Below, one piece after another: positions 1 to 64,000 of a stretch of 64,000 nucleotides of DNA. The notes below the pieces were generated by a model. The model did no database searches. It saw nothing but the letters and a program-made list of their open reading frames with translations, and had not been told where the DNA came from. The translations under genes and the position numbers were made by a program. Numbering within the stretch: position 1 is the first letter of the stretch; every line of letters begins with the position of its first letter. The stretch lies in IMG/VR virus record IMGVR_UViG_3300035181_001203, positions 32,001 through 96,000 of that record; one strand, 5' to 3'. This DNA comes from a virus.

Positions 1-799
1 TTAACCAATATACCGCTCTTAAATTATCTGTAGAAGAAGCTAACGCTATTGCATTTGCTGTTGAAGTTAATGACCAACAAGCTGAGGATAGACTTAATCC
101 TTTAATTACGCGAATACCACCATCAGTAGTAGTTGCATTAGTAGTAGCTACAATTAAACTATAATCTTCAATGATATATGGAGTTCCGGCTGCAATTGTT
201 CCTGCTGACGAAGCTAAGGTTAAACTGGAATCGGATGTTATAGCTGTAGCAGGAGCAATATCATACCAAGTTGTAATATTATCGGGATTAGTTGAACCAA
301 AACCAATTCTTGCACCCGCATTAATACGTTTTGTAAACCAATCAGTTCCAGTTCCAGTTACAGCAGTTCCAGAAACGGCTACAGTTCCAGTAGATGTTGT
401 GCTTCTCTGTAATCGAATAGCACGAACGGTAGCAGCAGTAGGCCAAGTAAATGAGATCGCACCAGAATAGGTTAAAGTATTAGCAGAAAGATCATAGATA
501 TATAACATGAAGTTTCTAAGTGTAGCAGCAGTTGAAATATCAGCTAATACAATGGCCCATTTAGTACTACTGATTTTTAACATATGCGGAAATCCACCTG
601 GTTTAGCAATAGTAGATTCCATTGGCCTACCAACCATAATAGGAAGTGGACCAATAAACGGTGTTGTCCCTGTCCAAGAATCAGTCCCTTGAAAAAACAC
701 AGGACCATAATTATGTTTAGTCGAATCATAATTATTCGCATCTGTTAAAGGAAATCTAACAGCATTCCCAGTCATTAATAATTCGACAGCCGTTTTCAT
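1..799 (-). CDS. Tail fibre/virion structural protein, partial (runs off the left edge)
   Basis: Not in the ORF track. Hand translation from ATG at 799 (MKTAVELLMTGNAVRFPLTD...TGTVAVSGTAVTGTGTDW...) stays open to base 1; T/G/S-rich, in the tail module. Confidence 0.7.
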   Translation of the reverse strand, partial: MKTAVELLMTGNAVRFPLTDANNYDSTKHNYGPVFFQGTDSWTGTTPFIGPLPIMVGRPMESTIAKPGGFPHMLKISSTKWAIVLADISTAATLRNFMLYIYDLSANTLTYSGAISFTWPTAATVRAIRLQRSTTSTGTVAVSGTAVTGTGTDWFTKRINAGARIGFGSTNPDNITTWYDIAPATAITSDSSLTLASSAGTIAAGTPYIIEDYSLIVATTNATTTDGGIRVIKGLSLSSACWSLTSTANAIALASSTDNLRAVYWL

Positions 800-800
800 A

Positions 801-1241
801 TTAATATCCCTTTGCTACAGCGATTAACAAAGCTTTGGAAAGTGAAGAATTGTATTGAAATCCAAGAATATCTGTCTTGTTTGCAGTTGTGTTTCCTGAA
901 TAAGAAAGAATATCTGCACCATAACCAATACCAGTTCCTAATGTTACAACTCGACCACCAGTTCCATCTTGTAGCAATTCCAGGGTGAATTTCTGTCCGT
1001 CTGATCCACCAGTAAAGTTAATAGTACAGGAACCAGTTAATGTAATTCTAGCTACCGGAGTTGTGATTGTGGTTAGATCAATATTAATAGTAGTTGCATA
1101 AGATATGGTAGTTACACCTAAACTACCACCTGGAGGCGCAGCCCAGGTTCCATCTGCTCTTAAAAAATTGGTTGTTCCACCACCCGAAGGTGGAACTAAA
1201 CCTTTTAAGACACTAGTGAATAAATTACCAAAATAACTCAT
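801..1241 (-). CDS. Tail fibre-associated protein
   Basis: GLVPPSGGGTTNFLRADGTW fibre motif and LELLQDGTGGR...TDILGF C-terminal domain typical of phage fibre proteins. Confidence 0.65.
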   Translation of the reverse strand: MSYFGNLFTSVLKGLVPPSGGGTTNFLRADGTWAAPPGGSLGVTTISYATTINIDLTTITTPVARITLTGSCTINFTGGSDGQKFTLELLQDGTGGRVVTLGTGIGYGADILSYSGNTTANKTDILGFQYNSSLSKALLIAVAKGY

Positions 1242-1244
1242 TTA

Positions 1245-2636
1245 TTAGATGATGTACCAAGCAGTTCCATTATAGACGATTGTAATAGAATTCCACTGAG
1301 CAGTAAGTGTAAATGAAGCGGCACCATCAATATTTTTACCATTACCATTAATTGTAATAGCGTTATTAGTAGCGTCAATTTTCTTAAAAGTCATACACTG
1401 ATTTGTAACTGGAGCAGCTAATAAAGTAATAGTAAATGCACCACTAGTAGCATCACAAAGGATACATTTATCTGTTACTAATGTTGGATTATAAGTTGCA
1501 GATTTGGTCTGAGTAGGAAGAAGACCTAAGTTACCTTGATACTGTAATTTCTGGAAAGCTTGAAGAATTGTATCAGTAGCCGCTAATTGGGTAGAGTCTG
1601 TACCAAGAGCAAAACCAGTTAACGTTTTACCAACTACCGTAGCAGCCGATAATGTAGTAGTCATACCAGTTGAAGTAACATCACCGGTTAAGTTACCAGT
1701 AAATCCTGTAGCATTGCCGCTTAATGTACCAACGAAAGTTGTTGATGTGATTGAGGTCATGCCAGCTAACACTGTCTGAGTGCCTGAACTAGCATTAATC
1801 TTTAATGAAGTAGTACCTAAGAAAAAAGATTGATCAACAGCCGCTACGGTAACAGCACCAGTTTGACCATTAACTGAGATAACATCAGGTGAACCACCTT
1901 CAATCTTATCCCAAGTTGTACCATCAAATGCAATAATGTCACCAACTGACCAATTATTATTTCCGTCAATTGTAGTATTACCAGCTACCGAAACTTTATA
2001 GTAATAACCTTTAGTTCCTGTTCCACTTACTAATGTTGGTGAGTTTGTAGAGGCATTCCAAGTGCCTTGATAATTCATCCCACCAACTATTGAGGCAGGT
2101 AATTGAGCAAGAGCTACTTTTCCGGTTCCATCTAATCCGCAAATACCATTATTACTATTTATTAATGTCCATACTGGAGCAGCAGAAGCGGTACCTGTAC
2201 CAGTTTGAGTTAATACTGCCATTGTTGTAGAAGTATTACCAGCTAATCGAGCCGCCGCAGGAGTAGCATTTTCATACATAATATCACCCAATGTATTCAT
2301 TGGGTTAGTGAAACCGGCTGTCATTGCAATCCAGCTTCTTACTCCACTAGTAGTTGAGCTTAATACCCAGCCATTAGTACTTGGATTACCTAATGCGGGT
2401 TCAAATGCACTTGAAGCTAAGAATGCAGCGGTTCCTAAAGTTCCGCCTGGACCTATATTTAGAGTTAACGAATCAGCAGAAGCATCTAATGTAATAGTTT
2501 TATTAACTTGTAGAGTTTTGCTAACTGTTCCACCGGCTAATGTAAAACCAGAAGCAAGTGCATTAAGCGTTAAGTTATTAAAACTTCCAGCAGTTACGTT
2601 CCCAATAAAAATAGGACTATTAGGGATATATGACAT
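1245..2636 (-). CDS. Tail fibre protein
   Basis: YQGTWNASTNSPTL, VISVNGQTGAV, LAATDTILQAFQKLQ and C-terminal CDATSGAFTITL...KKID...IDG segments recur in phage fibres. Confidence 0.75.
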   Translation of the reverse strand: MSYIPNSPIFIGNVTAGSFNNLTLNALASGFTLAGGTVSKTLQVNKTITLDASADSLTLNIGPGGTLGTAAFLASSAFEPALGNPSTNGWVLSSTTSGVRSWIAMTAGFTNPMNTLGDIMYENATPAAARLAGNTSTTMAVLTQTGTGTASAAPVWTLINSNNGICGLDGTGKVALAQLPASIVGGMNYQGTWNASTNSPTLVSGTGTKGYYYKVSVAGNTTIDGNNNWSVGDIIAFDGTTWDKIEGGSPDVISVNGQTGAVTVAAVDQSFFLGTTSLKINASSGTQTVLAGMTSITSTTFVGTLSGNATGFTGNLTGDVTSTGMTTTLSAATVVGKTLTGFALGTDSTQLAATDTILQAFQKLQYQGNLGLLPTQTKSATYNPTLVTDKCILCDATSGAFTITLLAAPVTNQCMTFKKIDATNNAITINGNGKNIDGAASFTLTAQWNSITIVYNGTAWYII

Positions 2637-2648
2637 GATTAAATCCTT

Positions 2649-3110
2649 TTAGAATAAAAACCAATTTCCATTAAAAAATACCAAATCAAAAGCGTTACTA
2701 TTTAATAATATATAAGAAGTTTGTTTTTCAATTGTGTCTGAACTATAAGGAATAAATGTGACTGTTCCAGTACCAACATTTCTTAATCTATACTTCTGAT
2801 TATTAATTCCCTTTGGTAAAAATATATTACAATCAATAGGAGAATTAATAATAGCAGCATTTTGAGCATTAGATAATACGGTAGTTCCAGTTAAATATTC
2901 GATTCTTAATAAATTATCTTTAGCAAGCATTTGTGATTGTAATTTTTGAAAGGCAATTAAAATTTGATCTAAACTTGATAATGGAGTTTCATCTGAAGTA
3001 GTAGTAAGACCAGTTAAAGGTGTAGAAAGAACAATATCACCAATATTTGAAGGTGATAAGGCAACTTCTTCAAACTGATCATTATTATCTAACGTTAAAA
3101 CCTTTTGCAT
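2649..3110 (-). CDS. Virion structural protein, partly paralogous to the adjacent fibre
   Basis: Shares the DxILxAFQKLQ motif and a similar C-terminal beta domain with 1245..2636. Confidence 0.55.
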   Translation of the reverse strand: MQKVLTLDNNDQFEEVALSPSNIGDIVLSTPLTGLTTTSDETPLSSLDQILIAFQKLQSQMLAKDNLLRIEYLTGTTVLSNAQNAAIINSPIDCNIFLPKGINNQKYRLRNVGTGTVTFIPYSSDTIEKQTSYILLNSNAFDLVFFNGNWFLF

Positions 3111-3115
3111 AATAT

Positions 3116-3958
3116 CTACCGTGCAAGCTTGATTGAAGGTCGAGGATCAAAAATAAAGTAATTAGTATTACCAATTGATCTACCTACAAAACACGAATAT
3201 GTTGCATTTGTATCTCTTGGAGTTGCGATTACACCAAGGTTATTTAAAAAGTATAATTGATCTGAAGTAAAAAAGAAAGGAGTAAGATACGCCTGATTCT
3301 TGATTCTTGCTACTTTTACTTCTTGATTTGCGACCCCAGCCTCTAAAGTAAGTCCATCAATAAAAGGAAAATTTAAATCATTTGCCTTAACGTTATGAGC
3401 CAATCCATCTGCCATAATCTTAAAACAAGAAAGTGCTGCCATAGGTTCAAATAATGATAATTTATCTAACGATGGATCTGGATACGGACTAGGGGGAACT
3501 ATTCCACCTGGATTTAATAGATCCAGGGGTGGATGTGGATCAAAGATAAAACTATAAGCGTTTACTCTCCGTCCAACATAAACATACCAACGATCACCGT
3601 TTGAAATAGATGGTTCAACTAGTGAAAGTAATCCATTTTTATCAAGATAAAGATTATCGGTTAATATTGTTGGATCAAAAACTGCTTGATTAAATGTATA
3701 TTGCATCCCTTTGACGCGAGCTATATTAACTCGCTGTCCAGATCTTCCTGCTTCTAAAACAACTCCATCAACAATAGGAGTACTTCGAGTTACTATATTA
3801 TTATTATAATTTGAATTTAACTGTATAGCAGAATAATCAACAGAAGCAACGCAGGCTGCTATCGGCATATCAGTAAATAAAACTGCATCTAAATAAGAAT
3901 CAGAAGGTGGGATATCACCTTCTAACATTCCGGTAATAGGATTATATTGAATAATCAT
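3116..3958 (-). CDS. Virion decoration-like protein with internal duplication
   Basis: Two repeats (IVDGVVLEAG..VNIARVK..FIFDP / FIDGLTLEAG..VKVARIK..FIFDP). Confidence 0.45.
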   Translation of the reverse strand: MIIQYNPITGMLEGDIPPSDSYLDAVLFTDMPIAACVASVDYSAIQLNSNYNNNIVTRSTPIVDGVVLEAGRSGQRVNIARVKGMQYTFNQAVFDPTILTDNLYLDKNGLLSLVEPSISNGDRWYVYVGRRVNAYSFIFDPHPPLDLLNPGGIVPPSPYPDPSLDKLSLFEPMAALSCFKIMADGLAHNVKANDLNFPFIDGLTLEAGVANQEVKVARIKNQAYLTPFFFTSDQLYFLNNLGVIATPRDTNATYSCFVGRSIGNTNYFIFDPRPSIKLAR

Positions 3959-4329
3959 TGGCTCAACATTATTAAATCGCTAGGTGCGATAAATAGTTTA
4001 GTAGGAGTAAGAGCTATGCCAATTTTTCTTAATGTTTGCCCATAATTAGATTGAGTTATCATTCCAGAGCTATATAGATATACTGGTTGCAATGGAGTAA
4101 AAGACCAAGCTAAGTTTTCAATAATACCAAATAAACAAACATCAACAAATGACCCAGCAAAGTTAGCTGTTAATGAAATACCTAAAAAATTAGAAACTGA
4201 TGTAACGTCAGGCCAATTTGTGTTTACTATTTCTCCAGTAGATAATACAGATACAGCCGCAAATGCTGGAATAGTTTCTCCAGCTTTAAACGAATCCATT
4301 ACTATTCGTGAACTATTTACATCGGCCAT
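3955..4329 (-). CDS. Capsid cement/decoration-like structural protein
   Basis: AGETIPAF...WSFTP..PVYL...G.IT...IGIA pattern common to small phage decoration proteins. Confidence 0.5.
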   Translation of the reverse strand: MADVNSSRIVMDSFKAGETIPAFAAVSVLSTGEIVNTNWPDVTSVSNFLGISLTANFAGSFVDVCLFGIIENLAWSFTPLQPVYLYSSGMITQSNYGQTLRKIGIALTPTKLFIAPSDLIMLSQ

Positions 4330-6453
4330 TTAAATTCTCTTAGGATTTTTAATCCAATCTAAATGAAGATTTATGATATCTGAATTAGCTAAATGTGGAA
4401 GCGAAACAGGCTTCTTATTAATAGTATCATAAACTTCAAAATAATGGGTTGAAAAATTATTTGCAGCAATACTAGAATCAAAAAGTTTTCCACCATAAGT
4501 TGTAGGCATATCTTTTATAGAATCATTAGCAACAGTAATTCCATTTAAGTCCATGTATTGTTTATAAGTACAGACTGAGCGATTATATTTTTTCTTTAAA
4601 GCATCCAAAGCATCTTTATCGCTATCTTGATATTTAGAAAAGAGGGTTGTAATTGCGTTTTTTACATCAGTATAAGATTTTTTAGCAACACTTAATCCAT
4701 CTAAAGGCTTAGATCCAATTAATTTTCCCATTTCATCTAAAGACATTTGATTTTGTGAAATAGTATCAATAACATTTCCTAAATCACCAAAATCTTCAAA
4801 ATAGTATCTAGGATAAGCTACATCTAAAGATATATTCTTTTGTCCGGTTGCCGACCATGCTTTTCTTATTCCGGTACAAAAAGCTATAACGTGTTCACCC
4901 ATCTTATTTAAGACAACTAGTGGGAATCCAGGTATAGGATTACAGTCTGGAGTAACCATAACAGAATATTTACGAGTTCCTAAGAAGTTTTGAGCAAATT
5001 CATAATTTAAATAATTATTAATTTTATTAATTGAATCTTGACTGTTATCAAGATTCTTTAATAAAGAACTATCAAATGCATAACTTAAATCAAGTCTTGT
5101 ATATTTGATCCCATATTCAGATTCATACTCGGAATAAGCATCTACTTCTCTAAGATTCCCTGGAACAATGTTTGGTAATGTTAATGATTTTAAATAATCA
5201 TTACTACTATAATTTGGTCCGACTATAACTTGGCAAGTTAATATATTAGAATCTACCCCTGGAATTTCTTTTCGCTGATATAAAACTCTTGTTGGTGTAT
5301 TAAAGTAATCAAAGAAAACAGACTCTTCGAGCACCTGATCAGGCCAGATTACATTACATTGAAATGGAATTCCCATAACAGAAATTGGCTTAAAAATATA
5401 TTCAGCTAATCCCTTATAACTTTTTTTGTTTTTTAGTTCAACTCCATATGTTTTACTATTTGTTGGAGATAATACAGTTACAACTTCTGGATGAGGATCA
5501 ATAGATAAATCTAAAACCTTACCGTTTGCATCTTTAGTTATTTTTGTTAATTTTTCTGATGGTAATAAAGTTTCTACATCAATTTTATCACTTCCACCAT
5601 CAGTATCTATAAAAGTTGGATTTGGAATATCATATACATTAAAAAATCCATATCTTGAAATAGTCATAGCTAATTGCCAAAAAGTATTTTCACCATATAC
5701 ATCATTATCAGTATTTGTAACAAGTTTTACGAATGTATCAACATTAAAATAATTTTTAAGATTAGCAGATGTACTTACACCATAAACCTTATTAGCGAGT
5801 TTATAGTCACATAAAAATCTATCATAATATTTAGGATTACTAGCATTATCAGACGACGATCCATCTGATAGAACCTTCTTAGTATATATTTTACCATTAA
5901 AACTATATTCATAATAAGATGTAGCACTAGTTGGAGGATTAGAAGTTGTGTCAGTTTGACTATGAATATGTGACGTTAAAATGGATGCTATAGCGCATCC
6001 AATATCAAATTGATTTTGTTGTAAAGTTTCTGCAAAGAAATTTGTTATTTGTCCATCTGCTCTCATATTCAAAACATCGCCAGTTCCTCTATAATCAGAA
6101 GAAGCGATATTTTGTAAATAAAAATCAGAACGTTTACGAATATTCCAAATAGCCCCATCAGTTAAACAACTTAATGAAACGAAAACTTCTCCTAAAAGAT
6201 TTCTTTTTCTCTGGACACCAATAATAATGCCATCAAATTCTAATGTTGGTTCATTTATAACGCCACCATCTATAATTTGTTCCCATATCTGTATTTTTGC
6301 ATATTCATGAATTCTTGTAATATATGGGCTATAATTGATAGACACATTTAATGATGCTAAAGATCCTAAAGTAGAAGCGATAACAGTAGAAAGAATAGGA
6401 ACTTGAACACCAGCAATATATGCATATTGTCTATATATTTTAGCTACACTCAT
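4330..6453 (-). CDS. Probable baseplate hub-like protein
   Basis: 707 aa, downstream of tape measure and transglycosylase; YIAGVQVP start, P.CNVIWP and PIPGFP motifs. Confidence 0.45.
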   Translation of the reverse strand: MSVAKIYRQYAYIAGVQVPILSTVIASTLGSLASLNVSINYSPYITRIHEYAKIQIWEQIIDGGVINEPTLEFDGIIIGVQRKRNLLGEVFVSLSCLTDGAIWNIRKRSDFYLQNIASSDYRGTGDVLNMRADGQITNFFAETLQQNQFDIGCAIASILTSHIHSQTDTTSNPPTSATSYYEYSFNGKIYTKKVLSDGSSSDNASNPKYYDRFLCDYKLANKVYGVSTSANLKNYFNVDTFVKLVTNTDNDVYGENTFWQLAMTISRYGFFNVYDIPNPTFIDTDGGSDKIDVETLLPSEKLTKITKDANGKVLDLSIDPHPEVVTVLSPTNSKTYGVELKNKKSYKGLAEYIFKPISVMGIPFQCNVIWPDQVLEESVFFDYFNTPTRVLYQRKEIPGVDSNILTCQVIVGPNYSSNDYLKSLTLPNIVPGNLREVDAYSEYESEYGIKYTRLDLSYAFDSSLLKNLDNSQDSINKINNYLNYEFAQNFLGTRKYSVMVTPDCNPIPGFPLVVLNKMGEHVIAFCTGIRKAWSATGQKNISLDVAYPRYYFEDFGDLGNVIDTISQNQMSLDEMGKLIGSKPLDGLSVAKKSYTDVKNAITTLFSKYQDSDKDALDALKKKYNRSVCTYKQYMDLNGITVANDSIKDMPTTYGGKLFDSSIAANNFSTHYFEVYDTINKKPVSLPHLANSDIINLHLDWIKNPKRI

Positions 6454-6698
6454 AATGCATCCGAAGGATCATGTTGATATTTAACAATTCCAGTAATACC
6501 ATCTAAAACAGTTGCTATTTGATAATCTTTTATAGTAATAAAAGCTTTTTTTGTAAAATCAGTTACTAAAGAACAAATATATATTCCATTAGCATCTATT
6601 TCTTTAAAAAATACCGTGCATCCAATTCCACAAACAAAACCACCGCTATTAATAGCTTTTAAAAGTATTATATCACCCATAGTTAAACTGGGAAGCAT
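6450..6698 (-). CDS. Hypothetical protein (tail module)
   Basis: ORF coupled to its neighbours in the operon. Confidence 0.5.
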   Translation of the reverse strand: MLPSLTMGDIILLKAINSGGFVCGIGCTVFFKEIDANGIYICSLVTDFTKKAFITIKDYQIATVLDGITGIVKYQHDPSDAL

Positions 6699-6707
6699 GG
6701 TATATCC

Positions 6708-7607
6708 TTATTGTATATAAATTTGTTCTGAAGAAAGTCTTTCTTTAACTATTAAAGAAAAAGAAAAAGTAACAATAAAATCATTAGGAGCAACTTTTGA
6801 TCGCTGGAATCCAAATGGATATCCAGAATAAAGATTACGATCTGCGTACAATTGCAATATATTACCCTGTTCGGCTAATTTTGTCCCACGCATATAATTA
6901 TCCCAAAGGAATAACATATTCATATTCCAGGGGTTATCCATTGTATTTTTGAGAATTCCTTGAATTTGTAAAACTTCAGGACGTCTCCCATAAAATAGTA
7001 ATTGGAAATCTTCTGATGTTTCAACAATTTGCATTCTTTCTTGTGAGGCTTCTCCAAGAGACATTAAAATAAATTGTCTAAACTTATTTTGGGAGATTCC
7101 TGGAGCAATATATTGATTTTGATAATTAGGGAATATTATTGTTTTAGGATCATTTGCATTTACAATTCTAAAGAAAGCAACATCAGCAGCATCGTTAGAT
7201 CTTATTGGAGCATCAATAGAAAAATATCTATTATTATAATCCATAACATCTGTGCTGTCAAAAACTAAACTTATATTATCTTTATTGTTATTTGCCTTAC
7301 TTGTATCTTTATCTCTTACAGAAGGAACACCATTTAAGAATGAGACAGAGTAAATATTACCATTAGAGTCTGATAAATCTTCTCCATAAATTGTTAAATT
7401 AGATAATCCATCTAATTGAGCAGCTTCTATTTTTGCTACATCTGACAATACTTTAGCTAATTGATCTGACATAGCTTTTCTATTAGCTGTATTTATTTCA
7501 GCTATTTGAGACTTACTCATATTAATGAATTTTTCGCTCAGCATAGTTGAAGATAGATCAACTGCCGGAGTATTCCATAGTGTAGCTAAATATGATAAAA
7601 ATTCCAT
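6708..7607 (-). CDS. Probable baseplate/tail-tube-initiator-like protein
   Basis: Position plus E.SQERMQIVET..FYGRRPEV...GIL C-terminal region resembling tube-fold baseplate proteins. Confidence 0.4.
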   Translation of the reverse strand: MEFLSYLATLWNTPAVDLSSTMLSEKFINMSKSQIAEINTANRKAMSDQLAKVLSDVAKIEAAQLDGLSNLTIYGEDLSDSNGNIYSVSFLNGVPSVRDKDTSKANNNKDNISLVFDSTDVMDYNNRYFSIDAPIRSNDAADVAFFRIVNANDPKTIIFPNYQNQYIAPGISQNKFRQFILMSLGEASQERMQIVETSEDFQLLFYGRRPEVLQIQGILKNTMDNPWNMNMLFLWDNYMRGTKLAEQGNILQLYADRNLYSGYPFGFQRSKVAPNDFIVTFSFSLIVKERLSSEQIYIQ

Positions 7608-7618
7608 TGTAAGTCCTA

Positions 7619-8356
7619 TTATCTGTTCCTAGGTAATTGTTTATTAGTTGCAATTGGAATTAAATTAGCTAATTTTCCATTTGCCATACGCTCTCTTAAT
7701 AGTCCAATATCAAGTTTTGATGTGACAGATTCTAAATTATTCATTGAGTCTCTTGCGCTTTGAGTTAATGCTTGAAAAAATGGTTTGTTTGGATCTGCAA
7801 CTTCAGTTGTCTGTGGTGGAGTAAAATTTGCTTCAGATTGAATACTTGAATCAGCAGGAGCAGATAATGGACCTATTTTATATTCTTTACCTAATGCTTT
7901 TGCTAATCGTTTTGGATATTCTGAGGTTTCAAATGCTTTGCCTTTTGCTGCATCGTTTTTATAATGTTTATAAATAGCTCTAGAGATTGTTTCATTATTA
8001 AGAGGTTTTCCTATTAATTCTCTAGCTACTTCAGGTCCAGCATTATAAGCTATAGCTATTAAGTTTTGATCGTTTTGAAACTGTGGAGCAAGCCATTTAA
8101 TGTAATATGCTGCGGCTAAAGCCTGTTCGTTAACTTTTTTAGAATAGGGTTTATTTGGATGACCTACTCTTCTCCAAATATCTTTCCAAGTATTTCCAGT
8201 TATCTGAAATAAACCATTAACACCTGTTTTTGAACGAGTATCTAAATTAAAATTAGATTCAATTTGAGCAAAAGCAGTAAGTATTTGTTCGCTAACGCCA
8301 GTTACTTTACTGGCATTGCTTATTGCTAATTTAATATCTACGGGAATGTTTTGCAT
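7619..8356 (-). CDS. Virion-associated lytic transglycosylase (SLT family)
   Basis: AQIESNFN (catalytic Glu), GLFQIT and AYNAGP motifs. Confidence 0.9.
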   Translation of the reverse strand: MQNIPVDIKLAISNASKVTGVSEQILTAFAQIESNFNLDTRSKTGVNGLFQITGNTWKDIWRRVGHPNKPYSKKVNEQALAAAYYIKWLAPQFQNDQNLIAIAYNAGPEVARELIGKPLNNETISRAIYKHYKNDAAKGKAFETSEYPKRLAKALGKEYKIGPLSAPADSSIQSEANFTPPQTTEVADPNKPFFQALTQSARDSMNNLESVTSKLDIGLLRERMANGKLANLIPIATNKQLPRNR

Positions 8357-11250
8357 TATTTAATAGCATTAGCTAAGGCGTTACAAGCTCTTGTTAAAGC
8401 TTCTACAGCTTGATTATTTGGATTATCAGCAGAAACTCCAAATTGTTTATTTGCTGCATCATCAACAGGGCCTATTTGCATATCTTTAAACCAACCAGTA
8501 TGCATGAATTCACTAAAATGATTTTCTTTATCATTTTTATTTAGGTCAGCATGCATCTCAATATTTCTTACTAAAGCTTCAGCAAAATTAGAACTACCTG
8601 TAGCAATTTCAGCATTATAAATTAAATCTTTTTTATTTGTTCCTTGTGACAACCACTTTTTAACATCAGCAGCACTCATATTTTTAAAGTTATCAATGGT
8701 ATATTTGAGTTTACCAACCTTATCTTTATATGTATCAAAATTAATATTACTATATTTACCATGACCTGCATTTTGTATAGCAACAAATGCATTTCTTTCA
8801 CTAAATTCATCTTCTTGATTTCGTCTTTTTTGATATTCAGCAAATAAACCTTTACCGCCTGCTCCAATAGAACCATCTGCACGAATATACTTTTCTAAAA
8901 GATTAATTTCATCTTTTGATAAGTTATTTCCCGGCATATTTATAATTTCATCAAAAGCAGCCACATTTTCATCTTTATTATCTCCCATATTACTATAAAG
9001 TAATCTTAACGAATCAATATTTTTGCCATTAACAATTTTTTCAAATGCTTTATAAACTTTATCTGAAACTGGACTATATCCTTCAAGCTTTCCAAAATTT
9101 CTTGGATCTTGACCATATGTTGAAGCATCCCTAACAGCTTGCCCAATTGTCATTCTTGAAGAACCACCTTCACGTAAAAGAACTCTCTTTGATTTTAACC
9201 ACGGTGCGAAATCATCTATAAGCATTGTCGTAAGAACACTATCATCCTTACGTGCCTCTCTTTCTTTTTCAATTTCAGCTAATATCATATTAATGGCTTT
9301 TTCAGCATTACTTGATGATAAGTTATTTCCAGCACCACTTCCCATAGTAGCATCTTCCATGATGCTTCTTTTTATTTTAGTTGCGCTTACTACATCGCCT
9401 TTTAATAAAGATGAGTAAAGTTTTCCAATACGATCACTAAATAAACTTCTAAATGCACCAAAACTATCTCTCTCTTCATCGGTTACATTACTAGATTTAA
9501 TATCTTTATAAAAACTTTCTAATTTAATACTATTTGAATTACTATATGGGCTAATTTCTTGTCTTATACTATTTAAACTAAACGTAGTTAATTTTGTTGG
9601 ATTATTAGTTCTATCAGCTTCTTTTCTAGCAGCACTTCCAGCAGCAAGCATAGAACCCATACCACCATCAAACAAGGCGGCATCAACCTGTGCTCGTTCT
9701 TCTGGAGTTTGTGGATTTAAAACCCCTACAACAGCAGCATAAGCCTCAGAAGGAGTTTTATTCTTACTAAACTCTTGATACATACTTATCGCTGCTTTTT
9801 TAAGATTAGCATTTGGGTCTGTTGCATCTGGAAGCATTCCATGTTGCATTAATACAGTTCCCGCAGCGGTGCTACCACCTGCACGACTAGCCAAATAAGC
9901 TGCGGCTGTAGCTATAGCAGATTGTGGACTACTAGCATTACCACTAAAGCGATTTATAAATCCATATCCATACTGTCCATAACCTATAGCTCTTTCTGTA
10001 TTTTTTATAGATAAACTTCCAGCATCAATACTTCTATCTATAATTCCAGCTTCCTGTAAAGCTTTTACAGACGCTAATTCGGTTAATCCAGATTGACCAA
10101 CAATTCCTTTATTTAATCCAGATTGTAATCCCATACCAATATATGCACCACCAAGATTAGCCACAGTTGCTAAATCTAATCCAGTAGACATTGATGTAGT
10201 AATCATATTACCCATCATTGTATTTTGTTCTAAATTATTAAAACCCATTTGATTTAATTTAGCTTTTAGACCAAGGATTGAATCTTTGGTTGTATTTGCC
10301 AGGGCAGCAAACTTCTCTACTATCACAATGGTATCTTTTACAAACTTCTCCATTCCATCAACATCTTTTAAGTTTTGATCCCTAAATAATCCAGCTTGCA
10401 TCATCTTAGGTATAAACTCAGAAGCTTTTGTGTCTGGAGCTAATCTATCAGCAAGAGCATCGCCAATTAAAGGTATGTATCTAGCTCCATATGGATTACG
10501 TTCACTCTCATAAAATCTACCAATTAATGCGTCAGAAGTATCTTTATCTAAACGTCTTTGACCTGCCCCATATGAAAGATCGGTTATTTCAGTCATTTTT
10601 CTAAAGTTTTGTTTATATTCTTCTGGTTGAGCATATCCTACATTATATAATCTACCAACAATCTGATCTAATGCAAATCCTACGCCAAGTCCCGCCATTG
10701 GACTAAGAAGTTTTGCCGCTCCAGATCCTAAAGCACTAGATAAAACAGATGTTAATCCACCACCAGCTTCAATTTTTAGATCTTCGATTCTATGATTCCA
10801 TGATCTTTGCATTTGAAATTCTAATTCCTCCTGACTCATAAACTCAGGACGACGACCACCAATTTTTAATGCTCTACCAAACTCACTTTGAGCTATTCCA
10901 GAAGCCCATGCAGCTTCTCTAATAAACCCACGTTGTAATTCGTAATTACCACCGCCCAATAACATATCTTGGTATTGAGTTTCTTTAGCTTTATCAACTA
11001 CAGATTTACCTGTGTTATATATGGCCATACTAGCAGCCATAGTGCCTTGCAACACATTTGCCATATCTCTATGGAAATTATCTTGAGCAGTACGCATAGT
11101 AGCAGCTAAATTATTTTGCCCAAGATTCATTACAGCTTGATTGTTTTGTAAATAAGAATAATCCATCATTTGAGAAGATGGATTAGGTATATTCTGACCA
11201 AACTGTTGACTAGGATCATTCGGTTGATTGTAATATGGCATATCTGGCAT
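8356..11250 (-). CDS. Tape measure protein
   Basis: 964 aa, helical and A/G-rich; lies between a frameshifting chaperone pair and the transglycosylase. Confidence 0.65.
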   Translation of the reverse strand: MPDMPYYNQPNDPSQQFGQNIPNPSSQMMDYSYLQNNQAVMNLGQNNLAATMRTAQDNFHRDMANVLQGTMAASMAIYNTGKSVVDKAKETQYQDMLLGGGNYELQRGFIREAAWASGIAQSEFGRALKIGGRRPEFMSQEELEFQMQRSWNHRIEDLKIEAGGGLTSVLSSALGSGAAKLLSPMAGLGVGFALDQIVGRLYNVGYAQPEEYKQNFRKMTEITDLSYGAGQRRLDKDTSDALIGRFYESERNPYGARYIPLIGDALADRLAPDTKASEFIPKMMQAGLFRDQNLKDVDGMEKFVKDTIVIVEKFAALANTTKDSILGLKAKLNQMGFNNLEQNTMMGNMITTSMSTGLDLATVANLGGAYIGMGLQSGLNKGIVGQSGLTELASVKALQEAGIIDRSIDAGSLSIKNTERAIGYGQYGYGFINRFSGNASSPQSAIATAAAYLASRAGGSTAAGTVLMQHGMLPDATDPNANLKKAAISMYQEFSKNKTPSEAYAAVVGVLNPQTPEERAQVDAALFDGGMGSMLAAGSAARKEADRTNNPTKLTTFSLNSIRQEISPYSNSNSIKLESFYKDIKSSNVTDEERDSFGAFRSLFSDRIGKLYSSLLKGDVVSATKIKRSIMEDATMGSGAGNNLSSSNAEKAINMILAEIEKEREARKDDSVLTTMLIDDFAPWLKSKRVLLREGGSSRMTIGQAVRDASTYGQDPRNFGKLEGYSPVSDKVYKAFEKIVNGKNIDSLRLLYSNMGDNKDENVAAFDEIINMPGNNLSKDEINLLEKYIRADGSIGAGGKGLFAEYQKRRNQEDEFSERNAFVAIQNAGHGKYSNINFDTYKDKVGKLKYTIDNFKNMSAADVKKWLSQGTNKKDLIYNAEIATGSSNFAEALVRNIEMHADLNKNDKENHFSEFMHTGWFKDMQIGPVDDAANKQFGVSADNPNNQAVEALTRACNALANAIK

Positions 11251-11253
11251 ATT

Positions 11254-11628
11254 TTAACTCTTATTAAATTGTCTATTTACTTCAAGAGGATCTAACTTAT
11301 TTTTTGTATCAACAGAAATTCTAAGTTTATCTCCAAATTTAGTAAGATTTTCTCTTGCTTTTTCCATCAAACTTTCATCTTCATCTTTGACTTCAGGGAA
11401 TAAGAATTTAATCATATTCTTTCTAGTTGTTTCTACGCCTTCCTTATTTCCAACCGATGCTTGAGCTTGCATAATATTATATAATAATTCTTTTTTAATC
11501 TCTGTTTTTATTCCTTCTTCTTTCATATACATTAATAAAGGTTTAAACTCATCTGGGCAAAAGTTTAATTGACCTCTAGCAGCTAATAAAGCAATTCGCT
11601 GGCCCCTAGAAGTCTCTAGGAGTTTTTT
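11254..11628 (-). CDS. Tail assembly chaperone, -1 frameshift extension (GT-like part)
   Basis: The frame of track ORF 11254..11532 stays open upstream to the A AAA AAC slippery site at 11628-11622. Confidence 0.6.
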   Translation of the reverse strand, partial: KKLLETSRGQRIALLAARGQLNFCPDEFKPLLMYMKEEGIKTEIKKELLYNIMQAQASVGNKEGVETTRKNMIKFLFPEVKDEDESLMEKARENLTKFGDKLRISVDTKNKLDPLEVNRQFNKS

Positions 11629-12113
11629 AGTGCTTGCTCACTATTAAAAGCTTTTGATGTAAGAGTAGCAAAAACCATAAGCCATTTAGAAATCTCACGA
11701 ACATTATCTTCGTTGAGTTCTTCAATAAAACTAATTCGTTCTTCAATTGAGCCTTGAGAAACTTGTGTAGTATTATTCTGGATCTTTATACGAACAAGCT
11801 GTAATGCAATATTGGTATTTTTAGTATATGTATCAATAATGGCGCGAGAAGTATCTTCATGATCTTTTGTAAATTGTCGAACAAGATCATACCCTAAAAT
11901 TCTTTCCTTTTCAGAGATTGTTGAATAAGTTAAATAATAAAGATCTTTAAATACTTCAAAGGTTTTTGTGTAAGTGCCTAGTGTAAGAATTTGAATAAGA
12001 ATATCTTTTAATTCATCAATATTAGTTGTATAAAGAACTTTCCCTTCATAATCCTTTATTTCAAAAAAACTATTATCAACTTTTGCTTCTTGACTTTCGA
12101 CTAGCTCTGCCAT
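11616..12113 (-). CDS. Tail assembly chaperone (G-like)
   Basis: Ends CTA AAA AAC TCC TAG; sits two ORFs upstream of the tape measure gene. Confidence 0.6.
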   Translation of the reverse strand: MAELVESQEAKVDNSFFEIKDYEGKVLYTTNIDELKDILIQILTLGTYTKTFEVFKDLYYLTYSTISEKERILGYDLVRQFTKDHEDTSRAIIDTYTKNTNIALQLVRIKIQNNTTQVSQGSIEERISFIEELNEDNVREISKWLMVFATLTSKAFNSEQALKNS

Positions 12114-12135
12114 ATGGCCTCCTAATGTTATTATA

Positions 12136-14061
12136 TCATGATTGTGCAGGGATGAAACCCCACTTTGCTTTTAAGAAAAATAAAGATATAGATTTGCCAG
12201 GGTAGTATCCCGAAAAATGAATATTATTTACTTTTTTAACATCGCCTGAAATTCTTACACTTAAACTCCAATTATGGCATCTAATTTGTTCTCCAGCATG
12301 AGGTATTTTATTTATAGATGATGCTAAATTATATTTTTGTAGAGTACAACTATTTAGCTTTATATATTTTCTAACCTGCGTATCAAATGCATCAGTTCGA
12401 TAACTAATACCATCTGCAACTGTTTGTGCTGGAATAGTAACTCCAGTAGTAGGAACTATATATGCTGCCCACGTAAATATAGGATTATTTAAAATAACTC
12501 CAGTAGAAGAATCAATTTTAATGCTACCGTCAATATCTCCAGGGGGCGCAGTTATTGTGTTTGTAAACGTCCATGCTCCAGTAGCATCTGGAATAAAATC
12601 AGTAACAGTAAAATCTGCGTCTGTCAATATTTTTACTTTAACAACTCTATTTGTAATATCAAGAACCTTAAAAAGTAGCGGAAATGGAACTATTGTTGTT
12701 CCTTGAACCCAAGTAAATGTTAAAGGTTTTTGAGTAATGGGATTTATATAATAATAAGAACTTCCAATCTGAATATCTGAAACTTTTGTAATATCTGTTA
12801 AATATAAACCAAAAGTTCCGTCACCATTATTAATTAATTTATTATAATCAAAAGTTTCTTTACCATAGTTATAATAAGATCCAATTACTCTAGTTGTCAC
12901 AGAATCATTTGGGCCTAATGCATCGCCACGAGCAACAGCTCTAACAATAGTTTCACCATCATTAATAGATAAATCAAAAATTAAATTAACATCAGGCCCA
13001 AGTCTATAATCTAATCCAGCAGAAATTAATCCATCTGGTCCATCTGGAACTACTATATAGCCTTCTTCAGTTCTAGAGGCGATTGTTACAATCATTCCAG
13101 AATTAGGATCAAAATTCTTTGCCATCTCATTTAATCTAGGAATAACAACAAAATCATCATCAATATTACAATCAAATATTCCACCTGAATTTGTAAGACT
13201 CCAATTAAAAGATGATTCTTGGGTATCGGTATAAATAAAATCAGATAAAAAATCATCAGGTATAGTTTTTGCTGATGCTAAACTAACCTGTAATGCACCC
13301 TTAACAGATTGATAATAAAGGAATGAATTGATTCTATTTCGTAATAATGTTAATCCTATGTTTAATTGCATTTTAATACGTTTACCCGAATCTAATAATG
13401 TAGTTGTAGCTTTATTGGCTTCAGCTATTGCATTTTGTAATTCTACTACAGCACCTAAAAGATCAAAAATATCTGTTGATTGTTGAAGTTGAGAAAATAC
13501 TTCTTTACCACAGATTGCAATTAAGTAATTAGCGTTAGTTTCAACAAGCATCATATGTTTTAATTCTGTAATTTGAGATTCGAGTTCATCAATTTTCTGA
13601 ATAATAGTTACAATCATTTCATTAATAGAAGCTATGTAACTATTGATTAAGTTGTTAACATTAGTTACTACTTGTGTATAACACTTTGCAGCATCATAAA
13701 CTTCTTTAATTAAACTTACAGCACCAGCAGCTAATTTTTTATCTTTTGAATTCTCTGGTCCCATTGCTTGAAATTTTGTCTTAATTTCATTCATTGCAGC
13801 AATTTTAAAGTTATTTAATCCATCAATAATTGGTTGTAATGTTACGATTCCTAATCCCTCATTCATATTAAATTCATCTGAACGAGTCTTTGGATATTGA
13901 CATAATTGTTTAGGAATATATGGCTTAAAATTTCTACGACCAGCCTGAATATTGTTTAAGATACTTTGCGTTAATTGTGATTGAGTAGCTACTGGCCCAA
14001 GCTTTGAGTCTAATAAGCTAATTGTATCATTAAGTATAGTTTTATTTTCTACTTGTTTCAT
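12136..14061 (-). CDS. Virion protein with N-terminal coiled coil and C-terminal beta region
   Basis: 641-aa ORF in the structural operon. Confidence 0.45.
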   Translation of the reverse strand: MKQVENKTILNDTISLLDSKLGPVATQSQLTQSILNNIQAGRRNFKPYIPKQLCQYPKTRSDEFNMNEGLGIVTLQPIIDGLNNFKIAAMNEIKTKFQAMGPENSKDKKLAAGAVSLIKEVYDAAKCYTQVVTNVNNLINSYIASINEMIVTIIQKIDELESQITELKHMMLVETNANYLIAICGKEVFSQLQQSTDIFDLLGAVVELQNAIAEANKATTTLLDSGKRIKMQLNIGLTLLRNRINSFLYYQSVKGALQVSLASAKTIPDDFLSDFIYTDTQESSFNWSLTNSGGIFDCNIDDDFVVIPRLNEMAKNFDPNSGMIVTIASRTEEGYIVVPDGPDGLISAGLDYRLGPDVNLIFDLSINDGETIVRAVARGDALGPNDSVTTRVIGSYYNYGKETFDYNKLINNGDGTFGLYLTDITKVSDIQIGSSYYYINPITQKPLTFTWVQGTTIVPFPLLFKVLDITNRVVKVKILTDADFTVTDFIPDATGAWTFTNTITAPPGDIDGSIKIDSSTGVILNNPIFTWAAYIVPTTGVTIPAQTVADGISYRTDAFDTQVRKYIKLNSCTLQKYNLASSINKIPHAGEQIRCHNWSLSVRISGDVKKVNNIHFSGYYPGKSISLFFLKAKWGFIPAQS

Positions 14062-14063
14062 AA

Positions 14064-14435
14064 TTATATTCTTCTTTTAAAGAGTAAAATATTGTTTTTA
14101 GTATCTATACCCATACATATAGCAATATATTTATCATCTTCTGCCAAATCTAGAATACCATTTTTAACGGTTAAGTTGCAATTTTCTGTATATACACTAG
14201 TTTTATTATATTGATCTGTTCCAGCTTCATAGTATCCAACAATAATGAAAAGATTTGATACAGGTGCCCTTTGATTTAAATTATACACTTGTTCTACTGG
14301 TTTAGACATATCAGGAGCAATAATAGCTTCTTCATTTTGAATTTGAATCCAACTTCCTATATCTGGAATAGTTGTCATTTTATTTTTTAAAATAACATTT
14401 ATTATTCTATGTTGATTTGTGAATATCTGTAACAT
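14064..14435 (-). CDS. Hypothetical structural protein
   Basis: ORF in the structural operon. Confidence 0.45.
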   Translation of the reverse strand: MLQIFTNQHRIINVILKNKMTTIPDIGSWIQIQNEEAIIAPDMSKPVEQVYNLNQRAPVSNLFIIVGYYEAGTDQYNKTSVYTENCNLTVKNGILDLAEDDKYIAICMGIDTKNNILLFKRRI

Positions 14436-14443
14436 ATTATTCC

Positions 14444-15436
14444 TTATATGAATATAGCTTTTTGTATTTGTCTATATCTAGTATTATAAACATATAGATT
14501 TGTACCGGAAGATGCTATCATAGCAATATCATCATCATTATTTATGATTTTCGAAATATTATTTACAAGGTCTATAGAAATTAAATTAGTCCAACTTGTC
14601 AATACATAAATTACACCATTTGAATCAACACATAAAGAATATAAATCATTATTTAAAATGGTTGCATCTATAGTTCCAACAACATCATTTTGATAATTAG
14701 GGGGTGTTTGAGTTCCAACAACGACCTCTACAGTGTTTGTACTAGGTTTATATCTTCGTATTTGTGAGTTAAGAGTGAAATATATCCAATCACCAACAAC
14801 ACCATTATAAGCAAGACAATATGCAGTATTACAAATAACCTCAGATGTATATTTAAGTGTTAAAGTTCCGGTTGTAGTTAATTGCCATATTTCTAAATAA
14901 CTACTTTGATTAATTACCGTAATATAAAAATTTCCATCTGAATAAAAAATAATACCACTACACCATTTTCCACCCGTATCAGCAACTTGAGTTAAAACAC
15001 CAGAAATTACTCTATAAATTTTTCCGGTACTACCTCCATCACAACAATATAAGTTATTATTCGTATCAAAAGCAATTCCACCTATTGATGGTAAATCATT
15101 AACAATAGTTGTTTCTATATTATTTAAAATTTTTGCTATAGAAGAACCATCACTTAAATAAAAAGCATTATCAATATTATTAAAAATAAAAGCCCAAGGA
15201 TACATATAAGAAGAAGAAGCAATATATATAAATGTAATAACACTAGTTGTAGATGTACCATTTTTATTTACTCTAAAATTTATAGAATTATTAATTATAT
15301 CACAAACTCTAATATAATATGTTCCAGTATATGGTAATATATAATCACCAATTGAACGTGAATATTCTGCTATTACATTTAATGAACTGTCTAATAAATA
15401 GTACATCATTCTAATCCCCCTTCTTCCCCTCCCCAT
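14444..15436 (-). CDS. Beta-propeller (NHL/Vgb-like) protein, possibly the C-terminal part of the upstream gene
   Basis: Repeated blades GIAFDTNNNLYCCD, GIIFYSDGNFYIT, SLCVDSNGVIYV; overlaps the upstream ORF by 31 nt. Confidence 0.6.
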   Translation of the reverse strand: MGRGRRGIRMMYYLLDSSLNVIAEYSRSIGDYILPYTGTYYIRVCDIINNSINFRVNKNGTSTTSVITFIYIASSSYMYPWAFIFNNIDNAFYLSDGSSIAKILNNIETTIVNDLPSIGGIAFDTNNNLYCCDGGSTGKIYRVISGVLTQVADTGGKWCSGIIFYSDGNFYITVINQSSYLEIWQLTTTGTLTLKYTSEVICNTAYCLAYNGVVGDWIYFTLNSQIRRYKPSTNTVEVVVGTQTPPNYQNDVVGTIDATILNNDLYSLCVDSNGVIYVLTSWTNLISIDLVNNISKIINNDDDIAMIASSGTNLYVYNTRYRQIQKAIFI

Positions 15437-18400
15437 CCTGATTGTACATAAATAGTAATATCATCATGAACAGTTCCATTAAACTGATACAATTTATAAT
15501 GATTTCCAAGAACTACAGGGCACGGAGGATCCGTAGAAACAACCTTATCAATAACATTTTGACCATAAATTATAGATGTAGCAGTACCTATTGGATTTAT
15601 AGTTAAATTAAACGTATTAATTATTCCATTATATGTAACCGTCAATGTATAAGTAGTACTTACGGTAGGATTGACTGTCACAGATCCATTATTTAAAATC
15701 GGAATATCTCCAGGGGTTATGACGCCTGTTCCAAAATTAAATTTAGCTGTTAAAACTATAGGATCACCTGGATTTATAAAAGTATTACTACTTGCTGTAA
15801 ATGTTGCTTTTAGATTTAATGTAATTGGAATTACATTTGTATCTATTGTATCCGTTCCTAAAGTAACAATTGCATACCAGTTTCCACTCATAGTTGCCGT
15901 AATTTTGTTATACCCATTTACTATTGGAACATTCTCAGGCATTAAAATAGCAGTTGCACCAACTGGCATACATATATACACATTTATAGTATCGCCATAA
16001 TAAATTGGATTAGAAGTATCAATAGAAAAATCAATAATACTAGCCTGTATAGTTTGAGTCATTATTGTTGAGTTATCATTTACTACAAGTTTAAATGATG
16101 TTAATGTTAAACCTGGAAATTGAGATGGAATATCAATTGTTAATGTATTAGATAAAATTAATAATGCATGATCAGACTTACCATTTACATAAATATAAGA
16201 TAATTTATTTTTAACAAAATCACTAAATGTCAAAGTAAATATACCCGTTGTATTAAGCATCGGAGTATAATTAAAAATTAAATCATCAGAAATTGTTAAT
16301 GGTAAAGTTACAACTTCTACCCCTGGATTCAAAACAACTACTGGATCTATCCAAAATGGACTACTCCCTGGAGTTGTATCAACATCATATAATTTATAAG
16401 GAAAATAAACTGGAGTAATACCACCATATATAACTGGTCTATTATAATTATCTCTACCATATTTTGCCGGAATTTCAGGAAGAACATTTCTCAAAGGGAT
16501 ATTGACATCTAAATCCGTAAAAATATCTATATGGACTAACTGAATACCTGTTTGATCATAATAAGTTTTTGAAATAACCAATTTAAAGTATAAGTATTTA
16601 ACAGTATTAGTTATAAATATTGGCATATTATCTAACATACCTGAATCAACTAATGATATATTTATAGTTTCTATTAAATTCCATAATAAACCATCAGAAG
16701 ATCCATAAATACCAAACTGCGAAATACTAGCAGAATAATATTTTAATCTAAATCTAATTCCTTGAATAATTGCTGGAGTTTTAAATTTAAATTGATAAAA
16801 AACACAATTAGGATCTGTTAAATCGTAATTCATGCTTGATGCTATATTTACATAAATTGGATAAGAATATGAACTATCATCAGCATACGTTATAAATAAT
16901 TCTCTTAAGTTTGACTTAATTAAAGAACCCATATAATCTACTTTTGTTGGATCAGCCACCCCATTATTAAAACCAGATGTTAATATGGGTCCAGCATATA
17001 ATACTCTACCTTTAATTCGAGAATCTATATCTGGGATAGGTTCTGTTCCACTATAACTAATCTCAACACTTACATTATCTATTCGCGGTATTTCCTGTAT
17101 AACCCTATTATAACCACCAGCAATATATAAATCTACAATTCCATCATGAATATATACAGATAAATTTGCTCCATATCTTGCTCCCTTACTTAGAGGTCCA
17201 TAAATAACAGTTTTGTTATTAATTATATCATAAATTTCATAATTTTCTCCACCACAAATTGCAATAAGACCAGGTTTATTAATCCCTTCAAGTTTTACAC
17301 AACTTGCATGTAAATGGCCAAATTTAGTATTTCCAATACTAGATATAGAACAACTTTTTTTGTCATCACTCACAACGACTTTATATATTTTATTAGAAAT
17401 AGGAGCATTCATCCAAGTTCTCGGACAAGTTGTTGCTCCACCAAAAATTAAAAATGTATTTAAATCAATTTGAATACAAGTAGATCCATATAATCCAACA
17501 GGCAAATTACCTATACTTCTCATTTCTAATGTCGTTTCATCAAACAAATGAATACTATTAGAAATAGTTTCAGTTTTATATGGAATATACGTATAATTAC
17601 TACTTGTATTTATTTTATATAATGGTGCAGATATTCCAGAAACAGCAACAAACCAACCTTTAGCAGTTGTATATCCTCTTATGGGGGTTTCGCATGCGGG
17701 ATTTGGAGTAAATGGTGGCATTCCCGGATCATTCCAATCAGTATCACCACTACATCTATATGTAGCATCACTCCACCCTTTAGTATCATTATCATAAGTT
17801 GCCGGATAAATTTTTACAACGCCAAAAACAGGAGTGGGTCTAGCATACTTCCAATAAAAAGAATTATTAGTTTGATAAGGAGTAGAACCATATATTATAT
17901 GACCTTGATATACAACTTGTGCATCTGCACTACCGCCACACGAATTACCTCCACAAATATCATAATATTCGTTTTCTGTAATATCTCCATCACTTAATTG
18001 CATTTTTTGATCAACTTCAATTTCTGCTGTTTGTAATGTTGAATATGCTCCACCTATAAATACCGTGCACGTATCTAATTTAACTTTACTTGGATTATAT
18101 GGAGTATCAAAAAATTCATTATTCTTTGGCATTAACCCTTTTTTAACAAATTTGAAACCATCGTATAATTCCCAAAAATGATTTACTTTAACTATTATAT
18201 CAATACTACGAATACTATTAATTAAATAAAAATTTTCACCAATAGTTGAAAAATTACCACAAGCATTACCAAATGGATTATTATTACTTGCATCTGGTGG
18301 AAACATTATATATTGAAATCGTACCTGGTTAGAATAAATATCATATATATTAGTAGATCCATCTATAATTTTATAATCTGAAATATATGTAATATCCTGA

Positions 18401-18765
18401 TACCCATTATTATAAGTTGAATAAATAGCTTTAATGTATTGTTCTTTAACAGTTATACTACCAAGGCTTTTACCAAAAGCTGAAAAATCTAACCAAAAAC
18501 TAGCAGGCGTCGGAAGATTATTATTTTGTTGATATGGAGTCCATCCATCCCACAACGTATAATCAGAATATGTTATTTGAAAAGTTACACTGTCACCTGG
18601 ATATGTAATATTATAAGAAAAATAAAACTTTGCTAGTGCATTTGCTTCAAAATGAACTGCTGATATATCCTGACGATAAACAATACTACTTAAAGTTCCT
18701 TTAAATCCATAAATCGCCTGGCTTGTCGAACTGATGTTATGAGATAATAAAACATAATTTTTCAT
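15406..18765 (-). CDS. Large tail-associated protein with Kelch-like, discoidin-like and Ig/PKD-like domains
   Basis: Kelch GG motifs (FLIFGG, IAICGG, LYIAGG), FGIYGSSDGLLW...YLYFKL, SVTVNPTVSTTYTLTVT. Confidence 0.65.
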   Translation of the reverse strand: MKNYVLLSHNISSTSQAIYGFKGTLSSIVYRQDISAVHFEANALAKFYFSYNITYPGDSVTFQITYSDYTLWDGWTPYQQNNNLPTPASFWLDFSAFGKSLGSITVKEQYIKAIYSTYNNGYQDITYISDYKIIDGSTNIYDIYSNQVRFQYIMFPPDASNNNPFGNACGNFSTIGENFYLINSIRSIDIIVKVNHFWELYDGFKFVKKGLMPKNNEFFDTPYNPSKVKLDTCTVFIGGAYSTLQTAEIEVDQKMQLSDGDITENEYYDICGGNSCGGSADAQVVYQGHIIYGSTPYQTNNSFYWKYARPTPVFGVVKIYPATYDNDTKGWSDATYRCSGDTDWNDPGMPPFTPNPACETPIRGYTTAKGWFVAVSGISAPLYKINTSSNYTYIPYKTETISNSIHLFDETTLEMRSIGNLPVGLYGSTCIQIDLNTFLIFGGATTCPRTWMNAPISNKIYKVVVSDDKKSCSISSIGNTKFGHLHASCVKLEGINKPGLIAICGGENYEIYDIINNKTVIYGPLSKGARYGANLSVYIHDGIVDLYIAGGYNRVIQEIPRIDNVSVEISYSGTEPIPDIDSRIKGRVLYAGPILTSGFNNGVADPTKVDYMGSLIKSNLRELFITYADDSSYSYPIYVNIASSMNYDLTDPNCVFYQFKFKTPAIIQGIRFRLKYYSASISQFGIYGSSDGLLWNLIETINISLVDSGMLDNMPIFITNTVKYLYFKLVISKTYYDQTGIQLVHIDIFTDLDVNIPLRNVLPEIPAKYGRDNYNRPVIYGGITPVYFPYKLYDVDTTPGSSPFWIDPVVVLNPGVEVVTLPLTISDDLIFNYTPMLNTTGIFTLTFSDFVKNKLSYIYVNGKSDHALLILSNTLTIDIPSQFPGLTLTSFKLVVNDNSTIMTQTIQASIIDFSIDTSNPIYYGDTINVYICMPVGATAILMPENVPIVNGYNKITATMSGNWYAIVTLGTDTIDTNVIPITLNLKATFTASSNTFINPGDPIVLTAKFNFGTGVITPGDIPILNNGSVTVNPTVSTTYTLTVTYNGIINTFNLTINPIGTATSIIYGQNVIDKVVSTDPPCPVVLGNHYKLYQFNGTVHDDITIYVQSGWGGEEGGLE

Positions 18766-21677
18766 TAGGATAAAACCTCATATCCGGTTGTAACATTACA
18801 TATCATTGGATACATAATACCATTAGAATCAAAACCATCTACGTTAGGATCAAATCCACTATTAGGAACAAATACACGAGTATATAATATAGTTATTGAA
18901 AAATATTCTACATTTGAAACATTTGGAGTAGATATTTTAATTAAATTATAAGCATATGGAGAGGGAGAAGCAGGATTCGTCGTAAAATCTTCACCACTTA
19001 TATATAAAATATCTGAGCATGGTGGAACTAATGTTTTTGTATCTAAAATTGTTGTATATGTATTATCAGAATAAATATTAATTAATATAGAATAAAGTGA
19101 ATTTGGTAAAATTATAGGTCCATTAATAGCACTTAAATTAGCTTTATAAAGATTAGAAACCATTATATAACTACCATTTGTACTGAAAAAATATTCTTTA
19201 TTTAATTCAAGAAATACATTCTCAGTAATAGCAAAAGCTGACTGATTGTTTGTTCCAGGGGTGTCATAGCCACATACAGCGTATGGATTAATCTTCATTC
19301 CATCTGATCTCATAACTATATACTCTTCTAAAACAGTAATATCAATATTAGTATTGTAATAATAATGACATTCAATCTTATGCAATACGTTTGGATTTAA
19401 TTGTACAGGTAGATCACTTAATTTAACATAATCAAAATAACCGCTTGTTATAGACTGATATTCTCCATCATGTCCAAAATAATTAAATAACAAATTATTT
19501 GCAGTAGTATCCATTAATCGTACGTATGCAGTTTTAGGTATTTCGATACCATCAACAAAAGTTTTTGTTGTATATGTCCATAGTTGATCATTATCTCCAA
19601 TTAGTGATGGACTAAGTGTTGTATCTGGCATTCTAATATATCCGGGCCATCTTAAAGGCCACGACGATAATGGTGCGCTGCTATAATTAGACTTAAATAA
19701 ATATTTTAAACTATCTGAATAAGATAATTCATTATATATAAATGGAACTTTAGTAACTGGATTATCGAATCTTTTATATCCAGTTGTATATAAAGTATCT
19801 GTCGTATATAATGAATTTGTTCCAACAACTGAAGCTTCTTCAATATCTAAAGAAACAGTATATGGTGTATTGTTGATATCATAACCACTATCTAATATAA
19901 AATAAAATCCTGCATTAAAATTCAACGCAGCTTGTAACGAAGAGGATGCATCTGTTAAATTTTTAACATTATTATTAATATTTAAATTTGTCGCATTAAT
20001 TATTGCTTGAATAATATATGTTCCATTAAAAAGAAAGTAATTACTATCTAAAGTTAAATCATCATTAATAACGCAATATGATAGATTGTTAAAAACTTGC
20101 TTCCCTTTCATGTAAATTATATAACCTTTAAAATTATTTAAGCTTGTTACTTTTAATTTAACTATTTTTTTATAAAAATTATCATGTTGATAATTAAACG
20201 GAGTAGATTTATTAACTTGTAAAGCTGAATCAAAAGTTGTTCCACCTAAAACGTTAGTATTTTTAATAAAATTCATTGTATATTTATGATAATAATTCTT
20301 ATAAATATACCCTGAACCAAGATATTCAGTATTTATATTAAACACAAGTTGATATTTACCTTCTATAAACACATTCAATTTATCAAGATTTATAAATGTA
20401 TTATGATAAATTCTTTCTGAAGCAACATAAAAGTTATGACTATTTATATAATTAGGAGAACCAATTGGTGCATCAACACTCAATAAAGTATAACTATCTA
20501 TTCTAAAAATATATGTATTAAAACAATTTAAAATTAAATTTCCATTAAATCTTGAACTATATTTTGTGTTTCCACCATCTAAAATATTATTATGTAGCCT
20601 ATAAACAACCGCAAGATAAGATTTTTCTCCACAATAAAAATTCTGGTCAACGCATTGTATATAATTAATAGTTTCGAACAAATTTGGGCTTATTTGATTA
20701 TAATAAACTTTCTTAATTGAGACTATTTCAACATAAATACAACCATTATTATCAATCATTCCATAATGCATTTCAATATTATGACTACTATTTATATAAA
20801 AACTAAGACTATCACTTATTGTATCATCCTGAATAACATTATTAACATAAATATTTAATTTTAATGTATGTAAACTATTTATTGATAAATTAGAAATTAA
20901 TGATGTTAAATCAATTTTACCTTCATAATTTGTAGAATAAACAGGAGCTACAGTTGTTGCTACACTATCTATAACAACTTCTATTTTAGTAATACTATTT
21001 TTATCTAACGTGTTAGAAAACAATCTAAGAGTTAAAATATTTAATAAATCTTTTTCTAACCAATATGATACTACGAATAAATCTGGTAGTGTTGAATCTG
21101 GGAAAGGTAATGTTACATTATCGGTATTCCTGTTTAATAAACTTACTGATGTTTTATTATTTCCTTCACTCACATCTGAAGATGATGAATTTATAGGTTG
21201 TAATTCTGAAATATCATTTGCTCCATAAAATTTTACAATGGTTGAACCATTATCTGCTAATCGCTGATTAACTGGAACTAATTGTGGATTTAAATCTGTA
21301 GAAATAATACTTATATGACCACTATTAATATTTCCAATAACATTATAAACATATTGATATCCATTCCATATTGTCGAACCACTTGGTAAATTAATGGCTA
21401 TTGTCGCATAACATGAATTATTATTACATACAATATTATAGGCTATATCAATATTATCTCCAACATATTGTTGGAATTTTGTAGCATAATCATTATATGA
21501 TATGTTATTATTAAGATATTGAATATTATATGATGTTAAACCATTTATTACTGATGTATATAAATCTTGATATTGATCAAATGGAGTTGAATCATCTAAT
21601 GTTGTATAGAAATAGTTACCATTATTAAAATAGTTATTTGGTAATAAATACCCATCATAAGCAATAAAAATACTCAT
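18765..21677 (-). CDS. Large N/Y-rich virion protein of unknown function
   Basis: 970-aa ORF coupled to its neighbours. Confidence 0.5.
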   Translation of the reverse strand: MSIFIAYDGYLLPNNYFNNGNYFYTTLDDSTPFDQYQDLYTSVINGLTSYNIQYLNNNISYNDYATKFQQYVGDNIDIAYNIVCNNNSCYATIAINLPSGSTIWNGYQYVYNVIGNINSGHISIISTDLNPQLVPVNQRLADNGSTIVKFYGANDISELQPINSSSSDVSEGNNKTSVSLLNRNTDNVTLPFPDSTLPDLFVVSYWLEKDLLNILTLRLFSNTLDKNSITKIEVVIDSVATTVAPVYSTNYEGKIDLTSLISNLSINSLHTLKLNIYVNNVIQDDTISDSLSFYINSSHNIEMHYGMIDNNGCIYVEIVSIKKVYYNQISPNLFETINYIQCVDQNFYCGEKSYLAVVYRLHNNILDGGNTKYSSRFNGNLILNCFNTYIFRIDSYTLLSVDAPIGSPNYINSHNFYVASERIYHNTFINLDKLNVFIEGKYQLVFNINTEYLGSGYIYKNYYHKYTMNFIKNTNVLGGTTFDSALQVNKSTPFNYQHDNFYKKIVKLKVTSLNNFKGYIIYMKGKQVFNNLSYCVINDDLTLDSNYFLFNGTYIIQAIINATNLNINNNVKNLTDASSSLQAALNFNAGFYFILDSGYDINNTPYTVSLDIEEASVVGTNSLYTTDTLYTTGYKRFDNPVTKVPFIYNELSYSDSLKYLFKSNYSSAPLSSWPLRWPGYIRMPDTTLSPSLIGDNDQLWTYTTKTFVDGIEIPKTAYVRLMDTTANNLLFNYFGHDGEYQSITSGYFDYVKLSDLPVQLNPNVLHKIECHYYYNTNIDITVLEEYIVMRSDGMKINPYAVCGYDTPGTNNQSAFAITENVFLELNKEYFFSTNGSYIMVSNLYKANLSAINGPIILPNSLYSILINIYSDNTYTTILDTKTLVPPCSDILYISGEDFTTNPASPSPYAYNLIKISTPNVSNVEYFSITILYTRVFVPNSGFDPNVDGFDSNGIMYPMICNVTTGYEVLS

Positions 21678-22003
21678 TGTACAATAGTCCTAAAAAATGC
21701 ACCTGTTATACCATTATTTAATACTAGTGTTGGTAAGACAATTGGCTTATAAGCTATAATTGGCTGTGTAATGTATATATTCGTTTCATATTGTGAAATC
21801 ATGCCATTTGAATTATCTTTAACAGATAATAAAATATGTTTTACACCTAAAGAATCAAATTTAACATAAATTTTTCTACCAGTAAGCGTAATTATATTAA
21901 GATGATCTAAATTTATTTGCCATGAATAACTATAATTTGCATTATGCTTAACTAAATCGTTAGCTATTAATAAAACTTTTGAAAATTGTGGAAAATATCT
22001 CAT
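21674..22003 (-). CDS. Small PKD/Ig-like structural protein
   Basis: YSYSW...F...GVKHILLSVKD...G pattern. Confidence 0.45.
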   Translation of the reverse strand: MRYFPQFSKVLLIANDLVKHNANYSYSWQINLDHLNIITLTGRKIYVKFDSLGVKHILLSVKDNSNGMISQYETNIYITQPIIAYKPIVLPTLVLNNGITGAFFRTIVQ

Positions 22004-23025
22004 GAAATTTTAATTCCAGAAATAGGATTGGTGTCTAACTCACTGATATTAATTCCAGCAGCTTTTCTATTTACAGAACTTGTATTGTCTATTATTTTAG
22101 CTTTTTGTCTTACTAAATTAGCGTTTCTTTCTATATCACCAGTTATATCTTCATATAAATTACCATCAATCTGTCTTACAACATCACCTTTAATAATTTC
22201 TTTATATAATAATTGTCCACCCATTCCACCAATAGTTTTGTTGTAAATAGTGTTGTGTTGATCATCAACGATCACAGTTTCTATAATACCATTAGAAAAT
22301 ATATTATAAGTTATATAATTTCCACAAACTATTTGAATATCTCCAACTGGTTTTAAAATAATAGTTAAATTAGGATTTCTTTTTTTAGTTGTTGGGTCTA
22401 TATCACCAACAAATACCGTTATTCCGGCTTGTGTAAAATCAATCTGATATTCAAAATTCTCAGACATAGCATCTTCATTATCGTTTGCGCCGTTAATAAA
22501 ATTACGATCACTACCAGAGAAGCATAGTCTAGTAATTACTTCATCACCACTGTTAATAGAAAATACTCTAAAACCAGCCCCCATAGCATCGTAATTTTGA
22601 CATACCGTGCGAATCAGACCCTCAAGACCCGAGTAAATCGTCTGACACAGGGGGCTAGACCCCATCATGCTTAATTTTCCGCGTAACAAGGATAAAAAAG
22701 CACCGTCTGGACCTGAAATCATACGGTCGCCGGGTAAATGTCTATTTAATGGCAAATTTCCACCAAAGCCTGATAAGAACTGCGTTAAGTTATTATCATC
22801 TCTAGATCTGCCGACATACCAACGAGAAATCTTTGATCCACCATCCTCGTCAGTAAAAATAACTGCTATATCACCTAATTCTGGATGGTGTAAGTCTCCA
22901 GACTGTTTTAAACTACATTCAGCATATGAAACATCTTCAGTGAAGAAATTACCATCAATTGAGATAGTATCGCAACACAATCTGTTAACATCAACATAAA
23001 TTATTCTAGCTTCATGATAACTCAT
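22000..23025 (-). CDS. Probable baseplate spike (gp5/gpV-like OB fold plus beta-repeat)
   Basis: N-terminal ARI..VD...PELGD.AVI and C-terminal IKGDVVRQIDGNLYEDITGDIER repeats. Confidence 0.5.
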   Translation of the reverse strand: MSYHEARIIYVDVNRLCCDTISIDGNFFTEDVSYAECSLKQSGDLHHPELGDIAVIFTDEDGGSKISRWYVGRSRDDNNLTQFLSGFGGNLPLNRHLPGDRMISGPDGAFLSLLRGKLSMMGSSPLCQTIYSGLEGLIRTVCQNYDAMGAGFRVFSINSGDEVITRLCFSGSDRNFINGANDNEDAMSENFEYQIDFTQAGITVFVGDIDPTTKKRNPNLTIILKPVGDIQIVCGNYITYNIFSNGIIETVIVDDQHNTIYNKTIGGMGGQLLYKEIIKGDVVRQIDGNLYEDITGDIERNANLVRQKAKIIDNTSSVNRKAAGINISELDTNPISGIKIS

Positions 23026-23405
23026 CTAAATTGACCTTTATCATCTATAATTTTAGGAATATCTGTTATTACTTTTGCATTAATTCTTTTATTACAGATA
23101 AGACTTGAAGGTTTTCCAATATAATTTTTAATAACTTTATCTTTTGATAATTCAAAAACTTTAAGACCCAAATCCTCATTTGAAATACCAGGGTCATTCA
23201 TAATGATATCATGTATGTCAGAATCTTCATACAAAATATGAATATGTATATCTATAAAATTATCAATATAATCACTAATCAAACTAGATAAGCTTTTCCC
23301 ATATTTTTGCAAGATTCTTGTAATCAATAACCATTTTCCCATATTCATATGAAATGAAGTTATTCTTCCCATCATTTCTGTCTTTTTAGTATTCTTAATT
23401 TTCAT
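23022..23405 (-). CDS. Putative ribbon-helix-helix-like regulator
   Basis: RITSFHM..W..I..ILQKYGKSLSSLISDYID beta-alpha-alpha pattern. Confidence 0.35.
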   Translation of the reverse strand: MKIKNTKKTEMMGRITSFHMNMGKWLLITRILQKYGKSLSSLISDYIDNFIDIHIHILYEDSDIHDIIMNDPGISNEDLGLKVFELSKDKVIKNYIGKPSSLICNKRINAKVITDIPKIIDDKGQFR

Positions 23406-23563
23406 GACAGCATCTCGCGCGCTTTAAAAGCAACTACCACAAAAAGAAAAACCAGGGGTTGTTGCATATATGTTCGTATTAGCTGATATTTTATTATTCA
23501 TGAGTATTAAAAAACCAATTAATGATTGTTTTAGATTTGTTAAAAGTGATAAAAATTTCTTTT

Positions 23564-23627
23564 AAAAAAAAAAAAAAAAAAAATAAAGAAAATAATAATA
23601 ATAATAATATATTATTATATATAATAT
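23564..23627. repeat. A20 tract followed by AAT repeats and a TA-rich stretch
   Basis: A20 at 23564-23583, then aataataataataataat and tattattatatataatata. Confidence 0.9.
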
Positions 23628-23664
23628 ACTCTATCGCTACTCCCATCATTAATCGAACCGACTA

Positions 23665-24018
23665 GAGCACAAGTCCAATGGATCTAAGATCTACACTGTT
23701 CATACCACCGTCCTACAATCATATTTGGGATGACCCTCACACGCGAAGGTGGAAAAAGGGAGGAATCCCAAAACTCGCCTCGCGCACGTAGCCGATTTTT
23801 GAAATACGATTGTAGGGCGGGGGTATGAAGGGTCGAAATACTGATTTTCATGGACTTGTGCTCCCCCTGGAATCCATTATCAACATGAGTGTTGGACCCT
23901 TCAAACACGAAACCCCGACATTTGCCGGGGTTTCTACCAGATACTTGTGTTACACTAATCACTTGAGGTCGCTCCACTTTCGTAAAACTCTCAAACTTCA
24001 ACAATAAGTGTCACACAA
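23665..24018. ncRNA. Large structured non-coding element (RNA or replication origin)
   Basis: GC-rich island with nested stems 23665-23677/23851-23863, 23699-23720/23808-23829 and 23724-23731/23765-23772, plus 23909-23917/23926-23934 and 23945-23956/24007-24018. Confidence 0.6.
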
Positions 24019-24068
24019 TCTTGATATAAAGTCAACTTTTTTTTAAATATTGAAACCAATAATATATT

Positions 24069-24097
24069 AGCAAAATATTAAGTCTTTTTGTTATAAC
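24069..24097 (+). promoter_or_regulatory. Conserved phage promoter
   Basis: AGCAAA-N17-TATAAC with extended -10 TG. Confidence 0.65.
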
Positions 24098-24113
24098 AAT
24101 ATTAGGAGGAACA

Positions 24114-25781
24114 ATGAATATTGATATTGAAATTGAAAATGGAGTTGAAGAATATTCACTTTTTAATTATTTTTACATAAGTCAACGCTATTTTGCTTCA
24201 GGGATCAATAGAATCACTGGAGAAACTAAAAAATTTATCACAACAAAAGGTTTTGATCAAATTTTAATGTCCTCTAAAAAGGGAATTGAATATAATTTTA
24301 CGAAAAAACATTTCAATCCATATTTATGTGATAAAGAGAAGCTGATTTTTAGGGAATCACAGCTTATTGAAAATCAAAAAATTATAAAAGATATAGGTCC
24401 ATCTAATTTTAGTGGTAATTATGAAGTAGTTAAAAAAAATCAGCCATATAAAGATAATTTTTATTTTGAGACAGTTCCTTTTAAGGTAGAAGGTTTTGAT
24501 CTTTTTAGATATCAAAACGATGATTTGTATTTTACACAGTATCAATCAGATGCTAGAAATAAATTGCCTCAACTTGTGAATGTTTTTGATGCAAATTTGT
24601 ATGAAAAAATTAATATAGTACATGCAGTTAATGATAATGGTGATGATTATTTTGATCTTAATTGTCTTATTCGTATTTGCGATGCAGAACTTGGATATCC
24701 AGATAAGAATTCATTCTATTCTATTATTAGAGCGGCAGGATTTGAAGGGGTTTTTAAACCCCATAAAATAGGTCCATTAGAATTTGTAAACTTAAAAGAT
24801 ATTTTACAGTTTAAAAATGATTGTGGCAACGCTTATATTCAAAAAAACATAAATAAGAAGCTTTCTAAACGCAAATTTGCATTTAGATACTTATATGAAT
24901 ACTTTAAAATTATAGAATCTTTATGTTCTAAACGTAGAAAACAATCAATAGGCTCACAAACTGGGCCTAAAGAATATAAAAAGGAAGAATTTTTACCTAT
25001 TTTTTACGATAATACAATTATGGATTTTAAAATTGTATATTTTAAAGATATTTTTACTATTGAACGTAAACATGAGCTTAAGAAGATTGTTCCAGGGGAT
25101 CCAATCTTCTATATTGATGGTCATTATGACTTTAATACTGGAGCAGTATCCTTTTATAATTTCAAATCAACAGGTGAAATAGTTAAAAAAATAAAAGAGA
25201 AGTTAGGAACAACCACTTCAATTAGATTTGCTAAAGTTATATCTGAATGGCTTCCTAATACATTTGGATATATTCCCCTTATAGTTAAACTAAGTATGTC
25301 TCAAAAAGCAAATCCTTCTCCATTATCCGATAATCTCACTCTCTATACAATTCCGATTAGAGAAGAAGGTTCAAATGAGGTTTTTGGTGCTGAGACGTAT
25401 GTAAATTTATTTGAGTATTTTGCTAACTTTGGCATACACATTCCACAAATACGTAATATGCTTAATGCAAATAGATTTAGTTCTAAGATCTTTACACTTC
25501 TCGATACAACATTTCCAGTTTATAACGTATGTAAGGATACTCGACGTAAAATACATGAATTTGACGAGATAAATGATCAGGATAATGAGCTTATAAATCT
25601 AATGTTTCCAGTAAGTTACGGAGTCTTAGTAATTTCACACATTCTTGAAAAAGCTGGTATATCCAAAAACTCTTATTGGTATTCCAACCTTAATAGGCTC
25701 TGCCAATCCTTCCCCCCTGGAGATGCAATTTCAACCGTCTATACCCCTCCTGAACTTCAGGAATATTTAAATGAGGAATAA
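24114..25781 (+). CDS. Hypothetical protein (555 aa), first gene of the rightward arm
   Basis: Strong AGGAGG RBS; no motif recognised. Confidence 0.75.
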   Translation: MNIDIEIENGVEEYSLFNYFYISQRYFASGINRITGETKKFITTKGFDQILMSSKKGIEYNFTKKHFNPYLCDKEKLIFRESQLIENQKIIKDIGPSNFSGNYEVVKKNQPYKDNFYFETVPFKVEGFDLFRYQNDDLYFTQYQSDARNKLPQLVNVFDANLYEKINIVHAVNDNGDDYFDLNCLIRICDAELGYPDKNSFYSIIRAAGFEGVFKPHKIGPLEFVNLKDILQFKNDCGNAYIQKNINKKLSKRKFAFRYLYEYFKIIESLCSKRRKQSIGSQTGPKEYKKEEFLPIFYDNTIMDFKIVYFKDIFTIERKHELKKIVPGDPIFYIDGHYDFNTGAVSFYNFKSTGEIVKKIKEKLGTTTSIRFAKVISEWLPNTFGYIPLIVKLSMSQKANPSPLSDNLTLYTIPIREEGSNEVFGAETYVNLFEYFANFGIHIPQIRNMLNANRFSSKIFTLLDTTFPVYNVCKDTRRKIHEFDEINDQDNELINLMFPVSYGVLVISHILEKAGISKNSYWYSNLNRLCQSFPPGDAISTVYTPPELQEYLNEE

Positions 25782-25784
25782 AAA

Positions 25785-25994
25785 ATGAAAATTTTATTAA
25801 AAACCGATAATCGTAAAAGAATTACTTTACCAAAAGAAGCTAATATTAAATCTGGTGATGTTCTTTCTTTTGAAATTTTAGAAACAGGTCAAATTATGTT
25901 GACTCCAGTTGAAATTATTCCTAAGAGGTTAATTAAAGATGGAGTTTTTACAGAAACCAATGAATCCGTTCAAATTATTATTAAGGAAGATTAA
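25785..25994 (+). CDS. AbrB/MazE/SpoVT-family DNA-binding protein
   Basis: KTDNRKRITLPKE..IKSGDVLSFEI...QIMLTP. Confidence 0.8.
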   Translation: MKILLKTDNRKRITLPKEANIKSGDVLSFEILETGQIMLTPVEIIPKRLIKDGVFTETNESVQIIIKED

Positions 25995-26018
25995 AATCTG
26001 TATTTTTCAGGAGAGATC

Positions 26019-28796
26019 TTGAGTAATCCAATAATTAAAACCAATCATCAGCCTAGACCAGTAATATTTTTTAGTGAAATTCCAGAAGCTATTAGAGTTA
26101 ATGAATTTAATTATTATACTGAAAAAGATTATGTAGGATGTTTTTTTAAATATAAAGGTTGTTATTATGATGTATTACAATTTGTACGTCTTAATAAAAA
26201 TTCTTCTTTTCCAGGGTGGGATGGTATTATGAATCAAAGTTTCTTTTCTGGTTTATTACTTAAATGGTGCAATAATCCTGATTATGTTGTTATTGGAAGG
26301 TATTGCTTATGAAACTTTTTCTATTAGCCTACTTCGCTGTAACAACTTGCACTACGATTTATTGTTTTGAGAAAAAGAAGGTATATTTTGATATAGACTC
26401 TGTTATTGACTGGTTTTTCTTATTTATGATGTTGTCAGGTATTTCTATTTGTATTGCTATAACAACAAAACAATCGAGGGTTAATCGAAATGTTCTTTAA
26501 AACCTTAAAACGCATTGCTGTAGCATTAGAGCAAAACAATATTCTTCAAGAACGGATCTTACAAGAAGTCACTGATCTTAAATTATATACTGTTGCCAAT
26601 TATAAAATGCTTAAGGAAGATTTTGAATCTACTCATACAATACCTTATTCTGAAGCCAGTGAATCTAACCCTCAAAAGGATTAATTCAGATGACTTATAA
26701 TGATTTAGTAGTTGAAGTATTTCCTAATGCAACAACTGAAGATTGCGAAAAGCTTCTCTGGTATTGCAAAGCATTTCCTTTCTGTGATGTTGAACACACT
26801 AAGCGTCAGCTTAAAGAGATTTATGAGCGATCCGGCGGTAACGTCAGTGTCGCAATAGCCCTTGCTCATGATGATATTGATACAGCAATAACAGAGGCTC
26901 ATCAATCGGAGATCAACGCAGCTATGGATATAAATCTATCTTATGATTATAATAAAGATATTTACCTTCTCTGGTTAAAAAATATCCCACATGGAATCAA
27001 TCATTGGGAAATGAGAAGATTAAATGAATTATGCCAACAAGCATATTTAATTAAGAATAAAGAAGCTTTATGAGCGTATCTTTAATGATTATTTATCATA
27101 GTTTTATTAGAAATATAGAAGAATGAGATAAACCTAATTCAAATGGAGCAGAAATATGAGCGTGACATATTTTGGATTTGCCGCAATTTGGGAAGATGGT
27201 GTAAATCTTGGCTACTCAACAAACTTAATGGACATAGCGACTAACGCCGCATTAGTTAATCTTGCAGGACAAGAGGAAACTAAAGTAGGTATTATAACCA
27301 ATATAGAGTTGTTTGAAGAGCTATTTAATGAATCTATTTTGTCTTCAGTAGATGAAACAGATAATTCAGAAGATTATAAGATTGATAAGCTAGATAAGAT
27401 TTATAAGAGAGCTTGTTCTCTCATTGAATCACAACCTGACGATAACTTTTACCTTGCATATATTGAACGAGAGCATGTTACATTATTCTATAATGGTAAC
27501 TTAATGCCTTCCACTGAACAGGATGCAAAATGAAAAAGATTATTGACAAAGGCCGTGAACCTGTGATACACTATTTCTGTGATGGTTGTAAAAGGCAGAT
27601 AGCTAATCCTCCAGAGAATCTTAGTTACTCTCTACAAGTGGTCGGTAACTTTGGATTTGGTTCAGGGCATGATGGATTAATATTTAATCATGCATACTGT
27701 GAAGATTGTGGTATAAAAGCAATCAAAGCTATTGAATCATCTTTGAAAATTGAGATTAAAGCTGGTGACAATATTCTGTTCGATTGCGATACAGAAGATT
27801 GTGATACAGACGAAGCACAATCTCAACAAAATATTGATGAAGTTGGAATTCCTAAAGATGTATTAGAAGGATGGGATTAATATGATTGGTCATTTACTTA
27901 CTCCAAATCAAACAATGGAAGTTAATGTAGAACCTTTTAAAGTTACAGTTTTTGATGATACAACTTATGGGCTTCTTATTAGAGAAACTCCTGTTGAAAA
28001 ACACGTTACTCACCAACTACTTCTTAAAAAAGAAAAATATATTGAGCTTATTAATAATTTAGCTGCAAATATTAATATGTGTATTACTCCAGATCCTTCA
28101 TCTAAACTGCGCGAGGATGATATTTTATCAGATCACAACTTTCTTGATTGTGAAATAGAGCTATCAAGAGCTTTAAACACAGAAGGTAAAGTTTCTTGGA
28201 ATGATATGATTGCAATAGTTAAACGCCAACGAGAAACTTTACTTGCACTCGCTTGTCTTGGCAATGAAATGGCTAAAGATGGATTAAAGTGGTATCAATA
28301 TGGATTAAATGCATAGATAAACTTCCTCTAATTAACAAGTATATTTTAATTGTAGATAAAGAAGATTAAATAAAACTAGTTTATTGCTTTAATATTGAAT
28401 TGTCTTCATTGTCTTCATTACCTTCAAAGGATTAATATGTCCTTCCCAACCTTAAAAGAAATGCAATTACAAATGGAAGTGGATCAACTTAGAGCAGAAT
28501 TACGCAGAGCAGAGTCTAAGACGGTCCACATTACAAGAGATTACCTTAATGCTGATATGATGATTCATGATAATAAACATTATAGACTAAATCCTTATAT
28601 AGAAGTACAAGGTAATTCAGCAATGCAACGTGGCGAAAACTTTATTGCACGTTGGAAACGATATGATGAAGAAAGTTATCATCAGATTTTATATAAAGCA
28701 GATTTTGTAACCATTACTCCAGAGGCAGCAGATCATATATTAGAAGATATGCTTAGAAGTTGTCTTATTCATATAATTAAATCGAAAGTAAATTAA
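26019..28796 (+). other. Run of about eight small hypothetical phage genes
   Basis: Tightly packed plus-strand ORFs from 26019..26312 to 28395..28796, several with overlapping stop/start codons. Confidence 0.7.
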
Positions 28797-28844
28797 TGAC
28801 AATAGAACGTAATATTAATATATTATTATTGGAATACTATCATC

Positions 28845-29435
28845 ATGAAGCATAATAATGTAGAAATAGAACGTAAATATCTTTCTTATGCAGAAATGTA
28901 TGAAGATAGTGTTCCTGATAAGATTTATTATAAAACATCGGTTTCACATGATCGTTATTATGTTACACCAAATGGACTTTTACGTTTACGTGATGATCAA
29001 GAAAAAGGTATTGAATTAACAGCTAAGACTTACAAAAATAATAATCTTCATAGAAGAGAAATTAATTTACCAATGATTGCAACAATTGATATTAAAGATT
29101 GTTTAGAATTTGCAGAGGTAGCTGGATGGACATTAAGACTTGAATTTAAGCAAGAACTACAGATTTGGATCTGTCCAACTGTCGTTGTTTCTCAAACAAT
29201 TATTACAGATCTTGATGGAAAACCTTATAGATTTTCAAAAGAACTCAATTGCATTACAGATCATTATGCTTTTAGAAAAGCTCAATTTGTAGAAATAGAA
29301 GCATTAGATTCAGCAGATGAAAAGTTTGCAATATCAGAAATTAGACGTTATCAAAAAATCTTGAATCTTAAATCTTCTGATATAATTAAATACTCTCTGG
29401 TGCAGCTCTTTGGCGCATTCCCGTTAAAAGGATAG
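28845..29435 (+). CDS. CYTH-family (triphosphate tunnel) protein
   Basis: EIERKY (ExExK), D.YY...LRLR, LTAK, RREI and FVEIEA motifs. Confidence 0.8.
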   Translation: MKHNNVEIERKYLSYAEMYEDSVPDKIYYKTSVSHDRYYVTPNGLLRLRDDQEKGIELTAKTYKNNNLHRREINLPMIATIDIKDCLEFAEVAGWTLRLEFKQELQIWICPTVVVSQTIITDLDGKPYRFSKELNCITDHYAFRKAQFVEIEALDSADEKFAISEIRRYQKILNLKSSDIIKYSLVQLFGAFPLKG

Positions 29436-29438
29436 ATT

Positions 29439-31053
29439 ATGGTAAACGCACACTATTTTATTAAACTTGAAACTCCTAATTCTAATGAATACTTTTTGAG
29501 TATTAATGGAGCAGATATTAAGACAGTACCTGAAATGTCTGATGCTGTTCCATTTGATACTCTTGAGTCTGCAACAGCTTTAATTAATTATGTTCTTCCT
29601 ACTCCGTTAATGGGTTCTTGGAAAGTGGTGAAGAGTGGGACTAATTAATTTATTTATTTCTAAAAAATTATCAAAAGAAAAAAAGACCGAAATACCTTTA
29701 GAACCCTCTTCTATGGGGAGGGTTCTAAAGGAAATTTCTGAAGTAGGATTATCACATACAGAAACTGAAATTCTTAAAAATCTTTATAAAACAGTTCTTG
29801 TAATACCTGAACAAAAAAATAGGTTGGAAATAATTCTTTATTTAAAGAAATTAATTTTAGATGTTCCATTAACACCAGTAATAAATCCAATGGAAACTGG
29901 TGAGTTTATTTCTCATTCAAAAACAAATTTTCAATCATCACGCTGTAAATCTTTGTGGTCAATAGATGGTGGAAAAAATTGGTATGATGTAGATGGTTAT
30001 ATACCTTTGAAGTATAAAATTTATCGTTGGATACATAAAAATATTTTTCGCCTATCACAGAAAACTCCTGCTTTTATAACATCACGAATGATACCTTATG
30101 TCAACTTCCCCTACATTAAAAATATCGAATAGTATTATTCTAAGTAAGAACAAGCTATTTCCCTCTAAAATAGAAGGATATAAAGTTATTTATATAATGA
30201 AGAAAACCCATAAAACATATTGTAATGTTTGTGCTTCTAAATTTAAAGACGATGTATTAACTGGAAAATTAGCTTTTTTTGAAGATGATCAAAACCTTAA
30301 ATGTAATTATTGCAAGAAAGGAATTTGAAGTGGATGAATCAAACATTGAACATATCGTTGAGACAGTCAAAGATCGTCAACCAGATGTAGCTGAAGAAAT
30401 TGTTTCTGCATTAACATTTCCAGGGGTTGACTTTATTTTTCAAATTTCAAGAGAAGAGACTTGGGAAGGAGAATGGATTTTCCGTGTTTATAATTTTACG
30501 CTGACAGCTTTTGATGAAATTAGTGAACTTAAATATATGCATTTAAGAGAATTAATGATGAATGCATTTACTTCTTATAATGATGGTGATATGTTATCAT
30601 TAAAAGTTAAAATTGACGAAATGATGGATTACTGGAAACTTCAAGAGTTTAAGATCAAGACAGCCTATAGGTCACAGAAAGATGGTGTTAATCTAAAACC
30701 ACAGAAAGATGGTGTTAATATAAAACTATAACAATTAAGGATATTATATGGATCCCATAACTATACAAGAAATGCACAATCATCATATAGAAGTTTACAA
30801 TAAGCTAACAAGTTTTTGTGCTCCTATGGGCTATCCTAACATCCCACAATTTGATAATCTTGTTCAAGAATTAGCTAAAAGTCAAACAATTCTTAAGCAT
30901 ATCCAAAATATGCTTTGTCATGAGTTTACTTCTATTGATTCAAAATTTGATCCATTGATTCTTTGTAATGATTTTGATAAATGGAGAGATGTAATTTTGA
31001 TTCTTCAACAAAAAATTTCTGGAGCATCAACAGTAGCAAAAAGGAATAGATAA
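29439..31053 (+). other. Five small hypothetical genes
   Basis: Coupled ORFs 29439..29648, 29635..30132, 30098..30328, 30279..30731, 30748..31053. Confidence 0.65.
30673..30726 (+). repeat. 27-bp tandem duplication (one mismatch) at the 3' end of a gene
   Basis: cacagaaagatggtgttaat(c/a)taaaac x2, giving QKDGVNLK/QKDGVNIK. Confidence 0.9.
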
Positions 31054-31496
31054 TGTTTGAATTTATTAAAATGTATGATGATGTAGAATTACCACAATAC
31101 AAAACAATGAAATCTAGCGGTCTTGATATTAAGGCTTACATTAAAAATGATTATAATAAAATAATTATTCCTTCAATGAGTCATGCTTTAATTTCTACTG
31201 GATTAAAATTAAAATTTAAAACAGATGTTGGGACACTAAATGTTGAAGCACAAATTAGAGGAAGATCTGGATTAGCGTTAAATCATCAAGTTATAGTCTT
31301 AAACTCCCCTGGAACTATTGACGAAGATTATGAGGGCGAGATTAAGATTATTTTATTCAATTTATCAGAAAGTCATTATACCGTTCGTCACGGTGATAGA
31401 ATTGCACAAATAGTTTTTTGTAATATTTTACGTCATCATAAATATATCCAAAATTCTATTCGTGGTGAAGGTGGTTTTGGATCAACTGGGAAATAA
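31053..31496 (+). CDS. dut: dUTP diphosphatase (trimeric dUTPase)
   Basis: SGLD, RGRSGLA, NSPGTIDEDYEGEI, GDRIAQ and RGEGGFGSTG motifs. Confidence 0.97.
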   Translation: MFEFIKMYDDVELPQYKTMKSSGLDIKAYIKNDYNKIIIPSMSHALISTGLKLKFKTDVGTLNVEAQIRGRSGLALNHQVIVLNSPGTIDEDYEGEIKIILFNLSESHYTVRHGDRIAQIVFCNILRHHKYIQNSIRGEGGFGSTGK

Positions 31497-31535
31497 AATA
31501 ACTGTAAATCATCTTATAATTAAGGAGATTGATTA

Positions 31536-31814
31536 ATGGACTTCTCACAAGCTTTAATCCTTTGTAAATCTGGCTCTAAAATTACTCGTACTGGTTGGAA
31601 TGGTAAAAATATGTATGTAGTTTACCAGAAAGGCTATCCAGAAGGTATTAATATTAATAAAAATACTGCTGAAGCTACCGGCATTCCGGAAGGAACGCTT
31701 TGCAAGTTTACCCCATATCTAATGATGAAAACCGCAGATACAGATCCCACCTTCTGCCCCTGGTTAGCTTCTCAAACTGATATTTTGGCTGAAGATTGGA
31801 TTGTTTTACCATAA
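31536..31814 (+). CDS. DUF2829 / Tad2-like cyclic-nucleotide sponge
   Basis: MDFSQAL..CKSG.KITRTGWNGKNMYV...PYLMMKT...PWLASQTDILAEDW. Confidence 0.85.
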   Translation: MDFSQALILCKSGSKITRTGWNGKNMYVVYQKGYPEGININKNTAEATGIPEGTLCKFTPYLMMKTADTDPTFCPWLASQTDILAEDWIVLP

Positions 31815-32962
31815 TGACTTGGGCAACCTATCAAAAAACTATTAGGACTGATTGTGGGTCCGTAAAAATTTGGTATAAACGAAAAGATGGAACGACTTTT
31901 TATTTAAATCCACATCTTATTAGAGAACGTAAAATTGGTTGGATGGCGATTAAAGGAATTGTTAAGGCTCATAAAGAAAAAGATGCAATTATTAATGCTA
32001 TGATGTGCGTTCAAGTAAATCATATTAATATGATTAAGCATCTTAGACTTTTAGCTAAAGAAGTAACTAAAATTGAATATCGCTTACAGAAACTCTGGCA
32101 TTTTAAAAAAGATAAAAAATTTCATCGTTTTTGGGAGTTACCTCATTGTAGTTGTCCACGCATGGATAATGAAGATCGTTATCCATCTAAGAACTACATA
32201 ATTAACTATTCGTGTATTCTACATGGTAGTGTTAAAAAATGTTAAGAGTAAGTAATATAGACGTTCATCTTACAGATTTGTCGTGTTCTAGTTTTAATAA
32301 AGCTAAAACAAATTGCAAGTTTTTAACTTATGATTATAAAGGATCATTCTTTGTTATTATTATCCATTATGAAAATAATAGCATTCGAGAGGTAGCCTTT
32401 CCAGCCAATAAAATTGACTATATAGATTGTGTTCAAGAATATAGCAGACGTTAATTTTTACTAAAATAGACAAAGGACAATCAAATGAAAATCAGGATGT
32501 TATTAGAACGTAATTGCTCAGAGGAAATTATTTTTGAAGTAAAAGATTTAGAGCATTTAAAAGAACTTATGTTAGATAATAAGAAGTTGTCTACAATTTT
32601 TGATGAACAAGAAGCAGTATTTGAACAAATAGCAGAAGAAATAATTTGTACTACATTTGAGAATATTGAAGGAACAGAAAGTTTTGAATTAGAAGAAAAT
32701 AATTTATGTGTAGTGAAACATGAACATAATTAATTATACGTTTTTACCAGAAGAATTTACTGCACATTTAAATGGTGCAAAAGATCTAATACTTGAAATA
32801 CTTTTACGCGAAAATAAAATTTCAGAACAAGATTTTGAAAAATATACTCAAGAATATGCTATTATTTTAGTAAATAAAAATAGTTTTTGGAATTTTTGCA
32901 AAAACTTATTTACAATAGAACAAGATAAAAAAACATCAATGGTTATAGTTAAAAGGGTTTAA
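31796..32962 (+). other. Four small hypothetical genes
   Basis: The first carries a CSCPRMDN...CILHG motif; others are 32239..32454, 32485..32733, 32720..32962. Confidence 0.65.
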
Positions 32963-33440
32963 TGATGTTTTATTTAGGAATAGTAGGTTCTAGAGAATTT
33001 TAGAATAAAGAACTTTTATTTGATACTATTAATGAATATATTCATAATATAAAAGAACCAGTTACGATAGTTTCTTGTGGTGCGCGTGGAGCAGATTATT
33101 TTGCCGCTCTTTATGCTAAAGAACATTCATTAAACATTATTGAATATTTACCAGATTGGTCGATTGGTAAATATGCAGGGTTTATTCGTAATAGATTAAT
33201 AATTGAAAAGCCAATCATATTATTACTTGTTTGGTTGAAGGTTTACCATGTAAAGGGACTAGACATTCAATTAGTCTTACTTCAGATTTAAATAAAGAAA
33301 CAACTATCTTATCAACAAAACAGCATCCACCAGTAGCAAAAGGATTCTATATATTTCTAGGGGATTACAATGTCAACTCAAATAACAGAACATTTTACAA
33401 AAGAAGATTTAGAACGAAGTGCAACAGCTTCAGCACATAA
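32962..33440 (+). pseudogene. Disrupted SLOG-superfamily (YspA/DUF2493-like) gene
   Basis: MMFYLGIVGSREF*(TAG 33001-33003)...IVSCGARGAD...PDW..GKYAGFIRN..IIEK, then a frameshift near 33210 into the frame with KGTRHSI. Confidence 0.75.
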
Positions 33441-33816
33441 GATTGATAATTCAATTCCTGACAATCTTTATTATAAAGCTAAACGTCTTTGTAATGAAAT
33501 GGAAGATATTCGTACATTTTTAGGTGAACAAGCTGGAGAAGAAGTTTTTATTTATATAAATAGTGGTTATCGTTGTCCTGAACTTAATAGTTTAGTTCAT
33601 GGTCAACCTACTTCACAACATATGGCATTAGAAGCAGTAGATTTTCATTGCTCTCATTATACTCCTGAAGAAGCATGGACTCTTATTAAAAATTCAAAAT
33701 TACCTTATGATCAACTTATTTTAGAGCATGATGCTAATTCAATTTGGTGTCATTATTCTGTTTCTAAAGAAAATGCAGAACCACGCCATATGGCATTTAA
33801 ACTTACGAAGGTATAA
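33370..33816 (+). CDS. Peptidase M15-family (D-Ala-D-Ala carboxypeptidase/endolysin-like)
   Basis: ITEHFT, NSGYRCPELN, SQHM..EAVD, DQLILE and WCHYS motifs. Confidence 0.9.
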   Translation: MSTQITEHFTKEDLERSATASAHKIDNSIPDNLYYKAKRLCNEMEDIRTFLGEQAGEEVFIYINSGYRCPELNSLVHGQPTSQHMALEAVDFHCSHYTPEEAWTLIKNSKLPYDQLILEHDANSIWCHYSVSKENAEPRHMAFKLTKV

Positions 33817-33819
33817 AAT

Positions 33820-34266
33820 ATGAGCGACGCAAACGATCGTTACAATCTCAAACTGCAAACGTTTGCTAAGATGGCTCTACAAATTGCAGATCTTGGTACT
33901 TGTTGTCGCGCAAAGGTAGGAGCAGTTCTTTTGCGTCGTGATTGGTCTGTTGCAAGCTGTGGGTATAATGGTGCATTAGCTCATATGAGGCATTGCACAC
34001 CAGAAACTTGTAATTCTGAAAACCGCTGTATTCATACTGTTCATGCTGAAGAAAACGCAATTTTCTTTAGTCAGGGCGATATTTATTATGCTTTTATTAC
34101 TCATGAACCTTGCTTAAATTGCACTCGTATGTTAGCGAGACGCGGTGTGAAATATATTTATTTTGTTAAACCATATACTTCGATTCCTGAGAACGAAGCA
34201 CGTGAGCGAACCGAGGTTCTTAAGTATCATGAAATTTTAATGCAGCCAGTAATTATTACCAAATAA
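33820..34266 (+). CDS. dCMP deaminase
   Basis: KVGAVL, GYNG, HAEENAI and PCLNC zinc-deaminase motifs. Confidence 0.93.
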   Translation: MSDANDRYNLKLQTFAKMALQIADLGTCCRAKVGAVLLRRDWSVASCGYNGALAHMRHCTPETCNSENRCIHTVHAEENAIFFSQGDIYYAFITHEPCLNCTRMLARRGVKYIYFVKPYTSIPENEARERTEVLKYHEILMQPVIITK

Positions 34267-34303
34267 TATTCTTTGAATTGTTTAAAGAGTTTAATATATC
34301 ATA

Positions 34304-34636
34304 ATGTCGTCATCGGAGAATAAAATGAAATTTGATAATCTGCAAGCCGAACTGATTCTTAACGATAAGCTTGATCTTCTTTCTGTGCAGCTTGAATTAA
34401 GCTTCCAGGGAGAGAATGTAGAATTGAAGAGGTTAATTGATAATTACTTCCACGGTTGCAAAATAACCACACGTCTAGATACCCCTGAAATTAATCGTGT
34501 AGCTAATAAGGTTCCTCTTACCGATGATGGTAAGGAGTCAATCAAAATTATTGTTAAAGAACTTACTGAACTTGATAAACAATTTGCTGATCGTGCTAAT
34601 TTGGTAGATGAATTCAAAAAGCTCTTAGAAGAATAA
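34304..34636 (+). CDS. Hypothetical protein
   Basis: ORF followed by a long inverted repeat. Confidence 0.6.
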   Translation: MSSSENKMKFDNLQAELILNDKLDLLSVQLELSFQGENVELKRLIDNYFHGCKITTRLDTPEINRVANKVPLTDDGKESIKIIVKELTELDKQFADRANLVDEFKKLLEE

Positions 34637-34646
34637 ATAATGTTTT

Positions 34647-34695
34647 AGATCCCTATGCTTGGTGATAAACAATTATATACCAAGCATAGGGATCT
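34647..34695. terminator. 17-bp perfect inverted repeat (terminator or processing stem)
   Basis: agatccctatgcttggt (34647-34663) / accaagcatagggatct (34679-34695). Confidence 0.65.
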
Positions 34696-34713
34696 TTAAA
34701 TGGTTAGAGGAAG

Positions 34714-34742
34714 TGAAAAAATCATTATTATTTTGTTATAAT
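34714..34742 (+). promoter_or_regulatory. Conserved phage promoter
   Basis: TGAAAA-N17-TATAAT with TG extension. Confidence 0.65.
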
Positions 34743-34798
34743 ATTAATGATTAGACCATTTCTCTTCAACCACAGCCATTTTCTCAAAGGAGAACTAT

Positions 34799-35170
34799 AT
34801 GGCACGTATTCAACTGCATCATTCCATGCAGGAAGCTCTCTTTAAGATGAGTGAAGGAAATCCGGGGGCGCTGACTGTTATGATAAAAATCTTGCAGGAA
34901 GCTCCTAATATTGATAAGTTGGATAATGGATTTAGCACTATCATTGGATTCGATTTACTTGGATTATACGGATCCGAAATTTGGATGTTTTACAAAGATG
35001 TATGTAAAGAAAGTATTGTTCATACAATTGCGGCTATTCGTGGATGGCAATTAGGTCTTCTTACAGAATTGGAAGTACGAAATGGAAATTTCGTTCCTGA
35101 AGTTCTAACAAAGATAATTGAAGAGAAATTTTCGTCTCCGCAAACATCTAAAAATTCTCCACCATCTTAG
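34799..35170 (+). CDS. Conserved phage hypothetical protein
   Basis: AAAGGAG RBS; MSEGNPGAL...LYGSEIWMFYKDVC motifs; terminator at ~35153-35186. Confidence 0.75.
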   Translation: MARIQLHHSMQEALFKMSEGNPGALTVMIKILQEAPNIDKLDNGFSTIIGFDLLGLYGSEIWMFYKDVCKESIVHTIAAIRGWQLGLLTELEVRNGNFVPEVLTKIIEEKFSSPQTSKNSPPS

Positions 35171-35550
35171 AATGGTGGAGTTTTTTAACTCTTAAAGGAG
35201 AGTTAATGTTAATAACAGATTTAAGAGAAATCATTATAAACGAACGTCCTTGCGAGCAGGGATTAGCATGGTTCGATAAAGTTTCAAGAGGCCATGTTAA
35301 TACTACAAGTTTTTTTAAATCCTTAAAAAAGATAAAACATAATAAATCGTCTTTTACACCTCACTGTTATCTTCGTTGGATCTTTTACCATTGTCTAGAT
35401 TGGAGCAATTTTAAAGAATCAACCTCTCGGTCTGTTTTCGGACCTAAATACTATAAATTTATAAAAGAAAAATTTCATGTTACTTTTTTAGTAGATCTTC
35501 CTGTCTCAAAATTGTGTGACGCATTAATTCGCGCTTTTGAGGATTAAATA

Positions 35551-35727
35551 ATGAATATAACTAGAATAGATCTTTTTCATGCACATCTTGATTTGTGTTC
35601 TCAATGCAAGAATAATCCATTCAATCTTTGTTCAATAGGAGCAACTCTTTTACTTCAAGCGTGGAAAAACCCATCAAAGGAGATTAAAAAGAATGCGTCT
35701 AATGTGTCTAATACAAGGAGGTTGTAA
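35551..35727 (+). CDS. Small Cys/His-rich protein (58 aa, absent from track)
   Basis: GAGG RBS; MNITRIDLFHAHLDLCSQCKNNPFNLC... Confidence 0.55.
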   Translation: MNITRIDLFHAHLDLCSQCKNNPFNLCSIGATLLLQAWKNPSKEIKKNASNVSNTRRL

Positions 35728-36801
35728 ATTAGAAACCATTCGAGAAGAATGGTTAAAACCAAAAAACAGTGATGATTATCCATCACTACTTAGATTTAGT
35801 GAATGCATTTATTGTCATGATGTGATAGCAACGATCACTCATCCAAATGATTTCAACTCTCGATGGTCCAAAGCTGGACGAGCATATCATCGAGTATCAG
35901 ATCAAAAAGTAGTGAACGCCTAAATATGTTTACCAAATTCTTTGTCACAGAACAAAAAAATCTTTCCTTCACCGGAGAGATTTTTTTTAAAAATTAAAGG
36001 AAATACATAATGCAACTAGCAGAACGGGAATCAACCCCTGGATGCCCAGAAATTATTGAGTTAAGTGGAAATCATAAATTAGTACTAAGAAAAAAAAGAA
36101 TATATAATTCTATTGAAGATATATATGAATTTCATTGTGGTTTAAATATAGTTTCATTTGAAATCCCAAAAACAGCAATATCTAGTTATTATCACATATG
36201 TCCGTGGTGTCATCTTTTTATAAAAAAATAGGAATAGATACCTATGTCCATTAGCAAACGTTCAATGGGAGTTGAAGGATTTAAATCAGACCCTAGACCT
36301 GAATTAACTTTAGCCCAATTAATGAAATGGTTTTCTGATTATAGTATTACAGAAGATAAATCACACTTTATTATTAATGGCTGTAAACTTAAAAAGATTC
36401 GTATTGATGAAGCGTGTGATCGCAAACGTTATATTGAACAAAACATATAACAAAATTAAAATTGAGAATCTTAATTCATTTAGAGGAACTATGATAAATC
36501 CCTATGAAGAACTTCGTGAGTGTATTGGCAAACTACGCTATGCCAAGAACCGTAGCGAAGAAGAGGTTGTAGAACTCCACGACCGCGCCATCAATGCCAT
36601 AGATGTGATCGCCGCAATCAACCAAAATCTGCCGCTCTCGATTTGTAGTTTTATCGGCCACCGCGTTGATTCTGAGTTGCCGCCCGTAACATTGGAAGTT
36701 TTGCAGGACGGAAAGCGCATCGGTCGCATTGAGAATATCGGCATTCGGTAGCGCCCAACTACTGGTTAGGCGGCAAACACGAAAACGTAACAGGAGAAAT
36801 A

Positions 36802-37047
36802 ATGAAATTCCGAAAGAAGCCAGTTGTGATTGACGCGGAACTCTATGATGGGACAGCCGCAAGCGTGGAACGAGTGATAGAAATGGGAGGAACGCGGGGG
36901 ATTAACAACAGCCCGGAAGGGCTTTACATCGTGACCCTCGAAGGGACGATGAGAGCGGATAAGGGCGATTGGATTATCAAGGGCGTGAAAGGGGAGTTGT
37001 ACCCCTGCAAGCCTGACATTTTCGAGGCAACATACGAAGAAGCCTGA
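36802..37047 (+). CDS. Widespread small phage protein (RKKPVVI...TLEG...YPCKPDIF family)
   Basis: Characteristic motifs, CAGGAG RBS, GC-rich codons. Confidence 0.8.
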   Translation: MKFRKKPVVIDAELYDGTAASVERVIEMGGTRGINNSPEGLYIVTLEGTMRADKGDWIIKGVKGELYPCKPDIFEATYEEA

Positions 37048-37053
37048 CGGCAT

Positions 37054-37128
37054 GCATAACCGGCTCGATAGCCGAGCCGGACATTCAAATAATATGGACC
37101 ACAGCGGCTATCGGGTCCGAATTGATGC
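37054..37128 (+). other. attC-like imperfect palindrome
   Basis: GCATAAC (RYYYAAC-like), then ctcgatagccg...cggctatcgg, ending ttgatgc, right after a stop codon. Confidence 0.4.
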
Positions 37129-37140
37129 AGGAGTAGGCAG

Positions 37141-39384
37141 ATGTGGATGGAGATGGAATACCAGGGGAAGACCTATAAAACGAAGGTAAATGAGAAAATT
37201 ACCCAAGACAAGATGGTGAAAGAACTCTACGATAACTTCTCGAATATGGATATTCTTCAAATGGAGCTTGAAGACGGTTCAATCATCGTTATTGGTAAGG
37301 GCGTCCTGCAATCGGCGGTTATCAGAATCTATGCCTAATAACCAGCTAATCGGTCATTTGGCCAGGAGGGACGAACTGTGAACCAAAAAAATGAACAGGC
37401 ACAAGGGTCTGAGTTAAGTAATGGATTGAGCGCATTTGGAAATGCTGGGGCGACTTGCGAGAAACCAAAATTTTATTCCGGAGTCGGTAAAGTGAAGTTT
37501 CGATCTGAGCCTAAAAACATAGTAGTATCCTTGCCAATGAGTATTTGGCATCAGGTTGAGATCTTCGAGGATGGGACTGAGCGCCATTCAATCGAGCATC
37601 CTTTGCACGGCATTTTTATTGGTAAGACGTTATCAGAAGCACTACACAATGCAACCACTTCAACCGTAGCGTCTAACAATATAGACAAGAACAATGAAGA
37701 TTGGGTCCGAATGATAAATTCTTAATATTTAATCCCAATTGTCGCTGCGGTTATTCTTCATGGATGAATTTTATTAGGAATGTGATTTCAGATGCTCAAC
37801 CAAGAAAAAATAATCTTAACTAAAGATTGGCTAAAAGCTAAATTAAAGAAGTCAAAAAAGCAACGTATTAAAGATGAGAAAAGAAGAAAGATTAGCCATA
37901 ATAAATGGGCTAAGAAACTTATTCGACGTTATCAATCTGAAAATAAAGGTCAAAATCCGCTGCCTTTAATTCCAGATAATACTCCTTATTGCTATCATTA
38001 TATTTCATTCAATTATGATAAAGATACAGACAAACCAATTATCAAAACAGTTTTATGTCCTTTTTGGTATGCAATTGAAATTCCAGATGATGAATTGGAT
38101 GACTGTATTGGCATTGTAGCAGAAAATCAAACTCATATCGGTGGCTGTAAGCTTTTAAAGGAAACCGATAATGATATGGGTGGATGGGGATTACTTTGGG
38201 ATCAGTGTAAAGAATGTGGTCTTAAAGATGAGCGATGAAACTAACAATTAAGCATTTAGCGGATAGAGATATTTTTATGATTCAAATTAAAGATAATAGG
38301 TTTTATGGTCCTAATATGCTTAGACCTACAAATCTTTAGTAAAGAAAAATTAAATCAATTTAAGGAGACTATTAGTAATGTTCAAACAGATTTTTAGTCC
38401 TACAGTCACAAAAATAGATTCAGAACCAAAAAATCTTTTAATTATCTATGATGAAGATAATAAGGAAAAAGATCGTGTGCCATTACCTGCAAAATTTAAT
38501 AATTTTTTAAGTGGTCACATAACAACAGAACTTTGTGAATTTATTAATTTTTGCAATAATATTATACATGAAAAACTAATTCTTATATATATTGATAAAG
38601 ATGAAAATCCTAATATTATAGCTATTTTAAAAACGTTAGAATGTGTTGATACCGGAAGAAATCTTCCAATTAATACAACAAGCAAGCTTCCAGCAGGTTG
38701 TAGTTTGGTTCTTTTGTATAAAAATGATGTTGAAGTACATGTCTATTGAAAAAGAACATATAAATAATATCATTAAAGAAATAACTAAAGTTATCTTACC
38801 ATGCCCTAATAATATTAAGAAAATTGAAGATAAAGTTAATGAAATTCTTTTAGAAAGAATGTCTTATCATAAAAAATTTAATATTCAAGTTTCATTAGAA
38901 TATCATGAAGATTGTCAGATATTGGTGACTGGTGTAAAGTTATATAAAGATGGTGTAGAAGTAGAAATTCCACAGGAGCTAAAATATGGGAAGGCATGAA
39001 GAACTTCTTAAGTCTTTTGAAATTCTAAAAACATTCAAACCTGAACATACTTCAGTTACTATTAATGGAGTTACTGCAAATAGTAGCGAAGTTGAAGTAG
39101 AAATTCTTAATGAAGATCCAGATTTTAATGGACCTGACGAATATGCTTCTGTTGTTGAAACATTTGATTTTGATGCAGATATTAGTGTTGAGGATGTCGG
39201 TATTGGAGCTTATGAATTTTGGGGATTTAAAGGCGTTGATTCCCATCTGCAATATGAAGTAAATAGTTTAAAACTTACTGATGAATGGCCTGAAGAATTA
39301 AAATGGTTAGCTGAAATTATTGAAGAACAAATCTATGATAGTATTACTGAATTACGTGTTCATGATACTAGAGATTTTTACTAG
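37141..39384 (+). other. Six small hypothetical genes
   Basis: 37141..37338, 37378..37725, 37792..38238, 38378..38749, 38643..38999, 38986..39384. Confidence 0.65.
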
Positions 39385-39419
39385 TTCTTATGTTATACTA
39401 GCTTAGTAGAGGAAGTTTT

Positions 39420-39962
39420 ATGGAAACTCTAAGCTTTGAAGAGTTAAAACCAGGGGATGTTCTTTTATTTGAGGATTCTCCATACTTTAGCTATTCATTA
39501 TATAAGTTTTTACTAAGATCTAAATATCAAAGTTGTGCTTTAGTTGATACATTTAAATATGGTTATTACTGGATAATTGGAATGGGTGGTTTAAATTCTT
39601 GTGTTGATAATTCTTATACCTTAAAAGATATTGAGCAAAAATATAAGAAAATTCATGTAGCTAGAAATAAAAATATTAATTATAAAAGCCAAAAAACTTC
39701 TGTATTGCTTGATAAAAAATTTTCTTTAAGTATTTATTTTAATTTATTAATTAATAAATTATTAATTAAATATGTTAATAAAAATCATAAATTCAAAAAA
39801 TATTTTAATTCAAGTGATGATTGGACGGCTCCCTCGTTAGTTGCATATATCTTATCTTTTCATTCAAATGCTAGGATAACAGAATATTATGAATTTATTG
39901 ATCCAGATTATTTTTTAAATAATAAAGATTGGGAAATCTATCAATATAAGGGGCAATCTTGA
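39420..39962 (+). CDS. Permuted papain-like (YiiX/NlpC-P60-like) protein, catalytic residues apparently lost
   Basis: LKPGDVLLF start and IDPDYF end; YQSCAL and TAPSLVAY lie where His and CSELV are expected. Confidence 0.4.
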   Translation: METLSFEELKPGDVLLFEDSPYFSYSLYKFLLRSKYQSCALVDTFKYGYYWIIGMGGLNSCVDNSYTLKDIEQKYKKIHVARNKNINYKSQKTSVLLDKKFSLSIYFNLLINKLLIKYVNKNHKFKKYFNSSDDWTAPSLVAYILSFHSNARITEYYEFIDPDYFLNNKDWEIYQYKGQS

Positions 39963-40537
39963 TTAACGGAATTGGTTTTATAGGTAAGATGCGTAGCGGT
40001 AAAGATGAAGCTGCTACGTATATTAAAAATGTTTATGGTGGAAGGATTTTAAAATTTGCCGATCCTTTGTACGAAATAGAAGCAGCAATCTTTAACATTG
40101 TCGGAGTTCCTATTCCAGAAGATAAGGCTAAACGAAGGAGACTTCTCCAGTTTATCGGTACCGAATGGGGCAGACAAACTATTGATGATAATATTTGGGC
40201 AAATATTATGGATAATAAACTATCAAATCTTGATTTATTATCATATCCAGTTTTAAACCTTGTTACTGACGTTAGATTTCCTAATGAAATAGAAGTATTA
40301 CGAAAGCATAATTTTAAAATCATTCGTATTCACAGACCTGAATCATTTAGAATTATGGCTGGTGCTACTAATATAGATCATCCATCTGAAACTAGTTTAG
40401 ATAATTATAATGATTGTGATGCTGAAATTTTTAATAATGTAAATTCACTTGAATCATACCACAAAACGGTGAATGAAGTATTTACATCTATTCAAAATGA
40501 GACTCTAGTAAAAGGAATGCGTTATGTTACAAGTTAA
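39959..40537 (+). CDS. Deoxynucleoside monophosphate kinase
   Basis: GKMRSGKD P-loop, FADPL, RRLLQFIGTEWGR, TDVRFPNE, HPSE. Confidence 0.92.
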   Translation: MINGIGFIGKMRSGKDEAATYIKNVYGGRILKFADPLYEIEAAIFNIVGVPIPEDKAKRRRLLQFIGTEWGRQTIDDNIWANIMDNKLSNLDLLSYPVLNLVTDVRFPNEIEVLRKHNFKIIRIHRPESFRIMAGATNIDHPSETSLDNYNDCDAEIFNNVNSLESYHKTVNEVFTSIQNETLVKGMRYVTS

Positions 40538-40623
40538 CACGCTCTGCAAAACAATTAATCTAGCAGGCAAAAAGATCGTAATATGAGTATATTTTATAGG
40601 TTTTATTTTCTGTAAAAAATATA

Positions 40624-41067
40624 ATGCCATGCTATATTAACAACAAAATAATTTTTGTAGAACTGCGGAGTTTAATTGTGACAAACCAAATTAATTTAGA
40701 TCTATACAATGAAATAAGAGAAAAATTAGCTATTGCTGTAGAAACTCAACTTTTATTATTTCTTGATGATGATCAATTAGATTTTTCAGTCAGGTCTGTA
40801 TATAATGACGTAGAAAGATTAAGGGATAAATCCCCTGGATGTGATCTTAATTTTTATACTTCGATTGAAAATGGAACTTTATTCATAGCAGTTTATAGTA
40901 CAATATTTGATATATCATGTTTAATAGAAGAAGAAAGGATTATAAAAAGTACATTAGCTATTTATAATTTTATGGTAAATCAACTAGCAAGAAAGTCTAA
41001 TTTAAACACTCCTATAAAAACAAAAACCTATATGCAAGATAATAAGATTATTACAGAATTCCTGTAA
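40624..41067 (+). CDS. Hypothetical protein
   Basis: ORF followed by a terminator at ~41090-41114. Confidence 0.55.
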   Translation: MPCYINNKIIFVELRSLIVTNQINLDLYNEIREKLAIAVETQLLLFLDDDQLDFSVRSVYNDVERLRDKSPGCDLNFYTSIENGTLFIAVYSTIFDISCLIEEERIIKSTLAIYNFMVNQLARKSNLNTPIKTKTYMQDNKIITEFL

Positions 41068-41125
41068 ATAATCATTCACCTGAAATTTTAAGCCCTCTAA
41101 ATGAGGGCTTTTTTATTGGTGTAAA

Positions 41126-41623
41126 ATGGCTGAGAAGTATGAAGTTGTAAACAATAATACAAAAGAAGTTGTTCGTTATGATGATAGAGGTTTAATTATT
41201 TTTATTAAAACTGTATTTCCTGAAGGTAATACAAAATTTTGGAATTATCTTTATACTAAACGTTTGAAAAATTCACGCATTCCATATGTTAATGGAATTT
41301 TTACAATTACTTGTTTAAACAATAAAATTAAAAAGCATAAAAATTTAAATTTTGCTTCTAAATTTAATCTTGAACCTAATGAGAATCCAAACGCTTGCAG
41401 TAAAAAACGTTATAATCAATGGACAATATTTAATAAAAATACGGGTATGTATGAAACTTTCCATAATCTTGCAGCATTAGCAAGGTCTTTAAATTTAAAG
41501 TACGCTTGGTTATATTCTAATATTAGATATAAGACTTCTTTTGAACTTAAGGATTATATTTTTACTTTTAATACTACTTTAGAGAGTGAATATTATAAGG
41601 AAAAGTTGCAAAAGCTTGTATGA
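41126..41623 (+). CDS. Putative NUMOD1/HTH-like DNA-binding protein
   Basis: ETFHNLAALARSLNLKY..LYSNI segment. Confidence 0.3.
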   Translation: MAEKYEVVNNNTKEVVRYDDRGLIIFIKTVFPEGNTKFWNYLYTKRLKNSRIPYVNGIFTITCLNNKIKKHKNLNFASKFNLEPNENPNACSKKRYNQWTIFNKNTGMYETFHNLAALARSLNLKYAWLYSNIRYKTSFELKDYIFTFNTTLESEYYKEKLQKLV

Positions 41624-41635
41624 ATTCGTTATAAT
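41607..41635 (+). promoter_or_regulatory. Conserved phage promoter with 5' hairpin leader
   Basis: TGCAAA-N17-TATAAT-ATATATGG, then ggtggagag-aatagt-ctttctac. Confidence 0.75.
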
Positions 41636-41707
41636 ATATATGGTGGAGAGAATAGTCTTTCTACACAACGACCCTCAAAAGAGGGCTTTCATGAAAGGAG
41701 TATTCCA

Positions 41708-42031
41708 ATGCTCATGAAGTTCAACAAGGCCGAAATCTGCTCCTTGCTTGGAACAGAGGTGGTAAGCCTCAAAGAATTCAGAGGGATCGAATGGGCACAG
41801 GACGGTATGGTCCTACGGACCAGTCGTAACGTTTTCATGAACAGGCTCATTGTCAAAATTACTTGGCCGTGTGAATCGGCCAAGCATGCCACCAATCGGG
41901 AGCGTTTGATGATGGCAGTAACATATCTCTTCGCCCAGTGTGACGAAAGGTATGTTAAGGCTGTCATGGCAAAGAAAGCAAAGACTTCTGCTTCTGCCGC
42001 CGCGCCCACGCCTGAACCTGCCAACGCCTAG
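41708..42031 (+). CDS. Hypothetical early protein in a stand-alone GC-richer cassette
   Basis: AAAGGAG RBS, own promoter, terminator at 42052-42080. Confidence 0.75.
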   Translation: MLMKFNKAEICSLLGTEVVSLKEFRGIEWAQDGMVLRTSRNVFMNRLIVKITWPCESAKHATNRERLMMAVTYLFAQCDERYVKAVMAKKAKTSASAAAPTPEPANA

Positions 42032-42171
42032 CACTAACCGTTCAACATAGAAAAAGCCCGGATACTACATCGGGCTTTTTCTTTTGCTATTATATTTAAC
42101 CATAACCGCCTCTCTTTTTTAACTATGCAAAAATCATTAAAGCGAAATCTAAAAATCTAGCTTTTTCAGAC

Positions 42172-42203
42172 AAAAAAATGCCCCATCGTAGGGGCATTTT
42201 TTT
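42172..42203. terminator. Bidirectional intrinsic terminator between convergent operons
   Basis: aaaaaaatgcccc-atcgta-ggggcattttttt. Confidence 0.85.
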
Positions 42204-42221
42204 AACTTTTTCTTCTTTTAA

Positions 42222-42563
42222 CTATTCTACTTTCTTTTTAAATCCACCATATGAAATTGCGGGTTCTACTGTTGAAAGAATACCGCCATAAATAGCACCT
42301 TGCCCTAAACCATGTTTAGCGGCTTTACCAATAGCTGCCCTTGTTCCATTAGTATTATTTTTAAATGATGATAGACCACGCTTAAATGCGCCACTTTCAC
42401 CACCGCCAATTTCCCGTAATTTATTAAACGAAGCTAGGCCAGCATCAGCCGCAGCTAAACCGCCAGTCAAAGCTACACCACTAGCAATAATTGGATGACG
42501 TTTAGCCCAACCAACAATACCAGTTTTCTGTTGTTGTTCTACTGCTAATTTAATTAAACTCAT
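42222..42563 (-). CDS. SLIKLA-leader protein with glycine-rich hydrophobic segments
   Basis: MSLIKLAVEQ...; IIASGVALTGGLAAA. Confidence 0.8.
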   Translation of the reverse strand: MSLIKLAVEQQQKTGIVGWAKRHPIIASGVALTGGLAAADAGLASFNKLREIGGGESGAFKRGLSSFKNNTNGTRAAIGKAAKHGLGQGAIYGGILSTVEPAISYGGFKKKVE

Positions 42564-42754
42564 TTTTTACGTTCCTTATGGTATAGATGAGTACCAATAC
42601 CAAGGCCGGTTAATCCACCTATACCTAATAACATTTTACCTTTATGCCTATTAAGAAAACTTTTTGCTTTCATAGGCACAAATGTTGGAACAGCATTTTT
42701 AAGCCTCTCTGCGGCCTGTTCCATATCTTTACTTGCTAATTTAATGAGACTCAT
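42560..42754 (-). CDS. SLIKLA-leader protein with a C-terminal Gly-rich helix (start corrected from 42820)
   Basis: MSLIKLASKD...MLLGIGGLTGLGIGTHLYH. Confidence 0.75.
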   Translation of the reverse strand: MSLIKLASKDMEQAAERLKNAVPTFVPMKAKSFLNRHKGKMLLGIGGLTGLGIGTHLYHKERKK

Positions 42755-43034
42755 TTTTATGATCCTTATATTTTTTAGCTGCATAAGCAGCAATGCCAGT
42801 AATAATACTACCCACTCCAATTCTTTTAACCATTTTTCTTGCTTTTTCTTTTTTTATTTTTTGAATCATACTCTTATATCTACCTTGTGCTTTTTTAGCA
42901 TGTTTATTAGAATTTAATAAAGCAATAAAATCATCAGGATCTTTACCTCTCATATAATGCATTTGTGATCTTGCAAGCACAGCATCATCACTAAGAGGTT
43001 TTTTATTATAAGCTGCAATTTTTATTAAGCCCAT
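42741..43034 (-). CDS. SLIKLA-leader basic protein
   Basis: MGLIKIAAY...IGVGSIITGIAAYAAKK. Confidence 0.75.
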   Translation of the reverse strand: MGLIKIAAYNKKPLSDDAVLARSQMHYMRGKDPDDFIALLNSNKHAKKAQGRYKSMIQKIKKEKARKMVKRIGVGSIITGIAAYAAKKYKDHKNESH

Positions 43035-43885
43035 TTTAATCTCTGCATTATCATAGCTAATTTTTCAAACCAAGGACTATTTGAAATACTTTCCCAATCT
43101 GTAGAAAGTTTTTTAAATTTCTCAGTATTACCACCAGGCATATCTGGATGATATTTTTTAGCTGCATCTTTATAAATTTTCTTTGCCTGAGCTTTTGTAG
43201 TAATCTTAGTATGATCTATACCGCCATATTCTTTAAAGAAAGATGCATGATCAGCAGTTGGTCTAGTTGGGGGAGGCGGGGGAGGACGATAGCCACTACC
43301 TCTTGAACTGCTATTTTCAAATCTTTTAAAGAAATCATCATAGAAATCATTGTGCTTGCTTGACCAACCATTTCCAAAACTGCTACGCTGATTAGATCTC
43401 TCACGCCGAAAGTTATTAGATTTTCTTATAAGATTTTTCAATCGCTTCTTATTTTCGTCAAATTTTCCAGCCTTAATTCCACCAACCGTTCCACCAATCG
43501 TTCCACCAACAGCAGCACCAATTAAAGATCTTTTTAACACACTTGCTCCTGGTTTTTTAACCGCTCTACCATTTTTCCATTCAATATTTCCATAAATATC
43601 TGTTTTGTATGCAGTTTTAGCACCAACACTAGCACCACTAAGAGCGCCAATACTTGCCATAGTTCCTACAAATCCTTTATTTCTTTGAACTGGCCTAATC
43701 ATTTGTTTAAAATTCATCGCAGCTAATTTAACAATGTTCTTAGCCTTTTTAATTCCAGTAGCAATAGCTAGTCCTTCTGGTGATCCAGATTTACGCATAG
43801 CTTCAGCTATATGTATAGCCTTTTCTCTAATTTTAGGATCTAAATTTTTCATTGAATTCGGATAATCATCTTTAGACCAAGGCAT
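43025..43885 (-). CDS. Membrane-anchored J-domain protein with YdaT/DUF2188-like N-terminus
   Basis: MPWSKDDYPNSMKNL..IREKAI N-terminus, two Gly-zipper segments, C-terminal YKDAAKKYHPD..GG..EKFK.L (HPD). Confidence 0.8.
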   Translation of the reverse strand: MPWSKDDYPNSMKNLDPKIREKAIHIAEAMRKSGSPEGLAIATGIKKAKNIVKLAAMNFKQMIRPVQRNKGFVGTMASIGALSGASVGAKTAYKTDIYGNIEWKNGRAVKKPGASVLKRSLIGAAVGGTIGGTVGGIKAGKFDENKKRLKNLIRKSNNFRRERSNQRSSFGNGWSSKHNDFYDDFFKRFENSSSRGSGYRPPPPPPTRPTADHASFFKEYGGIDHTKITTKAQAKKIYKDAAKKYHPDMPGGNTEKFKKLSTDWESISNSPWFEKLAMIMQRLKWA

Positions 43886-43951
43886 ATTATCCTCTTACAA
43901 ATTTAGAACATTCAATATTAGATTTTAATATTTTAGCATTGCTCGTTAAAC

Positions 43952-44146
43952 TCATTTATGTTTCCATCCTCTAGAGACTTTAGCAAAGTTAAGTTTACGA
44001 CGAATAGCTGGATCGGTTACAGTTTTTAATTTTTCTTCAATAAGACTAATAGGAATGGGTTCTCCTTTAGGAATGCCTAAATATTCGTGAAGGCTTCCTT
44101 CATGAGATTTTTTAATTTCAATAGAGGCTAATTTGATTAGGTTCAT
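43952..44146 (-). CDS. SLIKLA-leader small protein
   Basis: MNLIKLASIEIKKSHEGSLHEYLGIPKGEPIP... Confidence 0.75.
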   Translation of the reverse strand: MNLIKLASIEIKKSHEGSLHEYLGIPKGEPIPISLIEEKLKTVTDPAIRRKLNFAKVSRGWKHK

Positions 44147-44187
44147 TTATTATCCTCGTTTTTCTTAATTCTATAAGCAATTGCAAA

Positions 44188-44310
44188 TTATTGCAGCACC
44201 ATTTTAATTTTAGTGGCAATAGCCATACCTTCATCACAAGCTTCAACGATTCTATTTGCAATTGCGATAGCTTTACGTTGAATTTTAGGATGAAGGTATT
44301 TTACAAGGTA
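44188..44310 (-). pseudogene. Start-less remnant resembling the N-terminus of the J-domain protein
   Basis: YLVKYLHPKIQRKAIAIANRIVEACDEGMAIATKIK vs MKNLDPKIREKAIHIAEAMRKSGSPEGLAIATGIK. Confidence 0.6.
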
Positions 44311-44312
44311 TT

Positions 44313-44723
44313 TTAATACCTATTATTTCTAATCAATATATCATGTGGAAGTCTAGCCATTTCTCTATAGTTTTCATCTATGTAAGCTTGTTCACCAACA
44401 AAATCATTATAGCTATTTAACTCATTTACAATTTTATGATAATTAGGTTCTTCCTTTTCAGCCTTTTTATGTGCTCTATTACTATGTATTAAATTAGCAA
44501 TACCTAAACCAATAATAGCGCCACCAGCACCAGCTAAAGCACTATTAGTTAATCCAGATTTGGTTGCAGCACCTAATCCAGCACCAGCAGCTAAACCAAT
44601 TAAAGCACTTTTACCATAAGGGCCATCTGTAGCATTCATATGACGTTGAATCATATTATCATATGATTTCTTAGCTTTAAAATGTTTAGATTGAAAATCT
44701 AATGCAATCTTAATAATAGACAT
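44313..44723 (-). CDS. SLIKLA-leader glycine-zipper membrane protein
   Basis: MSIIKIALD...ALIGLAAGAGLGAA...ALAGAGGAIIGLGIANL. Confidence 0.8.
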   Translation of the reverse strand: MSIIKIALDFQSKHFKAKKSYDNMIQRHMNATDGPYGKSALIGLAAGAGLGAATKSGLTNSALAGAGGAIIGLGIANLIHSNRAHKKAEKEEPNYHKIVNELNSYNDFVGEQAYIDENYREMARLPHDILIRNNRY

Positions 44724-44846
44724 TATTACCTCCAGTTATTCATATTTTGGAATTTATGTTTTTATAATATAAAGAAGCGGTTAACATATTTCTACTATCT
44801 TGATTAATGCCAGTTCCATAAATCGTAGTTGTTGATATCCAACTCT

Positions 44847-44942
44847 TTATCTAAGTAATCCACGACGTTTGTTAGCAATACCAGTTAGTGTATGATATAT
44901 TAAAACATTTGAGGTTATCTTTACCAGTTTAAATAAACTCAT
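44847..44942 (-). CDS. Short or decayed SLIKLA-leader ORF (31 aa, absent from track)
   Basis: MSLFKLVKITSNVLIYHTLTGIANKRRGLLR*; ATGA overlap with the upstream gene. Confidence 0.4.
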   Translation of the reverse strand: MSLFKLVKITSNVLIYHTLTGIANKRRGLLR

Positions 44943-45184
44943 ATTTTCTTCCAAGTCTGCGTGAACTCTTCTGGATTGAACAATGACCCCTGGACTCCAT
45001 TATCCACTTTTTTAACCACCTTTTCAATAGTTTTCACGGCAGGAGTAATTTCAACTCCAGATCGTCTAACTTCTCCCCAAGCCTTAGCAGCAGCATGTCC
45101 TGGTTTCATTCCACCTTTAACAAGATCATGAAATATTGCAGCTACTTGCGGTGGAAGTTTAGCCGATAGTTTAATTAAACTCAT
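44939..45184 (-). CDS. SLIKLA-leader small protein
   Basis: MSLIKLSAKLPPQVAAIF... Confidence 0.75.
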   Translation of the reverse strand: MSLIKLSAKLPPQVAAIFHDLVKGGMKPGHAAAKAWGEVRRSGVEITPAVKTIEKVVKKVDNGVQGSLFNPEEFTQTWKKI

Positions 45185-45309
45185 TTTTATTTTCCATTAA
45201 TTTATCAATATTAATTTTATTTTTATCAATAGTTTTTGAAAGAAATTAAAGTATTTTTATTTTGATACCTAGGCATTATTTTTGTTACCGTATAGCCCCA
45301 TAAATTCAT

Positions 45310-45504
45310 TTAGCTAAAGCTTGGATTTCTCCGATTTTTTTTTGTGTCATCTTTGAGATGCTTGACAGGAATTTCAATAGCTTGTTTAAATAAACCTTTA
45401 GCAATAGGAATATTCCAATTAGGCCCCATACCTTTTTTTACCTTAAAAGCATTAGGAATATCTGTTCTCGGGCCTGATTCGATAGCTAATTTAAATAAAC
45501 TCAT
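45310..45504 (-). CDS. SLIKLA-leader small basic protein
   Basis: MSLFKLAIES... Confidence 0.7.
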   Translation of the reverse strand: MSLFKLAIESGPRTDIPNAFKVKKGMGPNWNIPIAKGLFKQAIEIPVKHLKDDTKKNRRNPSFS

Positions 45505-45818
45505 TATTTCTTTCCTTCACTTTTCTTATGCTTTAAATGTCTATGAAGTCCATAAGCAGCAGCAGCTAAACCAACAGCACCAATTAAGCCACCAACTTTA
45601 CGACTAGTTAATAGTTTTTTAACTGATTTTTTAGTTTCAACTTTAGGAGCGGCACTAGGAGCGGCACTAGGAGCGGCACTAGGAATTGTAACTTTAGGTT
45701 TAATACCTGATTCATCTTGAGGATGAATTTCCCAAGGTCTAGTTTTTAAAGCTTCCGCATTAGCAGCATCCATTTCCGCTTGCGTAACTCGTTTACCGGC
45801 AAGTTTGATTAAGCTCAT
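45504..45818 (-). CDS. SLIKLA-leader protein with PSAA repeats and C-terminal Gly-rich helix (start corrected from 45833)
   Basis: MSLIKLAGKR...; 12-bp unit aggagcggcact x3 at 45645-45680; VGGLIGAVGLAAAAYGL. Confidence 0.8.
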   Translation of the reverse strand: MSLIKLAGKRVTQAEMDAANAEALKTRPWEIHPQDESGIKPKVTIPSAAPSAAPSAAPKVETKKSVKKLLTSRKVGGLIGAVGLAAAAYGLHRHLKHKKSEGKK

Positions 45819-45961
45819 TTCTTCATCCCCCAATTAAGAATGGTTTTATTAGGTTTAGTTCTCATTTGTGGCTTTTGTCTTTGAGTAGCTGGCAGTAAAC
45901 GTGGATCTTGATCGTTTTGAGCTATAGTAGAAACTTCTAGGGCTAATTTAATAAGGCTCAT
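45815..45961 (-). CDS. SLIKLA-leader protein (48 aa, absent from track)
   Basis: MSLIKLALEVSTIAQNDQDPRLLP...NWGMKK*; ATGA overlaps at both ends. Confidence 0.7.
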   Translation of the reverse strand: MSLIKLALEVSTIAQNDQDPRLLPATQRQKPQMRTKPNKTILNWGMKK

Positions 45962-46359
45962 GGCTCAATTCCTTTTAGTAACCAATCCATTGCTGGATCC
46001 ATATAATTAGCATGTGTAAATGTTGATATATACCTACAATTTTTATTTATTCCACCAGCATTAATTAAAGCTCTATTTAGTTCACTTAATTTTGCACTAG
46101 AATCATAAATTATAGCACTTCTATTTAATCCACGGCCAACTAGATAAGCATTTGCTATCGCCATTAGCTTAGCAGTATCACCACAAATATGTTCAATATT
46201 AATTAAATTTAATAGTAGCCCAAAATTCTTAGGTAATTTTTTTGTAATATTATTTATAAATTCTTCTGGAATTGCTTCTAGGTCATGACGACAAATACGA
46301 CCATGAAATTCAATACTTAATCCCCATTTATTTATATCTATTTTATAATTTTTATTCAT
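45958..46359 (-). CDS. STAS/SEC14 (SpoIIAA-like) domain protein
   Basis: Alpha/beta pattern with LLLNL, GLNRSAII and terminal AMDWL. Confidence 0.5.
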   Translation of the reverse strand: MNKNYKIDINKWGLSIEFHGRICRHDLEAIPEEFINNITKKLPKNFGLLLNLINIEHICGDTAKLMAIANAYLVGRGLNRSAIIYDSSAKLSELNRALINAGGINKNCRYISTFTHANYMDPAMDWLLKGIEP

Positions 46360-47063
46360 GTTAATCCTCTATTATTTTTAGAAAGATATTCAGGATCAAC
46401 AGAAATTCCTTTATAAGTAATTTTATTTAATTCACCATTAAGATCAATTAGAGTTTTCTTTGCATCTGATATTGTCCAGTTAATAACAACAACAACATAA
46501 TCAAAAATTATTTTAGTTTTAATTGTATTATTTGTATATATATCATCATCGCATACATCGTTAATAACATTATATAATTGTCTTATATGATCTGAATTCC
46601 AGTAATTAAATCTATCAATTACAACTTGTGGAATTTTTTGATCTAATGCTTTTGCTTCATATCTTCTTACAATTTCATTGATACATTCTAGCATTCTTGT
46701 ATGATATGCTGTTGGAGTTAATTTTTCTAGATCACCTTTTTTTAGAAAATTTTCAAACGAATGTCTAATTGATGATAATTTAAAAATTAAAAAATCTTTA
46801 AAAATTGCATCACGAAGTCTTTCTGGAATATATAAATTTTGAATTTCATAACTTAAATATGTTTTCAAACTATAGAACATATGATGATCTATTAAATCTT
46901 TCTGTTTTATTATTATACTTCTCCTTGGTTTTTTTATTTTTATCCATAAATATTTGAAAATTAATATATTTGCAAAAACAAAAGTTATCAAAAGTACATA
47001 AACTATAATATCATACATTGTATGCCAACTTAAAAAATCAATAATTAATTTTGTTAATTCCAT
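46356..47063 (-). CDS. Membrane protein with N-terminal TM (lysis-related?)
   Basis: IIVYVLLITFVFANILIF followed by a basic stretch. Confidence 0.5.
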   Translation of the reverse strand: MELTKLIIDFLSWHTMYDIIVYVLLITFVFANILIFKYLWIKIKKPRRSIIIKQKDLIDHHMFYSLKTYLSYEIQNLYIPERLRDAIFKDFLIFKLSSIRHSFENFLKKGDLEKLTPTAYHTRMLECINEIVRRYEAKALDQKIPQVVIDRFNYWNSDHIRQLYNVINDVCDDDIYTNNTIKTKIIFDYVVVVINWTISDAKKTLIDLNGELNKITYKGISVDPEYLSKNNRGLT

Positions 47064-47064
47064 T

Positions 47065-47832
47065 TTAATGATTCCTTGATCTATCTAATACATAATAAGT
47101 TATTGCGCCAGCTATAAATGACCCAACAATTTTATAAACAGTTTTTTTATTTTCAATTACTAATGTTTTTTGTAAATTTTTGATTTCTTGATCTGAAATT
47201 TTATCTTTATCCTTTAATGAAACTATAAGTACGTCTTGATTATTCTGTATATTTTTAAGATCTTGTATAAGAGAATCTTTTAGTCCCATTCCTTCTCTTA
47301 AAGCAAAATTTGACTTAAGAAGTATATTATTATTCTCTGTAAGAATAGGCCCATTTACGTGCCAATTTTCTGCATCATAAACGAGATTATAGGTAGTAGG
47401 AGCAGTTAATAAAAATTTATTCTCAGGTGTAAATTCAACTTGTTTATCATTATACATTGCATATATTTTTTCTTTTACTTGTTCAGCATTTTTAGCCATT
47501 TCAATATGTTGTGTTTTTTGTAAATTATCTACTTGCTTATTAAGTACGGCTATTTGAGCGTCCTTAACTATAACTAACTTTTCTTTATCTAATGCATTTT
47601 TCTTGATATCCGCAATAATTGATTCTTGTGCTTTTATTTGCACATCCTTTAAATTTCTATCTTTTTCAAGTAATTGATAATTTGCATTCAAATTTTGTAA
47701 TTTTTTATTAATATAATATCCATAAGTACCAGCAACTATTACTATAAAGGCAACTATTACAATTCCATACTCATAAATTTTATTTTTAATTTTAAAGAAG
47801 ACTTCAATTAGTCCTGTCATAATTATGTCCAC
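47065..47832 (-). CDS. Coiled-coil membrane protein, spanin-like
   Basis: N-terminal TM, long coiled coil, C-terminal hydrophobic segment. Confidence 0.45.
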   Translation of the reverse strand: MDIIMTGLIEVFFKIKNKIYEYGIVIVAFIVIVAGTYGYYINKKLQNLNANYQLLEKDRNLKDVQIKAQESIIADIKKNALDKEKLVIVKDAQIAVLNKQVDNLQKTQHIEMAKNAEQVKEKIYAMYNDKQVEFTPENKFLLTAPTTYNLVYDAENWHVNGPILTENNNILLKSNFALREGMGLKDSLIQDLKNIQNNQDVLIVSLKDKDKISDQEIKNLQKTLVIENKKTVYKIVGSFIAGAITYYVLDRSRNH

Positions 47833-48218
47833 TAGGCAACTGGCGTATTTCCTGATTGATTAGAAGCAAATTTTAACTCATTAATTTTATTAACAACAGC
47901 CTGTAAACCACTGATTCCCATTCCACTACCCATCAGTACTAGAACTTCCCCTGGAATTTTTATTTCGCGTAAAGTAGTAACACAAATCAAAATAAAACCA
48001 CCAATACCCCAAACCAAATTATTTATTCTAGTATGCGAATAAGCTCCATCGTTCCCAGTTAAAGCTTTATCTAATCGAGATATTATTCCTAAAAATATAT
48101 TATTGATTAATCCTAAAAATTTTTCAAAATATATTCTTCCGGCACTAATATATCCGGTGATCAATCCAATTAACAGATAAGCAACACAATATATGTATAT
48201 ACGCATAATTCCTCTCAT
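47832..48218 (-). CDS. Putative holin
   Basis: 128 aa with about three hydrophobic segments. Confidence 0.45.
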   Translation of the reverse strand: MRGIMRIYIYCVAYLLIGLITGYISAGRIYFEKFLGLINNIFLGIISRLDKALTGNDGAYSHTRINNLVWGIGGFILICVTTLREIKIPGEVLVLMGSGMGISGLQAVVNKINELKFASNQSGNTPVA

Positions 48219-48238
48219 TAAAATAGTATCATAGTTTA

Positions 48239-48267
48239 AGCAAAAATGCTATGAGTTTTGTTATAAT
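48239..48267 (+). promoter_or_regulatory. Conserved phage promoter with 5' hairpin
   Basis: AGCAAA-N17-TATAAT, then ggattagcaaat-ttt-atttgttaatct. Confidence 0.7.
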
Positions 48268-48905
48268 CTATATAAGGAAGGATTAGCAAATTTTATTTGT
48301 TAATCTAAATCCTATAAAAAGGAGGAGTTATGTAATAAAAATTTTTTTAGAAGAGTAATAAAGAATAAAAAAGGAGGAAAGTATGAAACCTTTCAGTCCA
48401 CAAATTCCGTGGCATCCTTTTGAACCACCACCAAAGAAAAACTTTTAAAACTACATTATCCAAAATGGATACGAATGTGGGATTTACGTTTAGTAAAAAT
48501 AATTAAGAAAAACAAAGTAACATAAAGCATTGGCGCTATTTCTGATAGGAATTTTTCTTTAGAATCAATTTCATTAGCAAAATTTCAACAAAAATTAATC
48601 TTATACAAACATATATTTTTAGGAGTCCAATTGTAACATACGATCTAGATAATCATAAAATTTATTAACTAGGAGTATTTATGAATGCTATTCATGATTT
48701 AATTGATAAAGATCCTTTTTTTGTTTATACAGAAATTTACAATATGCGTCATATTACAATTCGTCTTAAGCTTAAGATTATATCAGCATGTTTAAATGAT
48801 CAGAAAAATATTTTCTTACATAAAATAGATTATAAAACTAGAAATTCAAAAATTTATGACGCTGCTGAGTCTTTAGATAGAGTGATTTTGAAAAATAAAA
48901 AAGTA

Positions 48906-48942
48906 TAGACTCCCATGAAAGATGTGCTACAATAATAGCACA
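48906..48942 (+). promoter_or_regulatory. Sigma70-like promoter with overlapping palindromic operator
   Basis: TAGACT-N16-TACAAT with TG extension; tgtgcta-N6-tagcaca at 48923-48942. Confidence 0.55.
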
Positions 48943-48956
48943 GAGGGAGTTATGAA

Positions 48957-49133
48957 ATGGAACCATCTAAAATATGCCGTAGGAAGTTTATAACCTGTAG
49001 AGTATCTAAAGAAGAGAAAGAAATTATTGATAGCAATGCGTTGAAATCTGGTAAAGATATATCAACGTTTGTTAGAGATAGGCTTCTTCTTACGGACAAA
49101 GAATTTTTAAAAGAGTTGCTACAAAAAGCGTAA
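48957..49133 (+). CDS. Ribbon-helix-helix protein (58 aa, absent from track)
   Basis: MEPSKICRRKFITCRVSKEEKEIIDSNALKSGKDISTFVRDRLL... Confidence 0.75.
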   Translation: MEPSKICRRKFITCRVSKEEKEIIDSNALKSGKDISTFVRDRLLLTDKEFLKELLQKA

Positions 49134-49210
49134 GTAGATTCGCTATATAGAAATATCTACATTACACGAATCATGTTATAAGCATGATTCTATAAGCTAT
49201 GAGGCTTATT

Positions 49211-49660
49211 ATGTCAATGAATAAAATCATCATTCATGGATTTCTTGGACAAGATCCAAAAACTAAGACTTTGGCAGACGGAAAAATCGTCTGCCAGTTT
49301 TCGGTTGCCACCACAGAGAATTGGAAGAATCAGGCTGGCGAAAAGCAAAGCAAGACTGAGTGGCACAACGTGGTGGCGTGGGGCAAGCAAGCCGAAGTTA
49401 TTGGAAAGTCCTTTGTTAAAGGACAAGAAATTATTGTTGAAGGAAAAATGGAATATAAGAAAGATAAGCAGGATGAAAAGAAGATTTGGCCTACCATCAG
49501 GCTTATTAATTTTGATTTTTGCGGAAAGAAAGGATCTAGTTCAAGCGGTTATGTTCCTGATTCTAGTGATAGTGGTCCTGATTATGGAAGCGATAATCAT
49601 GATCATGGATCATCGTCAATTTCCACTCCATCAAATGATGATGATGATATCCCATTTTGA
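49211..49660 (+). CDS. ssb: Single-stranded DNA-binding protein
   Basis: MNKIII.GFLGQDP, FSVATT, TEWHNVVAWGKQAE, acidic DDDDIPF tail; terminator at 49677-49706. Confidence 0.97.
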   Translation: MSMNKIIIHGFLGQDPKTKTLADGKIVCQFSVATTENWKNQAGEKQSKTEWHNVVAWGKQAEVIGKSFVKGQEIIVEGKMEYKKDKQDEKKIWPTIRLINFDFCGKKGSSSSGYVPDSSDSGPDYGSDNHDHGSSSISTPSNDDDDIPF

Positions 49661-49720
49661 AGTAATTAATTAACTGAAAACGCCCCCGGTTAAGGGGGCG
49701 TTTTTTATTTTGGAGTTCCT

Positions 49721-50725
49721 ATGAATACCTCTTGGTATAACACCAGGGCAGGTAGAGAATGGCGTATCTTAATGCAAGATATGACAAATGTTTTCCCTGG
49801 AAACAACAACAAATACATTGAATCTTTTGCTACATTAATTGGAGCTTTTTGTGGCATTAGTCCTAACGTTATTCTTGGATGGATTGTTGATGGAAAAATA
49901 CCATCTATTGATAACCTACAAAAGACATTAGACATATTTGTTGAAAGAATGAAATACCGTCCACGAACTATGGAATTAATCATTGAATCTACTCGTCATT
50001 TCAAGAAGGAAATAAGAGAACAGCCTTATCTTGAAGATAAGATTGAACGTTTGAATAAATATCTTAGAAAGAATACTCTTTTATTGGATCGTCTTGTTGA
50101 AAAGTATTGTGATCCTCCAATTTTAATTACAGCTAGAATTACTGCTTTTAATAGTAATACAAATAAATATCATGTTCATTTTTATAATTTTAAAAAAAGT
50201 AATACAGCTTTCATGAGAGAAAGAATCAATACTTATAATCAAATTAAAAATCTTATTGAAAGTACTTCAGTCCGTGATCAAGTTGCAGGACATATTAAAA
50301 ATAAGAACTTTGTCATTAACCTAGATCTTGAAAATTCTATAAAGGAAAAATAACAAATGGATATTAATCTTGCGACTTCTTTAATTAATGATAGAAAGTT
50401 AATTTTCTCATATATTCGCAATCCTACAACTAACAAAAAAGTTGGAATGTTAGTTGCATGGAAAGCTGAAGAGGTTGTACAAATCTCTTATAGTCTAGTA
50501 AATCCAGGGGATAAATTTGATAGGATGCAGGGTATTCTTGAAGCATCCAATAAGATTTTTGATGACTCATATCTATTATCAGAAAATAAGATAGTTCAGA
50601 TTGATCATGAGCTTACACTTAGTTTTCTTAGAAGAACTATTCAATATTTTAAAACATCAAATATTTGTATTCATCTTCCAATTTTAAAAAGGATTTCTCA
50701 TGCTAAAGCTTCATCCGAGTCTTGA
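49721..50725 (+). other. Two hypothetical genes (49721..50353, 50357..50725)
   Basis: RBS-preceded ORFs. Confidence 0.7.
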
Positions 50726-51059
50726 GAAATTCCTTAATAATAATTATAAATACTCTAGGGTTCTAATTTCAGCTATAGAAATTAAAGGAATTTTACATCT
50801 TCTCGTACCATCACAGTGTCCTTGCTGTGATGGTATGGGAAAGTATCTTTGCGAATCTATGAGGGATCATGTTTTTACACAAGAAGATCTTCAGAAAGAT
50901 CCAAATTTTCATGAAGATATGATTCGAGGAAAATATGATGTTCCTTGCGAAGTTTGTATGGCTGAAGGCTATGTAATGACATTGGCACATGATGAAATAA
51001 ATAAAGATTTGTTAAATGGCTGGCATAGACAAATTCAAATAGAAATGGGAGAATTATGA
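50700..51059 (+). CDS. Zinc-finger protein (CxxCxGxG type)
   Basis: CPCCDGMG and CEVCMAEG. Confidence 0.6.
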   Translation: MLKLHPSLEKFLNNNYKYSRVLISAIEIKGILHLLVPSQCPCCDGMGKYLCESMRDHVFTQEDLQKDPNFHEDMIRGKYDVPCEVCMAEGYVMTLAHDEINKDLLNGWHRQIQIEMGEL

Positions 51060-52003
51060 CTTCAATTATTTTTCATTCTAGCTGCCCTGATGGAATCGTC
51101 GCAAAAGAAATGATGCGATCTTCTGCGGATCTTTTGAACTATATCTCGATTGAATGTGTCCCTTTTCAATATGGAGGAAAAATTGCAGATCGTCATTTAA
51201 ATTTTCAAAGTATTTGGGTAGATTGCTGCCCTGAAGATGAGGAAGACTTTTACAATGGTCTTACTCATGGCTGCATCTATATTGATCACCATGAAACAGT
51301 AAAAACCAAGTTTCAGAAATGGTATTCTAAGTTTCCTGAGCAACTTATTTTTGGCGAAACTGCATTTGGAAATAGTGGATCAAGTTTAACCTACGATTAT
51401 CTCATTAAGCAGTTCCGTAAAGAAAACGTTGACAATAGAGATATCAAGGATTTTGATGAAATCTACCTTGATATTAAGAAACTTGTCGCATTAGCTGATA
51501 CTTGGCAAGTTGATCATAAGGATTTCAAAAAGGCTCGGGCAATGTCATCACTTATTGCTACGGTTGGTAATGAAATTGATATTCCTAAATGTCATCATGG
51601 TCTTTTGAACATGGCTCTTGCCTTTGAAAAGAATAAGCAACAGCAAGATGCTCGTAAAGCTGAAAATATTCATCTTCATGCTATTGGCAATTTGAATGTT
51701 GCGATTCTGAACGATAACCATATTTCAGATATTGCAGAAATTCTTAGAAATAGAGAAGAAAATCACGCTGACTTAATTGTTGGCTTTTTTTATGTCCCTG
51801 ATGGGGATACTTTTAAAGTAGTTTATTCATTGCGATCAAATGATGTATTTGATTGCAGTAAATATGCTAAATCAAACAACGGTGGCGGTCATGTTAAAGC
51901 TGCTGGTTTTTCAGTCAGAATTGGATATACTGATACTATATTTGATCCAATTAATTATTTCAAAACTAATCTTTCAACATATTTAAAAGAGACTCTATCC
52001 TAA
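51056..52003 (+). CDS. DHH/DHHA1 phosphoesterase (NrnB-like)
   Basis: H..CPDG, VD, IDHH, SG, YSLRS and GGGHVKAAGF motifs. Confidence 0.92.
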   Translation: MTSIIFHSSCPDGIVAKEMMRSSADLLNYISIECVPFQYGGKIADRHLNFQSIWVDCCPEDEEDFYNGLTHGCIYIDHHETVKTKFQKWYSKFPEQLIFGETAFGNSGSSLTYDYLIKQFRKENVDNRDIKDFDEIYLDIKKLVALADTWQVDHKDFKKARAMSSLIATVGNEIDIPKCHHGLLNMALAFEKNKQQQDARKAENIHLHAIGNLNVAILNDNHISDIAEILRNREENHADLIVGFFYVPDGDTFKVVYSLRSNDVFDCSKYAKSNNGGGHVKAAGFSVRIGYTDTIFDPINYFKTNLSTYLKETLS

Positions 52004-52117
52004 AAAGGAAATGTATTGAACTTTTAGAATCTGTGGGACAAGAAACAAATCAATTAGTCTTGCGTCATTACGGCGACAAGACAATCTCTTAAACCAGCGC
52101 AATAGGGGAAATCTAAT

Positions 52118-52390
52118 ATGCAGATTTCTAGTTTAGATGCAGAAAAATTTATTAAAAATATTATGCATAGCAATAGTTTTACGACAAAGCAAATTCTAAA
52201 GATCTTGGCTACTTCAGCAGATGAATTAGAATTTCCATTTCCCTATGAACAAATTATGATGAGTCCAACTAGTCGTAAGGATAGTTTTATACTTTATATT
52301 AAAAACGACTCATCTAAAACAGGGGATTTAAAACTGAAAAAGCTGGTTAAAGAGATACTTGAAGAGAATAATCATCCAATTTTCATCTAA
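52118..52390 (+). CDS. Hypothetical protein
   Basis: AGGGG RBS; followed by a strong hairpin. Confidence 0.6.
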   Translation: MQISSLDAEKFIKNIMHSNSFTTKQILKILATSADELEFPFPYEQIMMSPTSRKDSFILYIKNDSSKTGDLKLKKLVKEILEENNHPIFI

Positions 52391-52423
52391 ACTATTGGCT
52401 CCCGAAAGGGAGCCAATAGTTTA
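52388..52423 (+). terminator. 16-bp perfect stem with GAAA loop
   Basis: taaactattggctccc-gaaa-gggagccaatagttta. Confidence 0.8.
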
Positions 52424-52427
52424 GCTA

Positions 52428-52456
52428 TGCAATTTATTGTATTTATTTGTTATAAT
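52428..52456 (+). promoter_or_regulatory. Conserved phage promoter
   Basis: TGCAAT-N17-TATAAT-ATATATG. Confidence 0.75.
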
Positions 52457-52462
52457 ATATAT

Positions 52463-52705
52463 GAAGAACGGTTTAGGGAATAACCGGCCTTGATTCCTGC
52501 GTTCTCAGGAATAAAGAAATTGGGTTATTGACCCAAAGGGTCAACCTAATTCCCTATAGAGTAGGCGATCTCTATAAATCCTAAAAAGGAAAAAAAGACG
52601 CAGCTTGGATTAGGCGAGTGGGATAGCTGATCACAAGTAGTTAGACGGGAACCACCGACCCGGCCAATGGCGAAGTTTTATAAAGCGGTGTCCCATTTTT
52701 CTTTT
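52463..52705 (+). ncRNA. Candidate multi-hairpin non-coding RNA or long structured leader
   Basis: Follows the promoter; only a 10-codon ORF at the start; GC-richer; at least five consecutive stems; U-tract at the end. Confidence 0.55.
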
Positions 52706-52754
52706 AAAAAAAAGGATTAGCATTTTTTTAACCTTTTATATCTCGGGAGATAAA

Positions 52755-53201
52755 ATGGAACGTCAAACTATTATAATGTTCGATCTTGAACAAACGATTA
52801 TAGATAGCTGGAATTCTGGTTGTCCACTATTTAAGAAAATAACATTTATGAATAATTATATAAATCAGTTATCATTAGATAGCATAAAATTTGGTATCTT
52901 TTCATTTGCAATTGATCTCGAACATGAAAAACAAGAGGGAATTAATTTAGCATCACATATAAATCGTAATATTGATCCTAAGTTTGTTACTTGCTGGAAA
53001 GAATTAGAAGATCTTTGTAAATTTAAGACTGATTCATTACAAAAATGGGAAATTGTAAATCTATTTGGAAAAGATGGTATGTTTCTTCTTTGGAGTAATC
53101 AATTTCCTGATTTTGATTTTATTCTTTTTGATGATGCTCTCAATTTTAAAAAACAAATTATTCAACGTGATGGGCAGACAATCACTATGATAAGAGTTTA
53201 G
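52755..53201 (+). CDS. HAD-like hydrolase-fold protein
   Basis: IMFDLEQTIID (motif I-like), IFS, K and ILFDD. Confidence 0.55.
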   Translation: MERQTIIMFDLEQTIIDSWNSGCPLFKKITFMNNYINQLSLDSIKFGIFSFAIDLEHEKQEGINLASHINRNIDPKFVTCWKELEDLCKFKTDSLQKWEIVNLFGKDGMFLLWSNQFPDFDFILFDDALNFKKQIIQRDGQTITMIRV

Positions 53202-53360
53202 GAGTTTTTTATGAAAAGAATTAATTTTTTTACCAACATAAAAAATCAAGAAAACTTTAATTGTTGGTTAAAAGTAATCAATAGTTTTGTAATAAATATT
53301 TAATTCAATATTGTATGATTTATGGATATTTTATTTTTAAAAGGCCAAAGCAATAAATAA

Positions 53361-53389
53361 TGCAAAACAACCTATCTCTTTGTTATAAT
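53361..53389 (+). promoter_or_regulatory. Conserved phage promoter
   Basis: TGCAAA-N17-TATAAT-ATATATGG. Confidence 0.8.
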
Positions 53390-53394
53390 ATATA

Positions 53395-53637
53395 TGGTGG
53401 AGAGAATAGGCTTTCTACCATTATGGAGGGGACATGCACTCTCGCGCTAAGACATGGTGCATCGCCGGGAACGGTGTGGTCTTTGAGGTGGTGAACCTCA
53501 AGGGCTTCATCAACATGACCTTCCCCACCCTAAAAATGGGGGGATTTGTGCCGCGATTTCGCGGCACAAGCAGTACATTCTCCCGAACGGCTTTGTCGTT
53601 CGGGAGAAGAAGAATGGCTGAATAAGCCATTTTTTTA
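53395..53637 (+). ncRNA. Candidate structured small RNA (overlaps doubtful ORF 53434..53625)
   Basis: 5' hairpin, perfect stems at 53546-53569 and 53578-53608, terminator at 53613-53636. Confidence 0.5.
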
Positions 53638-53648
53638 ACTATTACATT

Positions 53649-53677
53649 TGCAAAATACTATATTTATTTGTTATAAT
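53649..53677 (+). promoter_or_regulatory. Conserved phage promoter
   Basis: TGCAAA-N17-TATAAT-ATATATGG. Confidence 0.8.
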
Positions 53678-53721
53678 ATATATGGAAAGGCTTATCTTTC
53701 CCAACCTTCATGGAGCCAAAA

Positions 53722-54114
53722 ATGGCTATTTTGAATACTATCCAACATCCCCTCACCGAAGTTCAGATATCCCAACTCGAAATGCTGGGCGAGCAAGAAA
53801 CTATTATACATTTAAGGAATTCCAACCCCGAGCTTTTTAATCATATTGCAAACTCTCCAGCCGATGAGTATTTACTCACGTTATTAGCCGATAAGTTGGT
53901 ACAAGTGGTGATTAACGAAGGTTTCAGTAGTGTGATCCTTCCACTGGGATCACCAGCCTTCATGTTTGAACTTGGCAAGATTATTGGAAAGCGTGGGCTT
54001 AACCATAAAAACTTCTTTGCTCATACGGAAAGGAGGTCAACTGAGGAAGTGCAGGATGATGGATCGGTAAAGAAAGTCTCGCTGTTTGAGCATGTAAAAT
54101 GGCTGAGGCTGTAA
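53722..54114 (+). CDS. Csx20-like (CARF-related) putative ring nuclease
   Basis: QHPLTEVQ N-terminus and FAHTERRSTEEVQDDGSVKKVSLFEHV C-terminus match my recollection of the Csx20 pattern; GGAG RBS; terminator at 54120-54135. Confidence 0.6.
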   Translation: MAILNTIQHPLTEVQISQLEMLGEQETIIHLRNSNPELFNHIANSPADEYLLTLLADKLVQVVINEGFSSVILPLGSPAFMFELGKIIGKRGLNHKNFFAHTERRSTEEVQDDGSVKKVSLFEHVKWLRL

Positions 54115-54147
54115 GCAACAGGGGCGCAAGCCCCTTTGTTTTAGCTC

Positions 54148-54176
54148 TGCAAAAGACTTTTATATTATGTTATAAT
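54148..54176 (+). promoter_or_regulatory. Conserved phage promoter
   Basis: TGCAAA-N17-TATAAT-ATATATGG. Confidence 0.8.
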
Positions 54177-54294
54177 ATATATGGAGAAGGATTAGCTACC
54201 TTCCTAGTTTCGGCTCTCGATTAGCGAGGGATTTAGGCCATTCATTTCGCCTACCGAAAAAAAGAAATGATAACCATCCCAAAAGGGAGGAAGT

Positions 54295-54585
54295 ATGTCA
54301 TTGAAATTCGTTTGTAATAACCCGATCTTCGGAGAGGGGACGCAAAACCTCTTGTCCTGTGAAAAGGACTATGAGGCAACAAACTACAACGGAAACGAAA
54401 ACTTTGTCGTTTCCGTCAAAGAGGGAGTCGTTTTAATCCCTCTAGGAGAAGATCACACCAACAACGGTGTGTACTGTCACTATAGAGTTGAAAAAGAGGG
54501 GTTCATTCCCCGTATCCTTTCCCTCTACATAGACCGCTGGCAAGGCGGTCGGGACAAATGGGAGTTGGTCCCATTAAAAAACTAA
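54295..54585 (+). CDS. Hypothetical early protein
   Basis: GGGAGG RBS after a ~110-nt structured leader. Confidence 0.7.
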   Translation: MSLKFVCNNPIFGEGTQNLLSCEKDYEATNYNGNENFVVSVKEGVVLIPLGEDHTNNGVYCHYRVEKEGFIPRILSLYIDRWQGGRDKWELVPLKN

Positions 54586-54826
54586 CAAACCAAAACCCGT
54601 CAGTTTCTTCCAGAACTGGCGGGTTTCCATTATGCTTCCCGGTAATAAATAACGGGATATATTTCATCGTGCCCAAGATGAAATGAAAGTGTCGGGCCTC
54701 ACGAAAGGAGGAAATGATGCTACATTGGCGTCCTCCTACTGAATAGAATGAATAGAGGGGGATAAGCAGTTCCCCCTTTTTCTTTTAACTATATTTAACT
54801 CACACTTTTTAGCTATTGGGAGGTTC

Positions 54827-55021
54827 ATGAGCTATAAAGTTGTATTAACTTATTTAAATCTTGAACAAAGAAAAACAACCTTACATACTGGTCTTACTTT
54901 AATTGAAGCTCAAAATATTTGCGAAAATAGAGAATCTTCATGGCAAAGTTGCACAAAGAAATATCTTAAAGAAAGAACTAGAAAGCGCGGCCCCTGGTTT
55001 TTAGTTTATACAAAGGAATAA
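54827..55021 (+). CDS. Small conserved phage protein
   Basis: GGGAGG RBS; TGLTL.EAQ..C...ESS...GPWF motif. Confidence 0.65.
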   Translation: MSYKVVLTYLNLEQRKTTLHTGLTLIEAQNICENRESSWQSCTKKYLKERTRKRGPWFLVYTKE

Positions 55022-55110
55022 ACAGAATCATTTGAATCTAGTCACACAAAGTTTGTAGAAGCGGATAAACTTTATTTAATTTAAGTAAATTGTTCATTGA
55101 GGAATAATAA

Positions 55111-55518
55111 ATGCCAATCAAACATTGCACACATTTAATTACCCGCAAGGAACTTAAAGATAACCCAAATGTTATCTATGTCTTTGGCGATAATATGATT
55201 CGTCAAGGATATGGTGGACAGGCTAAGGAAATGCGTGGTGAACCTAATGCAGTTGGTATTCCAACTAAATATAGTCCATCACTAGCTCCCCATGCTTTCT
55301 TTACAAACAAGTCATTAGAAGAAAAAGCAGTTAAAGATGCTATTGATGAAGCTTTTGCTAGACTTGAAGAACGATTACTTCATAAACAAATAGTAGTCAT
55401 TCCTGCTGGCATTGGAACAGGATTAGCAGATCTTCCAAAACGCGCACCTTTAGTCCATCTATATATCATGAATAAGATTCAAGAATTGGAAACTAAATAT
55501 GGTTGCTACAAAGTCTAA
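55111..55518 (+). CDS. Macrodomain-like phage protein
   Basis: YVFGDN...GYGGQAKEMRGEPNAVGIPTK and GIGTGLA motifs. Confidence 0.6.
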   Translation: MPIKHCTHLITRKELKDNPNVIYVFGDNMIRQGYGGQAKEMRGEPNAVGIPTKYSPSLAPHAFFTNKSLEEKAVKDAIDEAFARLEERLLHKQIVVIPAGIGTGLADLPKRAPLVHLYIMNKIQELETKYGCYKV

Positions 55519-57223
55519 AAAAGAATTAACACTTAAACAATTAGAAAAATTAAAATTATCTGAATTACATCAAAAATATTTGCAAGATCGTAAAGGTATT
55601 GTTGAAGAATTTAATATTATGAAAACTCTTGGAAAATATAAAATTATAATTTCTCATCATAGAGGAATAATTAGTTTCAGTTTTTCTGCCGATGATTTTT
55701 GGAGTAAATATGGAGGCTTTATTCCAGCAGATAAGAATCTTTTAGAAAAATTACTTAAACTTTATCCTCCGGAACCTATTTATTATCATAAATCAACTTT
55801 TACTGGTATTCGTAGAGAAAATGATCCAGAAATCAGAAAAGATGGTAAGACAGAATTAATTTTCCCAATTTATCTTAGCACTCAAAAAAATTACCATAGT
55901 AATCTTATTGGGATTAAATGGAAAACAAAAACTCACGATATTACCATTGAACTAGAACGTAATAAAACAACTTTCAATAAAATTATTCCACAATTTTCTA
56001 TCAACTATTCAGATGGATATTCTATTATTTATTTTCCATACAGAGAAGATCTAAATATTTTGGAGTATATCCAATGATGGCAGCAATTAAAAATCCAGGT
56101 ATGGATTGGATTCAAGTTAAAATTGATAAAAATAAGGTTTATGAATTTATATCTGAATCTATAAATGGATTTTTTGAACTAGTTCCAAACTTTCATACTA
56201 AAGCAACTCTTTATTGTGATGAAGAAGGTAAATTAAAAAATCTTCCTATCAATTTTCCATTATTAAATGAAGATAATAGTATTGTAGATGTTGTTGTTGG
56301 ACCCGTAGTAATGTTTGGTCCTACAAATGAAGAGGGTGAGGAAACTGAATTAACACAAGAACTTTTTGAAGAAACTAAAAAATATTTTAGTGGAGAATAA
56401 ATGTCACAATCTATAATTCTTTATGCTTCTCATAAATGCTTGACAAGTGATTCTCAACCAATCAGAGTTGGGAAATCAGTTATTTGGATTAGAGTAGAAG
56501 ATGTTGGAGAAGATACTCTTTTAGAAGCTTTAAATAAGGCTAATCCATTTCCAGAAGAAATAGTTTTAAATACGATCAATAAAACCGTAATGAAAGAAAC
56601 TACAAGTCTTAAAAAAAGGAATAGATAGAATGACTAAAAAGCATGATCATATTGGAATTGTAGTTAATATGTATAATCCAAAGTCAGATACATCTATGAT
56701 GTTTCTTCATAACGTAGATCTTATCTCTAAAAAAAATTCTATTTATGGTCCATTTGATACATCTAGCGAACTTATGGAATTTGCTGCATTCAATAATATT
56801 AAAGTACAATGATTATTAATGAGGTAATGAAAAATGAGCAATAGTAATTACGCAGGACGTTCAAATCGAGTAAAAGTTAAAGACTTAGAAGGTCTTAAAA
56901 AATCTTTGAAACAATTTGATTGGTTATCTCTTTTTGAGGAAGATGGTAAATATTATATTTCCACAGAGGATTATGATCCATTCTTTCAAACTGCATATCT
57001 TGAAGATGTAGAAATTGAATTCGATCCACAAATTCATATTATTCCATATTTAGAAGATAAAGAAATTCTTATTATTATAGAAGTTTCAAACGAAAAGCTT
57101 CAATATATTTACGGAGCAGCATATGCTTATATGAAAGGCAAAACTCGCATTTGTGTTAATCTTGATCATATTCATAGAATGATTGAGCAACAGTGGAATA
57201 CTAATGAATATGATTCTTTTTAA
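55499..57223 (+). other. Five small genes, including DUF3846-like 56074..56400
   Basis: INGFFELV...YCDEEGKLKNLPIN...DVVVGPV motif in 56074..56400. Confidence 0.65.
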
Positions 57224-57232
57224 AGGATAACA

Positions 57233-57943
57233 ATGAGCGATCTAATTAAAGATAAAATTAGGAAACTTCTCGCATTAGCAGCTTCTGATAGTGTAGAAGA
57301 AGCTGAATTAGCAATGGTGAAGGCTCAAGAATTAATGGATCGTTATAATCTGAATATGGCAGAAATGAGCCAATCAGAAGCGGTCAATATTGAGCCAGTC
57401 ATTGAAGATAAAGATCCATTCTACGAAGCTGGACGTATCCGTAAATGGAAAACCAGACTTGCCCACATTCTTGCTACTCACAATAATTGTGTAATTTTAA
57501 CATTTAAATCAGGCGACAGACGCACTCCAAAATCATCAATTAAAATTTTTGGTCGCCAAGCAGATATTGATAATACTCGATTTTTATTTGCTTATGCCTT
57601 AACACAGTTAACTAAGTTATCGGTATTACCTTGTATCGGTTCTGGCATTGCTTATAAGGATAGTTGGTATACTGGAGCAGTTGCAGGTATCCATGAAAAA
57701 CTTAAAGAAATGAAAGCTAAAGTTAAAGCTGAATTTTCTACATTCGCTATTGTCAAATATGATAGTTGGCTTAAAGAAACTAATGATTTTATACGCAGCA
57801 AGTATCGCGTAACTACTGCGCCACAAACCCATAAATCATTAAATTCAGAAGCTTATAATAGTGGACATAAGGCTGGTCGTGAAATAGACCTTGGTAGTAA
57901 GAGTCGGCTTGGTCAGAAATCTACGATTGGAATGATAAAATGA
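57233..57943 (+). CDS. DUF2786-domain protein
   Basis: DKIRKLLALA....EEAELAM.KAQELM.RYNL. Confidence 0.85.
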   Translation: MSDLIKDKIRKLLALAASDSVEEAELAMVKAQELMDRYNLNMAEMSQSEAVNIEPVIEDKDPFYEAGRIRKWKTRLAHILATHNNCVILTFKSGDRRTPKSSIKIFGRQADIDNTRFLFAYALTQLTKLSVLPCIGSGIAYKDSWYTGAVAGIHEKLKEMKAKVKAEFSTFAIVKYDSWLKETNDFIRSKYRVTTAPQTHKSLNSEAYNSGHKAGREIDLGSKSRLGQKSTIGMIK

Positions 57944-58429
57944 TAACTAAAGAAATAGCAGAAACCCTTCCTAACGGAACAATTCTTTATCATAAAAAAG
58001 TTAAGAATTCCAGGGGAGAACCATATAAATGTAGAGTTAATGGCAAATGCAAAGTTTGGAAAACTCGACCCCTGGACTTTAAACTTCCAATAAAGTCTGG
58101 ACTTTATGAATATGGATATATTACAAATCTTAATGCTGATGAATGGAGTCTAGATGCCAACTAAATTAAGAAGTCTAAAAAAACAAGCAATTATGTCTTG
58201 TACAAAACGATTGCATATGATGAAGAATTTTGAAGCAGTATTAGAATTTTCTCCCCATCAATTATATCCATCTACAAATCATTTTCGTTCATATTGTAAA
58301 TGTTGTAATATGTATGTTGATGTAATCCTTAAACCATTACCTAATGAAATTAATATTAGTGGTGATGCAGTAGCAATTACTTGTCCATCAGTTCCATATG
58401 CAAGGATTAAGAATCCGATTATTTCATGA
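57940..58429 (+). other. Two small conserved phage genes
   Basis: RVNGKCKVWKTRP..F.LPIK.GLY motif; second gene is Cys-rich. Confidence 0.65.
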
Positions 58430-58536
58430 GCAATTATGGATATAAAAAATTATTTAGTGACACAATAGCAAAGTTGTGATACAATTATTCTATAGTGCAA
58501 CACTTGTTCTGAGTGTCTGCAACTTAGGAGATTTTA

Positions 58537-61500
58537 ATGTTATATAATAATCTTGGTATACATACTGATTTAACGCTTGGCAAATCTGCAATTCAATTTA
58601 AAGATTTAAAAGATATAAAATTTAACACTCCAATAGCTATCTGTGATAACGGAAATATCTCACAATTAGTTAAATCATTAAAACTTAATAAAAACAATAT
58701 TCCAGCAGTAGAATTATTCGTTATTAAATCATATGCAGAGAAACGAACTCCGATTTATAGAGCGCGTTTCTTTGCATTTGATTTAATAGCATATGAATCA
58801 ATATGTAAAATGATTAATATAGCATCGTTGAATAAATACTATTCTCATAGGATTGAGATTAAAGATTTAATTTTAAATGGAGATATAATAATTATTGTTG
58901 ATTCTGATTTTCTTTTTATTGATCAACTTCCATATGAAAAAACCTATGTTGCGATTAATGCAAATACAGATTTAAGTAGTGCAAATATATTAAAATATAA
59001 ACCTATTTTTTATTATGACTCATATGCTATACACAAAAAGGACATTTCTAAGGTAGAATTATTGTCAGCTAGAGGTTTCAAACATAATAATAAAGTTTGG
59101 TATTATGATGATTCTCACTATCATACAGCTTCATTGATACCAGAGTCAATTACAAATTATCTGAATCTACTTAAGAAGGCTGATCACCCTATTATTAAGT
59201 TTGAAAATAGATATCCAATCTATTGTGAAGGTTCAGAAGATTATTTTGACGTATTAGTATATGCTGGATTTAAGCGAAAGTATCCAAATGCAACACAACA
59301 GGAGATTGAAAGATTAGATTATGAAGTCTCAATCATTAAGAAACTTGGATATCAAGATTATTTTCTCATTAATTGGGACTTTATTAATTGGAGTCGTAAT
59401 AGAAATATTCCTATTGGTCCAGGTAGAGGTTCAGCCGCAGGTTCTATCGTTGCTTATTGTCTTGATATCACTAAACTTGATCCTATTGCTAACGGCCTCT
59501 ATTTTGAGAGATTCTTAAATCCAGAACGAGTAAGTCCTCCAGATATTGATACAGATATAAGCGATATTGATAGAGCGGAAGTTATTGATTATATACGTCA
59601 AAGATATGGAAAAGAAAAAGTTTCTCAAATCATAACTTTTTCTGAATTAAAATCAAAATCTGCTTTAAAAGATGCTGCGCGTTTACATGAAATGGATGCG
59701 TCAGAAGTTAATAGAATAACATCATATTTTCCACCATCAAAATTTGGTATACCTCCTACTCTTGAAGAAGCATATAATGTTGAACTTGTTCGATCTTGGG
59801 CAGATTCACATGCTAGTATTTGGAATGAAGCAAAAGCACTAGAAGGGTTCGTAAGACAAGTTGGAATCCATGCGGCTGGACTAATTATTGCTCCTAAAGA
59901 AATAAATACTCTTACTGGAATCCAGTATGCTAATGGTGAAGCTATATGCCAGTTTGATAAAGATGATGCAGAAAAATTTGGTCTACTTAAAATGGATTTC
60001 TTGGGTTTAGCAACTTTAGGTCTTATAAAAAAGACTCAAGAATTATTAGGTAAATCATATTATGATATGGAAAAAGTTCCATTAGATGACTGGAAAGTTT
60101 ATGATGCGTTTTCCAGGGGCGATACTCATGGAGTTTTTCAATTTGAATCTGATGGAATGAGAAAATTACTTAAACGTATTAAGCCAACATCATTTGCCGA
60201 TATTGCTGCTGCTACCGCTTTATATAGACCAGGCCCATTAATGTCTGGATTAACAGAAAATTATATTCACAATAAACATTCTATTAATCCAGAATATTTA
60301 ATTCCAGAATTTCAAGAGCTTCTGAGTGAAACTTATGGGATATTTGCATATCAAGAACAAGTAATGCTAGTATCACAAAAAATTGCTGGATTTACATTAT
60401 CTAGAGCAGATAATTTACGAAAAGCAATTGGTAAAAAAGATAGAAATTTAATGAAAACTATGGAAGAAGAATTTATTTCTGGTTGTTTGGCTGGTGGACA
60501 GACTAGTGAGAAGGCAGAAAAATTATGGACACAGATAGTATCATTCGCAGATTATTGTTTTAATAAATCACACTCATATGCTTATGCTTTAATTTCTTAT
60601 TGGACGATGTATTTAAAATTAAATTATCCAAAAGAATTTGCAGTTTCATTATTATCATTAGATATGAAAGATAGTTCTGCGCTCCGTTCTCATTTCTTTG
60701 CCTTCAAAGACAAAATCAACTTTATCCCTCCATATATTAATAAAGGTGGAGAGGGTTTTAAGATTTGTGATAATGGTATTATGATGGGATTTGGTTCTAT
60801 TAAAGGAATGGGTAATAGTTCTTCGTCTATAGAAAATAATCAACCATATAAAAATATCTCAGATGTAGTCATTAAAAATAATTTAGATAAAACACAATTA
60901 ACTACATTAATCTATAGTGGTGCATTTGATGAAATGGAGCCTGATAAATCGGTTCTATTAGGAAATTTAGAACGTCTTTTAAAATTTGGAAAAGAAAATA
61001 AGACTTCTGAAATTTTTAATATTTTTGATCCTTCAGAAGTATTTAATTTGGATAGAAGCAGAAAAATTAAATTACCGATTGAAGGATACATGGAGAAAGC
61101 CTGTTATGGCTTTAATATTTATCATGGATTCGTAGGAAAAAATAAATGGTTGATTGATTCATTAGAATCAGATTCTATAATTGGAACTATCATAGAAATT
61201 AAAAGAGCCAAAACTAAAGTAAAACAACAAGATATGGCCATTCTAACAATTGAGACAGCTAAAGGTAATATGAAAGCTGTTTTATTCCCAAATATATATG
61301 ATAAATTTTCAGTTCAATTAGCAAAAGAAGAAACTTATGCATTTAGAGGCGAATTGAAATATGGTAAAAATAATGAAGGTGATGAAGAAGCATCTTTAAT
61401 TGTTTCAGATATGTTAATAGAATCTGGAATTGTAATTAATGAAGTTAAACTAGAAAAAGAAGAAGCAATAACGCAAGGAGAATTTAACAATATCTTGGAT

Positions 61501-61665
61501 AGATGTTATGTTGGAAATGGATATACTACAGTAAAAGTTTTTGAAATACAAAATGATGGAGATAGTCATTTTCTTTTTAAACATGAACAATCTATTGATT
61601 ATACAGAATCTATACATAAAATTCTATTAGATAATAGATTTGATATTTTAATAAAAATCTTCTAA
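58537..61665 (+). CDS. dnaE: DNA polymerase III alpha subunit (family C)
   Basis: GPGRGSAAGS, FERFLNPERVSPPDIDTD, GIHAAG, LLKMDFLGL, GVFQFES, YQEQVM, FNKSHS; reduced PHP domain. Confidence 0.97.
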   Translation: MLYNNLGIHTDLTLGKSAIQFKDLKDIKFNTPIAICDNGNISQLVKSLKLNKNNIPAVELFVIKSYAEKRTPIYRARFFAFDLIAYESICKMINIASLNKYYSHRIEIKDLILNGDIIIIVDSDFLFIDQLPYEKTYVAINANTDLSSANILKYKPIFYYDSYAIHKKDISKVELLSARGFKHNNKVWYYDDSHYHTASLIPESITNYLNLLKKADHPIIKFENRYPIYCEGSEDYFDVLVYAGFKRKYPNATQQEIERLDYEVSIIKKLGYQDYFLINWDFINWSRNRNIPIGPGRGSAAGSIVAYCLDITKLDPIANGLYFERFLNPERVSPPDIDTDISDIDRAEVIDYIRQRYGKEKVSQIITFSELKSKSALKDAARLHEMDASEVNRITSYFPPSKFGIPPTLEEAYNVELVRSWADSHASIWNEAKALEGFVRQVGIHAAGLIIAPKEINTLTGIQYANGEAICQFDKDDAEKFGLLKMDFLGLATLGLIKKTQELLGKSYYDMEKVPLDDWKVYDAFSRGDTHGVFQFESDGMRKLLKRIKPTSFADIAAATALYRPGPLMSGLTENYIHNKHSINPEYLIPEFQELLSETYGIFAYQEQVMLVSQKIAGFTLSRADNLRKAIGKKDRNLMKTMEEEFISGCLAGGQTSEKAEKLWTQIVSFADYCFNKSHSYAYALISYWTMYLKLNYPKEFAVSLLSLDMKDSSALRSHFFAFKDKINFIPPYINKGGEGFKICDNGIMMGFGSIKGMGNSSSSIENNQPYKNISDVVIKNNLDKTQLTTLIYSGAFDEMEPDKSVLLGNLERLLKFGKENKTSEIFNIFDPSEVFNLDRSRKIKLPIEGYMEKACYGFNIYHGFVGKNKWLIDSLESDSIIGTIIEIKRAKTKVKQQDMAILTIETAKGNMKAVLFPNIYDKFSVQLAKEETYAFRGELKYGKNNEGDEEASLIVSDMLIESGIVINEVKLEKEEAITQGEFNNILDRCYVGNGYTTVKVFEIQNDGDSHFLFKHEQSIDYTESIHKILLDNRFDILIKIF

Positions 61666-61670
61666 TAAGA

Positions 61671-61698
61671 GAAGCCCATTTTAAATGGGCTTTTTTTT
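61671..61698. terminator. Intrinsic terminator after dnaE
   Basis: aagcccattt-t-aaatgggctt followed by a T run. Confidence 0.8.
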
Positions 61699-61732
61699 AG
61701 ATATTCAATATTTAATTAAAACTCAATAGCTA

Positions 61733-62196
61733 GTGAATATTCCATCTTATTTTATTAAGAGGTTTTTAAGCTTTCGCCAAAGACGCTATTCCACGTCTCA
61801 AAATATTAATAGCCGCATTAATATCTCGATCCAAAATTAAACCGCAAGAACATTCATGGATTCTATCTGATAATTTTTTATCAATTATTTTTCCACATCT
61901 AGAACATTCTTTAGTTGTATTTTTTGGATTAATTAGAACTACTCTTTTACCGGCCCATTCTGCCTTCTATAAATTTAACAAAGATTTGAATTAGAAATTT
62001 TCCATTGCGTGAGATATGTAGATAAATCATATAAAGAAATGTTTTTCTTATCTTTTTCCAATGCATTTTTATGAAGTTCTAAAGTTTTATTATAAATATA
62101 TCTACATCCTTCTAATGTAGCTTCTAACTTACTGAGTTGCAACTTCGTAGGATATAGTCTATATTTGAAAAATTTATGCAAGTAAGACATCAGCAT
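61733..62196 (-). mobile_element. tnpB: Internally deleted IS200/IS605-family tnpB remnant
   Basis: N-terminal FKYRLYPT...CRYIYN joined out of frame to C-terminal KAEWAG...TTKECSRCG...CSCG..LDRDINAAINI (stop 61766); TTCAC right-end motif at 61737-61733. Confidence 0.85.
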
Positions 62197-62249
62197 AACG
62201 TTATCTTAAAAATTTTCAAGGAAGATTCTCTTATATTTTTAAGCATAAT

Positions 62250-63176
62250 ATGTTAAACTACATCAAGGTAGGCCAAATGGAATATTCTATTCAAGAACTT
62301 ATCGAAAATGTAACAACAGCTAGTATAAATAGAATGATACCTATTCTAATAGGCCAAAGTAAATCTATCTATAAAGAAACTTTAAATTTTATTGATGTTA
62401 ATAAAACTCAATTACAATTATCAAATATAAATGATTCTTTAATAGATGAAACAACTATATCTGTAAATATAAAATCATGGAATTTAAAAACAAGTCAATT
62501 TTCTATTACTAATACGATAGTTGGGATAAATCAAATTGAAATAAATATACCAGTAATAGGAAGATTACCTAACACATCTATTTTTGTTGTAGTAGATATA
62601 AACAATAACATATTATTTTCTTCAACTATAAATAATTTTATTTACAAACAAACTAATTTAAATCAAATTAATATAGATATTCCGCTAACATTAACAGGTA
62701 CATTAATTTGTTATATTGTGAATGTAGAAACTACTACTATAACTGGTAGTTTTAATTCATTGTCTAATATTTTGACTGTTGATACAAGTTTTATATTTAA
62801 AACACCGTCTTTTAATTCTATATATAATACTTCATACGTTTCATATATAGGATCATCTAAAATCTATTCAGTTAATACTTATACAAATATATCACAAGAT
62901 ATAATTGATGCTGAACAAAATATTGGAATAAAGAGTGGTTTAATTTTAGGACAAGATGCAGTAGTAATATCATATCCTAATAATACTTACATAACTTCAT
63001 TATTAGAAGATTTAGATAAATTAAATACTGGATATTATATAGTTCCAATTAATTTAGACATAGAACAAACATTAGCTTCATATATAAATAATAAATTTTA
63101 TCAATTATTAATTTCACCAAGTAATTTTAATCCATTAGTTAAAGTAGTATCGGGTGAAACTTATAGATTACCATAG
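62250..63176 (+). CDS. Hypothetical I/N/T-rich, probably structural protein
   Basis: 308-aa ORF; no motif recognised. Confidence 0.55.
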   Translation: MLNYIKVGQMEYSIQELIENVTTASINRMIPILIGQSKSIYKETLNFIDVNKTQLQLSNINDSLIDETTISVNIKSWNLKTSQFSITNTIVGINQIEINIPVIGRLPNTSIFVVVDINNNILFSSTINNFIYKQTNLNQINIDIPLTLTGTLICYIVNVETTTITGSFNSLSNILTVDTSFIFKTPSFNSIYNTSYVSYIGSSKIYSVNTYTNISQDIIDAEQNIGIKSGLILGQDAVVISYPNNTYITSLLEDLDKLNTGYYIVPINLDIEQTLASYINNKFYQLLISPSNFNPLVKVVSGETYRLP

Positions 63177-63245
63177 GTATATAAGAGATAATATATTATT
63201 TAAAATGTTACAAAATATTATCAAAATTTATGAACTGGTGATGAT

Positions 63246-64000
63246 ATGAGTTTGATCAAATTAGCTAAAAAAGAAAAAGAAAAAGAAAAAGAAAAGCTTA
63301 AAGAACAAAAATTCAAACCCCAAAAACATCAAATAAGTGCTGTTAAAAAATTTGAAAAAAGTAAATCAGAAATATTTTTTCACGGTTTAGGAAGTGGCAA
63401 AACATTAACTAGTATTATGGCAGGTGAGAGAACCCCTGGAAATAAATTAGTGTTAACTCCAGCTTCTCTTGCTCATAATTTTAGAAAAGAATTACATAAA
63501 TTTAATATATCAGATCAAAATTATAAACTTGTATCTTATGAAAAGTTTAGACGTAATCCAGATAAATTTATAGATAAATATAAACCATCTATGATTATTG
63601 CTGATGAATTCCATAGAGCAAATAATATGGATTCTCTTACTGGTGATTCATTAAGAAAAGCTAGATTGAAAACCAAAAAGTTTATAGGTTTGACTGGATC
63701 TTTAGCTCAAAATAGACCATCAGAAATTGGTGAGTTATTACATACTGCAACCGGAAAACCAGTATTAGGAAATAATCAAGAAGAGTTTGATAAAAAATTT
63801 ATTAAAAATCGTATAATTAAACCTAGTTTATTTGGTCGTTTCATAGGTATAAAACCAGGGGCTATTGAAGAACCTAAGAATTTAGATAAATTTAAAACTA
63901 TTGCTGACCAGTATATTAGTACGTTTGCTGGTGATGAAGAATATAAAAAACATTTACCTATTGTAGAAAGAGATGTTGTTAGAATAAAAATGGACAAGCC
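63246..64000 (+). CDS. SNF2-like SF2 helicase with SLIKLA leader, partial (runs off the right edge)
   Basis: Not in track. MSLIKLAKKEKEKEKEK...HQ...FHGLGSGKT...PASL...SYE...IIADEFH...LTGS..QNRPSE. Confidence 0.9.
   Translation, partial: MSLIKLAKKEKEKEKEKLKEQKFKPQKHQISAVKKFEKSKSEIFFHGLGSGKTLTSIMAGERTPGNKLVLTPASLAHNFRKELHKFNISDQNYKLVSYEKFRRNPDKFIDKYKPSMIIADEFHRANNMDSLTGDSLRKARLKTKKFIGLTGSLAQNRPSEIGELLHTATGKPVLGNNQEEFDKKFIKNRIIKPSLFGRFIGIKPGAIEEPKNLDKFKTIADQYISTFAGDEEYKKHLPIVERDVVRIKMDK

Follow-up and report, generated by a model that had tools for sequence, protein, structure and literature searches.

The GC-rich hairpin region described here is one part of a non-coding module that is kept in at least six lineages of uncultured AT-rich phages. 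It was found in a window of 64,000 nt, which corresponds to bases 32001-96000 of an IMG/VR phage contig (genome G000; 112,653 bp, 31.8% GC, 72% complete according to CheckV), and it fills the gap of 708 nt (23405 to 24114) that separates the first structural gene from the gene of a 555-aa protein. The core of the original prediction, i.e., a non-coding, structured and functional element at the strand switch, is borne out, with conservation in six phage lineages. Judged by sequence comparison, the element is new on any of the readings below, with no model in Rfam and no relative in GenBank phages. Most likely, it is a new structured RNA or part of a replication origin. We give a structured RNA module a little less than an even chance, and the form of it that we tentatively prefer is a non-coding transcription unit driven by a leftward promoter (P_L), which would head the virion-structure operon and serve it as gate and leader, with a new structured RNA as its core.

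The module and its genomic setting

The module sits between replication genes and virion genes, at the junction of two gene arms. The left arm, on the minus strand, is the virion and tail structure operon; it encodes an SLT lysin domain together with very large proteins that lack a family match. The right arm, on the plus strand, encodes a dUTPase, a dNMP kinase, a CYTH protein and a DnaE-type polymerase. A PHROG comparison of 10 large proteins of this phage lineage gave no match. The phages appear to be large lytic types with DnaE-type polymerases.

Relatives were located by pattern-based locus searches, and the six lineages are those of the window (G000), L009 (= L008), L010, L011, G001 and L021. 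The 555-aa gene directly follows the GC-rich island in the first four. In G001, a complete genome of 157,395 bp with terminal repeats, and in the L021 phage, the 555-aa gene lies elsewhere, among co-directional genes and without an island upstream, and the module precedes a homolog of a 341-aa structural gene in the same orientation relative to the operon. In both cases in which the 555-aa gene and the structural operon are apart, then, the module stays with the operon, which indicates that it belongs to the operon and not to the 555-aa gene. Flanking proteins are 41-49% identical between lineages, and blastn between the islands saw no similarity. The order of parts is nonetheless constant: start of the operon, poly(dA)/AT-only tract, GC-rich rod, a hairpin (T1), ~100 nt with block 3, and the leftward P_L (Table 1). 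The islands have 41-50% GC and a length of ~270 nt across lineages. Two of their conserved blocks lie at the apex of the rod (a CCTCGTGCGCGAG-like sequence and its near-complement) and one at its 3′ base (GTAAGTGCTGA-like).

Table 1. Features of the module and its neighbours, with window coordinates and the spacings between conserved parts
Feature	Position	Strand	Basis or remark
First gene of leftward structural operon, 127 aa	23022-23405	-	ORF list
Box AACAACCCCTGG, contains CCCCTGG	23452-23465	-	Read from sequence; 45-60 nt upstream of first structural gene
A20 (23564-23583), then AT-only DNA	23564-23629	.	Sequence
GC-rich rod domain	23630-23905	.	Folding, repeat finder, alignments
P1, closing stem	23665-23677 / 23851-23863		Perfect 13-nt inverted repeat
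P2, 28-nt arms	23699-23726 / 23802-23829		89% complementary
Rod, branched apex	23727-23801
Rod, block 1	23734-23749		Alignments
Rod, block 1′	23774-23793		Alignments
Rod, block 2	23835-23844		Alignments; 94-102 nt from block 1 in five lineages, 103 nt in L011
T1 hairpin, 9-bp GC stem	23909-23934	-	Position conserved, stem sequence different in every lineage; 67-77 nt from block 2
Block 3, GTGTTAC core on plus strand	23945-23968	.	36-39 nt from start of T1; 58-62 nt from -10 element of P_L
P_L: TTGACT, 17-nt spacer ending TGT, GACACT; start near 24000	24007-24035	-	Points leftward into module; -10 element 95-101 nt from T1 (5 of 5 lineages)
P_R: TAGCAA-N18-TATAAC, extended -10 TG at 24089-24090, and AGGAGG ribosome site of 555-aa gene	24068-24109	+
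555-aa gene	24114-25781	+	Right-hand neighbour of module in 4 of 6 lineages

The 555-aa protein has 22 homologs with 41-81% identity (the closer ones, P0003-P0008, at 67-81%) and ~65 invariant residues. It has no match in Pfam or PHROG, and blastn and tblastn searches of GenBank phages found nothing similar to it or to the element; it is a conserved early protein. Its extended -10 promoter, TGTTATAAC, directly precedes its ribosome site and overlaps a perfect 12-bp palindrome, TTGTTATAACAA (24087-24098), which may double as an operator. The sequence TTGTTATAA(C/T) is invariant in the four lineages with the 555-aa gene after the module. Since this gene has an extended -10 promoter of its own, the island is not its leader.

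On the other side, homologs of the 127-aa gene adjoin the module in L009, G001 and L021, and the box AACAACCCCTGG is also found upstream of the homolog in G001. By eye, the 127-aa protein and its homologs resemble DNA binders of the ribbon-helix-helix type, with a beta strand and a helix that are followed by a G-x-S-P-S turn and another helix; the Pfam match behind this, of one homolog to RHH_9, is weak (E = 0.11). If the protein were such a binder, a regulator would adjoin the module. As a separate observation, CCCCTGG, mostly as CCCCTGGA/T, occurs in 45 copies in the 112.6 kb of G000 (20 plus, 25 minus) against ~1.3 expected from composition. It is the most over-represented 7-mer of that genome, with copies within and between genes and without strand bias; two are near the module, at 23452-23458 (-) and 23864-23870 (+), and G001 holds 12. 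The heptamer could mark sites of modification, nicking or recombination.

The element is single-copy in G000 and in the complete relative G001. Searches of IMG/VR with promoter-architecture and block patterns returned no further members of the module, and scans of genome contigs found no relatives. The two IMG/VR matches of a 17-mer from the closing stem were in GC-rich coding DNA of unrelated contigs and were set aside as chance. A 106-aa minus-strand ORF (23684-24004) was rejected as a gene, as it has no counterpart elsewhere. In a six-frame comparison of homologous islands, the matches were confined to translated poly-A/AT tracts, with no conserved frame. No tRNA or tmRNA genes were found. 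G001 has a second GC-rich stretch (53-56% GC) at ~137.5 kb, ~1 kb from the module (L019:1996-2256, minus strand), with a sub-threshold resemblance to Rfam isrG (41 bits, E = 9e-8, against a gathering score of 100); long ORFs cross it on both strands, and it may represent a gene instead of an RNA.

Folding of the rod

All stems named in the original prediction were recovered by sequence reading and with a repeat finder. The closing stem is the perfect repeat P1, and the 22-bp stem, with one G-U pair and one mismatch, is the core of the longer arms of P2; the 9-bp hairpin is the one we call T1. Two of the predicted features hold in the window and go no further: the 21 x 21 nt bubble, i.e., 21 unpaired nt on each side between P1 and P2, is without counterpart in the predicted rods of relatives, and the stem 23945-23956 / 24007-24018, which pairs at 11 of 12 positions, is not kept in them. 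An alternative pairing of the window (23823-23837 / 23892-23906) is likewise specific to it and absent from relatives as a conserved feature. The flanks agree with their description: the A20 run and AT-only DNA on the left, with TATAAT at 23620-23625, and TTGACT-N17-GACACT on the minus strand (24035-24007) on the right. GC content rises to 41-49% in the element, from 19-30% on either side. Islands of high GC within AT-rich genomes are a recognised sign of structured RNA (PMC6429828). Both strands of a 401-nt stretch fold far better than shuffled sequences (z = -6.3 for plus and -5.95 for minus, with 0 of 100 shuffles as good), and the rod by itself has z = -7.6 (plus) and -5.9 (minus).

All islands fold to a rod, with a long-range closing helix that differs in sequence from lineage to lineage. 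Pairing was evaluated with the conserved blocks as anchors and against dinucleotide shuffles, in segments that were picked after the MFE folds had been seen. For P1, the outermost 80 nt on the 5′ side and the 45 nt that follow block 2 pair with each other better than shuffles do in all six lineages (p 0.0025-0.07, Fisher p = 3.3e-6); for P2, the same is true of the 45 nt before block 1 and the 45 nt before block 2 (six of six, Fisher p = 3.2e-6). Non-nested control combinations gave p = 0.95 and 0.34. These results support a conserved nested topology, P1 outside P2. The MFE z of the whole rod ranges from strong (window, L011 and L021) through moderate (L010) to ~0 (L009 and G001). RNAalifold found no consensus on MAFFT alignments of the rods or of the P_L-T1 region, in which stems were misaligned; these alignments of six sequences (~45-50% identity) are unreliable, and the evidence for pairing consists of anchored duplexes rather than of column-wise covariation counts. 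A single-sequence covariance model of the window rod, R1, scored the relatives no better than background.

The original prediction had proposed a 6S-like polymerase decoy. There is a likeness to 6S RNA (RF00013 and related) in the 199-nt length of the window rod, its closing stem, its large two-sided internal loop and its long internal stem, but the branched apex sets the rod apart. No Rfam 6S model was hit at E <= 10, and a comparable two-sided bubble is missing at that position from the helix lists of L009, L010, L011, G001 and L021. These two features, covariance model match and conserved central bubble, led us to reject membership in the 6S family. More generally, cmscan of the window matched no Rfam family at the gathering threshold, a scan of 23400-24150 at E <= 10 returned terminator-hairpin look-alikes only, and in five relatives no family was matched and no 6S was found at E <= 0.5.

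A putative leader transcript from P_L

P_L is present in all six lineages as (T/G)TGAC(A/T), a spacer of exactly 17 nt ending in TGn, and nA(C/G)A(C/A)T. Promoters of this class (TTGACA, ~12 nt, TGTG, n, nACAnT) recur upstream of protein genes, including a copy 80 nt before the polymerase gene at 58537, and the class is probably an early or middle host-polymerase promoter type of the phage. P_L is the sole copy of its class with more than 600 non-coding nucleotides downstream. Sites of the class were noted at 24035 (-), 27543 (+) and 58457 (+) in the window, at 19335 (-) of the genome and at 18555 (-) and 98812 (-) of G001, and they end in (T/C/G)ACA(A/C)T.

The T1 hairpin is more stable on the minus strand in five of five lineages. 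Its tail has 4, 7, 7, 5 and 2 U per 10 nt on the minus strand against 2, 4, 2, 3 and 3 on the plus strand, the minus strand being richer in four of the five; the exception is L021, where the hairpin has no U tail on either strand. T1 is best read as a putative intrinsic terminator or attenuator of the P_L transcript, which would give an RNA of ~100 nt. A consensus scanner called neither P_L nor T1 in the window, so that the case for both rests on their conservation.

We hypothesize that P_L, as a host sigma70-type promoter of the class found at the DNA polymerase gene, fires leftward from ~24000. T1 would form ~65-95 nt downstream and halt most polymerases, leaving the ~100-nt RNA with a conserved GUAACAC box. 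Polymerases that read through would produce an RNA of ~430 nt, whose body would be a rod of 200-260 nt (P1, then P2, then the branched apex) and which would end at, or pass, the AU-only/poly-U tract just before the structural genes. The module could then act as a gate and structured leader for structural-gene transcription, with a layout like that of the lambda P_R′-tR′ leader, and the rod would be a selected RNA fold, i.e., a binding, processing or stability element.

The lambda late leader (P_R′, the “6S” leader RNA, tR′ and Q) is the closest in layout to this arrangement. In both, a strong sigma70 promoter faces the virion or late genes. From it, a short non-coding transcript runs (or, in the module, would run) to a hairpin ~100-200 nt downstream, and several hundred nucleotides without coding sequence separate this hairpin from the first gene. 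The promoter and terminator features of that layout are found here as follows: P_L in six of six lineages, and T1 at 95-101 nt in five of five, more stable on the minus strand in five of five and with 4-7 U in 10 nt in four of five. Unlike the module, lambda has neither a ~270-nt GC-rich rod nor poly(dA) between terminator and genes; there is no sequence similarity, and the phages studied here appear to be lytic with DnaE-type polymerases. Lambda thus sets a precedent for late genes that are preceded by a short, terminated RNA, and leader RNAs of this kind can also act as small RNAs (bioRxiv 10.1101/2024.10.31.621285).

Several points count against the P_L leader. If T1 terminated efficiently, the rod would not be made from P_L. 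The MFE z near 0 in L009 and G001, the L021 hairpin without a U tail and the plus-strand composition and pairing scores of the rod (see below) also speak against it, and an origin would account at least equally well for the skew minimum and for the poly(dA) tract, which is unique.

Origin signals and other readings of the module

The foremost alternative, which we consider somewhat unlikely, is that the module is a replication origin, with the poly(dA)/AT tract as unwinding element, P_L as a source of transcriptional activation and the rod as an initiator site or as a hairpin that, once the DNA is unpaired, signals priming or loading in the manner of plasmid ssi/sso elements. The tract is among the most AT-rich stretches seen, and the run at the module is the sole homopolymer (A or T) of at least 11 nt in G000 and in G001. 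The A runs at the module are A20 in the window, A12, A27, A32 and, in G001, A8; they lie 19-55 nt upstream of the extracted island start in the five lineages with the tract, the L010 contig ending ~35 nt into the AT-only DNA, before any A run. The element is single-copy, lies where the gene arms diverge and adjoins replication genes in four of six lineages. Moreover, the rod pairs without clear strand preference, as a DNA-level palindrome would.

Cumulative GC skew has its global minimum at the island in both genomes: at 56 kb in G000, where the island spans 55.6-56.0 kb, and at 140 kb in G001, where it spans 138.7-139.1 kb. However, this minimum coincides with the switch in gene orientation and is therefore not independent evidence of an origin. 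The island's own GC skew matches that of the rightward arm in five of six lineages, which places the switch at the AT tract. Further points against an origin are the lack of conserved DnaA boxes (across the six lineages, one 8-of-9 match only, in the window) and of direct-repeat iterons in the window's GC island, and the absence of DnaB-type helicase matches in G000 and G001. The same two genomes gave no sigma70-family match. The orientation of the module is fixed relative to the structural operon, and for compensatory upkeep of two nested pairings ~200 nt apart, RNAs offer far better documented cases than do the origins of phages with double-stranded DNA. The origin part of the original prediction is partly supported, by the sole long homopolymer, the skew minimum and a conserved promoter facing the tract, but without DnaA boxes in any lineage or iterons in the window and with a skew signal that is not independent.

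The same prediction had named a transcript R-loop of the ColE1 or T4 kind. In the window, P_L (minus strand) is aimed at the A20/AT tract ~420 nt away, and the other five lineages are arranged likewise. The resemblance to ColE1 RNA II, T4 oriF/oriG and the T7 primary origin lies in a promoter directed toward an AT-rich tract, a skew minimum at the site (which here coincides with the gene-orientation switch) and a structured stretch of ~420 nt between promoter and tract (ColE1 RNA II is 555 nt long). On the other hand, P_L-sense RNA has a negative G-C skew in five of six lineages (-0.09 to -0.21), i.e., it is C-rich and not G-rich; it would be poly-U across the tract, where rU:dA is the weakest hybrid, and a terminator-like hairpin stands in its path. 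In T4 and T7, unlike in the module, the unwinding element directly follows the promoter. A persistent RNA-DNA hybrid or RNA primer from P_L therefore looks unlikely.

Single-strand initiation offers another comparison. The ssi and ssoA elements, F plasmid Frpo and the M13 minus-strand origin are imperfect, rod-like non-coding hairpins of 150-330 nt that are GC-richer than their surroundings, lie near origins and are selected for their fold. Such signals are known in plasmids and in phages with single-stranded DNA but not in large phages with double-stranded DNA. Inspection of the rod by eye did not reveal the conserved ssoA loop motif. It is doubtful, although conceivable, that the module is the single-site origin of a clade of large lytic phages, in which a poly(dA)/AT tract, a fold-selected hairpin of ~270 nt and an early promoter are combined and the folded RNA or single-stranded DNA recruits or primes the replisome.

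A second alternative concerns the strand. The rod could be a separate plus-strand RNA gene of ~300 nt, starting at ~23630 at the AT/GC boundary, from a promoter with a UP-like A tract in the AT-only DNA, and ending at T1; the latter could then be a two-way terminator shared with a convergent ~100-nt RNA from P_L. Such an RNA could serve as a decoy or sponge for a protein, perhaps by 6S-like action. Separately, the rod might be a decoy RNA that the phage makes for a host protein. We consider a plus-strand gene unlikely. P_L and T1 favour the minus strand, whereas composition and normalised scores slightly favour the plus strand. On its plus strand, the rod is rich in G or in G+U in 4-5 of 6 lineages, the summed z of normalised pairing is -18.0 and -19.3 on plus against -14.3 and -17.7 on minus, and G-U-type mismatches in the arms number 37 on plus against 27 on minus. 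Raw energies favour plus in four lineages, a difference that shuffles trace to base composition, and special tetraloops do not discriminate between strands. Strand calls from MFE, G-U counts, arm-mismatch types and tetraloops were accordingly set aside, none being decisive and the raw differences being compositional; nor is the single G-U pair, which the original prediction had taken as a hint of the plus strand, evidence for that strand.

Other features bear on a plus-strand gene more directly. The position of the A runs upstream of the island would suit a UP-like element, the final 30 nt ahead of the boundary contain -10-like hexamers in the window and in L009, and in L010 and G001 T1 is flanked by A-rich sequence on its 5′ side and T-rich sequence on its 3′ side. 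Yet neither recognisable promoter class is represented in the AT tract, and in DNA made up of A and T, -10-like hexamers should arise by chance. The plus-strand tails of T1 are poor (2-4 U in 10 nt), preference for a strand is weak and stems in part from composition, and the features specific to 6S RNA fail, with no Rfam match and no conserved bubble.

Finally, it is quite improbable that the fold has no function of its own and the region is a long regulatory spacer with divergent promoters and protein-binding sites, the stems being by-products of quasi-palindromic operators: the best-conserved sequences are indeed quasi-palindromic boxes (CCTCGTGCGCGAG-like, twice, ~40-45 nt apart) and the MFE z is near 0 in two lineages, but the nested pairing is significant in six of six with stem sequences that are not conserved and null cross controls, and GC enrichment and near-fixed spacing extend over ~400 nt.

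A rigidly conserved non-coding module of ~700 bp at the junction of replication and virion genes is likely a main control point in the life cycle of these phages, either a late-gene switch or an origin. The phage lineage is almost unannotated, and its contigs come from lake and bog samples (Trout Bog hypolimnion and a series of peat or bog samples). If the module were the single-site origin outlined above, a phage with double-stranded DNA would have an origin of plasmid style, based on a structured primer or on single-strand initiation. As a candidate RNA family, the module is well defined: it has six diverse members, its blocks are mapped and its fold is nested.
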